Numbered from the stretch's first letter, positions 1 through 64,000 are shown. The stretch: 64,000 nt of DNA from Spirochaetia bacterium (GCA_963675665.1 OY776510.1:2816001-2880000), one strand, 5' to 3'. Made by a program: numbers and translations. Notes: generated by a model not told the origin, from the letters alone.

Positions 1-1
1 T

Positions 2-190
2 CTCGTCATAGTCGATGAGTTGGGGCCTCTCGAACTTGCGGGGCAGGGGCATTTTTATCCGGTATACGGACTACTCCGTAATTTCGACAATACAGTCTGT
101 CTTGTAATACGTGAAACTGTTGTTGAAGAGATACTTGATAAACTTTTTGTCGATATTAAAAAAACAGAGTTTATCAGGCCCAGTAGTTAG
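2..190 (+). CDS. C-terminal fragment of a P-loop NTPase (THEP1/NTPase_1-like), truncated by the window edge
   Basis: Open frame from base 2 reads LVIVDELGPLELAGQG...IRPSS*, stop TAG at 188-190; hhhhDE-GP-EL is the Walker B context of this family. Absent from the ORF track because the start lies outside the window. Confidence 0.6.
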   Translation, partial: LVIVDELGPLELAGQGHFYPVYGLLRNFDNTVCLVIRETVVEEILDKLFVDIKKTEFIRPSS

Positions 191-416
191 CCTTTTTCCT
201 GCTTACCTTCATTCTGAACATACAGCCCGCTATGGAACAGGCCATTTTAAGTTCTGCTTCGGGATCCCTCGACGATGTAACGGAAACCAGACCGGAGTTG
301 AGTTTAATGGATACATCGGAGATTTTTTCACTTACCAGAACCGCTTTACGAAGTTTTTCGGCTTTTTCGGAAGTGATGCCGTCTACAAGAAATAAATAAG
401 TTGTCGCTTTAGCCAT
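174..416 (-). CDS. Small HMA-fold-like protein lacking the CxxC metal motif
   Basis: 80 aa; pattern 'YLFLVDGIT...LRKAV...ISDVSIKLNSGLVSVTS' resembles the beta-alpha-beta-beta heavy-metal-associated fold, but GITSEKA replaces GMxCxxC. Confidence 0.45.
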   Translation of the reverse strand: MAKATTYLFLVDGITSEKAEKLRKAVLVSEKISDVSIKLNSGLVSVTSSRDPEAELKMACSIAGCMFRMKVSRKKANYWA

Positions 417-550
417 ATCACTAAGATAGACAAATACGATATTTTTGTCAAAAGGTTTCTTATTCCTCTTCTTTTTTTCTTTTTAGGATTGAAATATTGG
501 TATATTGAGGTTAAATTTAACTAAATGAATATCAATTCAGGAGTATAAAA

Positions 551-1096
551 ATGAAAAGGCTAATTTTGACAGTAATTGCAGTTGTTTCGGTTCTTTTGTT
601 ATTTTCATGCGGATCCGGCAGTTCGGATTTACCTGATTTCGTAATGGAACCGCCCATTTCTGATGATGCATTTTATGGTGTAGGATATGGCAAACAAGCG
701 AAAGAAAGCCTGTCCATTACCGTTGCGAAAACAAATGCAAGAGCTGATATCGCCAGGCAGATCAGCACCACAATTCAGGCTTCCGTAACTGATTATGCAC
801 AGGAAGCAGGAGTGGATGACAATACTCAGGTAATCAGTTTCGTTGAATCGGTAACAAGAGAAATCACTGATCAGAAATTATCCGGCGCCAAACAGATCCA
901 GATGGAAAGAGATAAAGACGGCGGTTTCTGGGTACTTATGCAGTATGATAAAGCTGCAATGATTGAGATGGTCTCAGAATCTTTCCAGAGAAACGAAGAC
1001 GCTGCTTTTGCTGAATTCAAGGCTGCACAGGCAATTGAGAAACTGGACTACCAGCTCCAGAATAATCCTACTGTTTCAGAACCTGTAGGTAAGTAA
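551..1096 (+). CDS. LPP20-family lipoprotein
   Basis: Lipobox LLFSC; 'PDFV...FYGVG...AKTNARADIARQISTTI' LPP20 signature; AGGAG RBS upstream. Confidence 0.8.
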   Translation: MKRLILTVIAVVSVLLLFSCGSGSSDLPDFVMEPPISDDAFYGVGYGKQAKESLSITVAKTNARADIARQISTTIQASVTDYAQEAGVDDNTQVISFVESVTREITDQKLSGAKQIQMERDKDGGFWVLMQYDKAAMIEMVSESFQRNEDAAFAEFKAAQAIEKLDYQLQNNPTVSEPVGK

Positions 1097-1114
1097 AAAA
1101 ATACAAAAAACCTG

Positions 1115-1152
1115 AAAGCTGATCAGTCTCTGATCAGCTTTATTCTTTTTTC
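1115..1152 (+). terminator. Hairpin / intrinsic terminator between the two LPP20 genes
   Basis: AAAGCTGATCAG-tct-CTGATCAGCTTT, a perfect 12-bp stem, followed by a T-rich tract. Confidence 0.65.
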
Positions 1153-1164
1153 TACGGGGGGATT

Positions 1165-2532
1165 ATGTTAAAAAGAAATCAACACGGAATCGGGATCATT
1201 ATGTTATTAACGACGGTTGCGGCCGCCGTTTTGCTGTTTATTACATCATGTGCTTCAACACCGGATAAGCCCGAATGGATGATCAATTATCCGATTGATA
1301 ATGCCTACTATATCGGAATCGCCGGATCGAACACGGGTAATCAGGCTGAAGATAATGAAATTGCCAAACAGCTCGCCATGTCGACGCTTTCCGCGGAAAT
1401 TTCTGTTGAAATCATCAGTGAGATCAATATTCGTACATCAGAAGACAATAAAGGAAATGCCGAACAGGCGGTAGAAGAAGCAATCTCACAACACGTAGCA
1501 CAAAACCTCAAGGCTGTAGAAACTGTTGACGGGTTCTATTCTCCTGAGGACGGATACTGGTACTACCTGAGACTGAACAAGGCTGAGTGGATGGCGATTC
1601 AAAAGAAGGAAATGGCCGATATCGAACGCAGGGTCAAGAACCTTGTAGAACCGGTGCTTGGTAATGCAGATCGCACAATGGCTGAGATTCTTCCCGTGCT
1701 TGTGGACGGCTGGTCGATTGTGAATGAATCCACATATCCCGGCATGATTGAAACCAGTCTGATGGGTGAAAAAGGTATGCTGATAGACCTTCTTGAACGG
1801 CAGATTGCACTCCAAATAGGTTCGTTATCCATAAATCTTTCGAGTGAAGAAATGGCAGCTGAAGCCGGACGGCCGGTCCCCCTTCAGTTTACAGTGAATA
1901 CATCCAAAGATAACAAACCAGGGCAGCTTCAGATAGATCTTGTCGATAGAAACAGCGGCAGGCCTCTGGTAAGCTGTACAACCCCCTCGAGCGGCAGATA
2001 CGACGATAATATTGATTTATCCGGCCTTGTTCCGGGCAAGAATTATATTACGGCAGTTCTGAACACAGACGTTCTCGGATATGAAGGAAAAGCAATTCAG
2101 CTCAACCCTCCGAAAACCGATTTTATGATCGATTTGCAGAAGATAAAAACCGGTTTATCTGTCGATTATACCGGCGATCTAGATGAATTTGAAAATGAGG
2201 CCGGAATCTACGGAACAATCAAGGCTATGCTTTCCGATTCTCTTCCGGTAAAGATCGAAAGCGGTGATGATTATACATTCGGAATTGACTTCAAGCTTAA
2301 TTACCGTGATGCCCCGCCGAATGATTACGGTTTCACTATCGTCTATATTAAGGCGAATATTTCAATACTGAGAAACGGTGCAAGCATTTACACATACGAG
2401 ACTGATGAAGCCAAAGGTGCCGGGTTAAACTGGACGCAGGCCAATACCAAGGGCCTTGAAAAGCTTTTTGAAGAATTCAGTTCAGACGGTGTTTTTGCTG
2501 AAGAAGCCGGCAAGGCATTCAGTATCGATTAG
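1165..2532 (+). CDS. LPP20-domain lipoprotein with C-terminal extension
   Basis: Lipobox FITSC; 'KPEWM...YYIGIA...AKQLAMSTLSAEISVEI' LPP20 motif; 455 aa. Confidence 0.75.
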   Translation: MLKRNQHGIGIIMLLTTVAAAVLLFITSCASTPDKPEWMINYPIDNAYYIGIAGSNTGNQAEDNEIAKQLAMSTLSAEISVEIISEINIRTSEDNKGNAEQAVEEAISQHVAQNLKAVETVDGFYSPEDGYWYYLRLNKAEWMAIQKKEMADIERRVKNLVEPVLGNADRTMAEILPVLVDGWSIVNESTYPGMIETSLMGEKGMLIDLLERQIALQIGSLSINLSSEEMAAEAGRPVPLQFTVNTSKDNKPGQLQIDLVDRNSGRPLVSCTTPSSGRYDDNIDLSGLVPGKNYITAVLNTDVLGYEGKAIQLNPPKTDFMIDLQKIKTGLSVDYTGDLDEFENEAGIYGTIKAMLSDSLPVKIESGDDYTFGIDFKLNYRDAPPNDYGFTIVYIKANISILRNGASIYTYETDEAKGAGLNWTQANTKGLEKLFEEFSSDGVFAEEAGKAFSID

Positions 2533-2631
2533 TTTATTTTACTGAAAGAGTAAATAATGGTAACCTCTGATATGATGTGACCCATGTCAAGTTAAAATAT
2601 CCAGGTTTTATCTATAAGATCCCCCCCCTGT

Positions 2632-2830
2632 CCAGGACAGGAAGAAAGATAGAACAACGTTTATGCGGCGATAGACCACTCTGATATTCGCGGATTGGTT
2701 ACCGCAGGTCAATGGGATCGTCGGGAGCTGCCTCTGTCTAAAACCGAGGATCAATATTATTATTGCCTCATAGAGGTGCCGAGGGTTCTCCTTTATCACT
2801 GTTGTTGTTCTATCCATCCTTCTGTCCTGG
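2632..2830 (-). ncRNA. Putative bridge RNA / seekRNA of the IS110 element
   Basis: Closed by long stems (CCAGGACAG 2632-2640 / CTGTCCTGG 2822-2830; GATAGAACAAC 2648-2658 / GTTGTTCTATC 2804-2814). Two internal stem-loop domains carry 7-9-nt matches to the target and the IS junctions (2679-2687, 2735-2743, 2771-2777). Confidence 0.85.
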
Positions 2831-2854
2831 TAGCTTATTAACCAACTATCGAAG

Positions 2855-3958
2855 TCATGCGACTTCTGTTCTACCTACCATCATTCCCCAAATAAATCCT
2901 GATAATTCTCTGGCAACTGCCGTAACAGTTTTCTGAGGGCATACCCCTCTACGAATCATCCTGAAATATTTCTTACTCAACCTTCTGCCGGCTTTATCAG
3001 CATAAGCTATTGTTTCAGCAGATTGTCCTTTCCTTCTCGCTGTCAGTCGTTTCGATGGCGAATACCTTTGGTAATGCCAGCTTGATTCCACTAACAGCCG
3101 TCGTAGCCTGGAGTTGCCGGCCTTCGTAATCCCGCCAAGCTTCCGGCCCTCTCCGCTTGAGTATTCTGACGGCACAAGTCCAAGATACGCCATGAAGGAT
3201 TCCGCTTTTTTAAATCTTCTGAAATCTCCTATCTCGCATACAAATGTTAATGCTGTTAATGTCTCTATACCTTTGAAACATCGAAGCCGGGATACCCTTT
3301 CTTTATATCTGTCTTCAGCAGCAATCTCTTCTATTTTTTCCTGCAACCGTTCAATCTTTTCCTCTAATTCCACAATCGCAAGATAATATTCTTTTAAAAC
3401 TTCTTTATGCATTACCTGTTCAAACTGCAAGTTTTTCAACCAGGTTCGATGCGCCCCTGTCCAGTACTTTTTCCCAATATCATATTTCTTCCCGTTCCTT
3501 AGCAGAAACTGTAAGAGCCTCTGTTTCTGTTTCCTCAAATCAATTTTCATATCGTTACACATCCTCATGTAATCACGAACTGATTCATCTGTGCGTGTCG
3601 GTATATTCACCGGTGTTATTTCCTGATTCCTTAATGCTCTGGCTAATTTGACTGCATCCCTCTTGTCTGTCTTTATTCGGTCTCCGGGTTTCCTCGGCAA
3701 TAATGATGGTGCTGCTACGTAACAGATAATTCCCATATCTTCAAGTAATCTATAAAGTGTAAATCCTGTAGGGCCTGCTTCGTAACAACACAGAATATTT
3801 TCTCCATTCTCTTTAAGTCGCTTGAAGAATCTTTTAATATTTCCGGGTTCGTTCCTGAGCTCTCTTTCAAACTCAGGATTCTGATAATTATCTCTGAATA
3901 CCGCTACTGCGATTGATTCCTTGTGGACATCCATCCCTACATAAATTACACTATTCAT
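2855..3958 (-). CDS. IS110-family transposase / bridge recombinase
   Basis: RuvC-like DEDD residues in GMDVHK, CYEAG, KTDKRDA; C-terminal GLVPSEYSSG catalytic-Ser motif and ITKAGNSRLRRLL. Start placed at ATG 3958 behind a GGAGG RBS (the track start at 4003 is probably an extension). Confidence 0.95.
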   Translation of the reverse strand: MNSVIYVGMDVHKESIAVAVFRDNYQNPEFERELRNEPGNIKRFFKRLKENGENILCCYEAGPTGFTLYRLLEDMGIICYVAAPSLLPRKPGDRIKTDKRDAVKLARALRNQEITPVNIPTRTDESVRDYMRMCNDMKIDLRKQKQRLLQFLLRNGKKYDIGKKYWTGAHRTWLKNLQFEQVMHKEVLKEYYLAIVELEEKIERLQEKIEEIAAEDRYKERVSRLRCFKGIETLTALTFVCEIGDFRRFKKAESFMAYLGLVPSEYSSGEGRKLGGITKAGNSRLRRLLVESSWHYQRYSPSKRLTARRKGQSAETIAYADKAGRRLSKKYFRMIRRGVCPQKTVTAVARELSGFIWGMMVGRTEVA

Positions 3959-4062
3959 AGTGGCCTCCGTTCCTTTGTATGTGGCGTGTCTGCGCTTTGC
4001 CATTAGCCATTGTGTAGGCTAATCCACGATTTTGCAAACACGGCGGTCACTTCATATTGTCT

Positions 4063-4120
4063 AAAAACCCTGAATTGGGGTCTTTAGAGGTTTGAAACAT
4101 TCTGTGTTTTAGAAGTCCCC
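4063..4120. repeat. REP-like palindromic element that served as the IS target (left arm at 2559-2568)
   Basis: Empty site reads AACCTCTAAAAACCC-tgaatt-GGGGTCTTTAGAGGTT, followed by a third related arm TTTTAGAAGTCCCC. Confidence 0.7.
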
Positions 4121-4303
4121 TTATCTTTCAGATTCTACCGGCTGTGAAAATTCGCCATTATCAGAAATATTACAACTACAGAAAATATCTGAAATTCCTC
4201 TCCGTAAACCGAACCGGGGATGTGCAGTCTCGCATACATCAGCAGGGCTGTACCGGTTTTCTGCGCTTGAATTCATGATGATTTTCTTATAATATCGGGT
4301 TTC

Positions 4304-4341
4304 GGCGGTCGCAGTTACCCGCCTTAACAAAACGACGGAGG
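4304..4341 (+). promoter_or_regulatory. preQ1 class I riboswitch (translational)
   Basis: GGCGG-TCGCAGTTAC-CCGCC-TTAACAAAACGA-C-GGAGG: 5-bp P1, a UCGCAGUxAC loop, and an A-rich tail abutting the Shine-Dalgarno; lies upstream of a queuosine precursor transporter; TATAAT at 4288-4293. Confidence 0.92.
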
Positions 4342-4348
4342 CACATCA

Positions 4349-5032
4349 ATGAATGCTCTTCTATGGTTTATAATGCTTATTATAAACTTTGCGGCAATAA
4401 TGCTTGCATACAGGCTCTGGGGTAAAACAGGGCTGTTTATCTGGATCCCGATATCGGTTATTGCGGCAAATATTCAGGTTTTAAAAACTGTTGAAATCTT
4501 CGGCTTGATTGCTACTCTCGGAAATATCGTATATGCGACATCCTTTCTTGTAACCGATATTCTGAGTGAAAATTACGGAAAAAAAGACGCGTCAAAGGCC
4601 GTCGGAATGGGTTTCTTTGCCCTGATCTCCATGACGGTGCTGATGCAGTTCGCACTTAATTTTATACCTCATCAATCAGATTTTGCTCAAGGCAGTCTTG
4701 AGACTATTTTCGGTATAATGCCCCGAATTGCAGCAGGCAGCCTTGCCGCCTATGCCCTCTCGCAGTTGCATGATGTTTGGGCCTATAACAGGCTGAAGGC
4801 CCGCAAACCCGGGAAAAAATACATCTGGATAAGAAACAACGCCTCAACAATGATCAGCCAGCTGATCGACAGTGTAGTATTTACGCTTATTGCGTTTGCA
4901 GGCGTGTTTGAGTTCGCCGTACTTGTTGAAATTCTTTTAACAACCTACCTTTTCAAATGGATTGTGGCGGCAGCCGATACGCCGTTTATATACCTGGCCC
5001 GAAGCTGGAAAGACAGGGGGCTGGTAGAGTAA
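4349..5032 (+). CDS. yhhQ: Queuosine precursor transporter (YhhQ/Vut_1, COG1738)
   Basis: Membrane protein with 'FLVTDILSENYG', 'RIAAGSLAAY..SQLHDV', 'WIRNNASTMISQLIDS', 'DTPFIY'; preceded by the preQ1 riboswitch. Confidence 0.92.
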   Translation: MNALLWFIMLIINFAAIMLAYRLWGKTGLFIWIPISVIAANIQVLKTVEIFGLIATLGNIVYATSFLVTDILSENYGKKDASKAVGMGFFALISMTVLMQFALNFIPHQSDFAQGSLETIFGIMPRIAAGSLAAYALSQLHDVWAYNRLKARKPGKKYIWIRNNASTMISQLIDSVVFTLIAFAGVFEFAVLVEILLTTYLFKWIVAAADTPFIYLARSWKDRGLVE

Positions 5033-5047
5033 AAGTTGCCGGCAGGT

Positions 5048-6847
5048 TTATATTTTAAATCTGGAAGTTTGTTCGGCAAGGACTGAAATACAGGTTCGGT
5101 TTCTTGCCGACAGATCTGCAGAAGCTCCGGCTGCTTTATTTATCTCTATTGTACCGTTTTCGATTTCAGTGATACTGTTTGAAACTTCAAAAGATATCCT
5201 GTTCAGCTGCTCAAACAGGGCCGACAACTGTGTAGTTCCGCTCTGCATATTATCTGAGCGTTCTTTTACTTCAGATGTAATCACTTTTAATGAAGACAAT
5301 GCTTCAAGTATCTGACTGCTTCCGGCAGATTGTTCTTCCATCGCATTATTGATATGATCATTTATTGGTTTCATGTTGTTAACATGATCTATCATTCCTT
5401 CAAAAGCTTCGTCGGTGTTTCGTGTTGAACCAACAATATCGTTAATGGAATCGAGAACTGATTTAAGCGAGTTGCCTATGGATTTTGACTGTATTGCACT
5501 CTGTTCTGCTAGTTTCCTAATCTCGTCGGCTACAACACTGAACCCTTTGCCTGCTTCTCCTGCATGGGCGGCTTCAATTGCAGCATTCATTGCCAGAAGA
5601 TTTGTCTGCGCCGCAATGCCGGCAATTACTGAATTCGCCTGTTGCAGGATTTCCGATTGTCCTTCTATCCGGCCGGCCTGTGCCCCGACGGTTTCAATCA
5701 GCTGTTTGCCGTTTTCGGTTGCGGACTGCAACTGCTGAAATAGCTGGTCGGATCTTTTAACGCTGTTTGAGACCGAATTAATATTACTCAACATCTGTTC
5801 AATTGATGCGGAAGATTCTTCGATGCTTGAAGACTGGCTGTCTATGCTTTTATCGAGAGTTCCCACCTCATCGTTAATTTTTTCCAGGTTGTCTGTATAT
5901 CTTGTAAGAAACCCGAGTTGCTGCTCAATCAGGGATTTGACGCTGCTGATATTCGCGGAAATTTCAGTGATTGCGGCAGAAGTCTGTTCAACATTTGATG
6001 AAAGTTCTTCCCCTGTATTACCGAGTTCATTCTCGGATTCGATAATTTTTTTAACCAGAAAACTGATCTTATCCATAAAACTGTTATATGTTTCCGCCAT
6101 CCTGCCTATTTCATCATGCGAAACCTGTTTTATACGTTTTGAAAGATCCCCGTCTCCGGAGGTAATTTCCTCAAAAGCATTATTCATCAGGTTAATCGGA
6201 TCCGTAACCCTTCGGCCGATAATGAATGCCGTGATGAAGCATATACCCATAACTGAAAGAACGCATAAGGCATAAGTCAGAAAAGCTTTATTTTTGACTC
6301 CCTGGACAGATTCGGCTGAAATATCGGCTCCAAGAGCTATAATAAGTTTTCCCGAAGAATCTGTAACAGGCAGGCATGCGCTTTTAAAAGTTCCCCATTC
6401 GTCAGTATAGAACTCCCTGTCTATTACAATTTCACCCTTCTCGCAGGCTTCGTAAAGGCTGTTCCATTCCGTTACTTCGGATAAAAATGATGAATCTTCA
6501 GGAGGGTCGTCAATATCGCCGCTGTCCATGACAAAAACATATTTGCCGGAAGGATCTTTTATTATCCCGTAAATATATTCCGTTCCCATTGCCCTGTTAA
6601 GGGCACTCAGTCTGCTTATTGCATTTTGATAATATGCAGTCTCCCTTGCTCCCGGCAGAAGAAGCTTGTCTGCATCGTCGAATTCAAGCATTGTATTTGC
6701 TGAATTGACGGCATGTACAAGGTTTTCATCAATTGAATGTTCAATAAATTTTAAATAACTGTATAAAATTAATCCTCCGGACAGAACTGTACCGAATGAT
6801 GTGATAATTAGAATTGCAATTATAATTTTTACTCTAAATGATTTCAC
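5048..6847 (-). CDS. Methyl-accepting chemotaxis protein
   Basis: Two TM helices around a periplasmic sensor domain, HAMP (GDLSKRI...DEIGRMA), signalling hairpin [38 protein letters not shown]. Confidence 0.95.
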
Positions 6848-7133
6848 AGACGCCTCCGTTAGAAAAATATGTTAACATAGCAGTGACGAATGTAAATATA
6901 ATTTTAGCTGTTCATACAAATAACATAAAATAATAACTGAAAAATCAGAGCCGGATCTTTTTAATGATGCTTGCTTTCACAAGTTAGTGGTAATGCCGGT
7001 TGGCGAAAGATGGTGCAAACATTACAGAAACATTACAATTTTGAAATGTGTATGCCTGCCGCGGTTAAAATATTGACGGTTTTCAGAAGACTTTTTATAT
7101 TAATAGGGAATTTAATAACATCAGGAGTGGTTC

Positions 7134-8135
7134 ATGCCAAACGTACAGACAGTATATTTAAGCGACGGTAAAACTGAATTGCCGGTTGAACTTGAAAAGA
7201 TACTTTCAATCGAAAAGGAAATGCGGAAAGTTCTTGTGGGTCAGGATTATCTTGTAAACAGGCTTCTGATTGGTCTGATCTGCAACCAGCATGTGTTGAT
7301 AGAAGGGGTGCCGGGGCTGGCTAAAACGCTCTCGGTTAATACCTTGGCAAAAACACTGGGCCTTGATTTTAAACGTATTCAGTTTACCCCTGATTTGCTT
7401 CCCGCAGATATTGTCGGAACTTTGATTTACAATCCCAAAACAGGTGAGTTTTCTCCGAAGAAGGGTCCGGTATTCAGCAATATTATTCTTGCCGATGAAA
7501 TAAATCGTGCTCCGGCAAAGGTACAGTCGGCATTACTGGAATCAATGCAGGAACGGCAGGTCACTATCGGGGATGAAACATGGCCGCTGGAACAGCCTTT
7601 TATGGTTATGGCAACGCAGAACCCAATTGAACAGGAAGGAACCTATCCGCTGCCTGAAGCTCAGGTCGACAGGTTTATGCTTAAAGTCAGAATTACATAT
7701 CCCGACAAGGCTGAGGAACTGAAGATTTTAAGGCTGATGGCCCGTTCGGTTCCGGTCGGAGAAATTGACAAAGTTGCTTCAGCAAAAGATATCCTTGTCC
7801 TGCGGGACTTCCTTGACAAAGTACATATCGAGCCTGTGATTGAGGAATATATTGTAGATCTGGTTCAGGCCGGCAGGAATCCTGACGTATACGGGATTGA
7901 TGCCGCACATTTAATCAAGTACGGAGCATCTCCGCGCGCGACAATTTATCTTACGCTTGCCGCAAAAGCCGTCGCCCTTCTTGAAGGCCGAAGCTATGTG
8001 ATTCCTGCTGATGTAGCCGGGATTGCATTTGACGTATTGCGTCACAGGCTTATCCCGAGTTATGAAGCAGAGGCTGAAGGTCTGAGTCCGGATGATATAG
8101 TCGGGATGATAATCGATAAAGTTCCGGCCCCGTAA
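7134..8135 (+). CDS. moxR: MoxR-family AAA+ ATPase
   Basis: GVPGLAKT, RIQFTPDLLPAD, LADEINRAPAKVQSALLE, ATQNPIEQEGTYPLPEAQVDRF. Confidence 0.95.
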   Translation: MPNVQTVYLSDGKTELPVELEKILSIEKEMRKVLVGQDYLVNRLLIGLICNQHVLIEGVPGLAKTLSVNTLAKTLGLDFKRIQFTPDLLPADIVGTLIYNPKTGEFSPKKGPVFSNIILADEINRAPAKVQSALLESMQERQVTIGDETWPLEQPFMVMATQNPIEQEGTYPLPEAQVDRFMLKVRITYPDKAEELKILRLMARSVPVGEIDKVASAKDILVLRDFLDKVHIEPVIEEYIVDLVQAGRNPDVYGIDAAHLIKYGASPRATIYLTLAAKAVALLEGRSYVIPADVAGIAFDVLRHRLIPSYEAEAEGLSPDDIVGMIIDKVPAP

Positions 8136-8149
8136 GCTGCAAAGCCGCC

Positions 8150-9037
8150 ATGAACGTCACGATAGATAAAGAAATTCTTAAGAAGGTGGAACTCATCCGG
8201 ATAATGACCAGGCAGAGGGTAACGTCTGTCTTTGCCGGCGAGTTTGAGAGCGCTTTCAGGGGCGAAGGTCTTGAGTTTGAAGAAGTTCGTGAATATCAGC
8301 CCGGCGATGAGATAAGAACGATAGACTGGAATGTTACGGCAAGAACCGGCTTTCCGCATGTTAAACGATTTCGGGAAGAACGTGAGCTGTCGATTTACTT
8401 TCTTGTGGATGTTTCCCCTTCCGCCGGGTTCGGCAGCAGCGGCAGGAACCGGGCCGAAACAGCAGCTGAGATTGTTTCGATATTATCATTTTCCGCAACG
8501 CAAAATAACGACCGTACAGGTCTTCTGCTTTTCTCGGACCGTCCCGAGCTTTTCATTCCGCCGGGCAAAGGTACGACGCATACAATGCATATGGTTCGCG
8601 AGCTTCTGTCGTTTCGCCCCGAGGGAACCGGAACCTCTGTGGCCGCCGCGCTTGATTATCTCGGCAGTGTTGCGCATCGCCGCAGTATAATATTTCTTGT
8701 ATCGGATTTTTATGATCCCGGGTTTTATGACCAGTTGAAGGTGACGGCACAGAGACACGAGATTGTCAGTATGTATCTTTACGATCCTGCCGAAAAAAAA
8801 CTGCCTGTGTGCGGAATGGTTAATTTCACCGATATGGAGACGGGCCGAACCTCTACAATTGACACTTCGAATCGAAGGGTAAGAAACGAATACGAAAAGA
8901 GGTTTTCTCAAAGGCTGGATTCCATGAGGCAGGCATTCGGAAAATACGGATGTGATTTTATTGACCTTGACATATCTGAAGAATACATCCATACGCTCTC
9001 AAGGTTTTTTATTCAGAGGGAACGACGCAGAATATGA
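8150..9037 (+). CDS. DUF58-domain protein
   Basis: GLEFEEVREYQPGDEIRTIDWNVTAR motif; follows moxR. Confidence 0.92.
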   Translation: MNVTIDKEILKKVELIRIMTRQRVTSVFAGEFESAFRGEGLEFEEVREYQPGDEIRTIDWNVTARTGFPHVKRFREERELSIYFLVDVSPSAGFGSSGRNRAETAAEIVSILSFSATQNNDRTGLLLFSDRPELFIPPGKGTTHTMHMVRELLSFRPEGTGTSVAAALDYLGSVAHRRSIIFLVSDFYDPGFYDQLKVTAQRHEIVSMYLYDPAEKKLPVCGMVNFTDMETGRTSTIDTSNRRVRNEYEKRFSQRLDSMRQAFGKYGCDFIDLDISEEYIHTLSRFFIQRERRRI

Positions 9038-9915
9038 AGCTGATGAAAAACATGAGGACACTTGTCTTTGTATTCCTGATGACTGTCTTAGTAATTGTTG
9101 TAACGGATTGTACGAAAAATGTTAACCGGGAATCCGCCGGCCAATTACTAATAACCGATACATATGAACAAGGTTCGTATAAACTTGAAATTTCCTATCC
9201 GTCGGGATCACTGGAATACGGCAGCACCGCCCGGATTGTGCTGCGGATTGAATATCCTGAAGAGGAAAAATATATCCTGCTGCCTCCGGAAATTAATGAT
9301 ACCGGGCGTTTTTCAAATACCGGGATTATAAGTATTGAAGAGGGGCGTCCCGTACCTGACGGAAACGGAAAGGCGGTGAGTACTGTTGTTTTCATGGTAG
9401 AGGCATGGCTGCCCGGAACGCTGGTATTCCCGCCGCTCACTGTTTCTTTCCCCGGGGAGTTGACAACCGACGAGTTTGAGATTTCGGTAGATTCGGCTTT
9501 TGATGAAGAAGCCGGTCATGAGCTTTCATCGATATATCTGCCTGAAGCTGAAGATAGTCCGATAGGAAAAATAATAATTATCATAGCTGTATCAGCAGTA
9601 TTTTCTGCAACCGCGGCGGTTCTGCTGTTTAAACACAAAAGAAAAGAAATGCGTAACCGGGCTGTTCCGGAAAAAAGCCGGGCGGAGCTGATTGAAGAAT
9701 TCAGAAAATGCTACATAGATACTGATGCCCGTATTGATTTGCGAAAAGCGTATGCAGAGCTTGAGCGTTTGATTGGGGAGAGCAAGGCTTCCAGGTATGG
9801 CAAATATATTGAGAAAGCAAGGTTTTCCGGCGAAGGAATTGATTATACTGAGGGATACAGGATCCTTATGCAGATTTTTGGACAGGAATTAGCGGAGGCC
9901 GGAGATGCAGTTTGA
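9034..9915 (+). CDS. Bat-operon membrane-anchored protein (BatD-like Ig domain)
   Basis: N-terminal signal, beta-rich domain, one TM helix; conserved position between DUF58 and batA; overlaps both neighbours. Confidence 0.6.
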   Translation: MKLMKNMRTLVFVFLMTVLVIVVTDCTKNVNRESAGQLLITDTYEQGSYKLEISYPSGSLEYGSTARIVLRIEYPEEEKYILLPPEINDTGRFSNTGIISIEEGRPVPDGNGKAVSTVVFMVEAWLPGTLVFPPLTVSFPGELTTDEFEISVDSAFDEEAGHELSSIYLPEAEDSPIGKIIIIIAVSAVFSATAAVLLFKHKRKEMRNRAVPEKSRAELIEEFRKCYIDTDARIDLRKAYAELERLIGESKASRYGKYIEKARFSGEGIDYTEGYRILMQIFGQELAEAGDAV

Positions 9916-10948
9916 TTCTCCGTGGGCTTTCGGTTTTATACCTCTTCTTGTTGTTATCGTGCTGATGTCGGCAAGGCGGAAAAACAGGAGTACGGGATTG
10001 AATTTCTCCAGTTCCTGGCCCTTTTCCGTAAAAGTAAAATCGTTAAGGCAAAGACTTCTCTGGATACCCCTTCTGCTCATCGTTGCCGGGAGCTTATTGC
10101 TGATTTTGGCGCTTGCCCGCCCGAGGGAAAGGCTGGATGAAACAAGAAAAGTTACAAACGGAGTCGCTATAGAGTTTGTAATAGATCGCAGCGGGAGTAT
10201 GTCTGCTGAGGTAGAAAACAACGGTAAGCTTGTACGAAGAATTGATATTGTTAAAAAGAATCTGCTTGATTTTATCAAGGGCGACGGGAATGAGCTGTCC
10301 GGCAGGCCGGACGACCTTATCGGTTTAATTGCCTTCGCGCGTTATGCAGATACCCTCTCCCCGCTGTCGCTGTCCCATGATGTTCTGGAAGCGTTCACCG
10401 AAAACCTTGATGTCGTTGTTTCAAAGGATGAAGACGGTACTTCGATAGGCGATGCGCTGGCGCTTGCCGCAGCCAGACTTCAGTCCGCTTCAGTGAATAA
10501 CGACCCGGCTAAAGGTTATGAAATCACAAGTAAAATAATAATTCTGCTCACCGACGGTGAGAATAATTCCGGAAAGTATTCTCCGCGTGAAGCGGCCGAA
10601 CTTGCAGCTGAATGGGGAATAAAGATATATGCCATTGGGTTCGGGGGAACAGCCTATTATGAAATGGACAGTCTGTTCGGCAAGAGGCGTATTCCTGTTG
10701 GCGCGGCAGTTGATGAAGCGACCCTGAGCAGTATAGCTGAAATCACCGGCGGCGCTTATTTCCAGGCTGATTCTGCCGAAGAGCTCGCAGGGGTTTATTC
10801 GGTTATAGACGATTTGGAAAAAACGGAGATTGTATCATACACGCAGTATAAATACCGGGAACTCTTTGTTAATTTTGCTCTTGCCGGCCTGTCACTGCTG
10901 GCCGCCGCTCTTGCGCTGGATCTGACTGTCCTGAGGAGGCTGCCGTGA
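9905..10948 (+). CDS. batA: BatA, vWA-domain membrane protein
   Basis: MQFDSPW N-terminus, LALARP, MIDAS DRSGSM, GTSIGDAL, LLTDGENN. Confidence 0.88.
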   Translation: MQFDSPWAFGFIPLLVVIVLMSARRKNRSTGLNFSSSWPFSVKVKSLRQRLLWIPLLLIVAGSLLLILALARPRERLDETRKVTNGVAIEFVIDRSGSMSAEVENNGKLVRRIDIVKKNLLDFIKGDGNELSGRPDDLIGLIAFARYADTLSPLSLSHDVLEAFTENLDVVVSKDEDGTSIGDALALAAARLQSASVNNDPAKGYEITSKIIILLTDGENNSGKYSPREAAELAAEWGIKIYAIGFGGTAYYEMDSLFGKRRIPVGAAVDEATLSSIAEITGGAYFQADSAEELAGVYSVIDDLEKTEIVSYTQYKYRELFVNFALAGLSLLAAALALDLTVLRRLP

Positions 10949-11970
10949 CCGATCAGTTTCAGCTTTTAAACCCTGCGGCCCTGAAATATCTCTGGCTTCC
11001 GATTGCCGCCGCTGCTGCAGGAATTTTCGGAATCATCAGGGCAGGCAGAGTTGTCCCGGAAGCCTGGAAAAACACCGCTTCAGGTTCAGGATTTTCAGCA
11101 AGACGGATTATGCTGCTTGTTATTTTAACCGCGGCAATGCTGCTGACTGTTTTTGCCGCAGCCAGGCCTAGCTGGAGCAGGACTGAAACTACAGTATCAC
11201 GCAGGGGCCGTGATGTTGTTTTTGTTATTGATGTATCCCGTTCAATGCTTGCCGAAGATCTTTATCCCAACAGGCTTGCCAGAGCAAAGCTGGCTGTTAC
11301 AGATGCTCTCTCGGTAATAGAGGGCGACAGGGTCGGGCTTGTAGCATTCGCCGGAACATCCGTCGTCAAATGTCCGCTTACGCTTGATTACAGCTTTTTC
11401 AGGCAGTCGGTTGAGCTTTTATCGACTGATGCAGTTTCCGTCGGCGGAAGCATGATAGGTGACGCGCTCAGAAAAACCCTGTCGGATGTGCTTGCCGGCG
11501 GTACCGGGGGCTACAGGGATATAATTCTGATTACGGATGGTGAAGATCAGGAAAGTTACCCTTTGAAAGCTGCTGAAATGCTGGCGGAATATGATGTCAG
11601 GCTGATTGCCATAGGTCTTGGAGATGAAAATACGGGAAAACGCATTCCGGTAACGGATCAGAACGGCAACAGTGTTTTTCTGACATATAACGGGCAGGAA
11701 ATCTGGAGCCGGCTTGATGCAGCCGTTCTCAGGCAGATGGCTTCCGCAACTCCGGGCGGCCGGTATCTGAACGTTTCAACCGGGACCTTTGATATGGGTG
11801 AGATTTACCTGTCCTTGATAAAAAGCCAGGAGTCCAGGTTTATTGAAGACGAGACATATGTGGAGAATGAAGAGAATTACCAATATTTTCTCACACCCGC
11901 AGTCATCCTTGTTTTGGTGTATCTGTTTCTGCGTTATTCCGCGGCATCAGGTTCAGGGAGAAAGAAGTGA
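10945..11970 (+). CDS. batB: BatB, vWA-domain membrane protein
   Basis: DVSRSMLAEDLYPNRL, DRVGLVAFAG, CPLTLDY, LITDGED. Confidence 0.88.
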   Translation: MTDQFQLLNPAALKYLWLPIAAAAAGIFGIIRAGRVVPEAWKNTASGSGFSARRIMLLVILTAAMLLTVFAAARPSWSRTETTVSRRGRDVVFVIDVSRSMLAEDLYPNRLARAKLAVTDALSVIEGDRVGLVAFAGTSVVKCPLTLDYSFFRQSVELLSTDAVSVGGSMIGDALRKTLSDVLAGGTGGYRDIILITDGEDQESYPLKAAEMLAEYDVRLIAIGLGDENTGKRIPVTDQNGNSVFLTYNGQEIWSRLDAAVLRQMASATPGGRYLNVSTGTFDMGEIYLSLIKSQESRFIEDETYVENEENYQYFLTPAVILVLVYLFLRYSAASGSGRKK

Positions 11971-12854
11971 AGAAGTTTTATACTGTATTAATACTGATTC
12001 TTGTTTCCCCGGCAGTATTTGCTTCAGGGCAGGCTGAAACAGCAGCGGCAGGTCCGCTTGAAAGGGGGGCGCAACTGTTTAATGACGGGAAGCTTGCTGA
12101 AGCGGCTGAAAGTTTCAAAACTGCGGCGGCTTCTGAAGATACAGTGATATCTGCGGCGGCTTATTTTAATCATGGAATTACACAGGCCATGCTCGCGGAG
12201 CAGGTCCAGTCGCCATCGGAAAAACGTGATCTGCTGGAGGAAGCTTACCAGTCGCTAAAACGCTCCGCGGAGCTGAATACATTGCCTGAGGACAGTAAGA
12301 ATGACGCGCGTCGAAATATGGAAGTAATCAGAGAGAAACTTTCAGAGCTGCCTGAAAAATCACGGGAAGATCGTCAGGATGAGAAGCAGGACAGTCAAAA
12401 CGGACAGGAAGGTAAAGATTCCCGGTCGGCTCAGGACGAAGGAAAGAACAGTCCGCAGCAGGACGGTCAGTCTCAGGACCGGAATAACGGCGGCAGTAAC
12501 AGCCCTGAAGAGCTGCTTCAGCAGCAGCGTGAATTGAGCCGCCGAACCGCCAACGAAGAAGAACACGGTGAAGAGCTTGCTGAACAGCAGAAGGCGCTGC
12601 AGCAAGCGTCTGAAGAGCAGGACCTGAATGAGGCTGCAGTCAACCAGGCAAAAGCGGCGGAAGCTCTGAAGAAGGGAGACAGGCAAACGGCGTCGGAATA
12701 TCAAAAGGCCGCCGAAAAGGCGCTTTCCGAAGCCGCAAACGGCGGGGACAACAGTGAACTGAATGATATCCTTGATCAGGAAGCAGAAAATCAAATTCAG
12801 CGCAACAGACTGGATAAAACAGGAGGCATTACTGATGCTGAGCGGAACTGGTAA
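11967..12854 (+). CDS. batC: BatC-like TPR protein with Gln/Glu-rich linker
   Basis: Signal peptide, TPR-like 'AAAYFNHG...DARRNME', low-complexity Q/E/D tract, terminal 'ERNW'. Confidence 0.7.
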   Translation: MKKFYTVLILILVSPAVFASGQAETAAAGPLERGAQLFNDGKLAEAAESFKTAAASEDTVISAAAYFNHGITQAMLAEQVQSPSEKRDLLEEAYQSLKRSAELNTLPEDSKNDARRNMEVIREKLSELPEKSREDRQDEKQDSQNGQEGKDSRSAQDEGKNSPQQDGQSQDRNNGGSNSPEELLQQQRELSRRTANEEEHGEELAEQQKALQQASEEQDLNEAAVNQAKAAEALKKGDRQTASEYQKAAEKALSEAANGGDNSELNDILDQEAENQIQRNRLDKTGGITDAERNW

Positions 12855-14583
12855 AAAACAACTTTTGTCGGTGGTGTTATTCCTGGCAGCGGTTACAGGT
12901 TTGCACGCCCGGGAACTGTCGCTCAGCGCGGAGCTTGAGCAGGATCAAATATGGCTGGGAGATTCGGTCAGGTTGACACTATACCTGCAGGGAAGCGAAA
13001 AGGCTATTTCACCGGAGCTGTTTATTCCGGATGTTGATATCGAACCGCTGGGTGGAACAGTTCGAAGCAGCAGATCCGTTACAAATATAAACGGGCAAGT
13101 AACCGAAACCGTTAGAAAAGCATATGTTTACAATTTCAGACTTACCCCGGAAACTTCGGGCAGAATTACTGTTCCCGGGATTGAGGTTGAAGTCGACGGA
13201 ATCAGGCTTGTAACAAGGGAGCTTAATCTGAATGTAAAACGACCTCAGGCAACGAATGATTTCAGCCTTGAGCTGCAGTTTGAAAAGGACAAGATATTTC
13301 TTGATGAGTTATGCCGTCTGAAGGTGAGTTTTTTCTACAGCCGGAGTCTTAGATCTCTGGATATAAGAATTCCGGGTCTTGAAGAAATTAATTATGAAGG
13401 TACATCAGGATCTCCGAATGATGAGAGATATGAGATCAGCCTGAATGGAAGCCCTGTAGTGTTCAGCAGGGACGACAGGGGAAATACAGCCGGATTATCT
13501 GCTGTTCTGGTGTTGCATCCCGATGAAGCCGGAGTAATCTCGCTATATAATGCTTCAGCTTCATTTGAAGGTGTTACCGGATATCAGAATGTCAGGGATT
13601 TTTTCGGAAGAATTCAACAGCAGGAAGTTTATGACCGGATGGTTATTCCCGGAAACCGCGCCCGGGCAGAAGTGGCGCCGTTCCCCATGAGAGGACAACC
13701 CGATGATTTTTTCGGGTTGTCGGGTAACATTTCACTTGATGTGAGCATAGAGCCCCGTGAGGTTCATATAGGTGACCCCGTGACTTTGAATCTGAAAGTA
13801 TCGGGAATGAATAACCCGGAAATCGTGATTCCTGAGCTTGGAAGTTATTTGGGCCAGGGTATTGATGTTCCCGATACGCGATCATCGGCAAAGATTGCGG
13901 GTAATACCTGTACAGTAACCCAGACCATAAGAATAAATGATATTTCGGTTGAGCAGGTTCCGCCGATAAAATTCAGCTATTTCAACCCGGAAACTGAAGA
14001 ATATGAATATGCAGTTTCAGCTGCTGTTCCGGTCAAGGTCCTGGATACCAGGGTTTTAACCGCTTCGGAACTCGAGGGCTCCGCCGTGACTGCTGATGAA
14101 GTTGATAAAGTATTGCTTGAGCGTAAGAGAGAGGGAATATATTACAACTACAGCGGAAAAGACCTGCTTGAACCCGATGTTATAATGATCGAAAGACTAA
14201 CCGGTTCTGCCGGAGTGAAAATTTTATTAATTATCCCGCCGATCATTTTCCTGATTATTATAATTTATACTGCCGTACTTCCGCAGGTTAAAGCCAGGGC
14301 CGCTGAACGGGCCAGCCGCGGAAAAGCGATCCGAAAACTCAAGAAATCCGCCATGAAAGGAAACTTTGATAATCCTTTAGAATCTCTGAGAGAATTTAAC
14401 GGAGCATTAAATGCGTTTTTAAAAATACACGGCACTTCGGAAGACAAAAAGAGTATAAAAGAATTTACTGAACGCATAAATTCTGTTCTTTACGGCAGGG
14501 TTGAAATAACTGCCGGGAAGGCACAGGAGATAGTCGCGGACACGGTTGTTACTCTTGAAAAACAGGAGGCGGTAAATGTTTAA
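12835..14583 (+). CDS. batD: BatD-family protein
   Basis: Repeated Ig-like BatD modules ('SRSVTNINGQV', 'VHIGDPVTLNLKVSG', 'FSYFNPETEEY') and a C-terminal TM; ATG 12835 preferred over 12763 because it gives a signal peptide. Confidence 0.82.
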   Translation: MLSGTGKKQLLSVVLFLAAVTGLHARELSLSAELEQDQIWLGDSVRLTLYLQGSEKAISPELFIPDVDIEPLGGTVRSSRSVTNINGQVTETVRKAYVYNFRLTPETSGRITVPGIEVEVDGIRLVTRELNLNVKRPQATNDFSLELQFEKDKIFLDELCRLKVSFFYSRSLRSLDIRIPGLEEINYEGTSGSPNDERYEISLNGSPVVFSRDDRGNTAGLSAVLVLHPDEAGVISLYNASASFEGVTGYQNVRDFFGRIQQQEVYDRMVIPGNRARAEVAPFPMRGQPDDFFGLSGNISLDVSIEPREVHIGDPVTLNLKVSGMNNPEIVIPELGSYLGQGIDVPDTRSSAKIAGNTCTVTQTIRINDISVEQVPPIKFSYFNPETEEYEYAVSAAVPVKVLDTRVLTASELEGSAVTADEVDKVLLERKREGIYYNYSGKDLLEPDVIMIERLTGSAGVKILLIIPPIIFLIIIIYTAVLPQVKARAAERASRGKAIRKLKKSAMKGNFDNPLESLREFNGALNAFLKIHGTSEDKKSIKEFTERINSVLYGRVEITAGKAQEIVADTVVTLEKQEAVNV

Positions 14584-15382
14584 GGGAATACGACTGTATC
14601 TTATTGCTTTATTTGTATTTATTCCGGCTGTTTTTGTCAGTTCCCAAAGCGAATATGATAATGAAAAGCTTCTGGCTCGTGCCGAAGCGGCATTTGCAGA
14701 GGGAAACGAGCAGCTTCAGAATGATCCGGCTGCTGCAAAAGAGTCATATCTGAAAGCAGTGAATTACTACAATTCAATTATTGAATCGGGAATTGAGAAC
14801 GCAAAGCTTCTTTATAATATCGCCAACGCATATGTAAGACTTGAAGAATACGGTAATGCAATTTTGAATTATCGAAAGGCGCTGCTGTATGCACCGAATG
14901 ATCAACAGATTAAATATAATCTGGAATATGCAAGATCGCTACAAAAGAACGGGTTCGTTATAAATACTGAAAATGAAGTTCTGCATATTCTGTTTTTCTG
15001 GCATTATTTAATGCCGCCGTTATGGAAATTTATTGTTCTCATTGCTGCAAACCTGCTCTTCTGGTCAACGCTTGTACTCGGACGGTTCGGGCGTTCTGTT
15101 TGGAAAGCAGCTGTTTTATCAGCAATAATCACGGTGATGATTGGCGGATCGCTTTACCTCGATACACGAAGTTTGAAAGAACTTCATGGAGTAGTCGTTT
15201 CAGATTCAACAATAGGGCGTCTGGGCGACAGCAGGAGTTATGAACCTGCATTCGACGCGCCTTTATACGATGGAGTTGAATTTACCGTCAGACAGCGCAG
15301 GGTAGGCTGGATTCTTGCGGAGCTTACCGACGGAGGACTTGTCTGGCTTGAAGAGCAGGACTGTGGTATTATAGAACGATGA
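14576..15382 (+). CDS. batE: BatE-like TPR/SH3 membrane protein
   Basis: TPR 'LLYNIANAY...GNAILNYRKALLYAPND', two TM helices, C-terminal SH3b-like domain. Confidence 0.8.
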   Translation: MFKGIRLYLIALFVFIPAVFVSSQSEYDNEKLLARAEAAFAEGNEQLQNDPAAAKESYLKAVNYYNSIIESGIENAKLLYNIANAYVRLEEYGNAILNYRKALLYAPNDQQIKYNLEYARSLQKNGFVINTENEVLHILFFWHYLMPPLWKFIVLIAANLLFWSTLVLGRFGRSVWKAAVLSAIITVMIGGSLYLDTRSLKELHGVVVSDSTIGRLGDSRSYEPAFDAPLYDGVEFTVRQRRVGWILAELTDGGLVWLEEQDCGIIER

Positions 15383-16248
15383 AGATATCAGTTTTCTATT
15401 TTTCAGGAACAGGAAATACTCAACTGGTGTCTGAAAACCTGGCAGACCGTTTCAGGGAATTGGGTTATAAAACAGTCCTTAAAAGACTTGAAAAGGCTGA
15501 TTTGCCGGGAATAGTCGGGGATATTGCTGAAAGCGACTTAATCGGAATCGGATCTCCAATCTTCGGCGGCGGTACTCCGGGAGTAGTTTTTGATTTTATT
15601 AAACTGATGCCGGAAGTAAAATCAAAACCGTTATTCCTGTTCAGAACAGCTGCCGACTTTATAAATTTCAACCATGCGGCATCGGCAGGGTTGATCCGCA
15701 AGCTGAACAAAAAGGGTTATAACGTTTTTTATGAAAGAATTATTGTAATGGGTTCCAACTGGCTTATTGAATATGACTCTGCTTTTGTTAAGCAGTTATA
15801 CGAAGCGGTACCGGACAAAATTGTAAATATGGCCAAAGAGATTACCTCGGGAACAAAAAGGATGTATGAACCTTCGAAAGCCCTGGTCGTATTTACAACG
15901 GTCCTCAATTTCTTTGAGGAGAAAGTCGGCGCAAGAATGTTCGGGCTGACTCTTCATGCAGATAAATCCTGTATGAAATGCGGACTTTGCGCAGAAAATT
16001 GTCCTGTCGGGAATATCAGCTTCAATAATAGAATAAAATTCAACAGCAAATGTCTTATGTGCATGCGCTGCGTATACAGCTGCCCGGTAAATGCAATAAA
16101 ATCAAGAGGGATGTGCTATTGCATTCTTTCCGGGGGATACGATATTAACAAAATTATCAACAGTACGTATGATAATAAAAATTACAGCCCGGCGACAAGA
16201 CGGCTTATGAAACATTTCAGTGAATATCTTGCCGATCCTCGTCTGTGA
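15379..16248 (+). CDS. EFR1-family flavodoxin-ferredoxin fusion
   Basis: N-terminal YFSGTGNT flavodoxin loop; two 4Fe-4S motifs CMKCGLCAENCP and CLMCMRCVYSCP. Confidence 0.9.
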   Translation: MKISVFYFSGTGNTQLVSENLADRFRELGYKTVLKRLEKADLPGIVGDIAESDLIGIGSPIFGGGTPGVVFDFIKLMPEVKSKPLFLFRTAADFINFNHAASAGLIRKLNKKGYNVFYERIIVMGSNWLIEYDSAFVKQLYEAVPDKIVNMAKEITSGTKRMYEPSKALVVFTTVLNFFEEKVGARMFGLTLHADKSCMKCGLCAENCPVGNISFNNRIKFNSKCLMCMRCVYSCPVNAIKSRGMCYCILSGGYDINKIINSTYDNKNYSPATRRLMKHFSEYLADPRL

Positions 16249-16252
16249 CTGA

Positions 16253-16299
16253 AAAGGCTGTGCCGGAACATTATGCTGTTAAACCGCAGCACAGCCTTT
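16253..16299. terminator. Probable bidirectional terminator between convergent genes
   Basis: AAAGGCTGTGC ... GCACAGCCTTT 11-bp stem with a large loop. Confidence 0.5.
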
Positions 16300-16318
16300 G
16301 ATTTCGATTAAAATTTTA

Positions 16319-17503
16319 TTAACAAGTTGTGACAGATTGAAATACCTTATTCCCGGTTTTGTAATCTACTCCCGGAACCTCGAAACCGTGCATATTCATA
16401 AAATCAGTATGATACCCGGCGATATCGCTGAGATTCTTAATATTATCGTCGGAAGCTTTTTGCCATATTTCATTTACAGCGTTCTGTACATCTTCACGCA
16501 TTTCAAGATCGTCCATTCTGACTCTGTGCTTTCTGTCGACAGTAAGGTTTCCGCCGAAAATACCGCGAAAGAAGCGGTCCATTTGTTCAATACAGCCTTC
16601 GTGAATGTTTTTATCTTTCATAACCTTGAAAAGTATTGATATGTATAACGAGATTGCCGGTATTACTGCAGCAGCCCTTGTTACAACAGCTTTGTTAACA
16701 GAAATAAATGCGCTTCCTCCAGATTTTTGGGAAAGTTGGGTATTCAGCCTGAAGGCGGTTGCCTCTAGATCTTTTTTCGCAGCCCCTATTGTTCCGTTTC
16801 GATAGATAGCCTTGGTAACCTCAGGTCCGATATATGAAAATGCTGATGTTTTAACGCCGTCATCCAGTACTTCTGCATCAAGAAGCGCATTAATCCAGAG
16901 CTGCCAGTCTTCACCTCCCATAACCTTTACCGTATCATTGATTTCGTCGTTGTTTGCCGGTTCAATTTCTATATCAATAATTTTACTGCTGACGGTATCA
17001 AGGGCAGGCGATCTGTATGTTGAACCTACAGGCTTGAGCGTCGATCGGTACATTTTCCCGTCTGCAGGATCAACTCTTACGCCGGAAGCCAGACTGTAAA
17101 TTACCAAATCAACTTTTCCGGGTCCGTTTTTTATTGCACGGATGGCTTCCTGTTTCACTTCATTCGAAAATGCATCGCCGTTAATGCTTTTTGTAAAAAG
17201 GCCTGCGTCAGATGCTTCTTTATCAAAGGCTTTCATATTATAGTATCCCGGGGTTCCTGATCGGTTTTCTGTATCAGCTCTTTCAAAAAAAACTCCGATA
17301 GTTGATGCGCCGCATCCGAATGCAGCGGCAATACGGCATGCCAGTCCGTATCCTGTTGAAGAGCCTATTATCAAGGCGCTTTTTGGGCCGTTGAAAGCCC
17401 CGTTATTTTTAACATAATCAATCTGCCTCTTTACCTCTGCTGCACATCCTTCCGGATGTGTTGTAAGACAGATATTATTCCTGATTTTGGGTTTGATAAT
17501 CAT
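16319..17503 (-). CDS. fabV: Enoyl-ACP reductase FabV / trans-2-enoyl-CoA reductase
   Basis: MIIKPKIRNNICLTTHPEGC, GSSTGYGLA, NGDAFS, YSLAS, VMGGEDW, HEGCIEQM; start moved to ATG 17503 (GGAG RBS). Confidence 0.93.
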   Translation of the reverse strand: MIIKPKIRNNICLTTHPEGCAAEVKRQIDYVKNNGAFNGPKSALIIGSSTGYGLACRIAAAFGCGASTIGVFFERADTENRSGTPGYYNMKAFDKEASDAGLFTKSINGDAFSNEVKQEAIRAIKNGPGKVDLVIYSLASGVRVDPADGKMYRSTLKPVGSTYRSPALDTVSSKIIDIEIEPANNDEINDTVKVMGGEDWQLWINALLDAEVLDDGVKTSAFSYIGPEVTKAIYRNGTIGAAKKDLEATAFRLNTQLSQKSGGSAFISVNKAVVTRAAAVIPAISLYISILFKVMKDKNIHEGCIEQMDRFFRGIFGGNLTVDRKHRVRMDDLEMREDVQNAVNEIWQKASDDNIKNLSDIAGYHTDFMNMHGFEVPGVDYKTGNKVFQSVTTC

Positions 17504-17517
17504 AATAATCTCCGAAT

Positions 17518-17542
17518 AAAAAAGGGCCGGCAATGCCGGCCC
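17518..17542 (-). terminator. Intrinsic terminator between fabZ and fabV
   Basis: GC-rich inverted repeat GGGCCGGCA-a-TGCCGGCCC followed by T6 on the minus strand. Confidence 0.7.
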
Positions 17543-17559
17543 CATATTTTAGCTGTTTT

Positions 17560-17991
17560 CTAAAGATCGTCTGCGCTTCCTACAAGACACATCCACGATG
17601 CTTCAGCCGCCAGCTCGTCGCCAACCCAGGCTTTACCTGATTGTTTTATCATTGAGGCTGATATTCTTATGTTTTCAACCTCAATTCTGACTTTATCGTC
17701 AGGCCTCACCTGACGCCTGAACTTTGCTTTTTCTATTGTGGCCAGGAAAAACAATTTCCCATCGCCGAGCTTTCCGGCTTTTGCTATGCCGGCACCCCCG
17801 CACTGGGCCATGGTTTCCACAAGCACGACTCCCGGAACAACAGGATATTCCGGAAAATGTCCCTTGAAGAAGAACTCATTATTTGTGAAAGTCCTGTAAC
17901 CGGTTATAGTCTCATCATCGTTGATTTCCACTGAATCAACAAACAGAAACGGATCCCTGTGCGGTAATAATTTTTCAGTTTCTCTGGACAT
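17560..17991 (-). CDS. fabZ: 3-hydroxyacyl-ACP dehydratase
   Basis: LLPHRDPFLFVD, FFKGHFPEYPVVPGVVLVETMAQ. Confidence 0.95.
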   Translation of the reverse strand: MSRETEKLLPHRDPFLFVDSVEINDDETITGYRTFTNNEFFFKGHFPEYPVVPGVVLVETMAQCGGAGIAKAGKLGDGKLFFLATIEKAKFRRQVRPDDKVRIEVENIRISASMIKQSGKAWVGDELAAEASWMCLVGSADDL

Positions 17992-17994
17992 AAT

Positions 17995-19239
17995 CTATTC
18001 CGCGAATTTCTTGATAATCACAATTGAATTGTGACCGCCGAAACCGAGTGAGTTCGACATGGCTACATTGATTTCACCTTTGACACCCTTGTTCGGTACG
18101 TAATCAAGGTCACATTCCGGATCTGCCTCGTCGAGATTGATTGTCGGAGGGTAAAAGCCGTCATTTATGGCCTTGACGCAGACAATGGCTTCTACAGCTC
18201 CGGCAGCACCAATGCAGTGACCTGTCATTCCTTTTGTCGATGAAACTTTGACTTTGTAAGCATGATCGCCCAGAGCATCTTTGATTGATTTTGTTTCAAT
18301 CGGGTCATTTGTCGGAGTTGAAGTCCCGTGAGCGTTTACATAATCAATGTCTTCGGGCTTCATCCCTGCATCTTCAAGGGCGAGTTTAATGGCTCTTGTG
18401 GCGCCTTCTCCTTCAGGATTCGGCGCAGTAAGATGATAAGCATCACAGGTATTTCCGTAACCGGCAATTTCCGCATAGATTTTGGCTCCCCGTGCTTTTG
18501 CATGTTCAAGTTCTTCAAGAACCAGGCATGCAGCTCCTTCACCGATAACAAAACCGTCTCTGTCCTTGTCGAAGGGACGGCTTGCCTTTTGCGGTTCATC
18601 ATTATATCTGGTAGAGAGTGCGCCAATAACATTAAATCCTGCCACACCAAGCTGGGTAATGCTGGCCTCTGAACCCCCGGCCACAATAGCATCAGCGCGT
18701 CCGCACTGGATTGTCATAAGGGCGTTTCCGATGGCGTCGGTTGAAGATGCACAGGCTGTTGTTACAACCCAGCATGGGCCTTTCAGACCGTATGTGATTG
18801 CGACATTGCCCGGAATCTCGTTCGATATCAGTTTGGGAATTGTCATGGGTGGAGTTCTCTGCGGACCTTTGGCGAAAATTGTTCTATGTGAGTCTTCAGT
18901 TACCTCAAATCCCCCGATACCATTACCTATTATTGCGCCGACTCTTTCCGGATCAAAAGTCCCTTCGGTAAGTCCTGCGTCACGCACCGCTTCGCCTGCA
19001 GCAATTACAGCAAACTGGGTACAGAGTGCCATTTTACGGGCATCTTTTTTATCCATATGATCTGAAGCTTTGAAGTCCTTAACTTCTGCGGCAATCTTTG
19101 TAACAAGTTCTGAAGTGTCAGTTCTTGTTATAGGGCCGACACCGCATTTACCTTCTTTTATTCCCGACCAGAAATCATCGACATTATTACCAAGTGAATT
19201 AATTGTTCCTAATCCTGTAATTACAACTCTTCTCTTCAT
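17995..19239 (-). CDS. fabF: Beta-ketoacyl-ACP synthase II
   Basis: RRVVITGLG, TACASS (catalytic Cys), NAHGTST, KGMTGHC, SNSLGFGGHN. Confidence 0.96.
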   Translation of the reverse strand: MKRRVVITGLGTINSLGNNVDDFWSGIKEGKCGVGPITRTDTSELVTKIAAEVKDFKASDHMDKKDARKMALCTQFAVIAAGEAVRDAGLTEGTFDPERVGAIIGNGIGGFEVTEDSHRTIFAKGPQRTPPMTIPKLISNEIPGNVAITYGLKGPCWVVTTACASSTDAIGNALMTIQCGRADAIVAGGSEASITQLGVAGFNVIGALSTRYNDEPQKASRPFDKDRDGFVIGEGAACLVLEELEHAKARGAKIYAEIAGYGNTCDAYHLTAPNPEGEGATRAIKLALEDAGMKPEDIDYVNAHGTSTPTNDPIETKSIKDALGDHAYKVKVSSTKGMTGHCIGAAGAVEAIVCVKAINDGFYPPTINLDEADPECDLDYVPNKGVKGEINVAMSNSLGFGGHNSIVIIKKFAE

Positions 19240-19259
19240 TATATTCTCCTTACATTTTA

Positions 19260-19388
19260 TACCGCCATGGAGGGCAGCTTTAGAAGGTAGTCAGAAAAGC
19301 TCTGCTTTTCCAACTAAATTTTAAACTCGCCCATGAACGGGCGAACCGGTATTTGAAGTTTGAAAGTTTTGCTTTTCAAACTTCGGCA
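19260..19388. repeat. Multi-hairpin intergenic element (REP/MITE-like) between fabG and fabF
   Basis: Four stacked inverted repeats: GCC-ATGGAG-GGC, GAAAAGC-tct-GCTTTTC (19294-19310), TCGCCC-atgaac-GGGCGA (19327-19344), GAAGTTTGAAA-n8-TTTCAAACTTC (19355-19384). Confidence 0.6.
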
Positions 19389-19411
19389 TGTAATTGAATA
19401 TGGAGATTCAA

Positions 19412-20155
19412 TTACATCCCCATTCCACCGTCAATTCCTATCACCTGACCGGTAATATATGACGCCATATCTGATGCGAGAAACAAAACGGTATTTGCCA
19501 CTTCTTCAGGATTTCCAATCCTTCCGAAAGGAATTTTTGTTTTAAGTTCTTCTTTTGCCGCTTCGGGAATCGCATCGGTCATATCGGACTGGATAAATCC
19601 CGGTGCTATTGCGTTGACACGGACTCCCCGGGCCGCTGTTTCCCGTGCGAGACTTTTGGTAAAGCCGATTATACCGGCTTTTGCTGCAGCGTAATTACAC
19701 TGACCGGCATTTCCAATAATGCCTACAACCGAGCTGACATTAATTATGGAACCGCTGCGTTTTTTTGCCATTGACCTTGCAACTGGCCGGGACAGATAGA
19801 ACACGCTTGACAGGTTTGTTTCAATAACGTCGTTCCACTGTTCGTCCTTCATCATGAAAGAAAGACCGTCGCGGGTGATGCCGGCATTATTTACCAGGAT
19901 ATCTATCCGGCCCTTTTCCTTGAGAATGTCTGAGGCTATTTCGTTCATTTTAGCCGAATCACTGACCGAGCCTGGTTTCCAGATTACTTCTGTATCTGAT
20001 TCTGCAGCCACAGCCTTTAATCCTTCAGCTTCAGGGCATTCGCTTCGACTGATATAATAAACAACAGCGCCTTCTTTAAGAAATAACTCAACAATAGCTT
20101 TACCTATTCCTTTTGAACCGCCTGTAATAACTGCAATTTTCTCTTTTAATAACAT
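19412..20155 (-). CDS. fabG: 3-oxoacyl-ACP reductase
   Basis: TGGSKGIG, NNAGITRD, SSVVG..GNAGQCNYAAAK, NAIAPGFI. Confidence 0.95.
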   Translation of the reverse strand: MLLKEKIAVITGGSKGIGKAIVELFLKEGAVVYYISRSECPEAEGLKAVAAESDTEVIWKPGSVSDSAKMNEIASDILKEKGRIDILVNNAGITRDGLSFMMKDEQWNDVIETNLSSVFYLSRPVARSMAKKRSGSIINVSSVVGIIGNAGQCNYAAAKAGIIGFTKSLARETAARGVRVNAIAPGFIQSDMTDAIPEAAKEELKTKIPFGRIGNPEEVANTVLFLASDMASYITGQVIGIDGGMGM

Positions 20156-20199
20156 TCTTACTCCTATAAATCCTTCCGCCGGGGAAGGTTGTTAGCCTT

Positions 20200-21126
20200 T
20201 TAACTGATTACTTCTTCAATCTGTTCAACAGTACCGCAGAGTTGCACATTGATATCTGAAGTTATACTTTTCATAAGACCCGAAAGAACTTTTCCCGGTC
20301 CCGTTTCAATAATTCGTTCGTACCCGTCGGCCAGGATGCTGTTTTCCTCATCAACCCAGAGAACTGAGGACACAATCTGCATCAGCGCAAGATCTTTAGC
20401 TTCTGAACCGCTGGTTACCAGTTTGCCTGAAACGTTTGAGTATAAAGCTTTAACCGGATCTTTAAAAACAAGGCTGTCAAGATACCCGGTAAATTTCTCT
20501 TTTGCCTCATCAAGGAGGGGAGAATGGCAGGGTGCTGAAACTTTTAGTCGTATTACCCGTCTTGCCCCGGCTTCTTTCAGGGCGCTTTCGGCCTCTTCAA
20601 GTCCTTTCTGGGTTCCGGAAATTACAATCTGGGTAGGAGCGTTCCAGTTTGCCATGAATGCTCCGTCGATCGCACCTATAGCATCTTTAACCTTTGCCAG
20701 ATCAAGCCCTATAACGGCTGCCATACTTGAGTCTGCGCCTTCGCCGCAGGCCTTTTCTCCGGCCTCATGCATATATTTGCCGCGCAACGCTACCGCCTTC
20801 AGAACTTCCTTATCAGAAAGTACCCCGGCATCAGCATATGCAGCCCATTCTCCAAGACTGTGACCGGCACATCCGTCGGAAACAATATTGAAATCCGCCA
20901 GAACATTTTTTACGGCAAGGTTTACAACAGTAATTGCCGGCTGGGTATTGTCGGTACGGCCTAAAACTGCCGGATCACCCTGGAAAATGAGAGCTTCCAT
21001 GTCTCTTTCTAAAACTTCCGAAGCGGTTTTAAATATTTCTTTTGCTGCGGAATACTTTTCATAAAGATCCTTTCCCATTTCAGGATATTGTGCTCCCTGA
21101 CCGGGATAAAGAAAACAGGTTTTCAT
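20200..21126 (-). CDS. fabD: Malonyl-CoA:ACP transacylase
   Basis: PGQGAQ, TQPAI, GHSLGE (catalytic Ser), LKVSAPCHSPL, ETGPGKVL. Confidence 0.95.
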   Translation of the reverse strand: MKTCFLYPGQGAQYPEMGKDLYEKYSAAKEIFKTASEVLERDMEALIFQGDPAVLGRTDNTQPAITVVNLAVKNVLADFNIVSDGCAGHSLGEWAAYADAGVLSDKEVLKAVALRGKYMHEAGEKACGEGADSSMAAVIGLDLAKVKDAIGAIDGAFMANWNAPTQIVISGTQKGLEEAESALKEAGARRVIRLKVSAPCHSPLLDEAKEKFTGYLDSLVFKDPVKALYSNVSGKLVTSGSEAKDLALMQIVSSVLWVDEENSILADGYERIIETGPGKVLSGLMKSITSDINVQLCGTVEQIEEVIS

Positions 21127-21185
21127 TTATATACTCCCTTCAATGTTTAAACCAATCAATATACAAATTAATATCACAGATGAAC

Positions 21186-21206
21186 TTATCGGTCAATGGC
21201 CGATAA
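21186..21206. promoter_or_regulatory. Palindromic operator overlapping the predicted fabD -35 box
   Basis: TTATCGGTC-AAT-GGCCGATAA; contains TTGACC on the minus strand; near-identical site upstream of fabH. Confidence 0.7.
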
Positions 21207-21312
21207 CGAATTTTAAGTAAAATATCGGTTTTGGGCTGAAAGAAATGCTTGCAAATTGGGAAAATTTCAAATATCCTATATTCAACTTAAATAATACTTA
21301 AAGGGGTTAAGT

Positions 21313-21888
21313 ATGACTTATAATGAAAAACTCGGTGAAAAAATTAAATTAACCCGTGAAAAAAATGATATGTCAATAGAAGACCTGGCGCAGCGAGCCG
21401 GTGTGGATTCCGGCATGATCAGCAGTATTGAAAAGGGAGAGCTTGTTCCTTATCTAAGTCCGCTGGTAAAACTTGCAAGAGCTTTGGGCGTTCGTCTTGG
21501 AACTTTTCTTGATGATCAGGAACACCTTGGACCTGTTCTGACAAAGAAAGATGATATTGATCATGTAGAACGTTTCCGGGGTGCGGATTCAGATGAAAAA
21601 AGAAGCAGAATTTTTTATTCTCTTGCCCTTAACAAGACCTCTCGGCATATGGAGCCTCTGCTGGTTGATCTTGCCCCTGCAGATGAAGGCAGCCATAAAA
21701 AATCATCTCATGAAGGTGAAGAATTCATCTATGTTCTGGAAGGTAATATTACTGTTGAATACGGTAAGGACCTGTATAATCTCAGTGTCGGCGACAGCAT
21801 TTATTATGATTCAATCGTTGAGCATGATGTAAAAGCATCAGGCAATGCCCCTGCGAAGATTCTTGCTGTTATTCATGAACCGGCCTGA
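21313..21888 (+). CDS. XRE-family HTH regulator with cupin domain
   Basis: N-terminal HTH_3 (LGEKIK...SIEDLA...SIEKG...LARALGV); cupin HEGEEFIYVLEG...GDSIYYDS..EH. Confidence 0.92.
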   Translation: MTYNEKLGEKIKLTREKNDMSIEDLAQRAGVDSGMISSIEKGELVPYLSPLVKLARALGVRLGTFLDDQEHLGPVLTKKDDIDHVERFRGADSDEKRSRIFYSLALNKTSRHMEPLLVDLAPADEGSHKKSSHEGEEFIYVLEGNITVEYGKDLYNLSVGDSIYYDSIVEHDVKASGNAPAKILAVIHEPA

Positions 21889-21900
21889 CAGGGAGGGAAG

Positions 21901-23544
21901 ATGAATCTTATAGAAAAGACTCTGGGCGAAGTGCTGGAAGATAATGCTGCAGCATCTCCGGACAAGGAATTTATTGTTTATTCAGATCGCAATCTGCGGT
22001 TCACATATTCCGAATATAATTTGCGTGTTGATCAGCTGGCAAAAGGATTGATGGCTGTCGGCGTTAAAAAAGGTTCCAAAGTCGGAGTCTGGGCTACGAA
22101 TGTTCCGGACTGGCTGACATTCACGTTTGCGGCTGCGAAAATAGGCGCTATACTTGTAACGATCAATACAGAATACAAACTGCATGAGCTTGAGTACCTT
22201 GTTAAACAGGCTGATATTGATACTCTCTGTATTATTGACGGCCATAAAGATTCGGATTACGTGCAGATTGTGAATGAACTGGTCCCCGAACTGAAGAGCT
22301 CTCAGCGCGGTGAGTTGAAGGCTGAAAAATTTCCCGAGCTGAGAAATGTGGTCTTTATAGGACAGGAAAAGCACCGCGGTATGTTTAACACGCAGGAGCT
22401 GCTGCTTCTGGGACAGCATATAGACGATACGGAACTTCGAAAGGCGTTTGATGCCTGCGACTGTCATGATGTTGTCAATATGCAGTATACCTCCGGAACT
22501 ACCGGATTCCCGAAAGGCGTAATGCTGACGCATCATAATATTCTTAATAACGGCTTCAATATAGGGGAATGTCAGAAATTTACAGATAAAGACAAGCTTT
22601 GCCTTGCCCCGCCTCTTTTTCACTGTTTTGGAATCGTTCTTGGCGTTATGGCTATTCTTACGCACGGTGCTTCTCTGGCCATAATCGAGAAGTTCGATCC
22701 GCTTGTTGTTATGGCATCAGTGCAGAAAGAAAAATGTACAGCTCTCTACGGTGTGCCGACGATGTTTATAGCGGAACTGAACCACCCGATGTTTGATATG
22801 TTCGACTTTTCAAGTCTTCGTACGGGGATTATGGCCGGATCACCCTGTCCGATGGAGACGATGAAACAGGTTATGGATAAGATGAATATGACTGAAGTAA
22901 CCATAGCATACGGTCTTACCGAAGCCTCGCCGGTGATGACCCAGACTGTTACCGACGACCCGCTTGAAAAGCGTGTTTCAACAGTAGGCCGTGAACTTCC
23001 GGGAATAGCGGTAAAGGTACTTAATCCCGAAACCGGCGAAGAGTGTGCGATCGAAGAGCAGGGTGAACTGTGCTGCCGCGGCTACAATATAATGAAAGGT
23101 TACTATAAAAATCCTGAAGCAACAGCTGCCTGTATCGACAAGGACGGCTGGCTGCACTCCGGCGATCTCGGCATAAAAGACGCCGACGGGTACTTCAGGG
23201 TAACCGGTCGTATCAAGGATATGATAATCCGCGGCGGTGAAAATATCTATCCGCGTGAAATTGAGGAATTCCTTTATACCATGCCTGAGATAAAAGACAT
23301 ACAGGTCGCCGGTGTTCCCGACGAGAAGTACGGTGAACAGGTAGGCGCATTTATCATCCTTCACAACGGCAAGGAGCTTCATGAAGAAGATATAAAGGAT
23401 TTCTGCCGCGGCCAGATTTCCCGGCATAAAATTCCGCGCTATGTATTTTTTGTCGATTCTTATCCGCTGACTGCCAGCGGCAAGATACAGAAATACAAGA
23501 TGGGAGAAATTGCACTCGATCTTATAAAAGAAGGGCAGGGTTAG
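21901..23544 (+). CDS. AMP-forming acyl-CoA synthetase
   Basis: [47 protein letters not shown]. Confidence 0.93.
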
Positions 23545-23578
23545 CTTAAAAATTTGATTGAATAATGAGAAAACACAG

Positions 23579-23610
23579 AGGCCGTCCAATAAGTATTGGA
23601 TGGCCTTTTT
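23579..23610 (+). terminator. Intrinsic terminator
   Basis: AGGCCGTCCAATA-ag-TATTGGATGGCCT followed by a T tract. Confidence 0.8.
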
Positions 23611-23698
23611 AAATTCCAAAAAATAACGATTTTGATTATTTAGAATATTGAACTATAATACTGTTATCTTAAGGTAATAAAAAATTAATAAGGGTATT

Positions 23699-25816
23699 AT
23701 GAAAAGTTCAATCTATTTCCCTATAAAAATCACAATTACCGTAAGTTTCTTTCTGACAATTTTGACCGTTGTTTCAATTATTATAGGTTTTAATTACATT
23801 GAAACGTCCAAATCAGCGCTGTTAACAGCAGAACAGCTTATGGAAAGTAAATCAAGGCGAATCTTTGTACAAATCGATAATCTTTACAAACCGCTGTCGT
23901 ATCTTGTTCAACAGGCATCGACACTTCCGGCGGTAGGGACAAAACCTACATTACAAACTCATCCTGCACAGGATTACATGATTAATGCCATGAAGATATA
24001 TAAGCAAATCCAGATTCAATACATAGGATTTCAGGATGGTGATTTCTATGGTATTTATTCGCTTAATGAAAATTATATAGGTTCCATGAGAGAAAATACA
24101 CATGCTCCGGAAGACGCCGCTTTTGCAATAGTAAGACAGTATACGCCGGCTACCCAAAATGCTCCTGTCAGATTGTGGCGATATTTAAATGACAAAGAAC
24201 AGACTATCGGGTCATATAAAGAAAGAAACGTCAGCTATGATCCTCGCAACAGGGGATGGTATCAGAGTGCAAATGAAAACGGCGGAATCAGGAAATCGGC
24301 TCCCTATTTATTTGACAACTCAAAACAGTTTGGGGTTACTGTTTCAACATGCATAGACGGCGCTACTCCCGGAGTATATGGAGTTGATATACTTTTAAGT
24401 GAAATCGCAGAATTTCTAAACAAAGTAAAGGACTCGGAAAATGAAACAATAATAATCTTTAATCAGGATCTGCAGATAACTGCAGCGCCCGATTCCGGAG
24501 ATCCCGTTTCAGATAGTCCTCTTCCTTTTTTAAGAAGCAGCGGTAATGAACTATTGTTGACAATCTCCGAGAAACTGGAAGAACTGGGTTTATCAGAGAA
24601 TATGACGCTCAATCTGAAAATTCAACGAAAAGAATATTTAATCAAAATTATGGAAATTCCTGATCTGTTTGAAAATAAAGAATACATACTGATAGGAATC
24701 CCGCAAGATGATATTTTAGGCCCAATAGCTCAAAATTCAATTTTGAACCTTGTCTATTCCTTTATTCTGTTTTTACTTGCCATACCGTTGATAATACTGA
24801 TTTCCGCCAAAATCAGCGGGCCTATTACAAAACTGGCCGCCGAAGCGAATACTATTCACCAATATGACTTTACCCGGGATATCCAGATTCAGAGTAATAT
24901 AAAAGAAATCCACGAGCTTACAACTGAAATGGCCAATATGAAGCGCGGATTAAGGTATTTTAATAAATATGTTCCGTCCCGTCTGGTAAGACACCTGCTT
25001 GAAAGTAATATCGATTTTGTTATCGGCGGAAGAAAACGTAATATAGCAATCATGTTCACCGATATTGAGAATTTTACTTCAATTGCCGAAGCGATGGAAC
25101 CGGAAGATTTGATGCAGCATCTGTCCGGTTATTTCGAGAAAACAACAAAAATTATTCGTTCATATAACGGCCTTGTTGATAAATACATAGGCGATGCGGT
25201 AATGGCATTCTGGAACGCTCCTTCTGATGACCCACATTATATAAAGCATGCCTGCCGGGCAGCAATGGATATAAACAGGGAAATCAATGGAAATGATAAA
25301 AATGAAGAGGGGCAGGCCGGGGTGGTATTTAAAACCCGAATTGGAATTGATACAGGAGAAGCGGTAGTAGGCAATGTCGGTTCAAGTGATCGAATGAATT
25401 ATACCGTAATTGGTGATACCGTTAATAATGCCAGCCGTTTGGAAGGTGTGAACAAGATTTATAATACACAGATACTTATTTCACAAAGAGTTGCGGACCA
25501 GATTGAAGACGAATTTCTGGTTTGCCCGGTTGCAAAAGTTCTGGTTAAAGGAAAATCCATTGTACAGGATATATATGAACTTGTTGATTACCGTCAGGAA
25601 GCTGATCCTTCAGAAATAAATTACACTTTTCATTTTATTAACGGTTTCCGTCTTTTTTATGGAAGGCAATGGATCGAAGCTGAAAAGGCTTTTAAAAAAG
25701 CGAATACCTATGGTCAGAGCCTCCTCGCATCACAGTTTATTAAAAGCTGCCAGGAATTTGTAAATGTTCCTCCGCCGCCGGAATGGACGGGTGTTCGGAT
25801 TATCAGGGGGAAATAA
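23699..25816 (+). CDS. Membrane class III adenylate cyclase (Cache-HAMP-cyclase)
   Basis: Two TMs flanking a Cache-like domain (YDPRNRGWY); HAMP; FTDIENFT, DKYIGDA, NYTVIGDTVNNASRLE (Lys/Thr adenine-specifying pair). Confidence 0.92.
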   Translation: MKSSIYFPIKITITVSFFLTILTVVSIIIGFNYIETSKSALLTAEQLMESKSRRIFVQIDNLYKPLSYLVQQASTLPAVGTKPTLQTHPAQDYMINAMKIYKQIQIQYIGFQDGDFYGIYSLNENYIGSMRENTHAPEDAAFAIVRQYTPATQNAPVRLWRYLNDKEQTIGSYKERNVSYDPRNRGWYQSANENGGIRKSAPYLFDNSKQFGVTVSTCIDGATPGVYGVDILLSEIAEFLNKVKDSENETIIIFNQDLQITAAPDSGDPVSDSPLPFLRSSGNELLLTISEKLEELGLSENMTLNLKIQRKEYLIKIMEIPDLFENKEYILIGIPQDDILGPIAQNSILNLVYSFILFLLAIPLIILISAKISGPITKLAAEANTIHQYDFTRDIQIQSNIKEIHELTTEMANMKRGLRYFNKYVPSRLVRHLLESNIDFVIGGRKRNIAIMFTDIENFTSIAEAMEPEDLMQHLSGYFEKTTKIIRSYNGLVDKYIGDAVMAFWNAPSDDPHYIKHACRAAMDINREINGNDKNEEGQAGVVFKTRIGIDTGEAVVGNVGSSDRMNYTVIGDTVNNASRLEGVNKIYNTQILISQRVADQIEDEFLVCPVAKVLVKGKSIVQDIYELVDYRQEADPSEINYTFHFINGFRLFYGRQWIEAEKAFKKANTYGQSLLASQFIKSCQEFVNVPPPPEWTGVRIIRGK

Positions 25817-27120
25817 TGAAGAAAATTATTCTTTTATATTTAATAATATCCTCTCCGCTTTTAACAGCGCAGGAGACGATATACTTTCTGGATTCCAATC
25901 AGGATCTTGAGAGACAGGCGGTTATTCGTTATCTGATGGATGCTTTTGAACTTGAGAATCCGAATATAAGCATCAAACTTGAGCTGTATAAAGATGATGA
26001 TTCCCTTGAAAACATACTTTCGCCTGATGACGGCGCTTCTCCCCATCTGATTATGGCTGATTCAAAATTATTATATCGTTTGTCATATATTAATGATCTT
26101 GATTTATCTTTAACTGCGGAATTGATAGAAGAAGTATCAAATGACATGTACGCCGGAGCCCTCAAAGCTTTTCAAAAAAAGGAGATATTTCTGGGAATCC
26201 CGTATTCAGCCTGGCTGCAGGTCTTATGGTACAGGGAGGACTGGTTTCAACGGAACAATCTTAATCCGCCCGATGATCCAAACTCAATCCTGAAGGCTGC
26301 TGAAACCTTTTACAACAAGGAAGCCTCTCAGTACGGGATTATACTGGGCGAAAGGGAAGACAGTTACCTGGAACAGTGTTTTTTACATCTTGCCGGCGCA
26401 GAAGGCGCACTGTTGCTTTCGAAGGATAACAAAACCTGTGCTGTAGACAACGAAGTGTTTAGAAAAACGTTAAGACTGTATTCCAGGTTATGTCAGTTAA
26501 GCGTTCCGGGCAAAGATTACTGGAGAGCCAGGGATTATTTCTTTCAGAACAGGGCTTCAATGCTGTTTTATTCAACCTTTCTTATGGATGATCTCGCGCT
26601 GGAAAAGGTGATGGAAGATTCACTTGGTTCCCGGAATTTTACGGATTTAAACGGCTGTGATTATGACCCGGATTTCTTTAATAACGTAGGAATGATTACA
26701 ACAATATCGGAACAGAACCCTTCTGTCTTCGGAAGCATCTCCGGAATTGGAATCCTGGGCGGAGCGACTGAAACCGAAAAGGAAAGTATCAAGTCTCTTA
26801 TTCGGTTTCTGTTTAGGCAGGACGTCTATATAAGCTGGCTTCATATGTGTCCCGGAGGAATGCTCCCTGTAAAACGAGATATCCTTGAAAGTGATGCTTA
26901 CTACCAGGATAGCGGTGAGGTCTTCAAACGTTTCGGGCGCAAACAAATTATAGAATTGGTGCAGGGGTTGGAATATCTTCGGGTAACCAATCCTGAAGAA
27001 TTACTGGAATGCTCAGAGAGCGGTTATAAGGATAAAGATTTCCTCCGACTGCTGTTTGAATGCCTGGAAGCGCCTTTGTTTCAGGGCCAATTGATATCGC
27101 AGGAAAAATGGATAAAATGA
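25816..27120 (+). CDS. Orphan extracellular solute-binding protein (SBP family 1, sugar-type)
   Basis: Signal peptide from ATG 25816 (TAATG overlap with the cyclase stop); 'FELENPNISIKLE', 'GIPYSAWLQVLWYREDWF'; no permease or ATPase adjacent. Confidence 0.8.
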   Translation: MKKIILLYLIISSPLLTAQETIYFLDSNQDLERQAVIRYLMDAFELENPNISIKLELYKDDDSLENILSPDDGASPHLIMADSKLLYRLSYINDLDLSLTAELIEEVSNDMYAGALKAFQKKEIFLGIPYSAWLQVLWYREDWFQRNNLNPPDDPNSILKAAETFYNKEASQYGIILGEREDSYLEQCFLHLAGAEGALLLSKDNKTCAVDNEVFRKTLRLYSRLCQLSVPGKDYWRARDYFFQNRASMLFYSTFLMDDLALEKVMEDSLGSRNFTDLNGCDYDPDFFNNVGMITTISEQNPSVFGSISGIGILGGATETEKESIKSLIRFLFRQDVYISWLHMCPGGMLPVKRDILESDAYYQDSGEVFKRFGRKQIIELVQGLEYLRVTNPEELLECSESGYKDKDFLRLLFECLEAPLFQGQLISQEKWIK

Positions 27121-27152
27121 TGCATGAAAGAAAGCTGTCAGGCCAAATACAT

Positions 27153-27184
27153 AAAAAAACAGGGGGCATCTGCAGAAGCCCCCT
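27153..27184 (-). terminator. Terminator downstream of fabH (possibly bidirectional)
   Basis: AGGGGGC...GCCCCCT stem preceded by an A7 tract. Confidence 0.65.
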
Positions 27185-27216
27185 TAAATATTTCCGATCC
27201 GGCGTTATTTTTTATA

Positions 27217-28203
27217 TTACCATCTGATGAGATTTCCGCCGTATGTAAGCCCGGCCCCGAAGCCTGAAGTAAGTATCAGATCGCCTTTTTTAAGTTCTCC
27301 GCGTTCCAGCATCGCGTTAAGCGCAATTGGAATGGAAGCCGCTGATGTATTTGCAAATTCCTCAATTATCACAAAGAATTTTTCCATCGGGATATCCAGC
27401 CGTTTCGCCGCGGCCTGAATAATCCGGATATTGGCCTGATGCGGTACTATTCTGTCGAGATCATCAACCGTAATATTATTGCGTTTTAAAAGTGTATTGA
27501 TAATGGTTTCATTTACCTTGACGGCAAAACCGTATACCCGGCGGCCGTTCATGCTGATATATAGATCCTCTTCGGCATATTCACCGATATGAAACGGATG
27601 CTTGGCTCCGCCTGCTTTTCTCATCAGATGCTCATATCCGTCGCCTTCAGCGCCGAGCATTGAATCAAGAATGCCGCGGCCGTCGCCGCTTTCATTAAGT
27701 CCAAGCACCGCGGCGCCTGCTCCGTCTCCGAACAGCACGCATGTATCACGGTCTTTCCAGTTCGTTATTCTCGACAATGCCTCGACCCCGATTACAAGCG
27801 CTTTCTTTATTGAGCCGGCAATAAGCATGCTTCTTGCAACCTCAAGTCCGTATACGAAACCCGTGCAGCCGGCGCTTAAATCCATGGCGCCTGTATGTCT
27901 TATTCCAAGTTTATGCTGAACTACACAAGCTGTGGACGGGAAAGTGGAGTAATCTCCGGAAGCAGTTGCAACTATTATAAAGTCGATATCCTCCGCGTCG
28001 ATTCCGGCCATTTCAAGAGCTTTTTTGGATGCCTCCACGGCCATGTCAGATGTGGTTTTGTCTTCAGCTATAATATGACGTTTGCCTATTCCGGTATGAG
28101 ATCTGATCCATTCATCGCTTGTATCAACAATTTTTGACAGTTCTTCATTGGTTATTACTTTTTCAGGGACATGCGCCCCAAGTCCTAAAATTTCCGCAGT
28201 CAT
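27217..28203 (-). CDS. fabH: Beta-ketoacyl-ACP synthase III
   Basis: DTSDEWI, AGCTGF (Cys), VLFGDGAGA, PHQANIRI, ANTSAASI, GFGAGLT; start at ATG 28203 (AGGAGG RBS). Confidence 0.95.
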   Translation of the reverse strand: MTAEILGLGAHVPEKVITNEELSKIVDTSDEWIRSHTGIGKRHIIAEDKTTSDMAVEASKKALEMAGIDAEDIDFIIVATASGDYSTFPSTACVVQHKLGIRHTGAMDLSAGCTGFVYGLEVARSMLIAGSIKKALVIGVEALSRITNWKDRDTCVLFGDGAGAAVLGLNESGDGRGILDSMLGAEGDGYEHLMRKAGGAKHPFHIGEYAEEDLYISMNGRRVYGFAVKVNETIINTLLKRNNITVDDLDRIVPHQANIRIIQAAAKRLDIPMEKFFVIIEEFANTSAASIPIALNAMLERGELKKGDLILTSGFGAGLTYGGNLIRW

Positions 28204-28292
28204 AGTTATCCTCCTAATTGGAATTACCCGCACGGGCTGCAAGGCAGCACCATAGTTATACGGGAACAAAAGTGAATGCGTTAGAACATCAT

Positions 28293-28313
28293 ATATCGGT
28301 TATCGACCGATAA
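28293..28313. promoter_or_regulatory. Palindromic operator in the fabH promoter
   Basis: ATATCGGTT-ATC-GACCGATAA; fills the spacer between TTGATT and TATGAT on the minus strand; matches the fabD site. Confidence 0.7.
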
Positions 28314-28376
28314 TCAAGTAAATTAGTAACGAATAAGGCAGAAAAACCTGATGTTAGCGTAAAAAAGGATAAAATA

Positions 28377-28892
28377 TTACTCTTTTCTGGATTCGGCGGT
28401 TTCCAGGGAATGGATTCGGTAACGTTCTCCCGCCGCATCTATTTCACGGATATCTTCATCTGTAAGTTCTCGGATGAGTTTTGCGGGGGAGCCTAAAATA
28501 AGTGAACGGGGCGGAAATTTCTTTCCCTTGGTAACAAGCGCACCGGCACCGACAATACTGAAATCTCCTATTTCTGCGTCATCCAGTACAATAGCGCCCA
28601 TTCCGATAAGGCAGTGGTTTCCGATTTTGCAGGAATGCGCGATTGCGTTATGTCCGACCGTAACCCAGTCTCCGATTGTTAACGGATTGCCTGTGCTTAT
28701 ATGGCAAACAGCTCCGTCCTGGATATTGCTGAAATTTCCCACTCGTATCGGTGCAATATCTCCCCTGAGCGTTGCACTAAACCATACTGATGATTCTTTT
28801 CCCAGAACAACGTCTCCGCTTATATCGGCATTCCATGCAATAAAATTTGCGCCGGAAGTATCAGGTTCTTTATCCAAAAAGTTTTTAATCAT
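28377..28892 (-). CDS. Gamma carbonic anhydrase-like (YrdA/PaaY) protein
   Basis: Hexapeptide repeats; SVWFSATLRGD, SNIQDGAVCH, TVGHNAIAH. Confidence 0.92.
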   Translation of the reverse strand: MIKNFLDKEPDTSGANFIAWNADISGDVVLGKESSVWFSATLRGDIAPIRVGNFSNIQDGAVCHISTGNPLTIGDWVTVGHNAIAHSCKIGNHCLIGMGAIVLDDAEIGDFSIVGAGALVTKGKKFPPRSLILGSPAKLIRELTDEDIREIDAAGERYRIHSLETAESRKE

Positions 28893-28943
28893 GATTGCAA
28901 CTCCATTAGTAAAAGTAGTATGATATTATCAGGAATAATAATA

Positions 28944-30002
28944 ATGGACAATCAGAAAGCCAATACGGTATTTCTCGGAGTAATCGCAGTAGCAGCGGCA
29001 ATAGCAATCCTGAAAATCGCCAGTTCTGTAATGCTTCCAATTTTTTTCTCTGTTCTGCTTGCGTTCACACTTTCTCCGGTTGTAGACGGGCTGATGAGGG
29101 TCAAGGTGCCCAGGGGTATTTCAATTGCTCTTGCCATGCTGATTCTTTTCGGTATCGGATATCTGGTTGGATTGTTTCTGATTTCAAGCATAAACTCATT
29201 TATAGAAGAAGCCCCGAAATATTATAAACGGTTTGAAGAAATAACAAGTCAGATTTCCGGATCGCTTAATGCGAGTTTCTCAATGGAATTGCCGGAGAAT
29301 CCGATGGCAGAACTTAATCTGACTTCCACTTTCATAGGTTCAATAAATGCCATATCACAGAATTTTATGTCTTTTATAAGCGCGCTTGTTATTGTAATTC
29401 TGTCTACAATATTCCTGTTGCTTGAATCGCCCTATATTCAGGTGACTATCGCCAAGGCATTTCCCCGAAAAACCGGCAAGCGTATTGTAATAATAATGCG
29501 CCATACCATAAGACAGATCGGACGATATCTGTCGGTAAAATTTATCGTCAGCGCTGCAACCGGCGTGCTTGTGTGGTTTTTTCTCCAGATAATCGGGATG
29601 GATTTCGCCCTTATCTGGGGGGTTATGGCTTTTATTCTGAATTTCATTCCGAATATAGGGTCCGTTATAGTAATGGCTGTTACGATAATAATGGGATTCA
29701 TACAGTTTTTCCCTCTGCCGGGACCGATTATTGCGGTGTTTGTGTCAATGATTGGGGTGCAGGTTGTAGTGGGCAACTTTTTTGATCCGAGGATGCAGGG
29801 GCGCAGACTGAATCTTAGCCCTATAATAATAATCTTTTCCCTGTTCTTATGGGGATGGATGTGGGGCCCGGTCGGCATGTTTATCGCTGTTCCCATCACC
29901 GCCGTTATAAAAATAATCTGCCAGAATATTCCACAGCTTAAACCCCTGTCCATGCTTATGGAGAACGGCCGCAAAGTTCTTAAAGGCCGGAAATTCTTTT
30001 AA
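28944..30002 (+). CDS. AI-2E-family transporter
   Basis: Hydrophobic; 'FILNFIPNIGS', 'GNFFDPRMQGRRLNLSP', 'WGWMWGPVGMFIAVP'. Confidence 0.9.
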   Translation: MDNQKANTVFLGVIAVAAAIAILKIASSVMLPIFFSVLLAFTLSPVVDGLMRVKVPRGISIALAMLILFGIGYLVGLFLISSINSFIEEAPKYYKRFEEITSQISGSLNASFSMELPENPMAELNLTSTFIGSINAISQNFMSFISALVIVILSTIFLLLESPYIQVTIAKAFPRKTGKRIVIIMRHTIRQIGRYLSVKFIVSAATGVLVWFFLQIIGMDFALIWGVMAFILNFIPNIGSVIVMAVTIIMGFIQFFPLPGPIIAVFVSMIGVQVVVGNFFDPRMQGRRLNLSPIIIIFSLFLWGWMWGPVGMFIAVPITAVIKIICQNIPQLKPLSMLMENGRKVLKGRKFF

Positions 30003-30078
30003 ATATACCTCTTTGAAAGTAGAATATTTTTAAAAGGTTCCCTTGTTTAAAAGGGTCTTCATCGGTATTATATCACCC

Positions 30079-31146
30079 ATGGAAAGAAAACGAATACTTA
30101 CCGGTGACAGACCAACCGGAAAACTGCATCTGGGTCACTATGTAGGTTCTCTTAAGAACAGGGTCAAATTGCAGGAGGAATACGACTGCTTTTTTATAAT
30201 AGCTGATCTCCATATGCTGACTACCAAACCGGATGCGGATGCGATTGCTCAAATTGGGCAGAATGCCAGGGATATGGTGCTTGATTATATTGCCTGCGGA
30301 ATCGATCCGGTGAAATCAAAGATATATCTTCAGTCCGCAATACATGAAGTATATGAAATGAACCTCTTTTTTGAAATGATGGTAAGCGTGCCGCGTCTTC
30401 AGCGGATGCCCAGCATAAAGGATATGGCGAAGGCCGCCAATATAAACGAAATGCCGCTGGGACTGCTCGGCTATCCGGTTCTACAGGCTGCCGACATTCT
30501 TATGCCCCGGGCAAATCTGGTGCCCGTAGGAAAAGACAACGAGGCCCATGTTGAGCTTACCCGTGAAATTGCAAGGCGTTTCAACAGCATGTACGAAGAA
30601 GTTTTCCCGATACCGGATGTTATGGTAGGGGATGTGCCTACGCTTGTAGGCACCGACGGAGATGCAAAAATGTCCAAGTCATTGGGAAATGCGATTATGC
30701 TGTCGGACGATGAAAAGACCGTAATTAAAAAAGTCCGGGGAATGTATACCGATCCGAACAGAATAAGAGCCGATATCCCGGGCAAGGTAGAAGGCAATCC
30801 CGTATTCATCTATCATGATATTTTCAATACTGACAAAGCTGATGTTGAAGATTTAAAATCCCGGTACCGGCAGGGCAAGGTGGGTGATGTTGAAGTTAAA
30901 GACAAGCTGGCTTCAGCCATAAATGCATTTCTTGATCCGATGCGGGAGCGCCGGTCGGAGTATGAATCCAAATCGGGGTTTGTAGAAGAAGTACTTTTCG
31001 ACGGAACCATGGTTGTACGGGAAGAAGCAAGACAGACCTTATCAGCAATGAAAAAGGCCATGGGGCTGACGGGGGTCTGGAATTCAATCAGCCGGAAGGC
31101 CGAGAAAACAAAGAAAAACCGCGAAAAAGAATCGGTTCAAAATTAA
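30079..31146 (+). CDS. trpS: Tryptophanyl-tRNA synthetase
   Basis: [13 protein letters not shown] (HIGH), [21 protein letters not shown]. Confidence 0.96.
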
Positions 31147-31218
31147 AAATTTACTGGAAGTCGGGGCTTCTATGTACTACAATTATACATAGAATATGGT
31201 CTTGATTTGGAGGGTAAA

Positions 31219-32295
31219 ATGAAAAAGTTTACCGTTTTATTGATAATAATGCTTCTTTTTACAGGAGCAGTTTCTGTAACAGCCGAAGAAGTCCCGGCTG
31301 AACTTCTGAATACGCTTGTCGGAGCAATGGAGTCTGATTTTGAACTGCTGCTGGACGGACTTGGAAATGATATCGACACAATTTTGCTGCAGAACTCAAT
31401 TTCAGGGCTGAATATCGGGCAGGCTGAGCTCGGCAGTGAACGGTTCAATCATTTTTATATAGGTCTGCCGGCATTGGGAGCTACAGTCGCCAACGGATTT
31501 TTGACGTTTCGAAACGACGACGATTATTTTGAGCTTTTGAACCTTAACAGTCTGCTGGAAGAGATGATACTGGATAAGATTTATGAATTGGCCGGATCGG
31601 AAAGAGAAACCCTGATCGACACTGCGCTTGACAAGGCTACGCCTATTCCCGGCATCAAGGGCAATTTCGGAATTGCATTACCGGCGGACCTTGAGATTCT
31701 GTTAAGCTTTACAGGCGTTCCTGCAGCGGCAATGGACATTCTTGCGGAAAATGTGGATCTTCCGGGAGGCCTCTCAATGTCTTACTTTAACATCGGAGGA
31801 GTTCTCAGGTATGTTCTGCTGCGCGACAGTAATCAGACCCCGGGAGTATCAATTGGCCTGGGCGGCGCATATAATAACCTGACACTGGATATGGATATCG
31901 GAGATATGCTTTCCGGAATGCTCCCTGAAATCCCCGGCGATGTTAATCCGTTTGAAGATGCTGCCGTCAGTATCGGGGCAAAGACAACTGCTTTCGGTCT
32001 GGATTTTGCAATGTCAAAAAAACTCGCCGTATTTGTTCCATATTTTAAGCTGGGAGCCTGGTATACAATAACCAACGTCGGCGGAGAAGCTCTTTTGATG
32101 AGCGACGACACAACTACTACGGACAAGAATGAAGAAGTTGCTATTAATAGCCTCACAGGGCATAATGATCTTGATTTGCTGGTTTCCAGCGGGTTTGATT
32201 TAATGCTTGGACCATTCTGCTCAAATATCGGCGGAGATTACAATCTCAGCAGCGGAGTATGGAGCGTTAGCCTCGGTTCAAGGCTGCAATTTTAG
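31219..32295 (+). CDS. Hypothetical exported protein, probable outer-membrane beta-barrel
   Basis: Signal peptide; alternating amphipathic strands in the C-terminal half; ends 'VSLGSRLQF' (BAM-type terminal Phe). Confidence 0.55.
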   Translation: MKKFTVLLIIMLLFTGAVSVTAEEVPAELLNTLVGAMESDFELLLDGLGNDIDTILLQNSISGLNIGQAELGSERFNHFYIGLPALGATVANGFLTFRNDDDYFELLNLNSLLEEMILDKIYELAGSERETLIDTALDKATPIPGIKGNFGIALPADLEILLSFTGVPAAAMDILAENVDLPGGLSMSYFNIGGVLRYVLLRDSNQTPGVSIGLGGAYNNLTLDMDIGDMLSGMLPEIPGDVNPFEDAAVSIGAKTTAFGLDFAMSKKLAVFVPYFKLGAWYTITNVGGEALLMSDDTTTTDKNEEVAINSLTGHNDLDLLVSSGFDLMLGPFCSNIGGDYNLSSGVWSVSLGSRLQF

Positions 32296-32313
32296 TCTAA
32301 TACTGTGCTATAT

Positions 32314-32355
32314 AAAAAGGGGCTGACTGATAATTAAATCCGGTCAGCCCTTTTT
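32314..32355. terminator. Bidirectional intrinsic terminator
   Basis: AAAAAGGGGCTGACTG...CGGTCAGCCCTTTTT between convergent genes. Confidence 0.8.
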
Positions 32356-32384
32356 GTATATACCCCACTTTATACAGGCTTAAG

Positions 32385-35123
32385 TCATTTCTCCGTCCGG
32401 CAGGGGCAGGAGAAGTTGTATTTTCCCGAGCCCAGCTTTATAACAACATCCTCTCCTGTACGGTTTATTGAAAACTGATCCCTGCTTTGAACGGTCCGGA
32501 TATCAGTATCACTTATGTCGGTTCCTGCAGCCCCCCGTGGAAGCGTAAGTGAGGCAGTAACTCCCGGTGGAATGAGAATGGAAATTATAATCTCACCGTT
32601 TACAATCTCCCAGCCGCATTCAGAGCGTCCGTACGGAGTCTCATGCCAAGCTGACGCACTTTGAAGACTTCCGCCCGGTTGTGGCTTCAGTTTAAGCCTT
32701 TGAAAACCGGGTCCTTCCGAACCCAGGCCAGCTATAGTATCAAAGAACCACGCACCAACCGCACCGGGAGAGTAATGGTTGAGCGAACTGAAGCCGATGC
32801 GGCCATCGGCTTTAATGACATCCCAGCTCTCCCAGATGGTTGTTGCCCCTTTCTCCACTTCGTAGAGCCATGAGGGAGCTTCCTTCTGCATCAGGAGCCG
32901 ATAAGCAATGTCGGGATAACCGGCCCGTGTAAGTTCATGACAGAGGGAAGCAGTGGCAAGGAAACCGGTCCCGATATGATAACCGTTTTTTTCTACGAGT
33001 TCAGCAAGCCGGGCGGCAGCCTGCTTCCGCTTCTGCTCCGGGAGAAGATCGAACGCGAGGGCACGGACATAGGTTGCCTGCCTGTCCGGTCGGAGCCGCG
33101 AACCGTCCTTGCAGGAGAACTCGTCCGTCCATGCGGAGGCGCTCTTTTCTCTCACCTCTTTGTAGCGTCTGGCATCCGCTTTATTACCGAGAATTTCCGC
33201 CGTAGCGGCGACTATTCCGCATGTGTAGGAGAGATATGCTGTGGCTACGGAGGGGCGGGAAAAGACCAGATTCACCAGAACATCAGCTGTCCGATTTTCA
33301 CCGGGTTCCAGCCACTCGCCGAAATGGAAGTCCCTGTCCCAGATCCACCGGGCGTCACCCGTGCCGCGGAGGAGCCGGCGGATAGAGAACCTTCGGGACC
33401 AGTGAGGTTTACCGGACCGGGAAATCATGTAGTCAGCCCAGGCTTTCATTGCGGGATAGAAGCGTTCAAGAATTCTTTCATCGCCGTAGAATTGATAAAG
33501 CACCCGGGGAATAATCGCTACGGCGTCTCCCCAGCCTGCGGAAATGGCGATCCCGGACAAGAATCCAAGGTTTATAGCGGGAACAATAATCGGTACGGCC
33601 CCGTCCGGCCTCTGGTCCGCTGCCACATCGTCCAGCCAGCGGGTTAAGAAACCGGAGATATCTCCGATGTACGAAGCAGTAGATGCAAAGATTTGAGCGT
33701 CGCCTGTCCATCCCGCACGTTCTCTCTGCGGGCAATCTGTAGGAATTTCCAGGAAATTACTCTTCATGCTCCAGGTAATATTATTGAAAAGCCGTTGAAG
33801 ATCGGGATCGGAGCATGTAAAGGAGCCGGCGTCTTCGAAGTCTGAGTAGACGGCTATACCCTCAAAGTCTCCTTCACGGATATCCCGGGAAAATCCTTCA
33901 ACAAGTACAAGTACGTATCGAAAGCCGTGAAAGGTGAAATGCGGCTCGTACACTTCTTCGGCTCCTCCTTTAAGGATATAACATACTTCCTGGAATGTTT
34001 TTTTCCTGGACATCACCAGATTTGACAGGGTGAAATTACCATTCTGGTCAAGGGTTTCTCCATGTATGAGCCGGACCGATGAGCCAGCAGACCCCGAAAC
34101 CCTAATCTTTACCCGGCCGGCAAAGTTCTGGCCCATGTCCAGAACTGTTTCGCCGTTCGGGGTGAACAGGACCTGCGGTGAAAATCTCTCCCTTCTGCGC
34201 ACAGGCGGACCGGCACCGGCAACAAGCCTGTCCATCGGAAATTCAATCTCCTTCGCCGGGTTCCAGGAAGAATCGTCAAAGCCTGTTTCATTCCATCCGG
34301 GCATCTCGAGCCGGGCATCGTAGATTTCGCCTTCAACCATATCGGATTTCAGGATTGGACCGGTACAGGCGCGCCATGGATTTTCGGGATGAATCCATTC
34401 GGCTGTCCCGTCTTCATATTCCACTCTCAAACAAAAAAGGAAGGCCAGGTCTGTGCCGAATGTGTTCCGTCGGCCAAAGGGTCCTGCCTTGCCCCGAAAC
34501 CATCCGTCGCCGAGAACGGCTCCTACTATATTGTCTCCGATCCTAAGCATGTCCGTTATATCGTATACCTGATACCGAATGCGCTTTCTGTAGCTTGTAA
34601 ACCCGGGGGCAAAAAGACAGTCGCCTGTGATGCTGCCATTAACGTACAATTCATAAACGCCGTGAGCTGATGCATAGCCCCGGACCTTCAATACAGGCTT
34701 CGCGGGAAAGGTGAACAGAGCCCTGAGGTAGGGACAGGGGTTGAACCCTCCGGAATGTTTATGCTCCTCCGGGACAATCCACTTTACTGCGCCCCAGTCT
34801 GCATGATTGAGGATGCCCATCTCCCAGGACGCCTGTTCGCTCCATGGCCCTTCGGTGTCCGCCTCATCCCATACCTTAACCTGCCATGTCAGGACCTGGA
34901 AAGACTGTAGCGCCGGGCCGCTGTAAACAGCGCCGGGCCGGTTGGAAGGTTCTTTAAAGCTGTCCCAGACGGTTTTGTTCCCTTCCTGAACCAGGATCCG
35001 GTACGCGCTCTGGGCCGCCAGACGACGATCCGAACGCAGGTGCCAGGCCAGAAGCGGATTAGAATCATCAATTCCGATTGGATTCACTTCGTAATTGCAG
35101 CGTAAATGGTAAATATCCAACAC
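32385..35123 (-). CDS. Glycoside hydrolase family 78 (alpha-L-rhamnosidase-like)
   Basis: 'SAHGVYE', 'DMGQNFAG', 'FTFHGFRY', 'PTDCPQRERAGWTGD', 'GATTIWESW', 'SLNHY'; no signal peptide. Confidence 0.93.
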   Translation of the reverse strand: MLDIYHLRCNYEVNPIGIDDSNPLLAWHLRSDRRLAAQSAYRILVQEGNKTVWDSFKEPSNRPGAVYSGPALQSFQVLTWQVKVWDEADTEGPWSEQASWEMGILNHADWGAVKWIVPEEHKHSGGFNPCPYLRALFTFPAKPVLKVRGYASAHGVYELYVNGSITGDCLFAPGFTSYRKRIRYQVYDITDMLRIGDNIVGAVLGDGWFRGKAGPFGRRNTFGTDLAFLFCLRVEYEDGTAEWIHPENPWRACTGPILKSDMVEGEIYDARLEMPGWNETGFDDSSWNPAKEIEFPMDRLVAGAGPPVRRRERFSPQVLFTPNGETVLDMGQNFAGRVKIRVSGSAGSSVRLIHGETLDQNGNFTLSNLVMSRKKTFQEVCYILKGGAEEVYEPHFTFHGFRYVLVLVEGFSRDIREGDFEGIAVYSDFEDAGSFTCSDPDLQRLFNNITWSMKSNFLEIPTDCPQRERAGWTGDAQIFASTASYIGDISGFLTRWLDDVAADQRPDGAVPIIVPAINLGFLSGIAISAGWGDAVAIIPRVLYQFYGDERILERFYPAMKAWADYMISRSGKPHWSRRFSIRRLLRGTGDARWIWDRDFHFGEWLEPGENRTADVLVNLVFSRPSVATAYLSYTCGIVAATAEILGNKADARRYKEVREKSASAWTDEFSCKDGSRLRPDRQATYVRALAFDLLPEQKRKQAAARLAELVEKNGYHIGTGFLATASLCHELTRAGYPDIAYRLLMQKEAPSWLYEVEKGATTIWESWDVIKADGRIGFSSLNHYSPGAVGAWFFDTIAGLGSEGPGFQRLKLKPQPGGSLQSASAWHETPYGRSECGWEIVNGEIIISILIPPGVTASLTLPRGAAGTDISDTDIRTVQSRDQFSINRTGEDVVIKLGSGKYNFSCPCRTEK

Positions 35124-35140
35124 ACTATTCTCCTGAAAAA

Positions 35141-36502
35141 TTATTTTCGCGGCAACTTATTGTGTCGCCTGATCAACTCTGTGTTAACTTCGACCAGCTT
35201 TTCTCCGGAAATATCGTACCCGACAGCAAATATTATACCGGCCAGCAGAATTATGGCTGCCGGAACGGCCAGATTGGAAACAATTATTCCCTTCAGCGCT
35301 GAATCGGGTTGAACAGTAGAAGCCCCGTCAAAGCAGGTAGCAGCCAGGATATAACCCGGAATTGCTCCGCCGATTCCCTGAGAAAACTTTGTGGTAAATG
35401 AACTCAATGAGGCTATTGCAGCTTCAACCCTTATATTTTTTATATATTCAACGTAATTGGTATTGTCGGCCTGAATGGAATACATCAGGACCAGAAAGCC
35501 GCCCATCCCGAACCCGTATACTACTGAAGCGATAGTCGCCGCCCGTACAGATTCCAGCGATACAAAACGAATAAGCAGCCCAAGCGCCATGAGTATAAGG
35601 CAGGAAACAAAGACAGCTTTTTTGCCGAACCTGTTTATCCAGAGTTGCGATGTAAGCATTGCGGGTATGATCCCAACCATAGAGGCAAGCATAACAATGG
35701 ATAATTTGCTTAAATCTCCTATAATATAGCTGAAATAATAGGTATTTGTAGTATTGTACATCATCAGTCCTATGCTGCCGATAAACATCGACAGGAAGGT
35801 AAACAGGACGGGTTTTATCGAGAATATCCGGAAGATATCCTTGAATTTATATTTTTCCGAATCATTTTTTTGTGCGGCAACATGCTCCCGTACAAGCAAA
35901 GCGCCAACGACAGAGAAGAAAATTACAAAGGCGACAATACTGAATATAAGTTTATAGTAAGCGTTGATCGAACCGGACGCTACGGCAATTGGGGCCGTAA
36001 CATTGAAAATCATGGCTCCTACCATATAAAAGAAGCCTTTCAGGGTTGATAATGAATTTCGTTCCTTTAAATTATCGGTCATCACAGGAAGCAGGCTGTT
36101 AAGAGAAATATCCATAATTGGGAAAGTTATTCCGATTAGTAAATAGGATATATAGACGATCAATAGCTTGATCCCGGGCATCCATATGGGCCCGAACCAC
36201 AATAAAAGATAATTTAAACCGCATATGACTGCACCAAAAATCAGTGACCTTCTGAATCTACCCATTTTGCCTACGGGTGTATGATCAATAAAGTAACCGA
36301 CCAGGGGATCGTTAACTGCATCAATTATCCGTGCAATCAGGAAAAGCGTGGCAACCTGCGCGGGTTTCAGACCAACTACATTTGTATAGAAAATCATTAA
36401 AAAAACACTGATGAAAGTGATGACGGGGATATTTCCCAGGTTTGCCATAATAAATCCCAATTTCTCGGAAAATTTTATCTTTCCTTCTGTTACTGCCGTC
36501 AT
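35141..36502 (-). CDS. GPH-family MFS sugar/glycoside:cation symporter
   Basis: 'LFLIARIIDAVNDPLVG..IDHT...GRFR', about 12 TM segments. Confidence 0.9.
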   Translation of the reverse strand: MTAVTEGKIKFSEKLGFIMANLGNIPVITFISVFLMIFYTNVVGLKPAQVATLFLIARIIDAVNDPLVGYFIDHTPVGKMGRFRRSLIFGAVICGLNYLLLWFGPIWMPGIKLLIVYISYLLIGITFPIMDISLNSLLPVMTDNLKERNSLSTLKGFFYMVGAMIFNVTAPIAVASGSINAYYKLIFSIVAFVIFFSVVGALLVREHVAAQKNDSEKYKFKDIFRIFSIKPVLFTFLSMFIGSIGLMMYNTTNTYYFSYIIGDLSKLSIVMLASMVGIIPAMLTSQLWINRFGKKAVFVSCLILMALGLLIRFVSLESVRAATIASVVYGFGMGGFLVLMYSIQADNTNYVEYIKNIRVEAAIASLSSFTTKFSQGIGGAIPGYILAATCFDGASTVQPDSALKGIIVSNLAVPAAIILLAGIIFAVGYDISGEKLVEVNTELIRRHNKLPRK

Positions 36503-36630
36503 CTTATTTCTCCTTATTTTTTACCGTCTGTGTTTTTACAGCCTCAACAAGTGGATTATAAGGGTGGGACTTTCTTCCGGGTAATGACCATTTCCGTATT
36601 GTTCATGACTTATTCCGTGCTATACTTATT

Positions 36631-37797
36631 TTGTCTATGACAAACGAAGAACTTGACAGTTTTCTGAGATCCTCAAGCAAGTACGATAATTGTCTTCGCT
36701 GTATCGGGAAGAATGTGTCATTAGGCTCCGGCATGAGGTTTGAAGATGCAGCTTTAATTGCAGCCGCCTTTTCTTCTGAAGCGGCTTTGCCAAGATCCCG
36801 TTTCTACTCAATTCCGGTTCCCAAAAATAACCTAATTGAACTTTTTCGGAAATCTTCCATCGTGTGCGACGAGAATCTGTTGATACCCCGAAACCGGGGA
36901 TTCACCTTTTCCATTCATCCCCGCTTTTTCAAAGCCGGTATAAACCACCGGCACAACTATATTGAGTTCGTATATGTATATTCAGGTTCTATCACCCAGA
37001 ATGTCGGAAATCTTTCGGTTACTCTGGAGGAAGGTGATGCCTGTATACTCGACACGATAACCGAACACTCCTTCGGCTTGGCAGGCGAAGGCGATATTAT
37101 AGTGAACTGTCTTATCAGAAGAAGCTATTTCAATACTTCGATCCTGTCCAAACTGGCGGGAGAATCGTTTCTCTCACATTTTATAATGGAGACATCATTC
37201 CGCGGATACGGCTCCGTCGGGTATTTGATGTTCAGAACCGGTAAAGATGCAGCCCTGCGCGAAGCAATACAAAGGGTTCTGCGTGAACATTTCGATCCCG
37301 GTCCTTTTTCCGAACTTATCCTGGATTCGGGGCTTAATATTATTTTCGCGGAACTGGCCCGTATTGGGGTTTCAGGCGAACGGGACGGAAATCCAGGCTC
37401 CGACGAATACATTGCTCCGGGGATAAAAGGCCGGATTCCGGATATTCTCCGTTTTATCCGTACCGGCTGTGCGTCAGTCAAATTGAGCGATGCAGCAGAA
37501 TACTTCCATATCAGCCCTGATTACCTGAGTGCTGTCCTCCGTAGGACATTGGGAAAGGGCTTCATTGATCTTCTGAAAGAGGCCCGCCTTGAAAGAGCGG
37601 CCGTTATTCTGATAAGTACGGATGCTTCTGTTGAGTCTGTTATTCACGAAGTCGGTTATGAGAATGTTCATTACTTCAACCGGATTTTTAAAGAGAAATA
37701 CGGCAGTCTGCCTTCTATCTACCGGCGATCATCCGGGAATAGACTTTCCCGGAATACAAGGGTTAAAACCTCAGACCCTTCTTTGGGCTTAAAATAG
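36631..37797 (+). CDS. AraC-family regulator
   Basis: Cupin HRHNYIEFVYVYSG; C-terminal double HTH '...VGYENVHYFNRIFKEKYGSLPSIYR'; divergent from MFS-GH78. Confidence 0.9.
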   Translation: MSMTNEELDSFLRSSSKYDNCLRCIGKNVSLGSGMRFEDAALIAAAFSSEAALPRSRFYSIPVPKNNLIELFRKSSIVCDENLLIPRNRGFTFSIHPRFFKAGINHRHNYIEFVYVYSGSITQNVGNLSVTLEEGDACILDTITEHSFGLAGEGDIIVNCLIRRSYFNTSILSKLAGESFLSHFIMETSFRGYGSVGYLMFRTGKDAALREAIQRVLREHFDPGPFSELILDSGLNIIFAELARIGVSGERDGNPGSDEYIAPGIKGRIPDILRFIRTGCASVKLSDAAEYFHISPDYLSAVLRRTLGKGFIDLLKEARLERAAVILISTDASVESVIHEVGYENVHYFNRIFKEKYGSLPSIYRRSSGNRLSRNTRVKTSDPSLGLK

Positions 37798-37859
37798 AAT
37801 TATAGTCAGTTGCCGTGGATACATCCGTAAATTGTTTCTTTTTTATATTTGAGGCATCT

Positions 37860-38210
37860 TTATTCCGATTCGGGAACCATATTAAAATACTGATAATCTG
37901 CAGGTCCGTAACACCACAGAAGAGAAGGCCACCATACAAGAATTCCCAGGACAAGGTTTACCGGCTGTATTGTCTTTTTTAATGAAGAATGTCTTGTAAT
38001 ATATCCGTCTTTTTCAAGTCTTATATCGGGGTCTTCCCATATGCCGTTGCTCAGTCTGACGCTGGCAGGAACAGTTCCTTCGGGCCTTCCATCGATGAAA
38101 AGTTCTGCTCCGACTGCGTTTGATTCAATCGTAACATTGGTATACGAAACGCATCCTGAGAGAAACACAACAAGCATAATTATACTAATGGTACGAAAAG
38201 ATTTTTTCAT
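37860..38210 (-). CDS. PEGA-domain lipoprotein
   Basis: Lipobox LSGC; 'VTIES..GAELFIDG..GTVP...IRLEKDGY'; GGAGG RBS before ATG 38210. Confidence 0.8.
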   Translation of the reverse strand: MKKSFRTISIIMLVVFLSGCVSYTNVTIESNAVGAELFIDGRPEGTVPASVRLSNGIWEDPDIRLEKDGYITRHSSLKKTIQPVNLVLGILVWWPSLLWCYGPADYQYFNMVPESE

Positions 38211-38285
38211 TATTCCTCCAGATAACAACCCCCGTACGGGGGAGTGTTATCCTATTCTATAATTGAAAATGGTAGTTGTTCAACC

Positions 38286-38315
38286 AAAAAAAAGCCGCCT
38301 CCCAGAGGAGGCGGC
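38286..38315 (-). terminator. Intrinsic terminator closing the four-gene FecR operon
   Basis: GCCGCCTCC-caga-GGAGGCGGC followed by T8 on the minus strand. Confidence 0.85.
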
Positions 38316-38336
38316 AGATATAATATCCTGGTAATT

Positions 38337-39788
38337 CTATTTCCAGAGGTCCGCGTCAGCGGCATTTACAGCAGTAACACCGTAGTTCCCTGCGATATAA
38401 AGGATATCTCCGTTCCAGTCAAGACCGGTTACGGCGCCCGTCAGAAGTCCGGATACGGGAAGGCCTTCGTTGAAAGCTATAGATGCAGTTACTATCGAGC
38501 CGTTAACTTCCTTTAACAGAAGCAGTTCAAGCGGCGTTACACATGCGGTGTAATTATCTCCGCATGCGATCATCGATACGCGTTTGTTCTGTGCTGCTAC
38601 AGGTACTGCATCAGGTTTTAACATGTCGGAGATATTCTCCGAAGCTGAAGCCTTGTACAGACCTTTGTCGGTTCCGATAAACAGGCTGCTGCCGTCCGGA
38701 GTATCTATATCCAGAACAGCTCTTGCGTCAAGCGGATCGCGTCCGGTAACAAAGTCTTCGAAAAGCTCAAAGATCGCATTCTCATCCGTTCCGAGATCAA
38801 AACCTGTATCGGTGAAATCAAGTTTGATCCTGAAATTCCCGATTTTGGATACCATGTATACCCATAAAGATTTTGTTTCGCCTGCCGATTTATTTATTAC
38901 CGTAATGCCTTTAATAACCTGACCTTTCAGTGGTATTCCGGCATCATCCAGAAACGGTTTTAAATCAACGGGCTTCCATTCATGAAAACCTTTTTCATAA
39001 TCCTGGGCTGAAAGTATAAGTCCGCCTTCGGTGTGTCCTACTATCAGCTCAATCTGTTCGGTGTCGTCCCAGAAAACATCCGCTGAAAGAATATCAACTT
39101 TATTGTTAAGTTTGGTGGCAAGACCGTCTGCAAAGGCGTCATCGTAAGCGCCGTTATAAGTAATAAATCCTTCTCCTGCGTTGTGAGCGCTGCTGATAAC
39201 CGCTTTGTCCTGATAACCTTCCGTAACACTGTTGAAGGTGAATCCGGCGGGAGCGGCCACAGGAGTACGCGAAGTTCCGTAGTAGAGGTATTTGCCGTCT
39301 TCGCTGATCGTATAAAATTCACCGTCGACGACAGCTATGCCGTTGTAGGTGTCTCCTGTTGTGTAGGAAGCAATCGGTGTTATTCCGCGTTCGCCAAACT
39401 TCACCTCGGTTACCGGAGCTTCTGTCGCGGTTCCGCCGGTTACTGTAACTTTACCGTTAAAGGTCCGGTCCAGCACGAACGTACCGTCGGTTTTTTCCGT
39501 TCCGAGCGATATAAATATTTTATATACCGGTCCGACAGGAATTTTATAAATCTCTATTGCCTTGTCTGCGCCGACTTCCTGGTAAGCATATTCACCGAGG
39601 TTAACAGGTGTAATTGTGCCTTCAGGAAAAAGCCAGATTTTGGCCCATGACCCTACACCTTTTGAAACAACAGATGAAAGGTCTATACTTACATTTTCCG
39701 CATCTTCAACCATCATGGCCCCGCATGAGGAAAAGAGCAGTATTATAGCGGATATAAGCAAGAAACCGGTTAATTTCATTTTTTTCAT
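38337..39788 (-). CDS. Hypothetical lipoprotein (Ig-like N-terminus, beta-propeller-like C-terminus)
   Basis: Lipobox FSSC; blade-like motifs 'SSLFIGTDKGLYK' and 'GLDWNGDILYIAGNYGV'. Confidence 0.6.
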   Translation of the reverse strand: MKKMKLTGFLLISAIILLFSSCGAMMVEDAENVSIDLSSVVSKGVGSWAKIWLFPEGTITPVNLGEYAYQEVGADKAIEIYKIPVGPVYKIFISLGTEKTDGTFVLDRTFNGKVTVTGGTATEAPVTEVKFGERGITPIASYTTGDTYNGIAVVDGEFYTISEDGKYLYYGTSRTPVAAPAGFTFNSVTEGYQDKAVISSAHNAGEGFITYNGAYDDAFADGLATKLNNKVDILSADVFWDDTEQIELIVGHTEGGLILSAQDYEKGFHEWKPVDLKPFLDDAGIPLKGQVIKGITVINKSAGETKSLWVYMVSKIGNFRIKLDFTDTGFDLGTDENAIFELFEDFVTGRDPLDARAVLDIDTPDGSSLFIGTDKGLYKASASENISDMLKPDAVPVAAQNKRVSMIACGDNYTACVTPLELLLLKEVNGSIVTASIAFNEGLPVSGLLTGAVTGLDWNGDILYIAGNYGVTAVNAADADLWK

Positions 39789-39800
39789 CGCTTATCCTCC

Positions 39801-40502
39801 TTATTCTACGCTGATTATAATATCACCGAACATTTTAACCGGTGATTGCGATACCGCAGAAGATACCCCGCCGGCGTTGCTTGTCTGTGAGGCGCCGCTC
39901 TGAGAATTGTTGTTCTGCTGTTTGGCAAGACTGGCCACCGTTGCGGCTTTCTTGGCTTTTTCATTTGACGGGTTCGACTGTTTTCCGGATTCAGTTACCT
40001 TGCTCTCTTCTCCGCCGCTTACAAGCTGCTCACGGGCAATGGCTTCACCGAAAAAGCTTACTGCTCCGCTTTCTACTGTAAGGGTAGTGCCGTCATATGA
40101 AAAAGAGGTTCCCCTTACTGCAGCTGTCGAAGAAGGGCTTCTCAGTTTAAAATCATGACTGAGACCGGCGTCGCGTTTAACCTCGGCATTTACTTTGCCG
40201 ACCCTTAAAAATAATCCGGTGGTTTGAGCACCCTGGCTCTGCATCAGTTCTTCAAGTTTCATTCTTGTCAGCGCGTCAACCTCGAGAACAGAGGCTCCGA
40301 CTTCGAGTACTGCGGATGATCCGAAACCTGTTGAAATACTTGCTCCCGTCGGAAGAACGTCTCCGGCGGCTGCACGCTGCCAGTTTCCTCCCGGGGCCTG
40401 AATTTCAACCCTGCCTGTCAGTTCTTTTACTACGGCGTTATCTGATGCAAATACCGGAATCGATATAAGCAAAATTGCCAGAATTATGATCAGTTTCTTC
40501 AT
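39801..40502 (-). CDS. Exported FecR-domain protein
   Basis: Cleavable signal peptide; 'TGRVEI...W...GD.L..G.SISTG..SSAVL', 'SPSSTAAVRGTSF', 'VESGAVSF'; no anti-sigma N-terminus. Confidence 0.85.
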   Translation of the reverse strand: MKKLIIILAILLISIPVFASDNAVVKELTGRVEIQAPGGNWQRAAAGDVLPTGASISTGFGSSAVLEVGASVLEVDALTRMKLEELMQSQGAQTTGLFLRVGKVNAEVKRDAGLSHDFKLRSPSSTAAVRGTSFSYDGTTLTVESGAVSFFGEAIAREQLVSGGEESKVTESGKQSNPSNEKAKKAATVASLAKQQNNNSQSGASQTSNAGGVSSAVSQSPVKMFGDIIISVE

Positions 40503-40520
40503 CTATTGTATACCTCCTGA

Positions 40521-41987
40521 TTAAAAACTCATTGAAACATTAAGTTTTACCATGAATGACGGATTCTCCATATCTGAACCGGCAAAAGCAACTGCATTCG
40601 GAAGGAAATAACCGCCCATAACTGCTACGCCCAGATCTGAAAAAGGACGCATATTCACACTTAAGTCTATCTCAGAACCAAGATAATTTCCGTCAAAATC
40701 GTCCGAAAGTCCTGAAATTGCTATAGGTCCGTCAACAATTCTGAAGAACGGCATTGCCGCGGCTGTGACCTGCATGCTGCTGATGAACGGAAGATCCATC
40801 CATTCGAGCGGCTTTATGGAGTAATTGGCATTGGCTGTAAAAATATTGGACAATCCCGGAGAAAATATCATTCCGCCGCCGCCGCCGGTAATCGGGGTAA
40901 ACTGCGTATAATTTTCTGCCTTGTTGCCTTCATATATCGAGTCCGCATCAGCATCTCCTGTTCCGAATGTTGCTCCGATGCCGGCTTTTGAATTAAAAAG
41001 CCAGGGCATGTAATAATCTACACTCAAACCGGCCATATGGGAAATTATCATGTCGTATTGATATGCGAAACCTGTTTCGCTGTAGATATTTTCCGCATAT
41101 GTCAATGCCCGGCCTGTTCCGAAATAGTAGTAGACATTGTGATAAAGACCCGGGATTGACGGTCCTGATACGCCGGCCCCGATGTACTGTGTATCAACCG
41201 CACCGCCCCTTGTCAGGTCCTGATCGGTTTCGCCTTCCTGTATAAGAGATGAAACGTAGTCGGGATTGGAGTAACTCTGCAGTACGTCCAGCATTGGACG
41301 GAGATCTTCCTGCGCCACGAGCGACAGGGTTATGCTTTGTTTTGCAATAATCTGCGGAACGGTCAGCGTTACAATTTCGACTGCCCTCGGGCTGCCCAGT
41401 ACTGATTTTCCGGCTGCATCAGCTGCAGCTTTGTCGGAAAGGTATTCAAACAGACCCGCGGAATTTTCCAGTTCCGAAGCGTCGGTTCGTGACATTACAA
41501 CAGGTTTTGAGGTTGTCAGCATATTCCCGGTTTCTGAAAAGAAAAGCGCTGTTGAACCGGCAGCTATTGTGAGCTCAAAAGCCGGATAATTGAAATTCCA
41601 TATCATGCCGTCAAGGCTTTGGGAAAATACTTTGGTGGAAAAATCAGCTGTGGCAAATCTTCCTATGCTTGTAGCAAGTATGGAAGGACCGTAATCAAGA
41701 TTATCCCAGAGACCGTCAAGTTTGACGTAGTCGGGGTTTATATAAAACTGAAAACCTTCATCGGTAATGGATGCAATATGATCAGTTTTCATCTCGAATG
41801 AATAATGTTCGCCCTTTCCGGTTTCAAACCAGATTCCTACAGCTTCCTCATTTGTTAATCCCCCGGCAGGCGCGGATGAGTAGCCTGTTGCAGAAGTAAG
41901 CGATCCGCCGTAATCCAATGCTGCAAGATTGACACCGGCGGCAAGCAGAAGTATTGCGGAGAGTATAATTACAGAAATTCGTTTCAT
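40521..41987 (-). CDS. Hypothetical outer-membrane beta-barrel (alginate-export-like C-terminus)
   Basis: Signal peptide; 'YLGSEIDLSVNMRPFSDLGV...GYFLP'; terminal 'LNVSMSF'. Confidence 0.65.
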   Translation of the reverse strand: MKRISVIILSAILLLAAGVNLAALDYGGSLTSATGYSSAPAGGLTNEEAVGIWFETGKGEHYSFEMKTDHIASITDEGFQFYINPDYVKLDGLWDNLDYGPSILATSIGRFATADFSTKVFSQSLDGMIWNFNYPAFELTIAAGSTALFFSETGNMLTTSKPVVMSRTDASELENSAGLFEYLSDKAAADAAGKSVLGSPRAVEIVTLTVPQIIAKQSITLSLVAQEDLRPMLDVLQSYSNPDYVSSLIQEGETDQDLTRGGAVDTQYIGAGVSGPSIPGLYHNVYYYFGTGRALTYAENIYSETGFAYQYDMIISHMAGLSVDYYMPWLFNSKAGIGATFGTGDADADSIYEGNKAENYTQFTPITGGGGGMIFSPGLSNIFTANANYSIKPLEWMDLPFISSMQVTAAAMPFFRIVDGPIAISGLSDDFDGNYLGSEIDLSVNMRPFSDLGVAVMGGYFLPNAVAFAGSDMENPSFMVKLNVSMSF

Positions 41988-42448
41988 TATTCAGCCTCCT
42001 TGAGCTCAATCGCTTTGGAGAGAATATTAATTACATCTTCTCCGGTTACCGTTTTGTTCGGATGGGCTCCCGAGTCCAGGACTTCAAGGAAAACAAGTTC
42101 CCGTACGGCATATCTTGGCGAAGGAAACAGCGTATACATGATTCCTCCCTTCATCCCGAACGCCTGCATTATGATGTAAGACATTTCTCCCAATGTTACA
42201 GGATCGGAGGCTTCCTTATGCGATTTGTTCCACTTGTTTTCAGTGATAATATTAACCGCATCGTTTATCGTCGCGTTTTCATCAGCTATCCCGCTTCCAA
42301 CAGCTATCATATATACCGATTCGCCGAAGCCTGCTTCGCCGGATGCGAGAAGATTATCAACAATCTCCATTGACTGGGCGTTCAGGCTTGCTGCTCCAAC
42401 CAGTATTATGACAGCGGTAAAAATGAGAAAAACTTTATTTTTTTGCAT
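41987..42448 (-). CDS. Small exported protein with SLH-like repeats
   Basis: Signal peptide; 'DPVTLGEMSYII' and 'PNKTVTGEDVINIL' resemble the SLH P-x-x-x-T-R-x-E helix motif; stop overlaps the next start. Confidence 0.5.
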   Translation of the reverse strand: MQKNKVFLIFTAVIILVGAASLNAQSMEIVDNLLASGEAGFGESVYMIAVGSGIADENATINDAVNIITENKWNKSHKEASDPVTLGEMSYIIMQAFGMKGGIMYTLFPSPRYAVRELVFLEVLDSGAHPNKTVTGEDVINILSKAIELKEAE

Positions 42449-42540
42449 ACCTTTTCTCCATTTTATGGATTATACTACCATTAAAGTATAGTACTTACAG
42501 TCATTGCTTTCAAATGTTTTTTAATAAAGGTTAGCCGATT

Positions 42541-45249
42541 ATGGAAGGAAAAATCAATCTCAAAATCACAGTAGCGGTACTGATTGTCGTAGTTTTTTCT
42601 TTGCTCACTTATTTTGGAGCTTTAGCAACACTTGAGAACCGACTTTATGATGTACTTCTCCATTTGAAGAGGGAAATACCCGAAGACAGCAGAATTCTGC
42701 TTATTGATGTAGATGATACTTCAATTGAAAAAGTAGGCGTATGGCCCTGGAGCCGGGACATTATGGCGAACGGTCTGATTACAATGAAGGAACTGGGCGC
42801 TGAATATGCTGTTTTTGATATTGAATATGTTCAGAAAAGTCCTACCGCGGTTGATCCGGATTTTCTGAGAAATGAGCTTCCGGAGGTTTTTGAAGGGGAG
42901 TTTGAGATAATTAATAACAATATTCTTGATCTTTTCGGGGCTATAGCCAGCGGCGCGCTGCCGATGGAAGTTGCAGCAGACTATATTTATGATCTTGCAA
43001 CACTTAACGATCAGGCCAAAGATATTCTTTTGTCAAAGGTTGCCGAGGTTGCCAGGGACAACGATGAGTATTTCAGTAAGGCTGTTTACCTGTATGACAA
43101 TGTTTTTTTTACCGTCAATATGGTAGATGATTATGAAGTAGAGCTTTCCGAAGATTTTGAAAACTGGATTCTTGAAAACATCGCCTACCCGAATATTGAA
43201 GTTAAAACGGAATTATATACATCGGCGGAGAGTATTGATCCCGCGCTGCCCCGGCTTATACAGAACGGCGGCGGAGCCGGTTTTCCGAATATAATCATCG
43301 ATAATGACGGTGTAAGAAGAAGGGTCGATTTTTTTATAGAATACTCGGATCATTTCTTTGCCCAGCTGGCCATGTCTCCGTTTCTTGAGTGGATTGGAAA
43401 TCCGAAACTCACGCTGACCGACGACTACCTTGTTATCGAGCAGGCCGATATTCCGGGCAGCGAAGGACCAAGGGATATCAGGGTGCCAAGAGCTGATGAC
43501 GGAACTTTTCTTATAAACTGGCCGGCGAAAGATTACTGGAAAAGTTTCAGGCATCTTTCATATTATTACATGGTTTTGCATAACTGGCAGGAGGAAGCGC
43601 TGATAGAAAATCTTAAGCTGCTCGAAGCTGATCAGTATTTTTACTATTACGAAGGTGATCAGGATATTTTTGCAGGTTATGATTATGCCGAATCGATAAA
43701 GCAGGAAGTGCTCAACGGAGGCGACAGAACATATCTGCAGGATTTCAGGGATTCGAGGGAGTATTTTTTCTCTGAAGTCGGCAATTTTATCAACGGTCAG
43801 GCTGAATCGGTTATACGGGGGCAGATTGAGGATATTCTTGCAACTGAAGGCCTCTCTTCGGAGGAAACGGAAGAATACAAGGCTATCGATGCAAATGTGG
43901 CAAACAACTTTTCCGAGGTAAGAATTCTTTACGATGACTACATGAAAACACGGGATATTATCAGCGAGGCTGTGAACGGTTCTTTCTGTATAATAGGGTC
44001 TTCAGCCACCTCCACATTCGACCGCGGAGTTAACCCGTTTTCCAAGGAATATGCAAACGTCGGAACACACGCAGCTGTTATCAATATGATAATTCAGGAC
44101 AGTTTTCTCGACGATTCATCACGATGGATTTCCATTCTTCTGGCTGTAGTTTTAACTTTTCTTTTATACCTGATAATTCATAAAATGGATGCTCTTCCAA
44201 CTATTCTCTGGGGTATTGCAATAGTAATAATAATTGCAGCGATTGAGATCGGTGTTTTTCTTATGCTCGGTATTTATATACAGCTGCTGACGCCTGTTCT
44301 TTCGGTTGCCGTCACCTTTGTTTTTATGAGCTTTCTGAAATTTCTTGAGACGGCAAAGGAAAGAAGTTACATAAGGAATGCTTTCGGACATTATCTCTCT
44401 GATCAGGTAATTGAAAACCTTATTGATGATCCAGACAAACTTACCCTCGGCGGTGAGAAAAAACATATGACGGCAATATTTACTGATGTTAAAGGGTTTT
44501 CAACGATATCCGAGCAGCTTGATCCGACTGATCTGGTTAAAATTCTTAATATGTATCTTACCGAAATGAGCAATCTTGTTATGGATCAGGGCGGAACAAT
44601 AGATAAGTACGAGGGGGATGCAATCATAGCATTCTTCGGAGCTCCGGTTGATTTTGATGATCACGCCGTAAGGGCCTGCCGGGCGGCAGTAAGAATGAAA
44701 AAGATGGAGCGCATTATGAACGGTCATTTCATGGAGGATGAAATAGTGCCGACTCCGCTTCTTACCCGAATAGGTATTAATACCGGCGATATGGTAGTAG
44801 GAAATATGGGTACTGCCCGCAAGATGGACTATACAATTATGGGAAATGCGGTAAACCTTGCGGCAAGACTGGAAGGTGTTAACAAGCAATATAACTGCTG
44901 GAAACTGATCAGTTCGATGACTGCTGATGAACTGGGTGATGAATTTCTGCTGCGCAGGCTCGACAGGGTACGGGTAGTTGGAATAAGCGAACCTGTGCGG
45001 CTTTTCGAGCTTGTCGATGAAAAGGAACTTGCCGGGGATGAAAGTCTTGAGATCATTAATATTTTCCATGATGCACTCGAAAAATTCGAGGAAAAGAACT
45101 GGGCTGATGCAGAGGACCTTTTTCAGAAAATTCTGCGGATAGATCCGGAAGACGGTCCCGCCGGCATATATATAAAACGCTGCACTGAATACAGGAAAAA
45201 AGCGCCGCCCGCAAACTGGGACGGAGTCTTTAATCTAACCACAAAGTAG
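42541..45249 (+). CDS. CHASE2-domain class III adenylate cyclase
   Basis: CHASE2 motifs 'IDVDD.SI..VG.WPWSR', 'DNDGVRRR', 'GTHAAVI.MI'; three TMs; FTDVKGFS, DKYEGDA, DYTIMGNAVNLAARLE; C-terminal TPR-like tail. Confidence 0.94.
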   Translation: MEGKINLKITVAVLIVVVFSLLTYFGALATLENRLYDVLLHLKREIPEDSRILLIDVDDTSIEKVGVWPWSRDIMANGLITMKELGAEYAVFDIEYVQKSPTAVDPDFLRNELPEVFEGEFEIINNNILDLFGAIASGALPMEVAADYIYDLATLNDQAKDILLSKVAEVARDNDEYFSKAVYLYDNVFFTVNMVDDYEVELSEDFENWILENIAYPNIEVKTELYTSAESIDPALPRLIQNGGGAGFPNIIIDNDGVRRRVDFFIEYSDHFFAQLAMSPFLEWIGNPKLTLTDDYLVIEQADIPGSEGPRDIRVPRADDGTFLINWPAKDYWKSFRHLSYYYMVLHNWQEEALIENLKLLEADQYFYYYEGDQDIFAGYDYAESIKQEVLNGGDRTYLQDFRDSREYFFSEVGNFINGQAESVIRGQIEDILATEGLSSEETEEYKAIDANVANNFSEVRILYDDYMKTRDIISEAVNGSFCIIGSSATSTFDRGVNPFSKEYANVGTHAAVINMIIQDSFLDDSSRWISILLAVVLTFLLYLIIHKMDALPTILWGIAIVIIIAAIEIGVFLMLGIYIQLLTPVLSVAVTFVFMSFLKFLETAKERSYIRNAFGHYLSDQVIENLIDDPDKLTLGGEKKHMTAIFTDVKGFSTISEQLDPTDLVKILNMYLTEMSNLVMDQGGTIDKYEGDAIIAFFGAPVDFDDHAVRACRAAVRMKKMERIMNGHFMEDEIVPTPLLTRIGINTGDMVVGNMGTARKMDYTIMGNAVNLAARLEGVNKQYNCWKLISSMTADELGDEFLLRRLDRVRVVGISEPVRLFELVDEKELAGDESLEIINIFHDALEKFEEKNWADAEDLFQKILRIDPEDGPAGIYIKRCTEYRKKAPPANWDGVFNLTTK

Positions 45250-45337
45250 CACTGCAGCACACATTGTATCACAATTACCTCCGTAAAATATTGATAATTG
45301 GATTGGTAAATGTTAGTATGCCATTGCGGAGGATTTA

Positions 45338-46258
45338 TTGCTCGAGCCGGCTCTTCTTAATGAAACATCTGAAATATTGTCAAAAAACTTCTCTGCTGAT
45401 GAGATAGATAAAATCGGCAATATGCTGTACTCAGGGTACAGTACCCATGGGATTGCCGGAGAAGGCAATCATATTACCTTTTCATCATCAAGAGCAGCAT
45501 CGGTACTTGTCAGTTACTCCAATACAATGCGCAAAACGTTCGAGCTTATTAAACTTTTAATTGAGCTGGATGACAGTACCATTAACGGTAAAGCCGTCGG
45601 AATTAACGGTTTGGAGACATACCTTAATAAATTGACAAAATGCGGAATTATATATGATTTTAAAAAAAGAAAACTGCATCACGGCCACAAGGACAGGGAT
45701 GTTCTTGTAAATTGGGGTTCGTTGAAAGACGGCAAGGTTTACTCATTTTCGATACTCAGTCTTGATATCGTTGGAAATTCAAAACTGGTCAGAAAGTACG
45801 GCGCTCCCAAAATGGAAAAAGTGTATTTTTACCTGAGGAAATTTATTGAACGGAAAGTGTCTGATTACGACGGAAGAATCTGGTCTTTTGCCGGGGACGG
45901 GGGCCTGATAGCTTATGCTTTCAGGAAGCACGAACAAAGAGCAGTTTTATGTGCGCTTGATATTCAGAGCTCGGTTCCGGTGTTCAATCTAAGACCCGAT
46001 ATTCCGATTAATGATGAGATAATTCTGCGGATAGGTATTGATACAGGGAAATTCCGATTCTCAATGGATACCGGCCATATAGTATCAGATATAATAAACT
46101 ATGCCGCCCATCTTGAGAAATCAGGAACCAGGCCCGGGGAAATATCGATTTCATCAAGAGTAAAAAAGGAATTGCCCGGGAAAATATCAAAATGTTTTCC
46201 ACATGAGGCGGAATTTGAAGGGCTCACATCACATAGCACCAGGCTGAACCTGAATTAA
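45338..46258 (+). CDS. Soluble non-canonical class III nucleotide cyclase-domain protein
   Basis: LSLDIVGNS, WSFAGDG, LRIGIDTG, SDIINYAAHLE; about 125-aa helical N-terminal domain; TTG start with GGAGG RBS. Confidence 0.8.
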   Translation: MLEPALLNETSEILSKNFSADEIDKIGNMLYSGYSTHGIAGEGNHITFSSSRAASVLVSYSNTMRKTFELIKLLIELDDSTINGKAVGINGLETYLNKLTKCGIIYDFKKRKLHHGHKDRDVLVNWGSLKDGKVYSFSILSLDIVGNSKLVRKYGAPKMEKVYFYLRKFIERKVSDYDGRIWSFAGDGGLIAYAFRKHEQRAVLCALDIQSSVPVFNLRPDIPINDEIILRIGIDTGKFRFSMDTGHIVSDIINYAAHLEKSGTRPGEISISSRVKKELPGKISKCFPHEAEFEGLTSHSTRLNLN

Positions 46259-46435
46259 TTGAAAAACAATGCAATTTATGTTGCCTCGATACTGAATATT
46301 CTATTAACTTAGTTGTAATAAACAAATAGATACTGTGTATATATTTGTTATTTTGAAGGTTGCCAGGTGTTACTTGTCAAACTTCACTTCAATAGCCCGC
46401 CTTCCATGGCGGGAAAAATGTATAGGAGAAGAAAA

Positions 46436-47044
46436 ATGACCAATAAAGCATTAAAAATTATTATTCCTGTAGCAATCGTTGTGATAATCATTCTGATAAT
46501 ATATGGTTCATTTGCAGGGACCTATAATAAAATGGTGACCATGGAAGAAACTGTAAAGGCATCATGGAGCCAGGTTGAAAATGTATATCAGCGCAGATTT
46601 GATTTGATTCCGAATCTTGTTGAAACGGTAAAAGGATATGCTGCTCATGAAAGTGAGACATTTACGGCTGTAGCCGAAGCAAGGGCCAACGCCGGAGGGG
46701 TGATGCAAATGTCTGACGAGCTGCTTAATGATCCGGCAGCCTTTGAACGTTTTCAACAGGCTCAGTCAACACTTGGCGGAGCACTGCAGAGACTGCTTGT
46801 TGTAACAGAGAATTATCCGGAACTGAAAGCGAACCAGAATTTTATAGCTCTTCAGGACCAGCTTGAAGGAACTGAGAACCGTATTGCTGTAGAGCGCAAG
46901 CGTTTTAATGAGGCGGTTCAGGTATACAATACATATATAAAGCAGTTTCCCAGAATGATTATTGCCAATATTGCCGGTTTCGACGAAAAACCGTATTTTG
47001 AAGCTGCTCAGGGTGCAGAAACCGCTCCGAAAGTGGAATTCTAA
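46436..47044 (+). CDS. lemA: LemA-family protein
   Basis: YQRRFDLIPNLVETVKGYA, ENYPELKA, QLEGTENRI. Confidence 0.95.
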   Translation: MTNKALKIIIPVAIVVIIILIIYGSFAGTYNKMVTMEETVKASWSQVENVYQRRFDLIPNLVETVKGYAAHESETFTAVAEARANAGGVMQMSDELLNDPAAFERFQQAQSTLGGALQRLLVVTENYPELKANQNFIALQDQLEGTENRIAVERKRFNEAVQVYNTYIKQFPRMIIANIAGFDEKPYFEAAQGAETAPKVEF

Positions 47045-47054
47045 GGTGAGACAT

Positions 47055-47729
47055 ATGGCTGATTTAAAATTCAGTAAAAATGAAATAGATCGTATAAACA
47101 AGGCAGCTGCACATGTGGAGTCGGTATCTTCCGGTGAAGTTCTTGCCGCGGTGATAAATGAAAGCTCCAATTATGCCGCAGCTGAACTTCTGTTTTCAGT
47201 AATCGGCGGATTTATTTATTATTCTGTTGTCCTGCTTTTTTATTCCGGGATTGAAAACTGGATCAACAGTTTGTTCTGGAGCCCGCAATCATGGTATGTA
47301 ACAGCGTTTTACGGAGCAAGCACGATGCTTGTAATCGGAATAATATATGCAATTACCAACATTCCCGGATTTGACAGAAAGTTCGTGCCGAAAGCCGTGA
47401 TTTCCCGGAATGTTCACCGAAGGGCGCTTGTTCATTTTACAGAGTCAGGTGCCGTTAACACCAGGGACAGGACGGGCATTTTGTTCTTTTTATCGCTCCG
47501 GGAACGCAGGGTTGAGATAATTGCGGATGAAGGTATTAATTCAAAGGTTAAGCCTGAAGATTGGGAAGGAATTCTGAACAACCTGATTGCGGCAATCAGG
47601 AAGGGGCAACCTGCCGATGGACTTGAAAAAGCGATTATGGATTGTTCGGAGATACTGGAGCGTCATTTCCCTGTAAAGAATGATGATGTAAACGAACTGC
47701 CGGACGGCATAGTATTTCTGGAGGATTAA
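47055..47729 (+). CDS. TPM-domain membrane protein
   Basis: 'E..SSGEV', 'TRDRTGILFFLSL.ERRVEIIADEGI', 'NELPD'. Confidence 0.88.
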   Translation: MADLKFSKNEIDRINKAAAHVESVSSGEVLAAVINESSNYAAAELLFSVIGGFIYYSVVLLFYSGIENWINSLFWSPQSWYVTAFYGASTMLVIGIIYAITNIPGFDRKFVPKAVISRNVHRRALVHFTESGAVNTRDRTGILFFLSLRERRVEIIADEGINSKVKPEDWEGILNNLIAAIRKGQPADGLEKAIMDCSEILERHFPVKNDDVNELPDGIVFLED

Positions 47730-47732
47730 TTT

Positions 47733-48539
47733 ATGCAGAAGAAAATTGTGTTTCTTTTTATAATAACGGCCGTTCTCCTGACTCCTGTATTTGCTTTGAA
47801 GGTTCCGGCCCTGGATGGTCCGGTTGTTGACAAGGCTGGAGTTATTTCAAGCAGGGATGAAACAGTAATTGAACAGATGCTCATGGAGCTTGAAAGCGCA
47901 ACGACCGCACAGGTTGCAGTGCTTACAGTACCTGATTTAAGCGGAGAATCCATTGAAGAATATTCCTTGGCAGTAGCTGAAGAATGGAAGCTTGGTCAGG
48001 CCGGAAAGGATAACGGCGCGCTGATTCTTCTTGCGCTCAAGGAGCGTAAAGTTCGGATCGAAGTAGGCTACGGCCTGGAAGCGGACCTTACTGATGCAAA
48101 ATCCGGATATATTATCAGGGAAGTTATTCTTCCTCAACTCAGGGAAGGAAATTACGCACAGGGGCTGTATGACGGCGCTTCAGCAGTCGGCGGGGTAATA
48201 TTAAAAACAGCAGACATCAGTGCGGAACAGATAGCCAAATCAAACGAAGCTGCTTCAAGGCAGAGCTCTTCTTCACGCGCAGGCATTCCGTTTAACCTGG
48301 TAGTCTTCATTCTGATCATCTTCTTTTCTTCGATTGCAAGGCTCGGAAGGCGCGGACGCAGACGCGGAGGCAGTATCTGGCCCTGGTTTTTTCTCGGCTC
48401 AATGATGGGATCCGGAAGGCGATATAACGGTCGCGACGGGTTCGGCAGCGGGGGGTTCGGAGGCGGCGGTTTCGGCGGAGGAGGTTTCTCCGGCGGAGGC
48501 GGAGGCTTCGGAGGCGGAGGGGCTTCAGGCGGTTGGTAA
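47733..48539 (+). CDS. TPM-domain protein (YgcG-like) with Gly-rich tail
   Basis: 'VVDKAGVI', 'WKLGQAGKDNGAL', 'RIEVGYGLE', tail GFSGGGGGFGGGGASGGW. Confidence 0.92.
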   Translation: MQKKIVFLFIITAVLLTPVFALKVPALDGPVVDKAGVISSRDETVIEQMLMELESATTAQVAVLTVPDLSGESIEEYSLAVAEEWKLGQAGKDNGALILLALKERKVRIEVGYGLEADLTDAKSGYIIREVILPQLREGNYAQGLYDGASAVGGVILKTADISAEQIAKSNEAASRQSSSSRAGIPFNLVVFILIIFFSSIARLGRRGRRRGGSIWPWFFLGSMMGSGRRYNGRDGFGSGGFGGGGFGGGGFSGGGGGFGGGGASGGW

Positions 48540-50312
48540 ACCGCCCGGGGCAGCTGCTTCTGCTACAAGTTTCCTCTGCCATTCAAGCAGTTCGCGCATG
48601 GCTTTCGGGTTGTTGCCTTCGATATCGGTCCCAACCCTGAATACGGGTTCCGTGCCGGAGCCCCTCATCCAGAGAAAAGCAACATCACGAAGCACCTGTA
48701 TGCCGGAATTGTCGGTGCCGACGCCGGTAAGCATTATTTTAAGCCCGCCGGTTTCCTTTCCGCTGCGGTATTTCGGGCCGACGCCTTTTCGTGCGGCAGT
48801 TCCTTCATAATTTACCTCGTACCATCCGGTGATACCGTAATCGGTTTTGAGCTGTACTTTACGTTTTTCAAAAGCCGCGGGAAAAATTTGCTCATAGTTT
48901 GCCTTTAGTTCGGCATGGCTTATAGTTCCGATTTGCATTTTGGCTTCGTCTTCATAAGCACTTGTTGTCGAGAAGGCAGGCAGAGATTCCACTGCTTCAG
49001 TTATTGAGCTGAATCCGGCAAAAGCAATCAGCTTTACCAGCGCGAATATTGTGTTGAGTGGATCACGTACTGTCGCCGGATGTGTAATATTCCCTCCGTT
49101 TGAACCTTCTCCGAGGATCCTGACCTCATAACCGTCGGCTCTTTTCTCTGCTGCAAGGTTAACTACATTTGCCTCGCCGACCTCGGCGCGAAAAACGTCA
49201 GCTCCGTATTCTTCGGCAATACGCTCTATCCGCATTGAGGTGGGACCGTTTACTGCAACAGCCGTTTTTGCGCCGGGCTTTGTCTGTTTCATGAATTCGA
49301 GTTCCGATTTTACCGAAAGAGCGAAAACCTCCTGTGCTTCAAGAATTTCGGCGCGTTTTGTCCGCTCATTGAAGTATACAATATTGCCGCGATCCCCGTC
49401 GTTGTCCGGAACATATCCGAGTATAAAGGCCGGATCCGCAGTATGGGCTTTTTCAAGTTCAGCGCGGCATAAATCCAGTGAACTGCCTTCAGGCACAATA
49501 CGGTGGACTACCGCGCCGGGAATATCGTTCAGAAAAAGGGTTTTCATTCCGAAGCTTTTAAAGTATTCCCTGTCGATGCTGACTCCGCGGGCTGAACCGT
49601 TAAGCTCGGCTACTATCCCGATTTTTGATGCTGAAGTGCGCAGCCGATCCATAACGGTTTTCTGACTGTCCGGATTGGATTCAGCCGTTATAACTTCATT
49701 TGAGAATACAGTATAGGCAGCTTCGGCAGCAGCTTTATTTTTTGAAGGATCCGGCAGGACTGATTCCGGAGATGATCCCGGTTCAGCAAGAACATCGGAG
49801 TAGCGGTTATACTTATCTTCGTCAACTGCAGCGGCTATAACATTTGAGATGAAGTTTTTTGCCGTATTTCCGCCAAGTACGGCCCCGTCTGATAATCCGA
49901 ATTTAAACCCGTTATGGCCTATCGGATTATGGCTGGCCGAGATATATGCAAACCCGTCGATATCCGGTGCAGTTTTTACCCGGGCCATAAGCTCGGGTGC
50001 TGCTGTAATTCCTGAATACCTGATGCTGAATCCGAGTTGTTGCAGTGTTTTTATAATCACCGAAGCGATGGCAGGACCGGTGGGCCTTGCATCCATCCCG
50101 ACGGCTATTGTCCTGCCGCCGTGTTCAGAAACAAGCTCGCCGAAGATATCAGTGATTATCGCTGATGCCGCGGCGTCTTCAGCCGTGATCTCCGTGCTTT
50201 TACTTTCCTCATCGGCGGTCCGGCCGTTGTCGGCGGCAAATATCTTTCTGAAACCGGATGCTGAAAGAATAAACCGGGAAAAATTTTCCTGAAATGAATT
50301 ATAATCTGCCAC
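48525..50312 (-). CDS. Alpha-D-phosphohexomutase (PGM/PMM family)
   Basis: GMDARPTG, ISASHNP (catalytic Ser), PDNDGDR metal loop, GEGSNGG, RGSGTEP. Confidence 0.9.
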   Translation of the reverse strand: MADYNSFQENFSRFILSASGFRKIFAADNGRTADEESKSTEITAEDAAASAIITDIFGELVSEHGGRTIAVGMDARPTGPAIASVIIKTLQQLGFSIRYSGITAAPELMARVKTAPDIDGFAYISASHNPIGHNGFKFGLSDGAVLGGNTAKNFISNVIAAAVDEDKYNRYSDVLAEPGSSPESVLPDPSKNKAAAEAAYTVFSNEVITAESNPDSQKTVMDRLRTSASKIGIVAELNGSARGVSIDREYFKSFGMKTLFLNDIPGAVVHRIVPEGSSLDLCRAELEKAHTADPAFILGYVPDNDGDRGNIVYFNERTKRAEILEAQEVFALSVKSELEFMKQTKPGAKTAVAVNGPTSMRIERIAEEYGADVFRAEVGEANVVNLAAEKRADGYEVRILGEGSNGGNITHPATVRDPLNTIFALVKLIAFAGFSSITEAVESLPAFSTTSAYEDEAKMQIGTISHAELKANYEQIFPAAFEKRKVQLKTDYGITGWYEVNYEGTAARKGVGPKYRSGKETGGLKIMLTGVGTDNSGIQVLRDVAFLWMRGSGTEPVFRVGTDIEGNNPKAMRELLEWQRKLVAEAAAPGGLPTA

Positions 50313-50340
50313 TGCAATATCCTTTTTAATAATTTTTATT

Positions 50341-51564
50341 TTATTTCAGGGCGTCTTCGATTCTGCTCATTGCTTCATTAACATTTTCAACAGAATTGAA
50401 GGCGCTTATTCTGATAAAGCCTTCTCCGCATTTACCGAATCCGCTGCCCGGGGTACACACAACTTCGGCCTTTTTCAGAAGAAGATCGAAGAAATCCCAT
50501 GAATCCATACCGCCTTCTATCCATATGTACGGGGAGTTGTATCCGCCGTAACAGGTATATCCGAGGTCGGTCATCTTGTTACGGATAATCTTTGCATTGT
50601 TCAGATAGTAATCAACAAGTTGGGTTACTTCTTTTTTGCCCTGTTCGGAATAAACGGCTTCCGCAGCGCGCTGAACAGGGTAGGATACTCCGTTGAATTT
50701 TGTGCTGTGGCGCCTGTTCCAGAGCGGATGGAGCTCAACACGGTTGCCGTCGGCAGTAAAACCGCGGCATTCAGACGGGATTACCGTATATGCACATCTG
50801 GTTCCGGTGAATCCTGCTGTCTTGGAAAAACTTCTGAACTCAATTGCGCACTTGCGGGCCCCGTCAATTTCATAAATACTGTGAGGAATTGATTCATCGC
50901 GGATGAAGGCAACGTAAGCGGCGTCAAAAAGAATAAGGGCGTCGTTATCAAGAGCGTATTTAACCCAGGCTTCAAGCTGCTTTTTTGTTGCTGTTGCCCC
51001 TGTCGGATTATTCGGGAAACAGAGGTATATAACATCCGCTTTTTGCTGAGGCGGCGAGGGGACAAAACCGTTTTCATTTGTAGAATCCAGGTAGACAAGA
51101 CCTTTGTAGCGGCCGTTTTCCCATATGCCGGTACGTCCCGCCATGACGTTTGTATCTACATAAACAGGATAGACCGGATCGGGAACTGCGATAACGCAGT
51201 CATCGGAAAAGAGCTCCTGAATGTTTCCGGTGTCGCATTTTGAACCGTCGCTGATAAAAACTTCATCTGCAGTGATGTTGCAGCCGCGGGCGGCAAAATC
51301 GTTCTGCGCAATTGCCTCGCGCAGAAAAGCATATCCCTGTTCGGGGCCGTATCCGCGAAAGGTTTCTTCGGCCGCCATATCGTCGACGGCTTTATGGAAA
51401 GCCTCGAGACATGTCGGAGTAAGCGGTTTTGTAACGTCGCCTATCCCGAGTTTTATGATTTTGTTGTCCGGATTTTCATCCTGGTATGCTTTAACACGTT
51501 TGGCAATATCTGAAAAGAGATATGAAGCCTTCAACTTTGAATAGTTTTCATTGACCTTTATCAT
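50341..51564 (-). CDS. dapL: LL-diaminopimelate aminotransferase
   Basis: [40 protein letters not shown]; start at ATG 51564. Confidence 0.95.
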
Positions 51565-51752
51565 GATGTACCTCTCTGTGGGGGTGGAATGGCAACAGTA
51601 TACATAAAAACAAATTATGAGTAAATCCACCGGTAAAACGCAAAAAAAGTCGATGATTTTGCCGAAACAGAACAATTAATCTCAAGCACCGTTTTTCTGC
51701 ATGTCGTATGATTTTATCACCTGCCATTCATGGCTGGATTTTAGGAGGAAAA

Positions 51753-52226
51753 ATGAAATTTGGACTGAAACAAATCGGAAGTATTGAGCAGGAGGCGAGC
51801 GGGTTCATTGTTCGCCTGGAATCTGTTTACAGGGAAGCGTTAACAGGTATCGACGGGTTCAGCTGGCTGAACATTATATGGTGGGCAAACCAGTTTGATT
51901 CAGAGGAGTTTCGCGACATCCTGACGACTCAAAAACCTTATAAAAAAGGCCCTGAAAAACTCGGGATTTTCGCTACCCGTTCTCCAATAAGGCCGAATCC
52001 TGTGGCCATCACACCGGTTTATGTAAGCAGAATTGATTTTAAGGCTGGGGTGATCTACACTCCGTATATTGATGCCGAAGCCGGAACGCCGGTTATCGAT
52101 ATCAAGCCTTACCACGGCAGCTCCGACCGGGTAGACCGCTGGAAGGTTCCCGGCTGGTGTTCGGATTGGCCGAAAACTGTAAAAGAATCTGCTGATTTCG
52201 CCTGGGAAGATGTTTTTAATTTTTAG
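51753..52226 (+). CDS. TsaA/TrmO-like SAM-binding protein (short form)
   Basis: GIFATRSPIRPNP and IDA..GTPVIDIKPY motifs; AGGAGG RBS. Confidence 0.85.
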   Translation: MKFGLKQIGSIEQEASGFIVRLESVYREALTGIDGFSWLNIIWWANQFDSEEFRDILTTQKPYKKGPEKLGIFATRSPIRPNPVAITPVYVSRIDFKAGVIYTPYIDAEAGTPVIDIKPYHGSSDRVDRWKVPGWCSDWPKTVKESADFAWEDVFNF

Positions 52227-52254
52227 CCGGTTAACCGGCAAATGGAGAAGACGG

Positions 52255-53118
52255 GTGAGCAACAGGGAAATAATTTATCAATCGCTCTCAATTATGGAAA
52301 ACAATCTTAAAACTGAAATGAGTATTCAGGAAGTTTCCGACAGGCTCGGTTTCTCTGTTTATTATTTTATCCGGTTATTCAGGGGAGTAACCGGGTATTC
52401 ACCTAAATCTTATTTTCTTAAGCGGAAGATAACGGAAGCCGCGTTTGAAATTATGAATGATGATAAAAAGATAATTGATATAGCTTTTGACTATGGTTTC
52501 GGCAGCCCCGAATCGTTCTCCAGGGCTTTTCAGAAACAGGTTGGTTTTAATCCGAGCCGGCTGAAAACAGGCAGCCGAATTGCTTCAGAAGCCTTGTGCT
52601 CGCCGCTTACCGCGGAGAAACTGGAACATATCAGGAATATTCCGTATAAAGAACCTGAACTGGTTGATTTTGGTCCGCTGTCGCTTATCGGTATGCCGTT
52701 GTATTATAACTCGGAAATGCCTGAAGATCTTTCCGCACCGTGGCATGCTTTTGAAAAGAATATAAATACAATAAGCGGTCGGGTTGTGCCGGAAAAATAC
52801 TACCAGGTACAGTACTGGTTTCCAAACCAGGATTACGGATCAGTTTTCTTTTTTCTTGCAATCGAGGTTGTTCCGGGCGGAGATATTCCGATTCAGTTTT
52901 CAGCTAAAACCCTTCCTGCGCAGAAATATCTCAGGTTCTATCACCGGGGATTGTCGAATAAAGTGGGACTTACATATGAATACATATATAATACCTATCT
53001 TCCCGATACCGACTACAAGCTTCCGCATTGTTTCAACTTTGAATACTACCCGCCGGACCACAAGGGACCGTACAATGAAGAATCTGTAAGCGAGATCTAT
53101 ATTCCTGTGACAATATGA
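52255..53118 (+). CDS. AraC-family regulator with GyrI-like effector domain
   Basis: N-terminal double HTH (IIDIAFDYGFGSPESFSRAF); C-terminal GyrI-like domain ending 'FEYY...EIYIPV'. Confidence 0.9.
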   Translation: MSNREIIYQSLSIMENNLKTEMSIQEVSDRLGFSVYYFIRLFRGVTGYSPKSYFLKRKITEAAFEIMNDDKKIIDIAFDYGFGSPESFSRAFQKQVGFNPSRLKTGSRIASEALCSPLTAEKLEHIRNIPYKEPELVDFGPLSLIGMPLYYNSEMPEDLSAPWHAFEKNINTISGRVVPEKYYQVQYWFPNQDYGSVFFFLAIEVVPGGDIPIQFSAKTLPAQKYLRFYHRGLSNKVGLTYEYIYNTYLPDTDYKLPHCFNFEYYPPDHKGPYNEESVSEIYIPVTI

Positions 53119-53139
53119 TTTGAAATGATATAATGAGCC

Positions 53140-53577
53140 ATGAATCCTGAAATAGTACTGGTACTTATTGTCCTTGCCGCTGTAGTTCTGATTTTTATAG
53201 CCTTCCGGTTGGGCCGTGTCTCCGGACGCCGGGCCGAAGAACGGGACTGGGAAAAAAATAAAATTGAGAGTATTGTCCGCGACAGAATAAAGCGTTCCCG
53301 TGCGGTTCTCGGCGGGCAGTTTTCTGAACAGCTGGCGCCATACCTTCCTGATTTTCCCTACAATCCCAATGAATGCCGGTTTATAGGTAAGCCTATAGAT
53401 CTGCTTGTTTTCAGGGGAATGGATGACGGGCGTATTGACGAGATTGTTTTTGTAGAAATTAAAAGCGGCAGGGCAAAAAATCTTTCGAAAACAGAAAGAC
53501 TGCTGCGTGATGCTGTAAACGAAGGCCGGGTAAGCTGGCGTCAGTATGATGTTCCGGACAGTATTGTTCGGCGGTAG
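53140..53577 (+). CDS. Membrane-anchored Holliday-junction-resolvase-like PD-(D/E)XK endonuclease
   Basis: N-terminal TM; 'SRAVLGGQFSEQLAPY', 'RFIGKPIDLLVF', 'FVEIKSG'. Confidence 0.85.
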   Translation: MNPEIVLVLIVLAAVVLIFIAFRLGRVSGRRAEERDWEKNKIESIVRDRIKRSRAVLGGQFSEQLAPYLPDFPYNPNECRFIGKPIDLLVFRGMDDGRIDEIVFVEIKSGRAKNLSKTERLLRDAVNEGRVSWRQYDVPDSIVRR

Positions 53578-53587
53578 CTAAAAATAC

Positions 53588-53613
53588 AATCCCCGCATTA
53601 TGCAGGGATTTTT
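53588..53613. terminator. Terminator between convergent genes
   Basis: AATCCCCGCA-tta-TGCAGGGATT-TTT. Confidence 0.65.
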
Positions 53614-53628
53614 AACAAAAAGTCATTG

Positions 53629-54600
53629 CTATTTAAAAATTTGAAAGGAAGTACTATCAGTGGGTTTTCCACCGATAGAAGCCCTTATTGTTGCTATACC
53701 TTCAGCCTCGAACGCTGAAGCTACCTTGTCCTGAAGTTCTTTTCCGGGAGTAAGCGCAACCATGTATCCGCCTCTTCCGCCTCCTGTAACTTTTGCTCCG
53801 TATGCACCCAGTGAGTTTGCAGTATCACATAAATCGATCAATTTATTATGTGACAAACCCATGTCAATGAGTATCCTGTGATTTTCATTCATGATAAGAC
53901 CGGTTTTTTTCAGATCTCCTTTTGACAGAGCATGTTCCAGAGCTTCTACCTGTGTTTTGATCTTGTTAAGACGTTCATTGAATAATGCCGGATTATCATC
54001 TTCCTGTTTTTCAAGAAAGCCCTTGAGCGAGGCTGTATTGGATGTTACTCCGCTGTTGCCGAGAACAATTTCAACCGGTTCAAAAAGATCAATTCTCTTA
54101 AATTGTTTAATACCGTCTTTTATCTGATATTTAATTACTCCGCCGTAGGTCGAAACTGTATTGTCAAGACCGCTCGGAAGTCCGTGATAACCGAATTCGC
54201 CTTCCCAGGCAATGTGATTAATATCAAGTATATCCATGCCCAGATCAAACGCCTTGTTGCATGCTCTGGCAAATGATACGCAGATTGCCGCACTGGCGCC
54301 AACTCCGCTTCCGGCGAGCAGATCGCCTGCAACCGTTATTTTTATCGGATTTTTATCAAGATCCAATCCCATTACCTTGACCATTCTGTTGAATGACACA
54401 TTGCTGTCATCTTCTTTGGCTTTTTTATAGCCGGGGACCTCAATTCTGTTGTCTTCAAGAAACCAGCCCTTTCCCGAGTCAAGTTTTTCAACTGTACACT
54501 CTGTTTCAAAAGGTATCGCAGACAGAATTGCCGGGACCTCCCAGAGTACAAACTGATCTCCGATTAAAATAGTCTTGCCGTAACCCTTTCCGGTATTCAT
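53629..54600 (-). CDS. Mevalonate-kinase-like GHMP kinase
   Basis: GKTILIGD (motif 1), GSGVGASAA (ATP loop), HGLPSGLD, GAKVTGGGRGG; the canonical GEH is replaced by GDQ. Confidence 0.8.
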   Translation of the reverse strand: MNTGKGYGKTILIGDQFVLWEVPAILSAIPFETECTVEKLDSGKGWFLEDNRIEVPGYKKAKEDDSNVSFNRMVKVMGLDLDKNPIKITVAGDLLAGSGVGASAAICVSFARACNKAFDLGMDILDINHIAWEGEFGYHGLPSGLDNTVSTYGGVIKYQIKDGIKQFKRIDLFEPVEIVLGNSGVTSNTASLKGFLEKQEDDNPALFNERLNKIKTQVEALEHALSKGDLKKTGLIMNENHRILIDMGLSHNKLIDLCDTANSLGAYGAKVTGGGRGGYMVALTPGKELQDKVASAFEAEGIATIRASIGGKPTDSTSFQIFK

Positions 54601-55826
54601 ACCAAATCCCCCTCATTTGCTAAAAGTTTTTCAATTTCATCTATAAGTTCCTGTTCCTGTCCCTTCCTTATTGTCGTCGCGGCAGAAAGCCTGTGACATG
54701 CATCGGAGAAACCTCCGATTTTTTCTGTGGCCGCCGGAAGGAAGCTGTTTAATCCCCTGATTTCGCTGTTCCGGATTTTCATTACCAGATATTCTGAAAC
54801 CCGCATGGAGATTTTTGTTGAATTAAATTCTATTTCGCCGAATCCGGGAACAAAATCCGGTATCTGCTGAAATCCTGCAAGATACTTTTTCCTGTCGACA
54901 AATTCGGCATCTTTTATTTCCGTGAGGAACACGCCTATCATTTTGATGCCCATAGGCGAAAATCTGTTTTCAACATTGAGCCACTGCAGATTCTTTGTCG
55001 TTATTAAATTGTTTTTGATATTTTTAATCTCATTCATAAATATTTTATTTTTGACGGAATCAAGTTTCTCTGCATAAAGTGTAATATCAGGTGTTAATCC
55101 GCCGTTGCAGACTTGAATCCCGGCTGAAACACCATCTTCATAATAACCGACTCCCCCGAGAGTATCCAAAGTTTTACAGATATTTTCGGCTTCATACTCT
55201 TTTCCCCCCAATAAAATAAAATATTCCTCTCCGGTTGATTTTATTTCCGTTCTGATTACATTGAGGTCTTCTGCTTCTTGAAGTATTTGTCTGTTAATTC
55301 CGGATAACGCACCGTTAACAAAAAAACCGTCGCCTATAGCTCCCAGAACTCCCAAATGCGGCATGGGATTAGACTTTAAGCTGAACAACCTGTACATTGT
55401 TTTAGCAAAAAGATAGCAGGTTGCTGATGCGGAGATATCCTGATCCCCTTTAAGATTGAAGAATTCTCCATCAAGATTAAAAACATGGTTATCGCTTACC
55501 GGTTCAGCAGGGTGATGATCCAGGATTAAGACAAGGTTTCTTTTATTATTCAATTGTGAAATAAGCGGAGCGATCTTTCCCGCGAAATCTGAAAAAACGA
55601 TAATCTGATTACTTTCTAAAAATACTTTTTCCAATATCTGCGGATAAGGTTTTTCAAGCGGATAGTGTGACACTTTATAACCTACCGCCGAGAATGCATT
55701 GATAAGTATGGTTCCGGAGCTTATTCCGTCGGTATCATTATGATGAAATAAAAGAATCTCCTTTGCGGGATAATTCTGTAATACAGTTATGGCTTCTTCC
55801 ATAGTGCTTATAAAATCATTTATCAT
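54597..55826 (-). CDS. DHH-family phosphoesterase
   Basis: HHNDTDG, SDFAG, LDHHP, LGAIGD; C-terminal ACH in place of the DHHA1 GGH; stop overlaps the kinase start. Confidence 0.8.
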   Translation of the reverse strand: MINDFISTMEEAITVLQNYPAKEILLFHHNDTDGISSGTILINAFSAVGYKVSHYPLEKPYPQILEKVFLESNQIIVFSDFAGKIAPLISQLNNKRNLVLILDHHPAEPVSDNHVFNLDGEFFNLKGDQDISASATCYLFAKTMYRLFSLKSNPMPHLGVLGAIGDGFFVNGALSGINRQILQEAEDLNVIRTEIKSTGEEYFILLGGKEYEAENICKTLDTLGGVGYYEDGVSAGIQVCNGGLTPDITLYAEKLDSVKNKIFMNEIKNIKNNLITTKNLQWLNVENRFSPMGIKMIGVFLTEIKDAEFVDRKKYLAGFQQIPDFVPGFGEIEFNSTKISMRVSEYLVMKIRNSEIRGLNSFLPAATEKIGGFSDACHRLSAATTIRKGQEQELIDEIEKLLANEGDLV

Positions 55827-55859
55827 ATCTTCTCCAGACAATACTTGTTATCCTGTTGT

Positions 55860-55878
55860 GTGAACGCTAACGAACATT
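55860..55878. promoter_or_regulatory. Degenerate DeoR/GlpR-type operator
   Basis: CGCTAACGAACATT (55865-55878) matches 13/14 with the box upstream of the TRAP operon. Confidence 0.6.
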
Positions 55879-55959
55879 ATAGTATCATTATATGAACGTT
55901 TGCAACCAAAAAATAAACTTGTTATTGATTATTGGCTTTTTGATAGTTATAATACTGAA

Positions 55960-56763
55960 ATGATGAACTCAGATCAGTCAAAACTGTCAAAATCACAAAC
56001 TGCCAGGCAGCAGAGAATTATGGAATTGCTTCAACGGGACGGTTATGTTCGTGTTCTGGAATTAAGTAATATTCTGGATGTGGCTGAGATCACCATCAGA
56101 AGAGATCTTGCATTAATGGAAACAAGAAATCTGTTGGAAAGAACTCATGGCGGTGCAATTTCAGTTAAACATATTCATCATGAAATAAATTATAACAGCA
56201 GATCTGATCTTGAACTGGAAAACAAGGATTTGATAGCAAAGACAGCTGCTGAATTAATTGAAGACGGTGATACTGTATTTATTAATGGCGGATCAACGAC
56301 CTTTCATATTTTCAGGTATATAAAAGCTAAAAATGTAAAGATTGTAACTATCAATGCAGGTGCGCTCGGCCAGGTTGATAATCCGGATATCGATTTAATT
56401 CTGGCGGGGGGATTATTTCATTCCCAGTCTAATGCCTTTTACGGCGGTTTTACAAATGATATTCTTAATCAGGTCATTGCAAACAAGGCAATTCTCGGTG
56501 TTCACGGTATAAGTTGCCGTTATGGTCTCACGACTCCAATACAATATGCTGCAGAAACAACAAAAATAATGATGGATCGTACACGCGGTGAAATTATCGT
56601 AGTAGCGGATCACCGGAAATTAGGACTTGTTTCCGACTTCGTCACAGCCCCTGTAAACAGAATTAATACCCTGATTACGGACCAGTTTCAGGATGAAGAA
56701 TATATCAGGGATTTTGAAGAATTGGGCATAAAGGTGATTCAGACAAGAGCGTTATCGAAATAA
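55960..56763 (+). CDS. DeoR/GlpR-family repressor
   Basis: RQQRIMELL, TIRRDL, RTHGGA, K..IA..A, GGSTT. Confidence 0.94.
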   Translation: MMNSDQSKLSKSQTARQQRIMELLQRDGYVRVLELSNILDVAEITIRRDLALMETRNLLERTHGGAISVKHIHHEINYNSRSDLELENKDLIAKTAAELIEDGDTVFINGGSTTFHIFRYIKAKNVKIVTINAGALGQVDNPDIDLILAGGLFHSQSNAFYGGFTNDILNQVIANKAILGVHGISCRYGLTTPIQYAAETTKIMMDRTRGEIIVVADHRKLGLVSDFVTAPVNRINTLITDQFQDEEYIRDFEELGIKVIQTRALSK

Positions 56764-56868
56764 TGTTTTGATTGATATAAACCAAGAAACCTTATAAATA
56801 TGTACTAAAACAATCACATTGATAATAAATATTTGACATATCCATTTTATTAGGTTAATCTGTCAATA

Positions 56869-56888
56869 TATGTTCGCAAACGAACATT
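56869..56888. promoter_or_regulatory. DeoR/GlpR-type operator upstream of the TRAP operon
   Basis: TATGTTCG-caaa-CGAACATT with a perfect 7-bp IR; downstream of TTGACA (56833-56838). Confidence 0.75.
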
Positions 56889-56937
56889 TACGACAATTCT
56901 TTATTTAAAGAACGACCAAAATTATCAGGAGGATTTG

Positions 56938-57960
56938 ATGATGAAAAGAAGAATGTTGATTGTTTTAAGTATTGTATTACTTTCAACAATGATGGTTTTT
57001 GCCGGGGGACAACAGGAGGCGAAAACAGACGCTGGTGATGATTACAAACTTGTCCTCAAACTAAGTCATGTCTTCAGTCCTGCGGAGCAGTTGACAAAAT
57101 CAATGGATGCAGTAGCTGAAAGTATTTATGAAAAAACTGACGGTGCAATTGAAATTCAAACATTCCCGCAGGCTCAGCTTCCTGCTTATAAGGAAGGTGT
57201 TGAACAGGTCGTCAGGGGTGCTGACTTTATATCTGTTGAAGACCCTTCATTTATAGGCGATTATGTTCCGGATTTCAAAGCCCTCTATGCGCCGATGCTT
57301 TACAGAAGCTTCGATGAATATGTTGCACTTACAAGAACAGCGCTTGTTAAAGACATGATGGCCCAGGCTGAAGAACAGGGAATAAAGATCCTTGCGCTTG
57401 ACTACATTTATGGTTTTCGGAATGTTATTACAAATAAAATTGTAAGAACCCCGGCTGACCTGGAAGGAGTGAAACTCCGGACACCGGGTTCAAAGTCTTA
57501 TATCGATACTCTTTCGGCTATGGGTGCAATTGCAACACCGCTTCCCTGGGGCGAAACCCTTTCTGCTGTACAGCAGGGTGTTGTAGACGGACTCGAAGGT
57601 TCCGAGTTTACAAATCTGGGAACCAAGGTGTATGAGGGCCCGACAAAAAATGTTGCTGAAACCAGACATATTCTGGGAACCTGCGGTGTGTATATTTCGA
57701 CTGATGTATGGGCTTCAATTCCTGAAAAGTATCGAACAATTATTCAGGAGGAATTTACAAAGGGCGCAAATGATATGGTAAGTCTTCTTAAATCACAGCA
57801 TGGAGATGTTAAAAAAGAACTTGAATCATACGGCGTTAAATTCAATGAGGTTGACGGAGAGGCCTTCAGAAAAGCCCTTGCTCCGCTTTATGCAGAGCAG
57901 GAAGGTATGACTCCCGGAATTTTTAATTCAATATTTGCTGAATTGGATTCCATGCGTTAA
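56938..57960 (+). CDS. dctP: TRAP transporter substrate-binding protein (DctP family)
   Basis: 'EKTDGAIEIQTFPQAQL', 'YGFRN', 'DLEGVKLRTP', 'VQQGVVDGLE'. Confidence 0.93.
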   Translation: MMKRRMLIVLSIVLLSTMMVFAGGQQEAKTDAGDDYKLVLKLSHVFSPAEQLTKSMDAVAESIYEKTDGAIEIQTFPQAQLPAYKEGVEQVVRGADFISVEDPSFIGDYVPDFKALYAPMLYRSFDEYVALTRTALVKDMMAQAEEQGIKILALDYIYGFRNVITNKIVRTPADLEGVKLRTPGSKSYIDTLSAMGAIATPLPWGETLSAVQQGVVDGLEGSEFTNLGTKVYEGPTKNVAETRHILGTCGVYISTDVWASIPEKYRTIIQEEFTKGANDMVSLLKSQHGDVKKELESYGVKFNEVDGEAFRKALAPLYAEQEGMTPGIFNSIFAELDSMR

Positions 57961-57977
57961 AATATCTTTATATAAAA

Positions 57978-58005
57978 GGCGTATAGATTATAAACTCTAT
58001 ACGCC
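57978..58005 (+). other. Intercistronic hairpin after dctP (mRNA stabiliser or partial terminator)
   Basis: GGCGTATAGA-n8-TCTATACGCC 10-bp stem with no U tract. Confidence 0.55.
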
Positions 58006-58029
58006 AATCCTGTTATTTACGGAAAAAAA

Positions 58030-58539
58030 ATGACTTTATTATTAAAAAAATTACTTCCTAATGTAGAAGTAATAATAAGCGCCGCTTTTTTATCAGTTAC
58101 AGTTCTTGTTGTTATTATAAATGTTGTTTTGAGGTATCTTTTTCACAGCGGCTTGTTCTGGGTTGAGGAAGTTGCTACTACCTGCTTTATCTGGAGTATT
58201 TTTATCGGTTCTGCTGCAGCTTATAAATATAAAATACACATTGGTATAGATTTAATTACAAAACTCTTCCCGGAAAAGGCAAGGGAACTGGTTTCAATTA
58301 TAATAAATTTCTTAATGTTCGTCATAAATGGTTATATAACATATTTAAGCACACTGTTTATAAATGCAAACAGGTTAAAAAGAACTCCGGTTCTGGATAT
58401 TCCTGCAATATACGTTAATCTGGCAATTACTGTCGGGTTTGGTCTTATGACACTTTATGCACTGAGGTTTGTTATAATTGAGGGGAAGCTTTTTTTCAGC
58501 ACTTCCGCGACTGCAGAATCAACAGAGAAAGTAAAGTAA
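58030..58539 (+). CDS. dctQ: TRAP small permease
   Basis: NVVLRY, WVEEV, HIGID; four TMs. Confidence 0.92.
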   Translation: MTLLLKKLLPNVEVIISAAFLSVTVLVVIINVVLRYLFHSGLFWVEEVATTCFIWSIFIGSAAAYKYKIHIGIDLITKLFPEKARELVSIIINFLMFVINGYITYLSTLFINANRLKRTPVLDIPAIYVNLAITVGFGLMTLYALRFVIIEGKLFFSTSATAESTEKVK

Positions 58540-58549
58540 GGATATTAAT

Positions 58550-59830
58550 ATGTCAATTTTTCCAATAGTAATAGTAATGGTATTGTATTTTTCAAGTATT
58601 CCCATTGCTTTTGCACTTCTTGCGGCTGCCCTGGCTTATTTTACTTTCGGAGATGTGGGGACACCTCCGGATCTGATTCTGCAGAAATTCATAACAGCGT
58701 CATCATCTTTTCCGCTGCTGGCTGTGCCGTTCTTTATTATGATGGGTGAGATAATGAACTTTTCAGGAATAAGTTCAAGCCTGATGAAAATGGCTGATGT
58801 GCTCACCGGTCATATGAAGGGAGGTCTGGCGCAGGTTAATGTCGTATTAAGCACCATGATGGGAGGGATCTCAGGATCAGCTAATGCCGATGCTGCAATG
58901 CAGTCCAAAATCCTTGTGCCTGAAATGGAAAAAAGAGGGTACGGCAAGGCTTTCTCAACTGCAATTACAGCTGCTTCTTCATCTATTGCTCCTGTTATTC
59001 CTCCAGGGATTAATCTTATAATTTATGCTTTGATTGCACGGGCGTCTGTGGCCAAGATGTTTATCGGCGGTTATGTACCTGGACTTCTTATGTGTATTGC
59101 CCTGATGGTCACGGTTTATATTATTTCCAGTAAAAGGGGTTATAAACCGACAAGGGAAAAAATGTCGTCCCCTGGCAATATCTTCAAGCAATTAAAAGAG
59201 TCCATATGGGCATTATTACTTCCTTTCGGAATCATTCTGGGAATACGGTTCGGTATTTTTACACCTACTGAGGCAGGCGCTATAGCTGTGCTTTTTTGTA
59301 CTTTTGTAGGCGTCTTTTTCTATAAAAAGCTGAAATGGAAGCATCTTCCGATCATTTTGAAAAATACTGTTTATTCAACAAGCTCTGTTGTTTTAATAAT
59401 TGTTGCAGCTTCTGTTTTCGGACAATATATGGCCTGGGAAAGAATTCCGTATGAACTGACGAAATCTCTGATTTCTTTATCTGAATCGCCATGGCTTATG
59501 CTGGTAGTAATCAATATATTTCTGCTTTTACTGGGAATGTTTCTTGAGGGAGGGGCGGTTCTTATTATAGTAGCTCCGCTTCTGGTCCCTGTAATAAGTT
59601 CGATGGGTATTGATGTAATTCATTTCGGTCTTATATTAATTGTTAATATTATGATAGGCGGAATCACACCTCCCTTCGGTTCCATGATGTTCACCACATG
59701 TTCGATTACTAAAGTACAAATCGGAGATTTTATGAGGGAGGTATGGCCGTTTATTATTGCCCTGATTATTGTACTTATAATAGTTACTTACATTCCTTCA
59801 ATTGTGTTGTTTCTTCCCAATCTTTTATAG
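58550..59830 (+). CDS. dctM: TRAP large permease
   Basis: LLAVPFF, GGISGSANAD, IPPG, FTPTEA, ITPPFG. Confidence 0.94.
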   Translation: MSIFPIVIVMVLYFSSIPIAFALLAAALAYFTFGDVGTPPDLILQKFITASSSFPLLAVPFFIMMGEIMNFSGISSSLMKMADVLTGHMKGGLAQVNVVLSTMMGGISGSANADAAMQSKILVPEMEKRGYGKAFSTAITAASSSIAPVIPPGINLIIYALIARASVAKMFIGGYVPGLLMCIALMVTVYIISSKRGYKPTREKMSSPGNIFKQLKESIWALLLPFGIILGIRFGIFTPTEAGAIAVLFCTFVGVFFYKKLKWKHLPIILKNTVYSTSSVVLIIVAASVFGQYMAWERIPYELTKSLISLSESPWLMLVVINIFLLLLGMFLEGGAVLIIVAPLLVPVISSMGIDVIHFGLILIVNIMIGGITPPFGSMMFTTCSITKVQIGDFMREVWPFIIALIIVLIIVTYIPSIVLFLPNLL

Positions 59831-59853
59831 AAGGATAAAACCGGCTGTAACAG

Positions 59854-60708
59854 TTATTTAATGTTCCGGAGAATAAGAAAGCAGAATATATAATTTATCA
59901 GGGTTGCGGCCGGGAAGACTGCAAATTCTGCCGGATTTACCTCGATACCGTTCAGTTTCATAAGAATTGCCATCATTGTTACAGCAGAAAACAGGGTGGC
60001 TCCTTTCAGCACAATAACCGTCGACAGGGCGTAGCCTATATTCAGCTTTAAAAACAATGCGGTTGCAGCAATAAGCGTTGCAGGAACAATGATTCCCAGA
60101 TCCATCGCCTGTATAACCAGTGTTGTATAGGATTCAAGTCCGACCGGGGCTGTGCCGGTTCCAATCGTCGGAATAATTCTTGCAAGCCACATGAACAGCA
60201 GCATTATTCCAATAAAGATAAAGAATATTCCGGTGCTGCGACGGGGAAAACCCGGTTTTATGTGTGATTTGATTTTATTTATATCCAGATCAATAAGCGA
60301 AAGAATAAATCCGAAAAGCGATAATGAGAAGAGCAAAACATATATCAAAAAAATATTGTTATAAGTCATAAGAAATGCATATGACATATACGTATAAAGA
60401 AAGTAGCCGAGGGTTCCGGTAAGCAAAAGCCTGCCTCTGTAACTTTCCTTAACCGCCATCAGCAGCGATATTACCAGCAGCGGGATTCCTGTGACAAGCG
60501 TAACCCAATCCTGGGCTATAGCCTGAACGGCGTACGAATGGGATTCCCGCTGATACAATCCCCGACCATGTATTTCAATTTCTTCACCCCATTGGGACAT
60601 TATTGTATATGATTTGCCTTCTCCGGGGATTATTGCGGTGATACATACTGCCGCCGACAGTACGATAACCATTATTGTTATTGCTGTTATGATTTTCATG
60701 TGTTTCAT
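59854..60708 (-). CDS. Hypothetical multi-pass membrane protein
   Basis: About 8 hydrophobic segments; 'QDWVTL', 'YFLYTYMSY', 'IQAMDLG'; start overlaps the TetR stop. Confidence 0.75.
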   Translation of the reverse strand: MKHMKIITAITIMVIVLSAAVCITAIIPGEGKSYTIMSQWGEEIEIHGRGLYQRESHSYAVQAIAQDWVTLVTGIPLLVISLLMAVKESYRGRLLLTGTLGYFLYTYMSYAFLMTYNNIFLIYVLLFSLSLFGFILSLIDLDINKIKSHIKPGFPRRSTGIFFIFIGIMLLFMWLARIIPTIGTGTAPVGLESYTTLVIQAMDLGIIVPATLIAATALFLKLNIGYALSTVIVLKGATLFSAVTMMAILMKLNGIEVNPAEFAVFPAATLINYIFCFLILRNIK

Positions 60709-61292
60709 GTTAATCCTCGTAAAATAATATCTGTATAAAGCTCAATATAATTCTGAATTTCAGGCTCGCCGAGATGCGGGCCTTTATTTATAAGCATAAC
60801 CGATGTGCTTCGCAGTGAGCCGAGTAAAATTTCAACTGATTTCTCGGTGTCATTTTTCAGTTCCGTTTTTACACATTTCTTCAATATATGCGAGAGAAGT
60901 TCTGATAATCTCTTTTCTGATTCGGACGGCATGTGACGGGAGCTGTTGATTCCCTGAATAACGGCTTTGTAAAACGACGGATTTGAAAGTGCATTCCTGA
61001 TATGACGGTTAATCATTGATCTGAAAAAATCGGCCGATTCGATGTTTTGTCTGCTTGCGAGTGTCATTACTTCAACGGTTTCGGAGAAAACATTTTCGAT
61101 AATTGCATGCAGCAGATCTTCCTTGTTTTTGAAATACAGATAAATGGTCCGTGGAGAATAATCAATGGACTCGGCAAGCAGCCTTATTGTAAACCGGCTG
61201 TAGCCTTTTTCCATGATAATGCCGATTGCTTTTTCTATAATAAGGGTTTTCAGATTTTCCTTATGTTTTTGTTTTCTGCTTTCAGTACTCAT
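60705..61292 (-). CDS. TetR/AcrR-family regulator
   Basis: 'GYSRFTIRLLA..IDYSPRTIYLYFKNKEDL'. Confidence 0.92.
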   Translation of the reverse strand: MSTESRKQKHKENLKTLIIEKAIGIIMEKGYSRFTIRLLAESIDYSPRTIYLYFKNKEDLLHAIIENVFSETVEVMTLASRQNIESADFFRSMINRHIRNALSNPSFYKAVIQGINSSRHMPSESEKRLSELLSHILKKCVKTELKNDTEKSVEILLGSLRSTSVMLINKGPHLGEPEIQNYIELYTDIILRGLT

Positions 61293-61322
61293 AAAATCCT
61301 TTTGTAAAACAAATTGCTAAAG

Positions 61323-61371
61323 TAAACAATGTATATTTAATAAACAATGTATATTTAATAAACAATGTATA
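61323..61371. repeat. 18-bp tandem repeat (2.7 copies), probable TetR operator array
   Basis: TAAACAATGTATATTTAA at 61323 and 61341, plus TAAACAATGTATA at 61359. Confidence 0.8.
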
Positions 61372-61435
61372 CATAAATTAATATTTTGTCAAGCTGCTTG
61401 ATAACATACTGCTGTTTGTATATTCTACCGGGGTT

Positions 61436-61960
61436 ATGACAGAATACTTCGACGTTGTGGATACCAACGATATAATAATCAGCAAAGCAGCAAGAAAAGA
61501 AGTCCACGGGAATCCTGAGCTTATTCACCGCGTATCCCATGTTATTGTATTCAACCATAAAGGTGAGCTTTTCCTTCAAAAAAGATCCCGGAATAAAACA
61601 GTTCAGCCGGGAAAGTGGGATACTTCCGTTGGAGGTCATGTTGATGCAGGTGAGGATTATCTGGATGCTGCAATCAGAGAGACCGCAGAAGAACTCGGCA
61701 TCAAAGCCGGGGCGGAATCATTCGGATATCTTTATAAATATCTTCACAGAAACAAGTTTGAATCTGAGTATGTTTCAACCTACAGACTTGTATGGAACGG
61801 AGAGATTAAAATTCAGGAGTCTGAAATAGATGACGGCAGATTCTGGTGCATTGATGAAATAAGGAAAACAGCAGATACTGCAAACGAAGCTGAAAATTCG
61901 ATTTTCACTCCAAACTTTCTGGATGAGTTTGACCGGTTTACAAAAGTCCTCCGATTATAA
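61436..61960 (+). CDS. NUDIX hydrolase (YfcD/IDI-like subgroup)
   Basis: HRVSH, LQKRS..K, GGHVDAGEDYLDAAIRETAEELG Nudix box. Confidence 0.9.
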   Translation: MTEYFDVVDTNDIIISKAARKEVHGNPELIHRVSHVIVFNHKGELFLQKRSRNKTVQPGKWDTSVGGHVDAGEDYLDAAIRETAEELGIKAGAESFGYLYKYLHRNKFESEYVSTYRLVWNGEIKIQESEIDDGRFWCIDEIRKTADTANEAENSIFTPNFLDEFDRFTKVLRL

Positions 61961-62522
61961 GCAGCTGGGCAGCGATATAGGTAACCACTATTATTGTGCC
62001 GATACCCTTAAACTTTCTTTTAAAATTACGGACGCTAATCAGCGTGTCGGAAATGATGAAAAGAATACTTCCGGAGAACGTCATTAAGAAAGAATAAAAC
62101 GGAAGGTTCCAGAATCTCGTCAGGCTTGAATAACTCATAAGCAGAAGAACTGATATATACACGGTAGCTACCAGGAAGATTGACGACATATTATGTGCAA
62201 GCAATTTGTTAAAAAGGATAATGTAGATAATATATGGAACCAGAGCAACAGCGCAAAACAGGGGATAAGAAGTAAAAACCTGAAGTCCTCCGGCACTCTC
62301 CAGAAAGACATAGATATAAAAGAGATGGCCGACCATAAATGAAAACGCTCCGGCAATAAACCAGCTTTTACGATTTTTTATTAAGAGCAGATCACCGATA
62401 TAACAGAAACCCAGGGAAACCAGAACAAAAGGATTAATCTGCCGGGCTGCAGAAAGATAGATAGCTGTAATAGCCGGGACCCAAAAAGGTTTTGTCAATA
62501 TTTTAAATTTATGAAGCGTCAT
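61938..62522 (-). CDS. Lysoplasmalogenase (YhhN/TMEM86 family)
   Basis: 'LTKP', 'IGDLLL', 'FMVGHLFY', 'GSILFIISD', 'TYIAAQ'; start at ATG 62522 with GAGG RBS. Confidence 0.85.
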   Translation of the reverse strand: MTLHKFKILTKPFWVPAITAIYLSAARQINPFVLVSLGFCYIGDLLLIKNRKSWFIAGAFSFMVGHLFYIYVFLESAGGLQVFTSYPLFCAVALVPYIIYIILFNKLLAHNMSSIFLVATVYISVLLLMSYSSLTRFWNLPFYSFLMTFSGSILFIISDTLISVRNFKRKFKGIGTIIVVTYIAAQLLIIGGLL

Positions 62523-62624
62523 TTTACCTCCGTCGCTATTAAAAATATAATCAGAATCAGCTGAAATACAACAATTTTTTTGCCCTGGTAGACTATGGAT
62601 AATCAGCGCGTTATAATTTGAAAG

Positions 62625-64000
62625 ATGGCAGAGATAATTATAACAGGTCACAGAAACCCGGATATGGATTCGGTTTGCGCAGCCTGGTGTTACGCTGAAT
62701 TCAGAAACAGAACTGATCCGGTTAATAACTATACGGCGGTAAGATGCGGCAGTCTGAACAATCAGACCCGAACCGCGTTTAAATCGGCCGGTGTCGAACC
62801 CCCGCGATTTATCAAGGATGTCAGCCCCAAGGTTTCGGACGTAACAAGACGCGATATTGTAAGTCTTGATATTAATGAACCGGTTTTCCACGCTATAAAG
62901 ATTCTTGATGAACAGAACGTCAGCTGCCTGCCGGTTTTTGAAGAAGGTTCGGTTTTCCGCGGAATAATAACAATTCACCAGATAAGCGGCTTTCTTATCT
63001 CAGAGAACCTCGGCAAAAGACCTGTTTACCGGTTCAGAATCGAGAATTTTCAGGATGTACTGCCCGGATTTTTTTATAAAAGAGGTGAAGCCTCCGAATT
63101 TACGGCCCCGGTTATGACCGGTGCAATGCCCGTAGAGATAAGTCGCGAACGTATTGAGGCGCTGAAGCCTGAAAAACCTGTCCTTGTTGTCGGACTGCGC
63201 GAAGAGCTTATCAGATTTGCTATTGAAAACAATTTTCCGGCTGTTATTCTGACCGGTGCGGAAGACGATTCACAGCTTCCGATTGATTTTAACGGATATT
63301 CCGGCACGGTTTATATCTCCCGGGCGGATACCGCGGAAACCATAAGGCTTCTGAGGCTGAGCGCTCCGGTGAAGGATATAATGAATACAAAACCCGAGAT
63401 AATACAGGCCGACAGCGGATTCGATGAAGCGAAAAACCTGCTGGTAAATTCAAGCTACCGCGGGCTTCCCGTATTCAGCGGAGACATTTTCAGCGGGATA
63501 GTAACCCGCCGATGTTTTATAGAAAAGCCTATGCGGAAGCTGATAATGGTTGATCATAACGAGATTAGCCAGTCCGTACCCGGCGCCGATCAGGCTGAGA
63601 TTGTTGGAATAATAGACCATCACAGGATATCTCCCCAGCCTACCAAAACACCTATCCATATGGATGTTCGGCCGGTAGGCAGCACCTGTACAATAATATT
63701 CGGACATTTTGAGACCGCCGGTCTGGAAATCGGAATTGAGACTGCAAATCTTCTTCTGGCGGGCATTCTTTCCGATACGGTAATACTGAAATCGCCTACT
63801 ACAACAGGCGAGGACCGAAGGGCTGCCGGAAAACTGGAGGTAATATGCGGCACAACGGTAGAAGCCTACGGGCGTGAACTTCTGGAAAACAGCGCTGTAC
63901 TGGAGAAGACGCCTCCGGCAGAGCTTATAGGCACGGATTTCAAGGAATACCGCGAAAAGTCAATCAGCTTCGGCGTCGGCCAGGCTGAGGTTATAAACCT
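62625..64000 (+). CDS. ppaC: Mn-dependent family II inorganic pyrophosphatase with CBS/DRTGG insert (3'-truncated by the window edge)
   Basis: MAEIIITGHRNPDMDSVCAA, CBS-like segments, MVDHNE, IIDHHR, RPVGSTCTI, GILSDTV..KSPTTT; no stop before the window end, so absent from the ORF track. Confidence 0.9.
   Translation, partial: MAEIIITGHRNPDMDSVCAAWCYAEFRNRTDPVNNYTAVRCGSLNNQTRTAFKSAGVEPPRFIKDVSPKVSDVTRRDIVSLDINEPVFHAIKILDEQNVSCLPVFEEGSVFRGIITIHQISGFLISENLGKRPVYRFRIENFQDVLPGFFYKRGEASEFTAPVMTGAMPVEISRERIEALKPEKPVLVVGLREELIRFAIENNFPAVILTGAEDDSQLPIDFNGYSGTVYISRADTAETIRLLRLSAPVKDIMNTKPEIIQADSGFDEAKNLLVNSSYRGLPVFSGDIFSGIVTRRCFIEKPMRKLIMVDHNEISQSVPGADQAEIVGIIDHHRISPQPTKTPIHMDVRPVGSTCTIIFGHFETAGLEIGIETANLLLAGILSDTVILKSPTTTGEDRRAAGKLEVICGTTVEAYGRELLENSAVLEKTPPAELIGTDFKEYREKSISFGVGQAEVIN

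Follow-up and report, generated by a model that had tools for sequence, protein, structure and literature searches.

The RNA encoded on the minus strand at positions 2632-2830 of a 64,000-nucleotide stretch of DNA from a Spirochaetia bacterium (GCA_963675665.1, OY776510.1:2816001-2880000; hereafter the window) is very probably the bridge RNA, or "long seekRNA", of an active IS1111-type element of the IS110 family. The bridge/seek RNA class was first described in 2024 (PMC11187229; PMC11208160), and the RNA examined here is a genuine, ordinary and well-supported member of it. An earlier interpretation made without database searches (the sequence-only reading) had proposed such an RNA with readable guides, and all the strings, matches and coordinates on which it relied are present in the sequence. 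Comparisons among the copies of the element and among its relatives now show which of the proposed guides follow the DNA that they should recognize.

The region lies in the 3' non-coding end of an IS110-family element on the minus strand (2567-4062, with both copies of the CT core included), whose extent is given by the stretch common to seven genome copies with differing flanks. When the genome was searched as one 5.15-Mb contig, these seven copies were found together with one diverged copy at 68% identity, in which the transposase gene is truncated. Six of the seven are identical over the 1,492-bp body (2569-4060, or 1,494 bp with one core counted), the seventh carries a single substitution, and the transposase gene is intact in every one. 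Seven near-identical copies argue for recent activity, and the element thus appears to have been active recently. RNA-only satellite copies, like Ssr9 of ISPpu9, are absent from the genome. Likewise, the contigs of four DNA runs from one study contain neither a circle junction nor an emptied site over 2300-4350; the loose ends of these contigs over the same interval are the flanks of other copies, and their single joint is the diverged copy.

The ends of the element can be read with precision, since the seven copies begin to diverge exactly outside ...ACCT-CT-GATATG... and ...ATTGT-CT-AA..., which are the junctions that the sequence-only reading had deduced. Taken together, the seven sets of flanks fix the ends as ...ACCT-CT-GATATGATGTGACC... 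and ...GGTCACTTCATATTGT-CT-AAWA..., and the core is therefore CT, as had been claimed. This dinucleotide, at 2567-2568 on the RNA side (the right end on the transposase strand) and at 4061-4062 upstream of the transposase gene (the left end on that strand), is all that the two junctions share in every one of the seven copies. The target read from the flanks is ACCT-CT-AAWA, and the junction of an excised circle would read ATTGT-CT-GATAT. Subterminal inverted repeats of 13 bp lie one and three bases inside the ends, the core excluded. The RNA-side copy (ATATGATGTGACC, 2570-2582) is complementary at 12 of 13 positions to the transposase-side copy (GGTCACTTCATAT, 4045-4057), or, compared in one orientation, ATATGATGTGACC matches ATATGAAGTGACC; most relatives carry equivalent repeats. 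About 286 bp of non-coding DNA separate the stop codon (2855) from the end of the body (2569), and about 100 bp precede the start codon.

The transposase gene (2855-3958, minus strand) encodes 367 amino acids plus a stop, and its product is best described from its sequence as an IS110-family RNA-guided DEDD/Ser recombinase, in keeping with the original assignment. The protein matches Pfam PF01548 and PF02371 and also NCBIfam NF033542 ("IS110 family RNA-guided transposase"; score 240 bits, cut-off 140). Alignment to the IS621 recombinase (8WT6, E 2e-10) places D10, E60, D98, D101 and S268 on the catalytic positions, and these residues are invariant in five relatives. An alternative in-frame ATG at 4003 would give 382 amino acids, and the 367-residue call is based on the MNSV-type methionine that is the start in relatives. 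An identical protein is found in this genome only, and the nearest relatives reach at most 77% identity. ISEc45 is the nearest named relative found (38-45% identity by tblastn, in enterobacterial plasmid copies), and the IS4321/IS5075 transposases show local similarity only (37.5% over 96 residues by tblastn).

Within the RNA region (2632-2830, minus strand), folds, a consensus structure and a sequence profile all describe a long closing stem around a target-binding and a donor-binding loop domain. A 9-bp closing stem joins 2632-2640 to 2822-2830. On the plus strand, the proposed guides appear as TAGAGGT at 2771-2777, TGTCTAAAA at 2735-2743 and again at 4058-4066, CTCTGATAT at 2679-2687 and again at 2565-2573, and GGTCAAT at 2707-2713, the last agreeing with ATTGTCT at five of seven positions. 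Both of the 9/9 junction matches that had been reported are real: the 64-kb window contains just two instances of each 9-mer, one in the RNA region and one at a junction, and shuffles of the whole window give means of 0.84 and 0.63 matches. Taken alone, the 7-mer ACCTCTA is ordinary, with four matches in the window where 4.4 are expected.

Folding energies fall below those of shuffled sequences on both strands (z -2.9 for minus and -3.6 for plus), and comparative evidence for the structure is considerable. A single-protein scan of species genomes yielded only six loci, so an alignment-based scan of metagenomes was needed; run with an alignment of five transposases, it recovered 80 loci at 39-57% protein identity. 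A sequence profile built from 28 aligned RNA regions matches the RNA core at 83 of 96 loci overall and at 69 of the 80 metagenome relatives, and every match is downstream of the transposase gene and shares its orientation. At least six of the 11 metagenome loci that were missed are contigs ending in the gene or just past it. The scaffold common to these RNAs runs GGAGAAYCCUCG, slot 1, AUGAGGC, a hairpin, GAUCCUCG, slot 2 and GAGGCAGCUCC in its first part, and CGACGA, a donor slot, UGCGGUANCCAANCCGCG, another donor slot and GAUCAACCGUCG in its second. Slots 1 and 2 are hypervariable within the conserved scaffold, and conservation along the RNA is highest in the second, donor domain.

In the consensus structure of the 28 sequences, 92.1% of cells form pairs, compared with 41-49% when partners are slid, and a compensatory change on both sides is seen in 22 of 34 pairs, with none of 500 shuffles reaching the observed values. 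The scaffold is thus conserved and its helices are backed by compensatory changes, which upholds the claim of a structured RNA with two loops. The inner hairpin of the target loop domain (GAGGCAAUA...UAUUGAUCCUC, 2746-2769, minus strand) comprises helices 5 and 6, both with compensatory changes, and a hairpin in the donor loop domain (UGCGG-UAACCAAU-CCGCG, 2689-2706, minus strand) is invariant in 28 of 28 aligned sequences. An Rfam search produced no family that covers the RNA, with two matches at chance level (E 4 and 5.7). The covariance models and tables published by Durrant et al. may already include this scaffold.

The most direct evidence for guide function comes from the target loop. 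Its 5' guide, GCACCUCU(A) (2771-2779, minus strand), is identical to the plus-strand left flank plus the CT core, and so pairs with the opposite strand; its ACCTCT matches all seven copies, and copy 5 agrees at eight of eight positions. The 3' guide, GGUUUUAG, is followed by ACA (2735-2745, minus strand), and its UUUUAG pairs with CTAAAA of the plus strand, which is the core plus the right flank. The ACA pairs in turn with TGT, the last bases of the element, at what is called the "handshake" position.

Relatives of the element insert at different sites, and the guides change with them. Slots were extracted for 57 loci, and the subterminal repeats were located automatically in the 54 that had enough flanking sequence. 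Before counting, 18 of these were removed by eye: six are other copies in the genome with the same RNA, and in the other 12 (L011, L012, L019, L027, L034, L039, L040, L052, L056, L068, L069 and L090) the repeat finder was off the repeat. Among the remaining 36 loci, which hold 34 distinct guide sets, the 5' guide agrees with its own RNA-side flank at a mean of 6.45 of 8 positions, compared with 4.10 (sd 0.91) for non-cognate flanks, and the 3' guide agrees with the other flank at a mean of 5.5 of 8, compared with 4.25. For either guide, none of 2,000 permutations reaches the cognate value. The 5' guide matches at seven or more of eight positions in 25 of 36 cognate pairs and in 11 of 1,150 non-cognate ones; left-flank matches, those of the 3' guide, are weaker and often involve two or three of the four variable bases. 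A further case is offered by the diverged copy in the same genome, where the flanks are AAAAAG-CT-ACGG and the RNA slots read AAAAAGCU and CCGUAG, both having changed with the flanks. The target guides therefore covary with insertion sites across relatives, which is the check that the sequence-only reading had suggested.

The natural target is itself a recurring sequence. In six of the seven insertions, the element interrupts the left arm of a palindromic repeat with the general form GGNACCTCTAAWAAYCC...GGR..TTAGAGGTNCC, and the flanks of these six copies rebuild the hairpin, the rest of which lies at 4063-4093 in the window. In four genomes of the same genus the flanking genes are present and the element is absent, with no exact empty site at the orthologous locus in these four because their intergenic DNA differs. 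In place of an orthologous empty site, the comparison used paralogous hairpins that carry no insertion; these are located elsewhere in the genome of the element, at 386486, 2935161 (minus strand) and 4993759.

The evidence for the donor loop is more uneven. Its 3' guide, AUAUCAG followed by AG (2679-2687, minus strand), pairs with CTGATAT of the plus strand, which is the core plus the element end. Agreement with the element's own end and core is complete here (7/7) and in 20 of 35 loci, and reaches at least 6/7 in 32 of the 35. The guide also switches with the type of end, appearing as ATATC-AG, ATACC-AG and ATGAG-AG, and it can be concluded that the 3' donor guide follows the element end. The 5' guide, CAUUGACC (2707-2714, minus strand), agrees at five of seven positions with the element end plus core (ATTGTCT), and is as imperfect as had been noted from the sequence. 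Across relatives its cognate mean is 4.37 of 7, compared with 3.39 for non-cognate ends. The slot reads ..GUCA or ..GUCC in relatives, and the second core base is matched in none of the 35 rows listed. Discontiguous donor pairing was also noted in IS621, according to the description of that system (PMC11208160).

The 9/9 matches of TGTCTAAAA and CTCTGATAT correspond exactly to the pairing of a guide and its handshake bases with one or the other junction of the inserted element. In the published account of IS621, each 3' guide is followed on its 3' side by two bases that, once strands have been exchanged, pair with the other DNA (PMC11208158). The handshake bases proposed from the sequence are indeed complementary in both loops here, with the AG that follows AUAUCAG pairing with the target bases CT ahead of the core, and that part of the proposal stands. 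Support from relatives is less even. The handshake bases of the target loop match the element end in 33 of 35 and 20 of 35 loci, counts that are no test of covariation because the element end is conserved. For the donor loop, the first handshake base agrees with the target in 13 of 35 loci, which is borderline (221 of 5,000 permutations reach it), and the second gives no signal (6 of 35 loci). Furthermore, AG is kept in L008, L011 and L012 despite their different targets. Given this constancy and the weak signal among relatives, the full donor-loop handshake in this element may be fortuitous.

Which strand is transcribed was a caveat of the sequence-only reading, which had remarked that outer stems pair better on the opposite strand. 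Folding cannot settle the matter, since 49 homologues show no preference: the more stable fold is that of the transposase strand in 20 and that of the opposite strand in 28 (Wilcoxon p 0.10), and in the window the values are -81.6 kcal/mol for the transposase strand and -84.1 for the opposite one. To this extent the caveat was apt. The outer stem as read on the transposase strand contains 32 G-U pairs and 14 A-C pairs, a weak indication that is biased toward this strand because the structure was derived on it, and in the other variable helices the ratio is near even. The raw count of 127 G-U against 23 A-C pairs was set aside as unusable, because three invariant U-G columns (84 cells) and a structure derived from one strand inflate it. 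In the subclade of the window, the basal stem of the donor domain has an A-C mismatch that would be a G-U pair on the other strand.

Guide geometry favors the transposase strand, which answers the caveat in part. On this strand only, all four guides end at their 3' sides in core-pairing bases, the extra bases come after the 3' guides, and the target loop precedes the donor loop, an order that the sequence-only reading had also stated. This geometry decides the choice of strand on the assumption that the mechanism is common with IS621. There is also precedent, in that RNAs purified with IS1111-type transposases are reported to map downstream of the gene, with co-transcription with the transposase mRNA proposed (PMC11187229). 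On geometry and precedent together, it can be stated with considerable confidence that the RNA would be read from the transposase (minus) strand.

An outward-facing TTGACA at 2585-2590 (minus strand), a candidate -35 box at the RNA-side end, would be followed by 17 nt and then by GACAAT of the other end once the ends are joined, and TTGACA-like hexamers adjoin the subterminal repeat in many relatives. By analogy with ISEc11 and ISEc21 as described (PMC11187229), TTGACA-17 nt-GACAAT is a plausible junction promoter. A promoter and terminator scan found sites no more commonly than in shuffles and none at the RNA, and it revealed no promoter-like site on the plus strand between 2569 and 2632.

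Several other explanations must be weighed against that of a bridge RNA with two working loops. Perhaps only the first half of the RNA guides, as a short seekRNA containing the target loop, with the transposase reading the element ends through the 13-bp repeats and the second domain serving as a signal for processing or as a scaffold. An 82-nt short seekRNA is reported to have been enough for transposition of ISEc11, with the role of the long form left open (PMC11187229), and an element with long subterminal repeats, a 5' donor guide that agrees at only five of seven positions, and a second core base that goes unmatched in all 35 rows listed would fit such an arrangement. The covariation evidence is also thinner for the donor loop than for the target loop, because donor ends vary little. 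Against this stand the 3' donor guide, fully matched in 20 of 35 loci and tracking three types of end (ATATC, ATACC and ATGAG), the fact that the supposedly passive second domain is conserved more strongly than any other part of the RNA, and a two-loop geometry that mirrors IS621, whose donor loop binds donor DNA according to the published accounts (PMC11208160; PMC11208158). On balance, guidance by the target loop without the donor loop is unlikely.

A functional transcript from the plus strand, antisense to the transposase and with the guides as reverse complements, is considerably less probable still. Its attractions are the slightly better fold in the window, the greater stability in 28 of 49 homologues, and the conversion of the subclade's A-C mismatch in the donor basal stem into a G-U pair. 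Such a transcript would carry core-pairing bases at the 5' ends of its guides and the extra bases before them, a mirror image of the IS621 complex as described (PMC11208158), and its loop order would turn to donor before target. The outer-stem pair counts, the downstream mapping of RNAs purified with IS1111-type transposases and their proposed co-transcription with the mRNA (PMC11187229), and the lack of a promoter-like plus-strand site between 2569 and 2632 in the scan likewise speak against it. Finally, the region might be mere structured 3' untranslated or terminal DNA, serving mRNA stability or end binding, with junction matches that arise by chance or as a by-product of terminal repeats. 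The 7-mer ACCTCTA is after all not rare in the window, and in two of the four matches the partner is an end of the element itself, these ends being inverted repeats. That view is contradicted by hypervariable slots that match their own host-DNA flanks, a result that no permutation reached for either slot, by the diverged copy, in which both slots changed together with the flanks, and by the compensatory substitutions in the helices; it can hardly be credited. The two-loop bridge RNA read from the minus strand is therefore the preferred explanation.

On the bridge RNA interpretation, the element would excise as a circle whose joined ends form the donor site ATTGT-CT-GATAT and probably complete a promoter to which one end supplies TTGACA and the other GACAAT. 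This promoter would transcribe the transposase gene and the downstream RNA as one, and the RNA of about 200 nt would fold so that a closing stem surrounds two internal-loop domains. Within the first loop, GCACCUCU would pair with one target strand (left flank plus CT) and GGUUUUAG with the other (CT plus right flank); in the second, AUAUCAG and, imperfectly, AUUGACC would hold the two sides of the donor junction. The RNA-bound DEDD/Ser recombinase would then exchange strands at the CT core, after which ACA and AG, located 3' of the 3' guides, could pair with partner DNA. Insertion would occur into ACCT-CT-AAWA, in an arm of the small palindromic repeat family, with the core as the sole duplication. 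The chemistry of this scheme is taken by analogy from IS621 and ISEc11, and we infer that the RNA is made as a transcript, that the transposase binds it and that the junction promoter operates. We infer also, with the sequence-only reading, that the recombinase is intact and programmable.

The layout of the element, with subterminal inverted repeats, an RNA 3' of the transposase gene, a CT core and its particular guide order, is of the IS1111 type, an assignment made by layout. Read in the direction of the transposase gene, ACCUCU is the complement of top-strand AGAGGT and lies 5' of UUUUAG, which is the same as the top strand. Subterminal repeats of about 7-17 bp, a downstream non-coding region and a top-strand-pairing guide that comes first are given as features of the IS1111 group (PMC11187229; PMC11208160). 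The RNA indeed lies 3' of the gene, as had been claimed, and this arrangement is not new, since the IS1111-type layout has already been described in those accounts. The seekRNAs of ISEc11, ISPa11, ISKpn4 and ISPst6 (Siddiquee et al. 2024, PMC11187229) share with the present RNA, as they are described, the downstream location, the subterminal repeats, the placement of the top-strand-pairing guide 5' of the bottom-strand-pairing guide, a long form (approximately 145-170 nt) that contains a shorter target-recognizing part, and a candidate circle-junction promoter. The transposase is somewhat longer here, at 367 amino acids compared with the 330-350 given for the IS1111 group (PMC11187229), and the target, ACCT-CT-AAWA within a palindromic repeat, is unlike those of the four elements named.

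Comparison with the accounts of IS621 (Durrant et al. 2024, PMC11208160; Hiraizumi et al. 2024, PMC11208158; PDB 8WT6) reveals both parallels and differences. In both systems the target loop is 5' of the donor loop, the DEDD and Ser catalytic residues align, and the natural target lies in a palindromic repeat. Also common to both (PMC11208158) are 5' and 3' guides that address opposite strands in each loop, a CT core at the 3' ends of the guides, and two extra bases after the 3' guides that are able to pair with partner DNA. The RNA is 3' of the gene here and 5' of it in IS621, the gene-plus-RNA module has the opposite orientation relative to the crossover sites, and the long subterminal repeats are unlike IS621 as it is described. 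Moreover, a long closing stem surrounds both loops here in place of the 5' stem-loop of IS621, the second core base is left unpaired by the 5' donor guide, unlike in the IS621 descriptions, and the similarity between the proteins is local only (E 2e-10).

Other elements offer closer or partial parallels. ISEc45, from E. coli and other enterobacteria, carries the same RNA scaffold downstream of its transposase gene (nhmmer E 7e-9 to 6e-5), with guides that differ from those of the present element. A full-text literature search found no paper describing an ISEc45 RNA, the listed matches being, by title, resistance and genome surveys. The name ISEc45 is that of the RefSeq annotation, and in the E. 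coli records listed the match overlies annotations of IS66-family transposases. In Pseudomonas putida, the account of ISPpu9 and ISPpu10 (PMC12288879) likewise describes an IS110-family element with seven copies in repetitive extragenic palindromes, and circular intermediates are reported there. The downstream small RNA of ISPpu9, Ssr9, is reported in the same account as not required and as occurring also in separate copies, in contrast to the genome examined here, where the RNA is not found apart from the element.

The known picture of these elements is unchanged by the present finding. Bridge RNAs are predicted in 93% of IS1111-group elements in the published survey (PMC11208160), so that those of this group had already been anticipated, and the protein family has already been named "RNA-guided transposase" by NCBI. 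What is gained is an RNA with readable guides and a defined natural target, a 367-aa recombinase, and approximately 70 relatives that carry one scaffold with different guides. These relatives form a natural "reprogramming series" for the less-studied layout in which the RNA is 3' of the gene, and they could aid the choice of orthologs for genome editing.

The element might also bear on how the two layouts are related. When the guides are placed in the frame of IS621 geometry, the RNA gene adjoins the same end as in IS621 (the "right donor" side) and would be transcribed toward that end along with the transposase gene. Because the RNA gene adjoins the equivalent end and points the other way, the IS1111 layout may be the IS110 layout with its gene-plus-RNA cassette inverted between unchanged crossover sites, and the mismatch of the 5' donor guide may be a built-in asymmetry; this is offered tentatively, as an idea that is more likely to fail than to hold. 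If it is true, the RNA has not moved between ends and the synaptic complex would match that of IS621. The mismatch of the 5' donor guide could then influence the order of strand exchange, or how far insertion is favored over excision.

The seven near-identical copies of the element and the diverged eighth copy lie near positions 553746, 2046245, 2621209, 2818569 (the copy in the window), 3725159, 4456572, 4981509 and 5030463 of the genome's contig (G000:C1), and all eight share the same chromosomal orientation. The chromosome's cumulative GC skew bottoms out near 0.8 Mb and peaks near 3.5 Mb, and thus the copies are distributed over both replichores. For a named strand, the chance that eight of eight elements would be oriented alike is approximately 1 in 128. 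In about half of the hairpins occupied by copies of the window's element, the other hairpin arm is a poorer target.

The copy in the window lies downstream of two adjacent open reading frames (window 551-2532; 181 and 455 amino acids), both of which begin with lipoprotein-like signal sequences, and it is located 35 bp past the stop codon of the second. Genomes from the same genus carry these two genes and lack the element.

The diverged copy, L008 (element 4456572-4458051 within locus G000:C1:4455072-4459551), shares 68% identity with the window's element and occupies a different target, AAAAAG|CT|ACGG, which its own guides match. Because its transposase gene is 3'-truncated and there is one mismatch in its donor guide, L008 is probably a decaying older resident of the genome.

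A metagenomic relative with 43% identity, L027, is inserted within the palindrome GGGCACCTCTAAAAATC...GATTTTTAGAGGTGCCC, which is much like the repeat targeted by the window's element. The insertion point within this palindrome differs from that used by the window's element, and the 5' guide of L027 matches its own insertion position at 8 of 8 nucleotides. In two other metagenomic relatives, L017 and L063, GG or AA replaces AG as the RNA-side junction dinucleotide, the opposite junction is still AG, and the 5' target guide tracks the odd dinucleotide (CC or UU). Judging from these junctions and guides, the two core copies of an element need not be identical.

The E. coli copies of ISEc45, the closest named relative found (L097-L099 and the listed E. 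coli records), are annotated as residing inside IS66-family transposase genes, which suggests that the ISEc45 RNA targets another mobile element. This would resemble ISEc21, for which targeting of other mobile elements, of the IS3 family, is reported in section 12 of PMC11187229.
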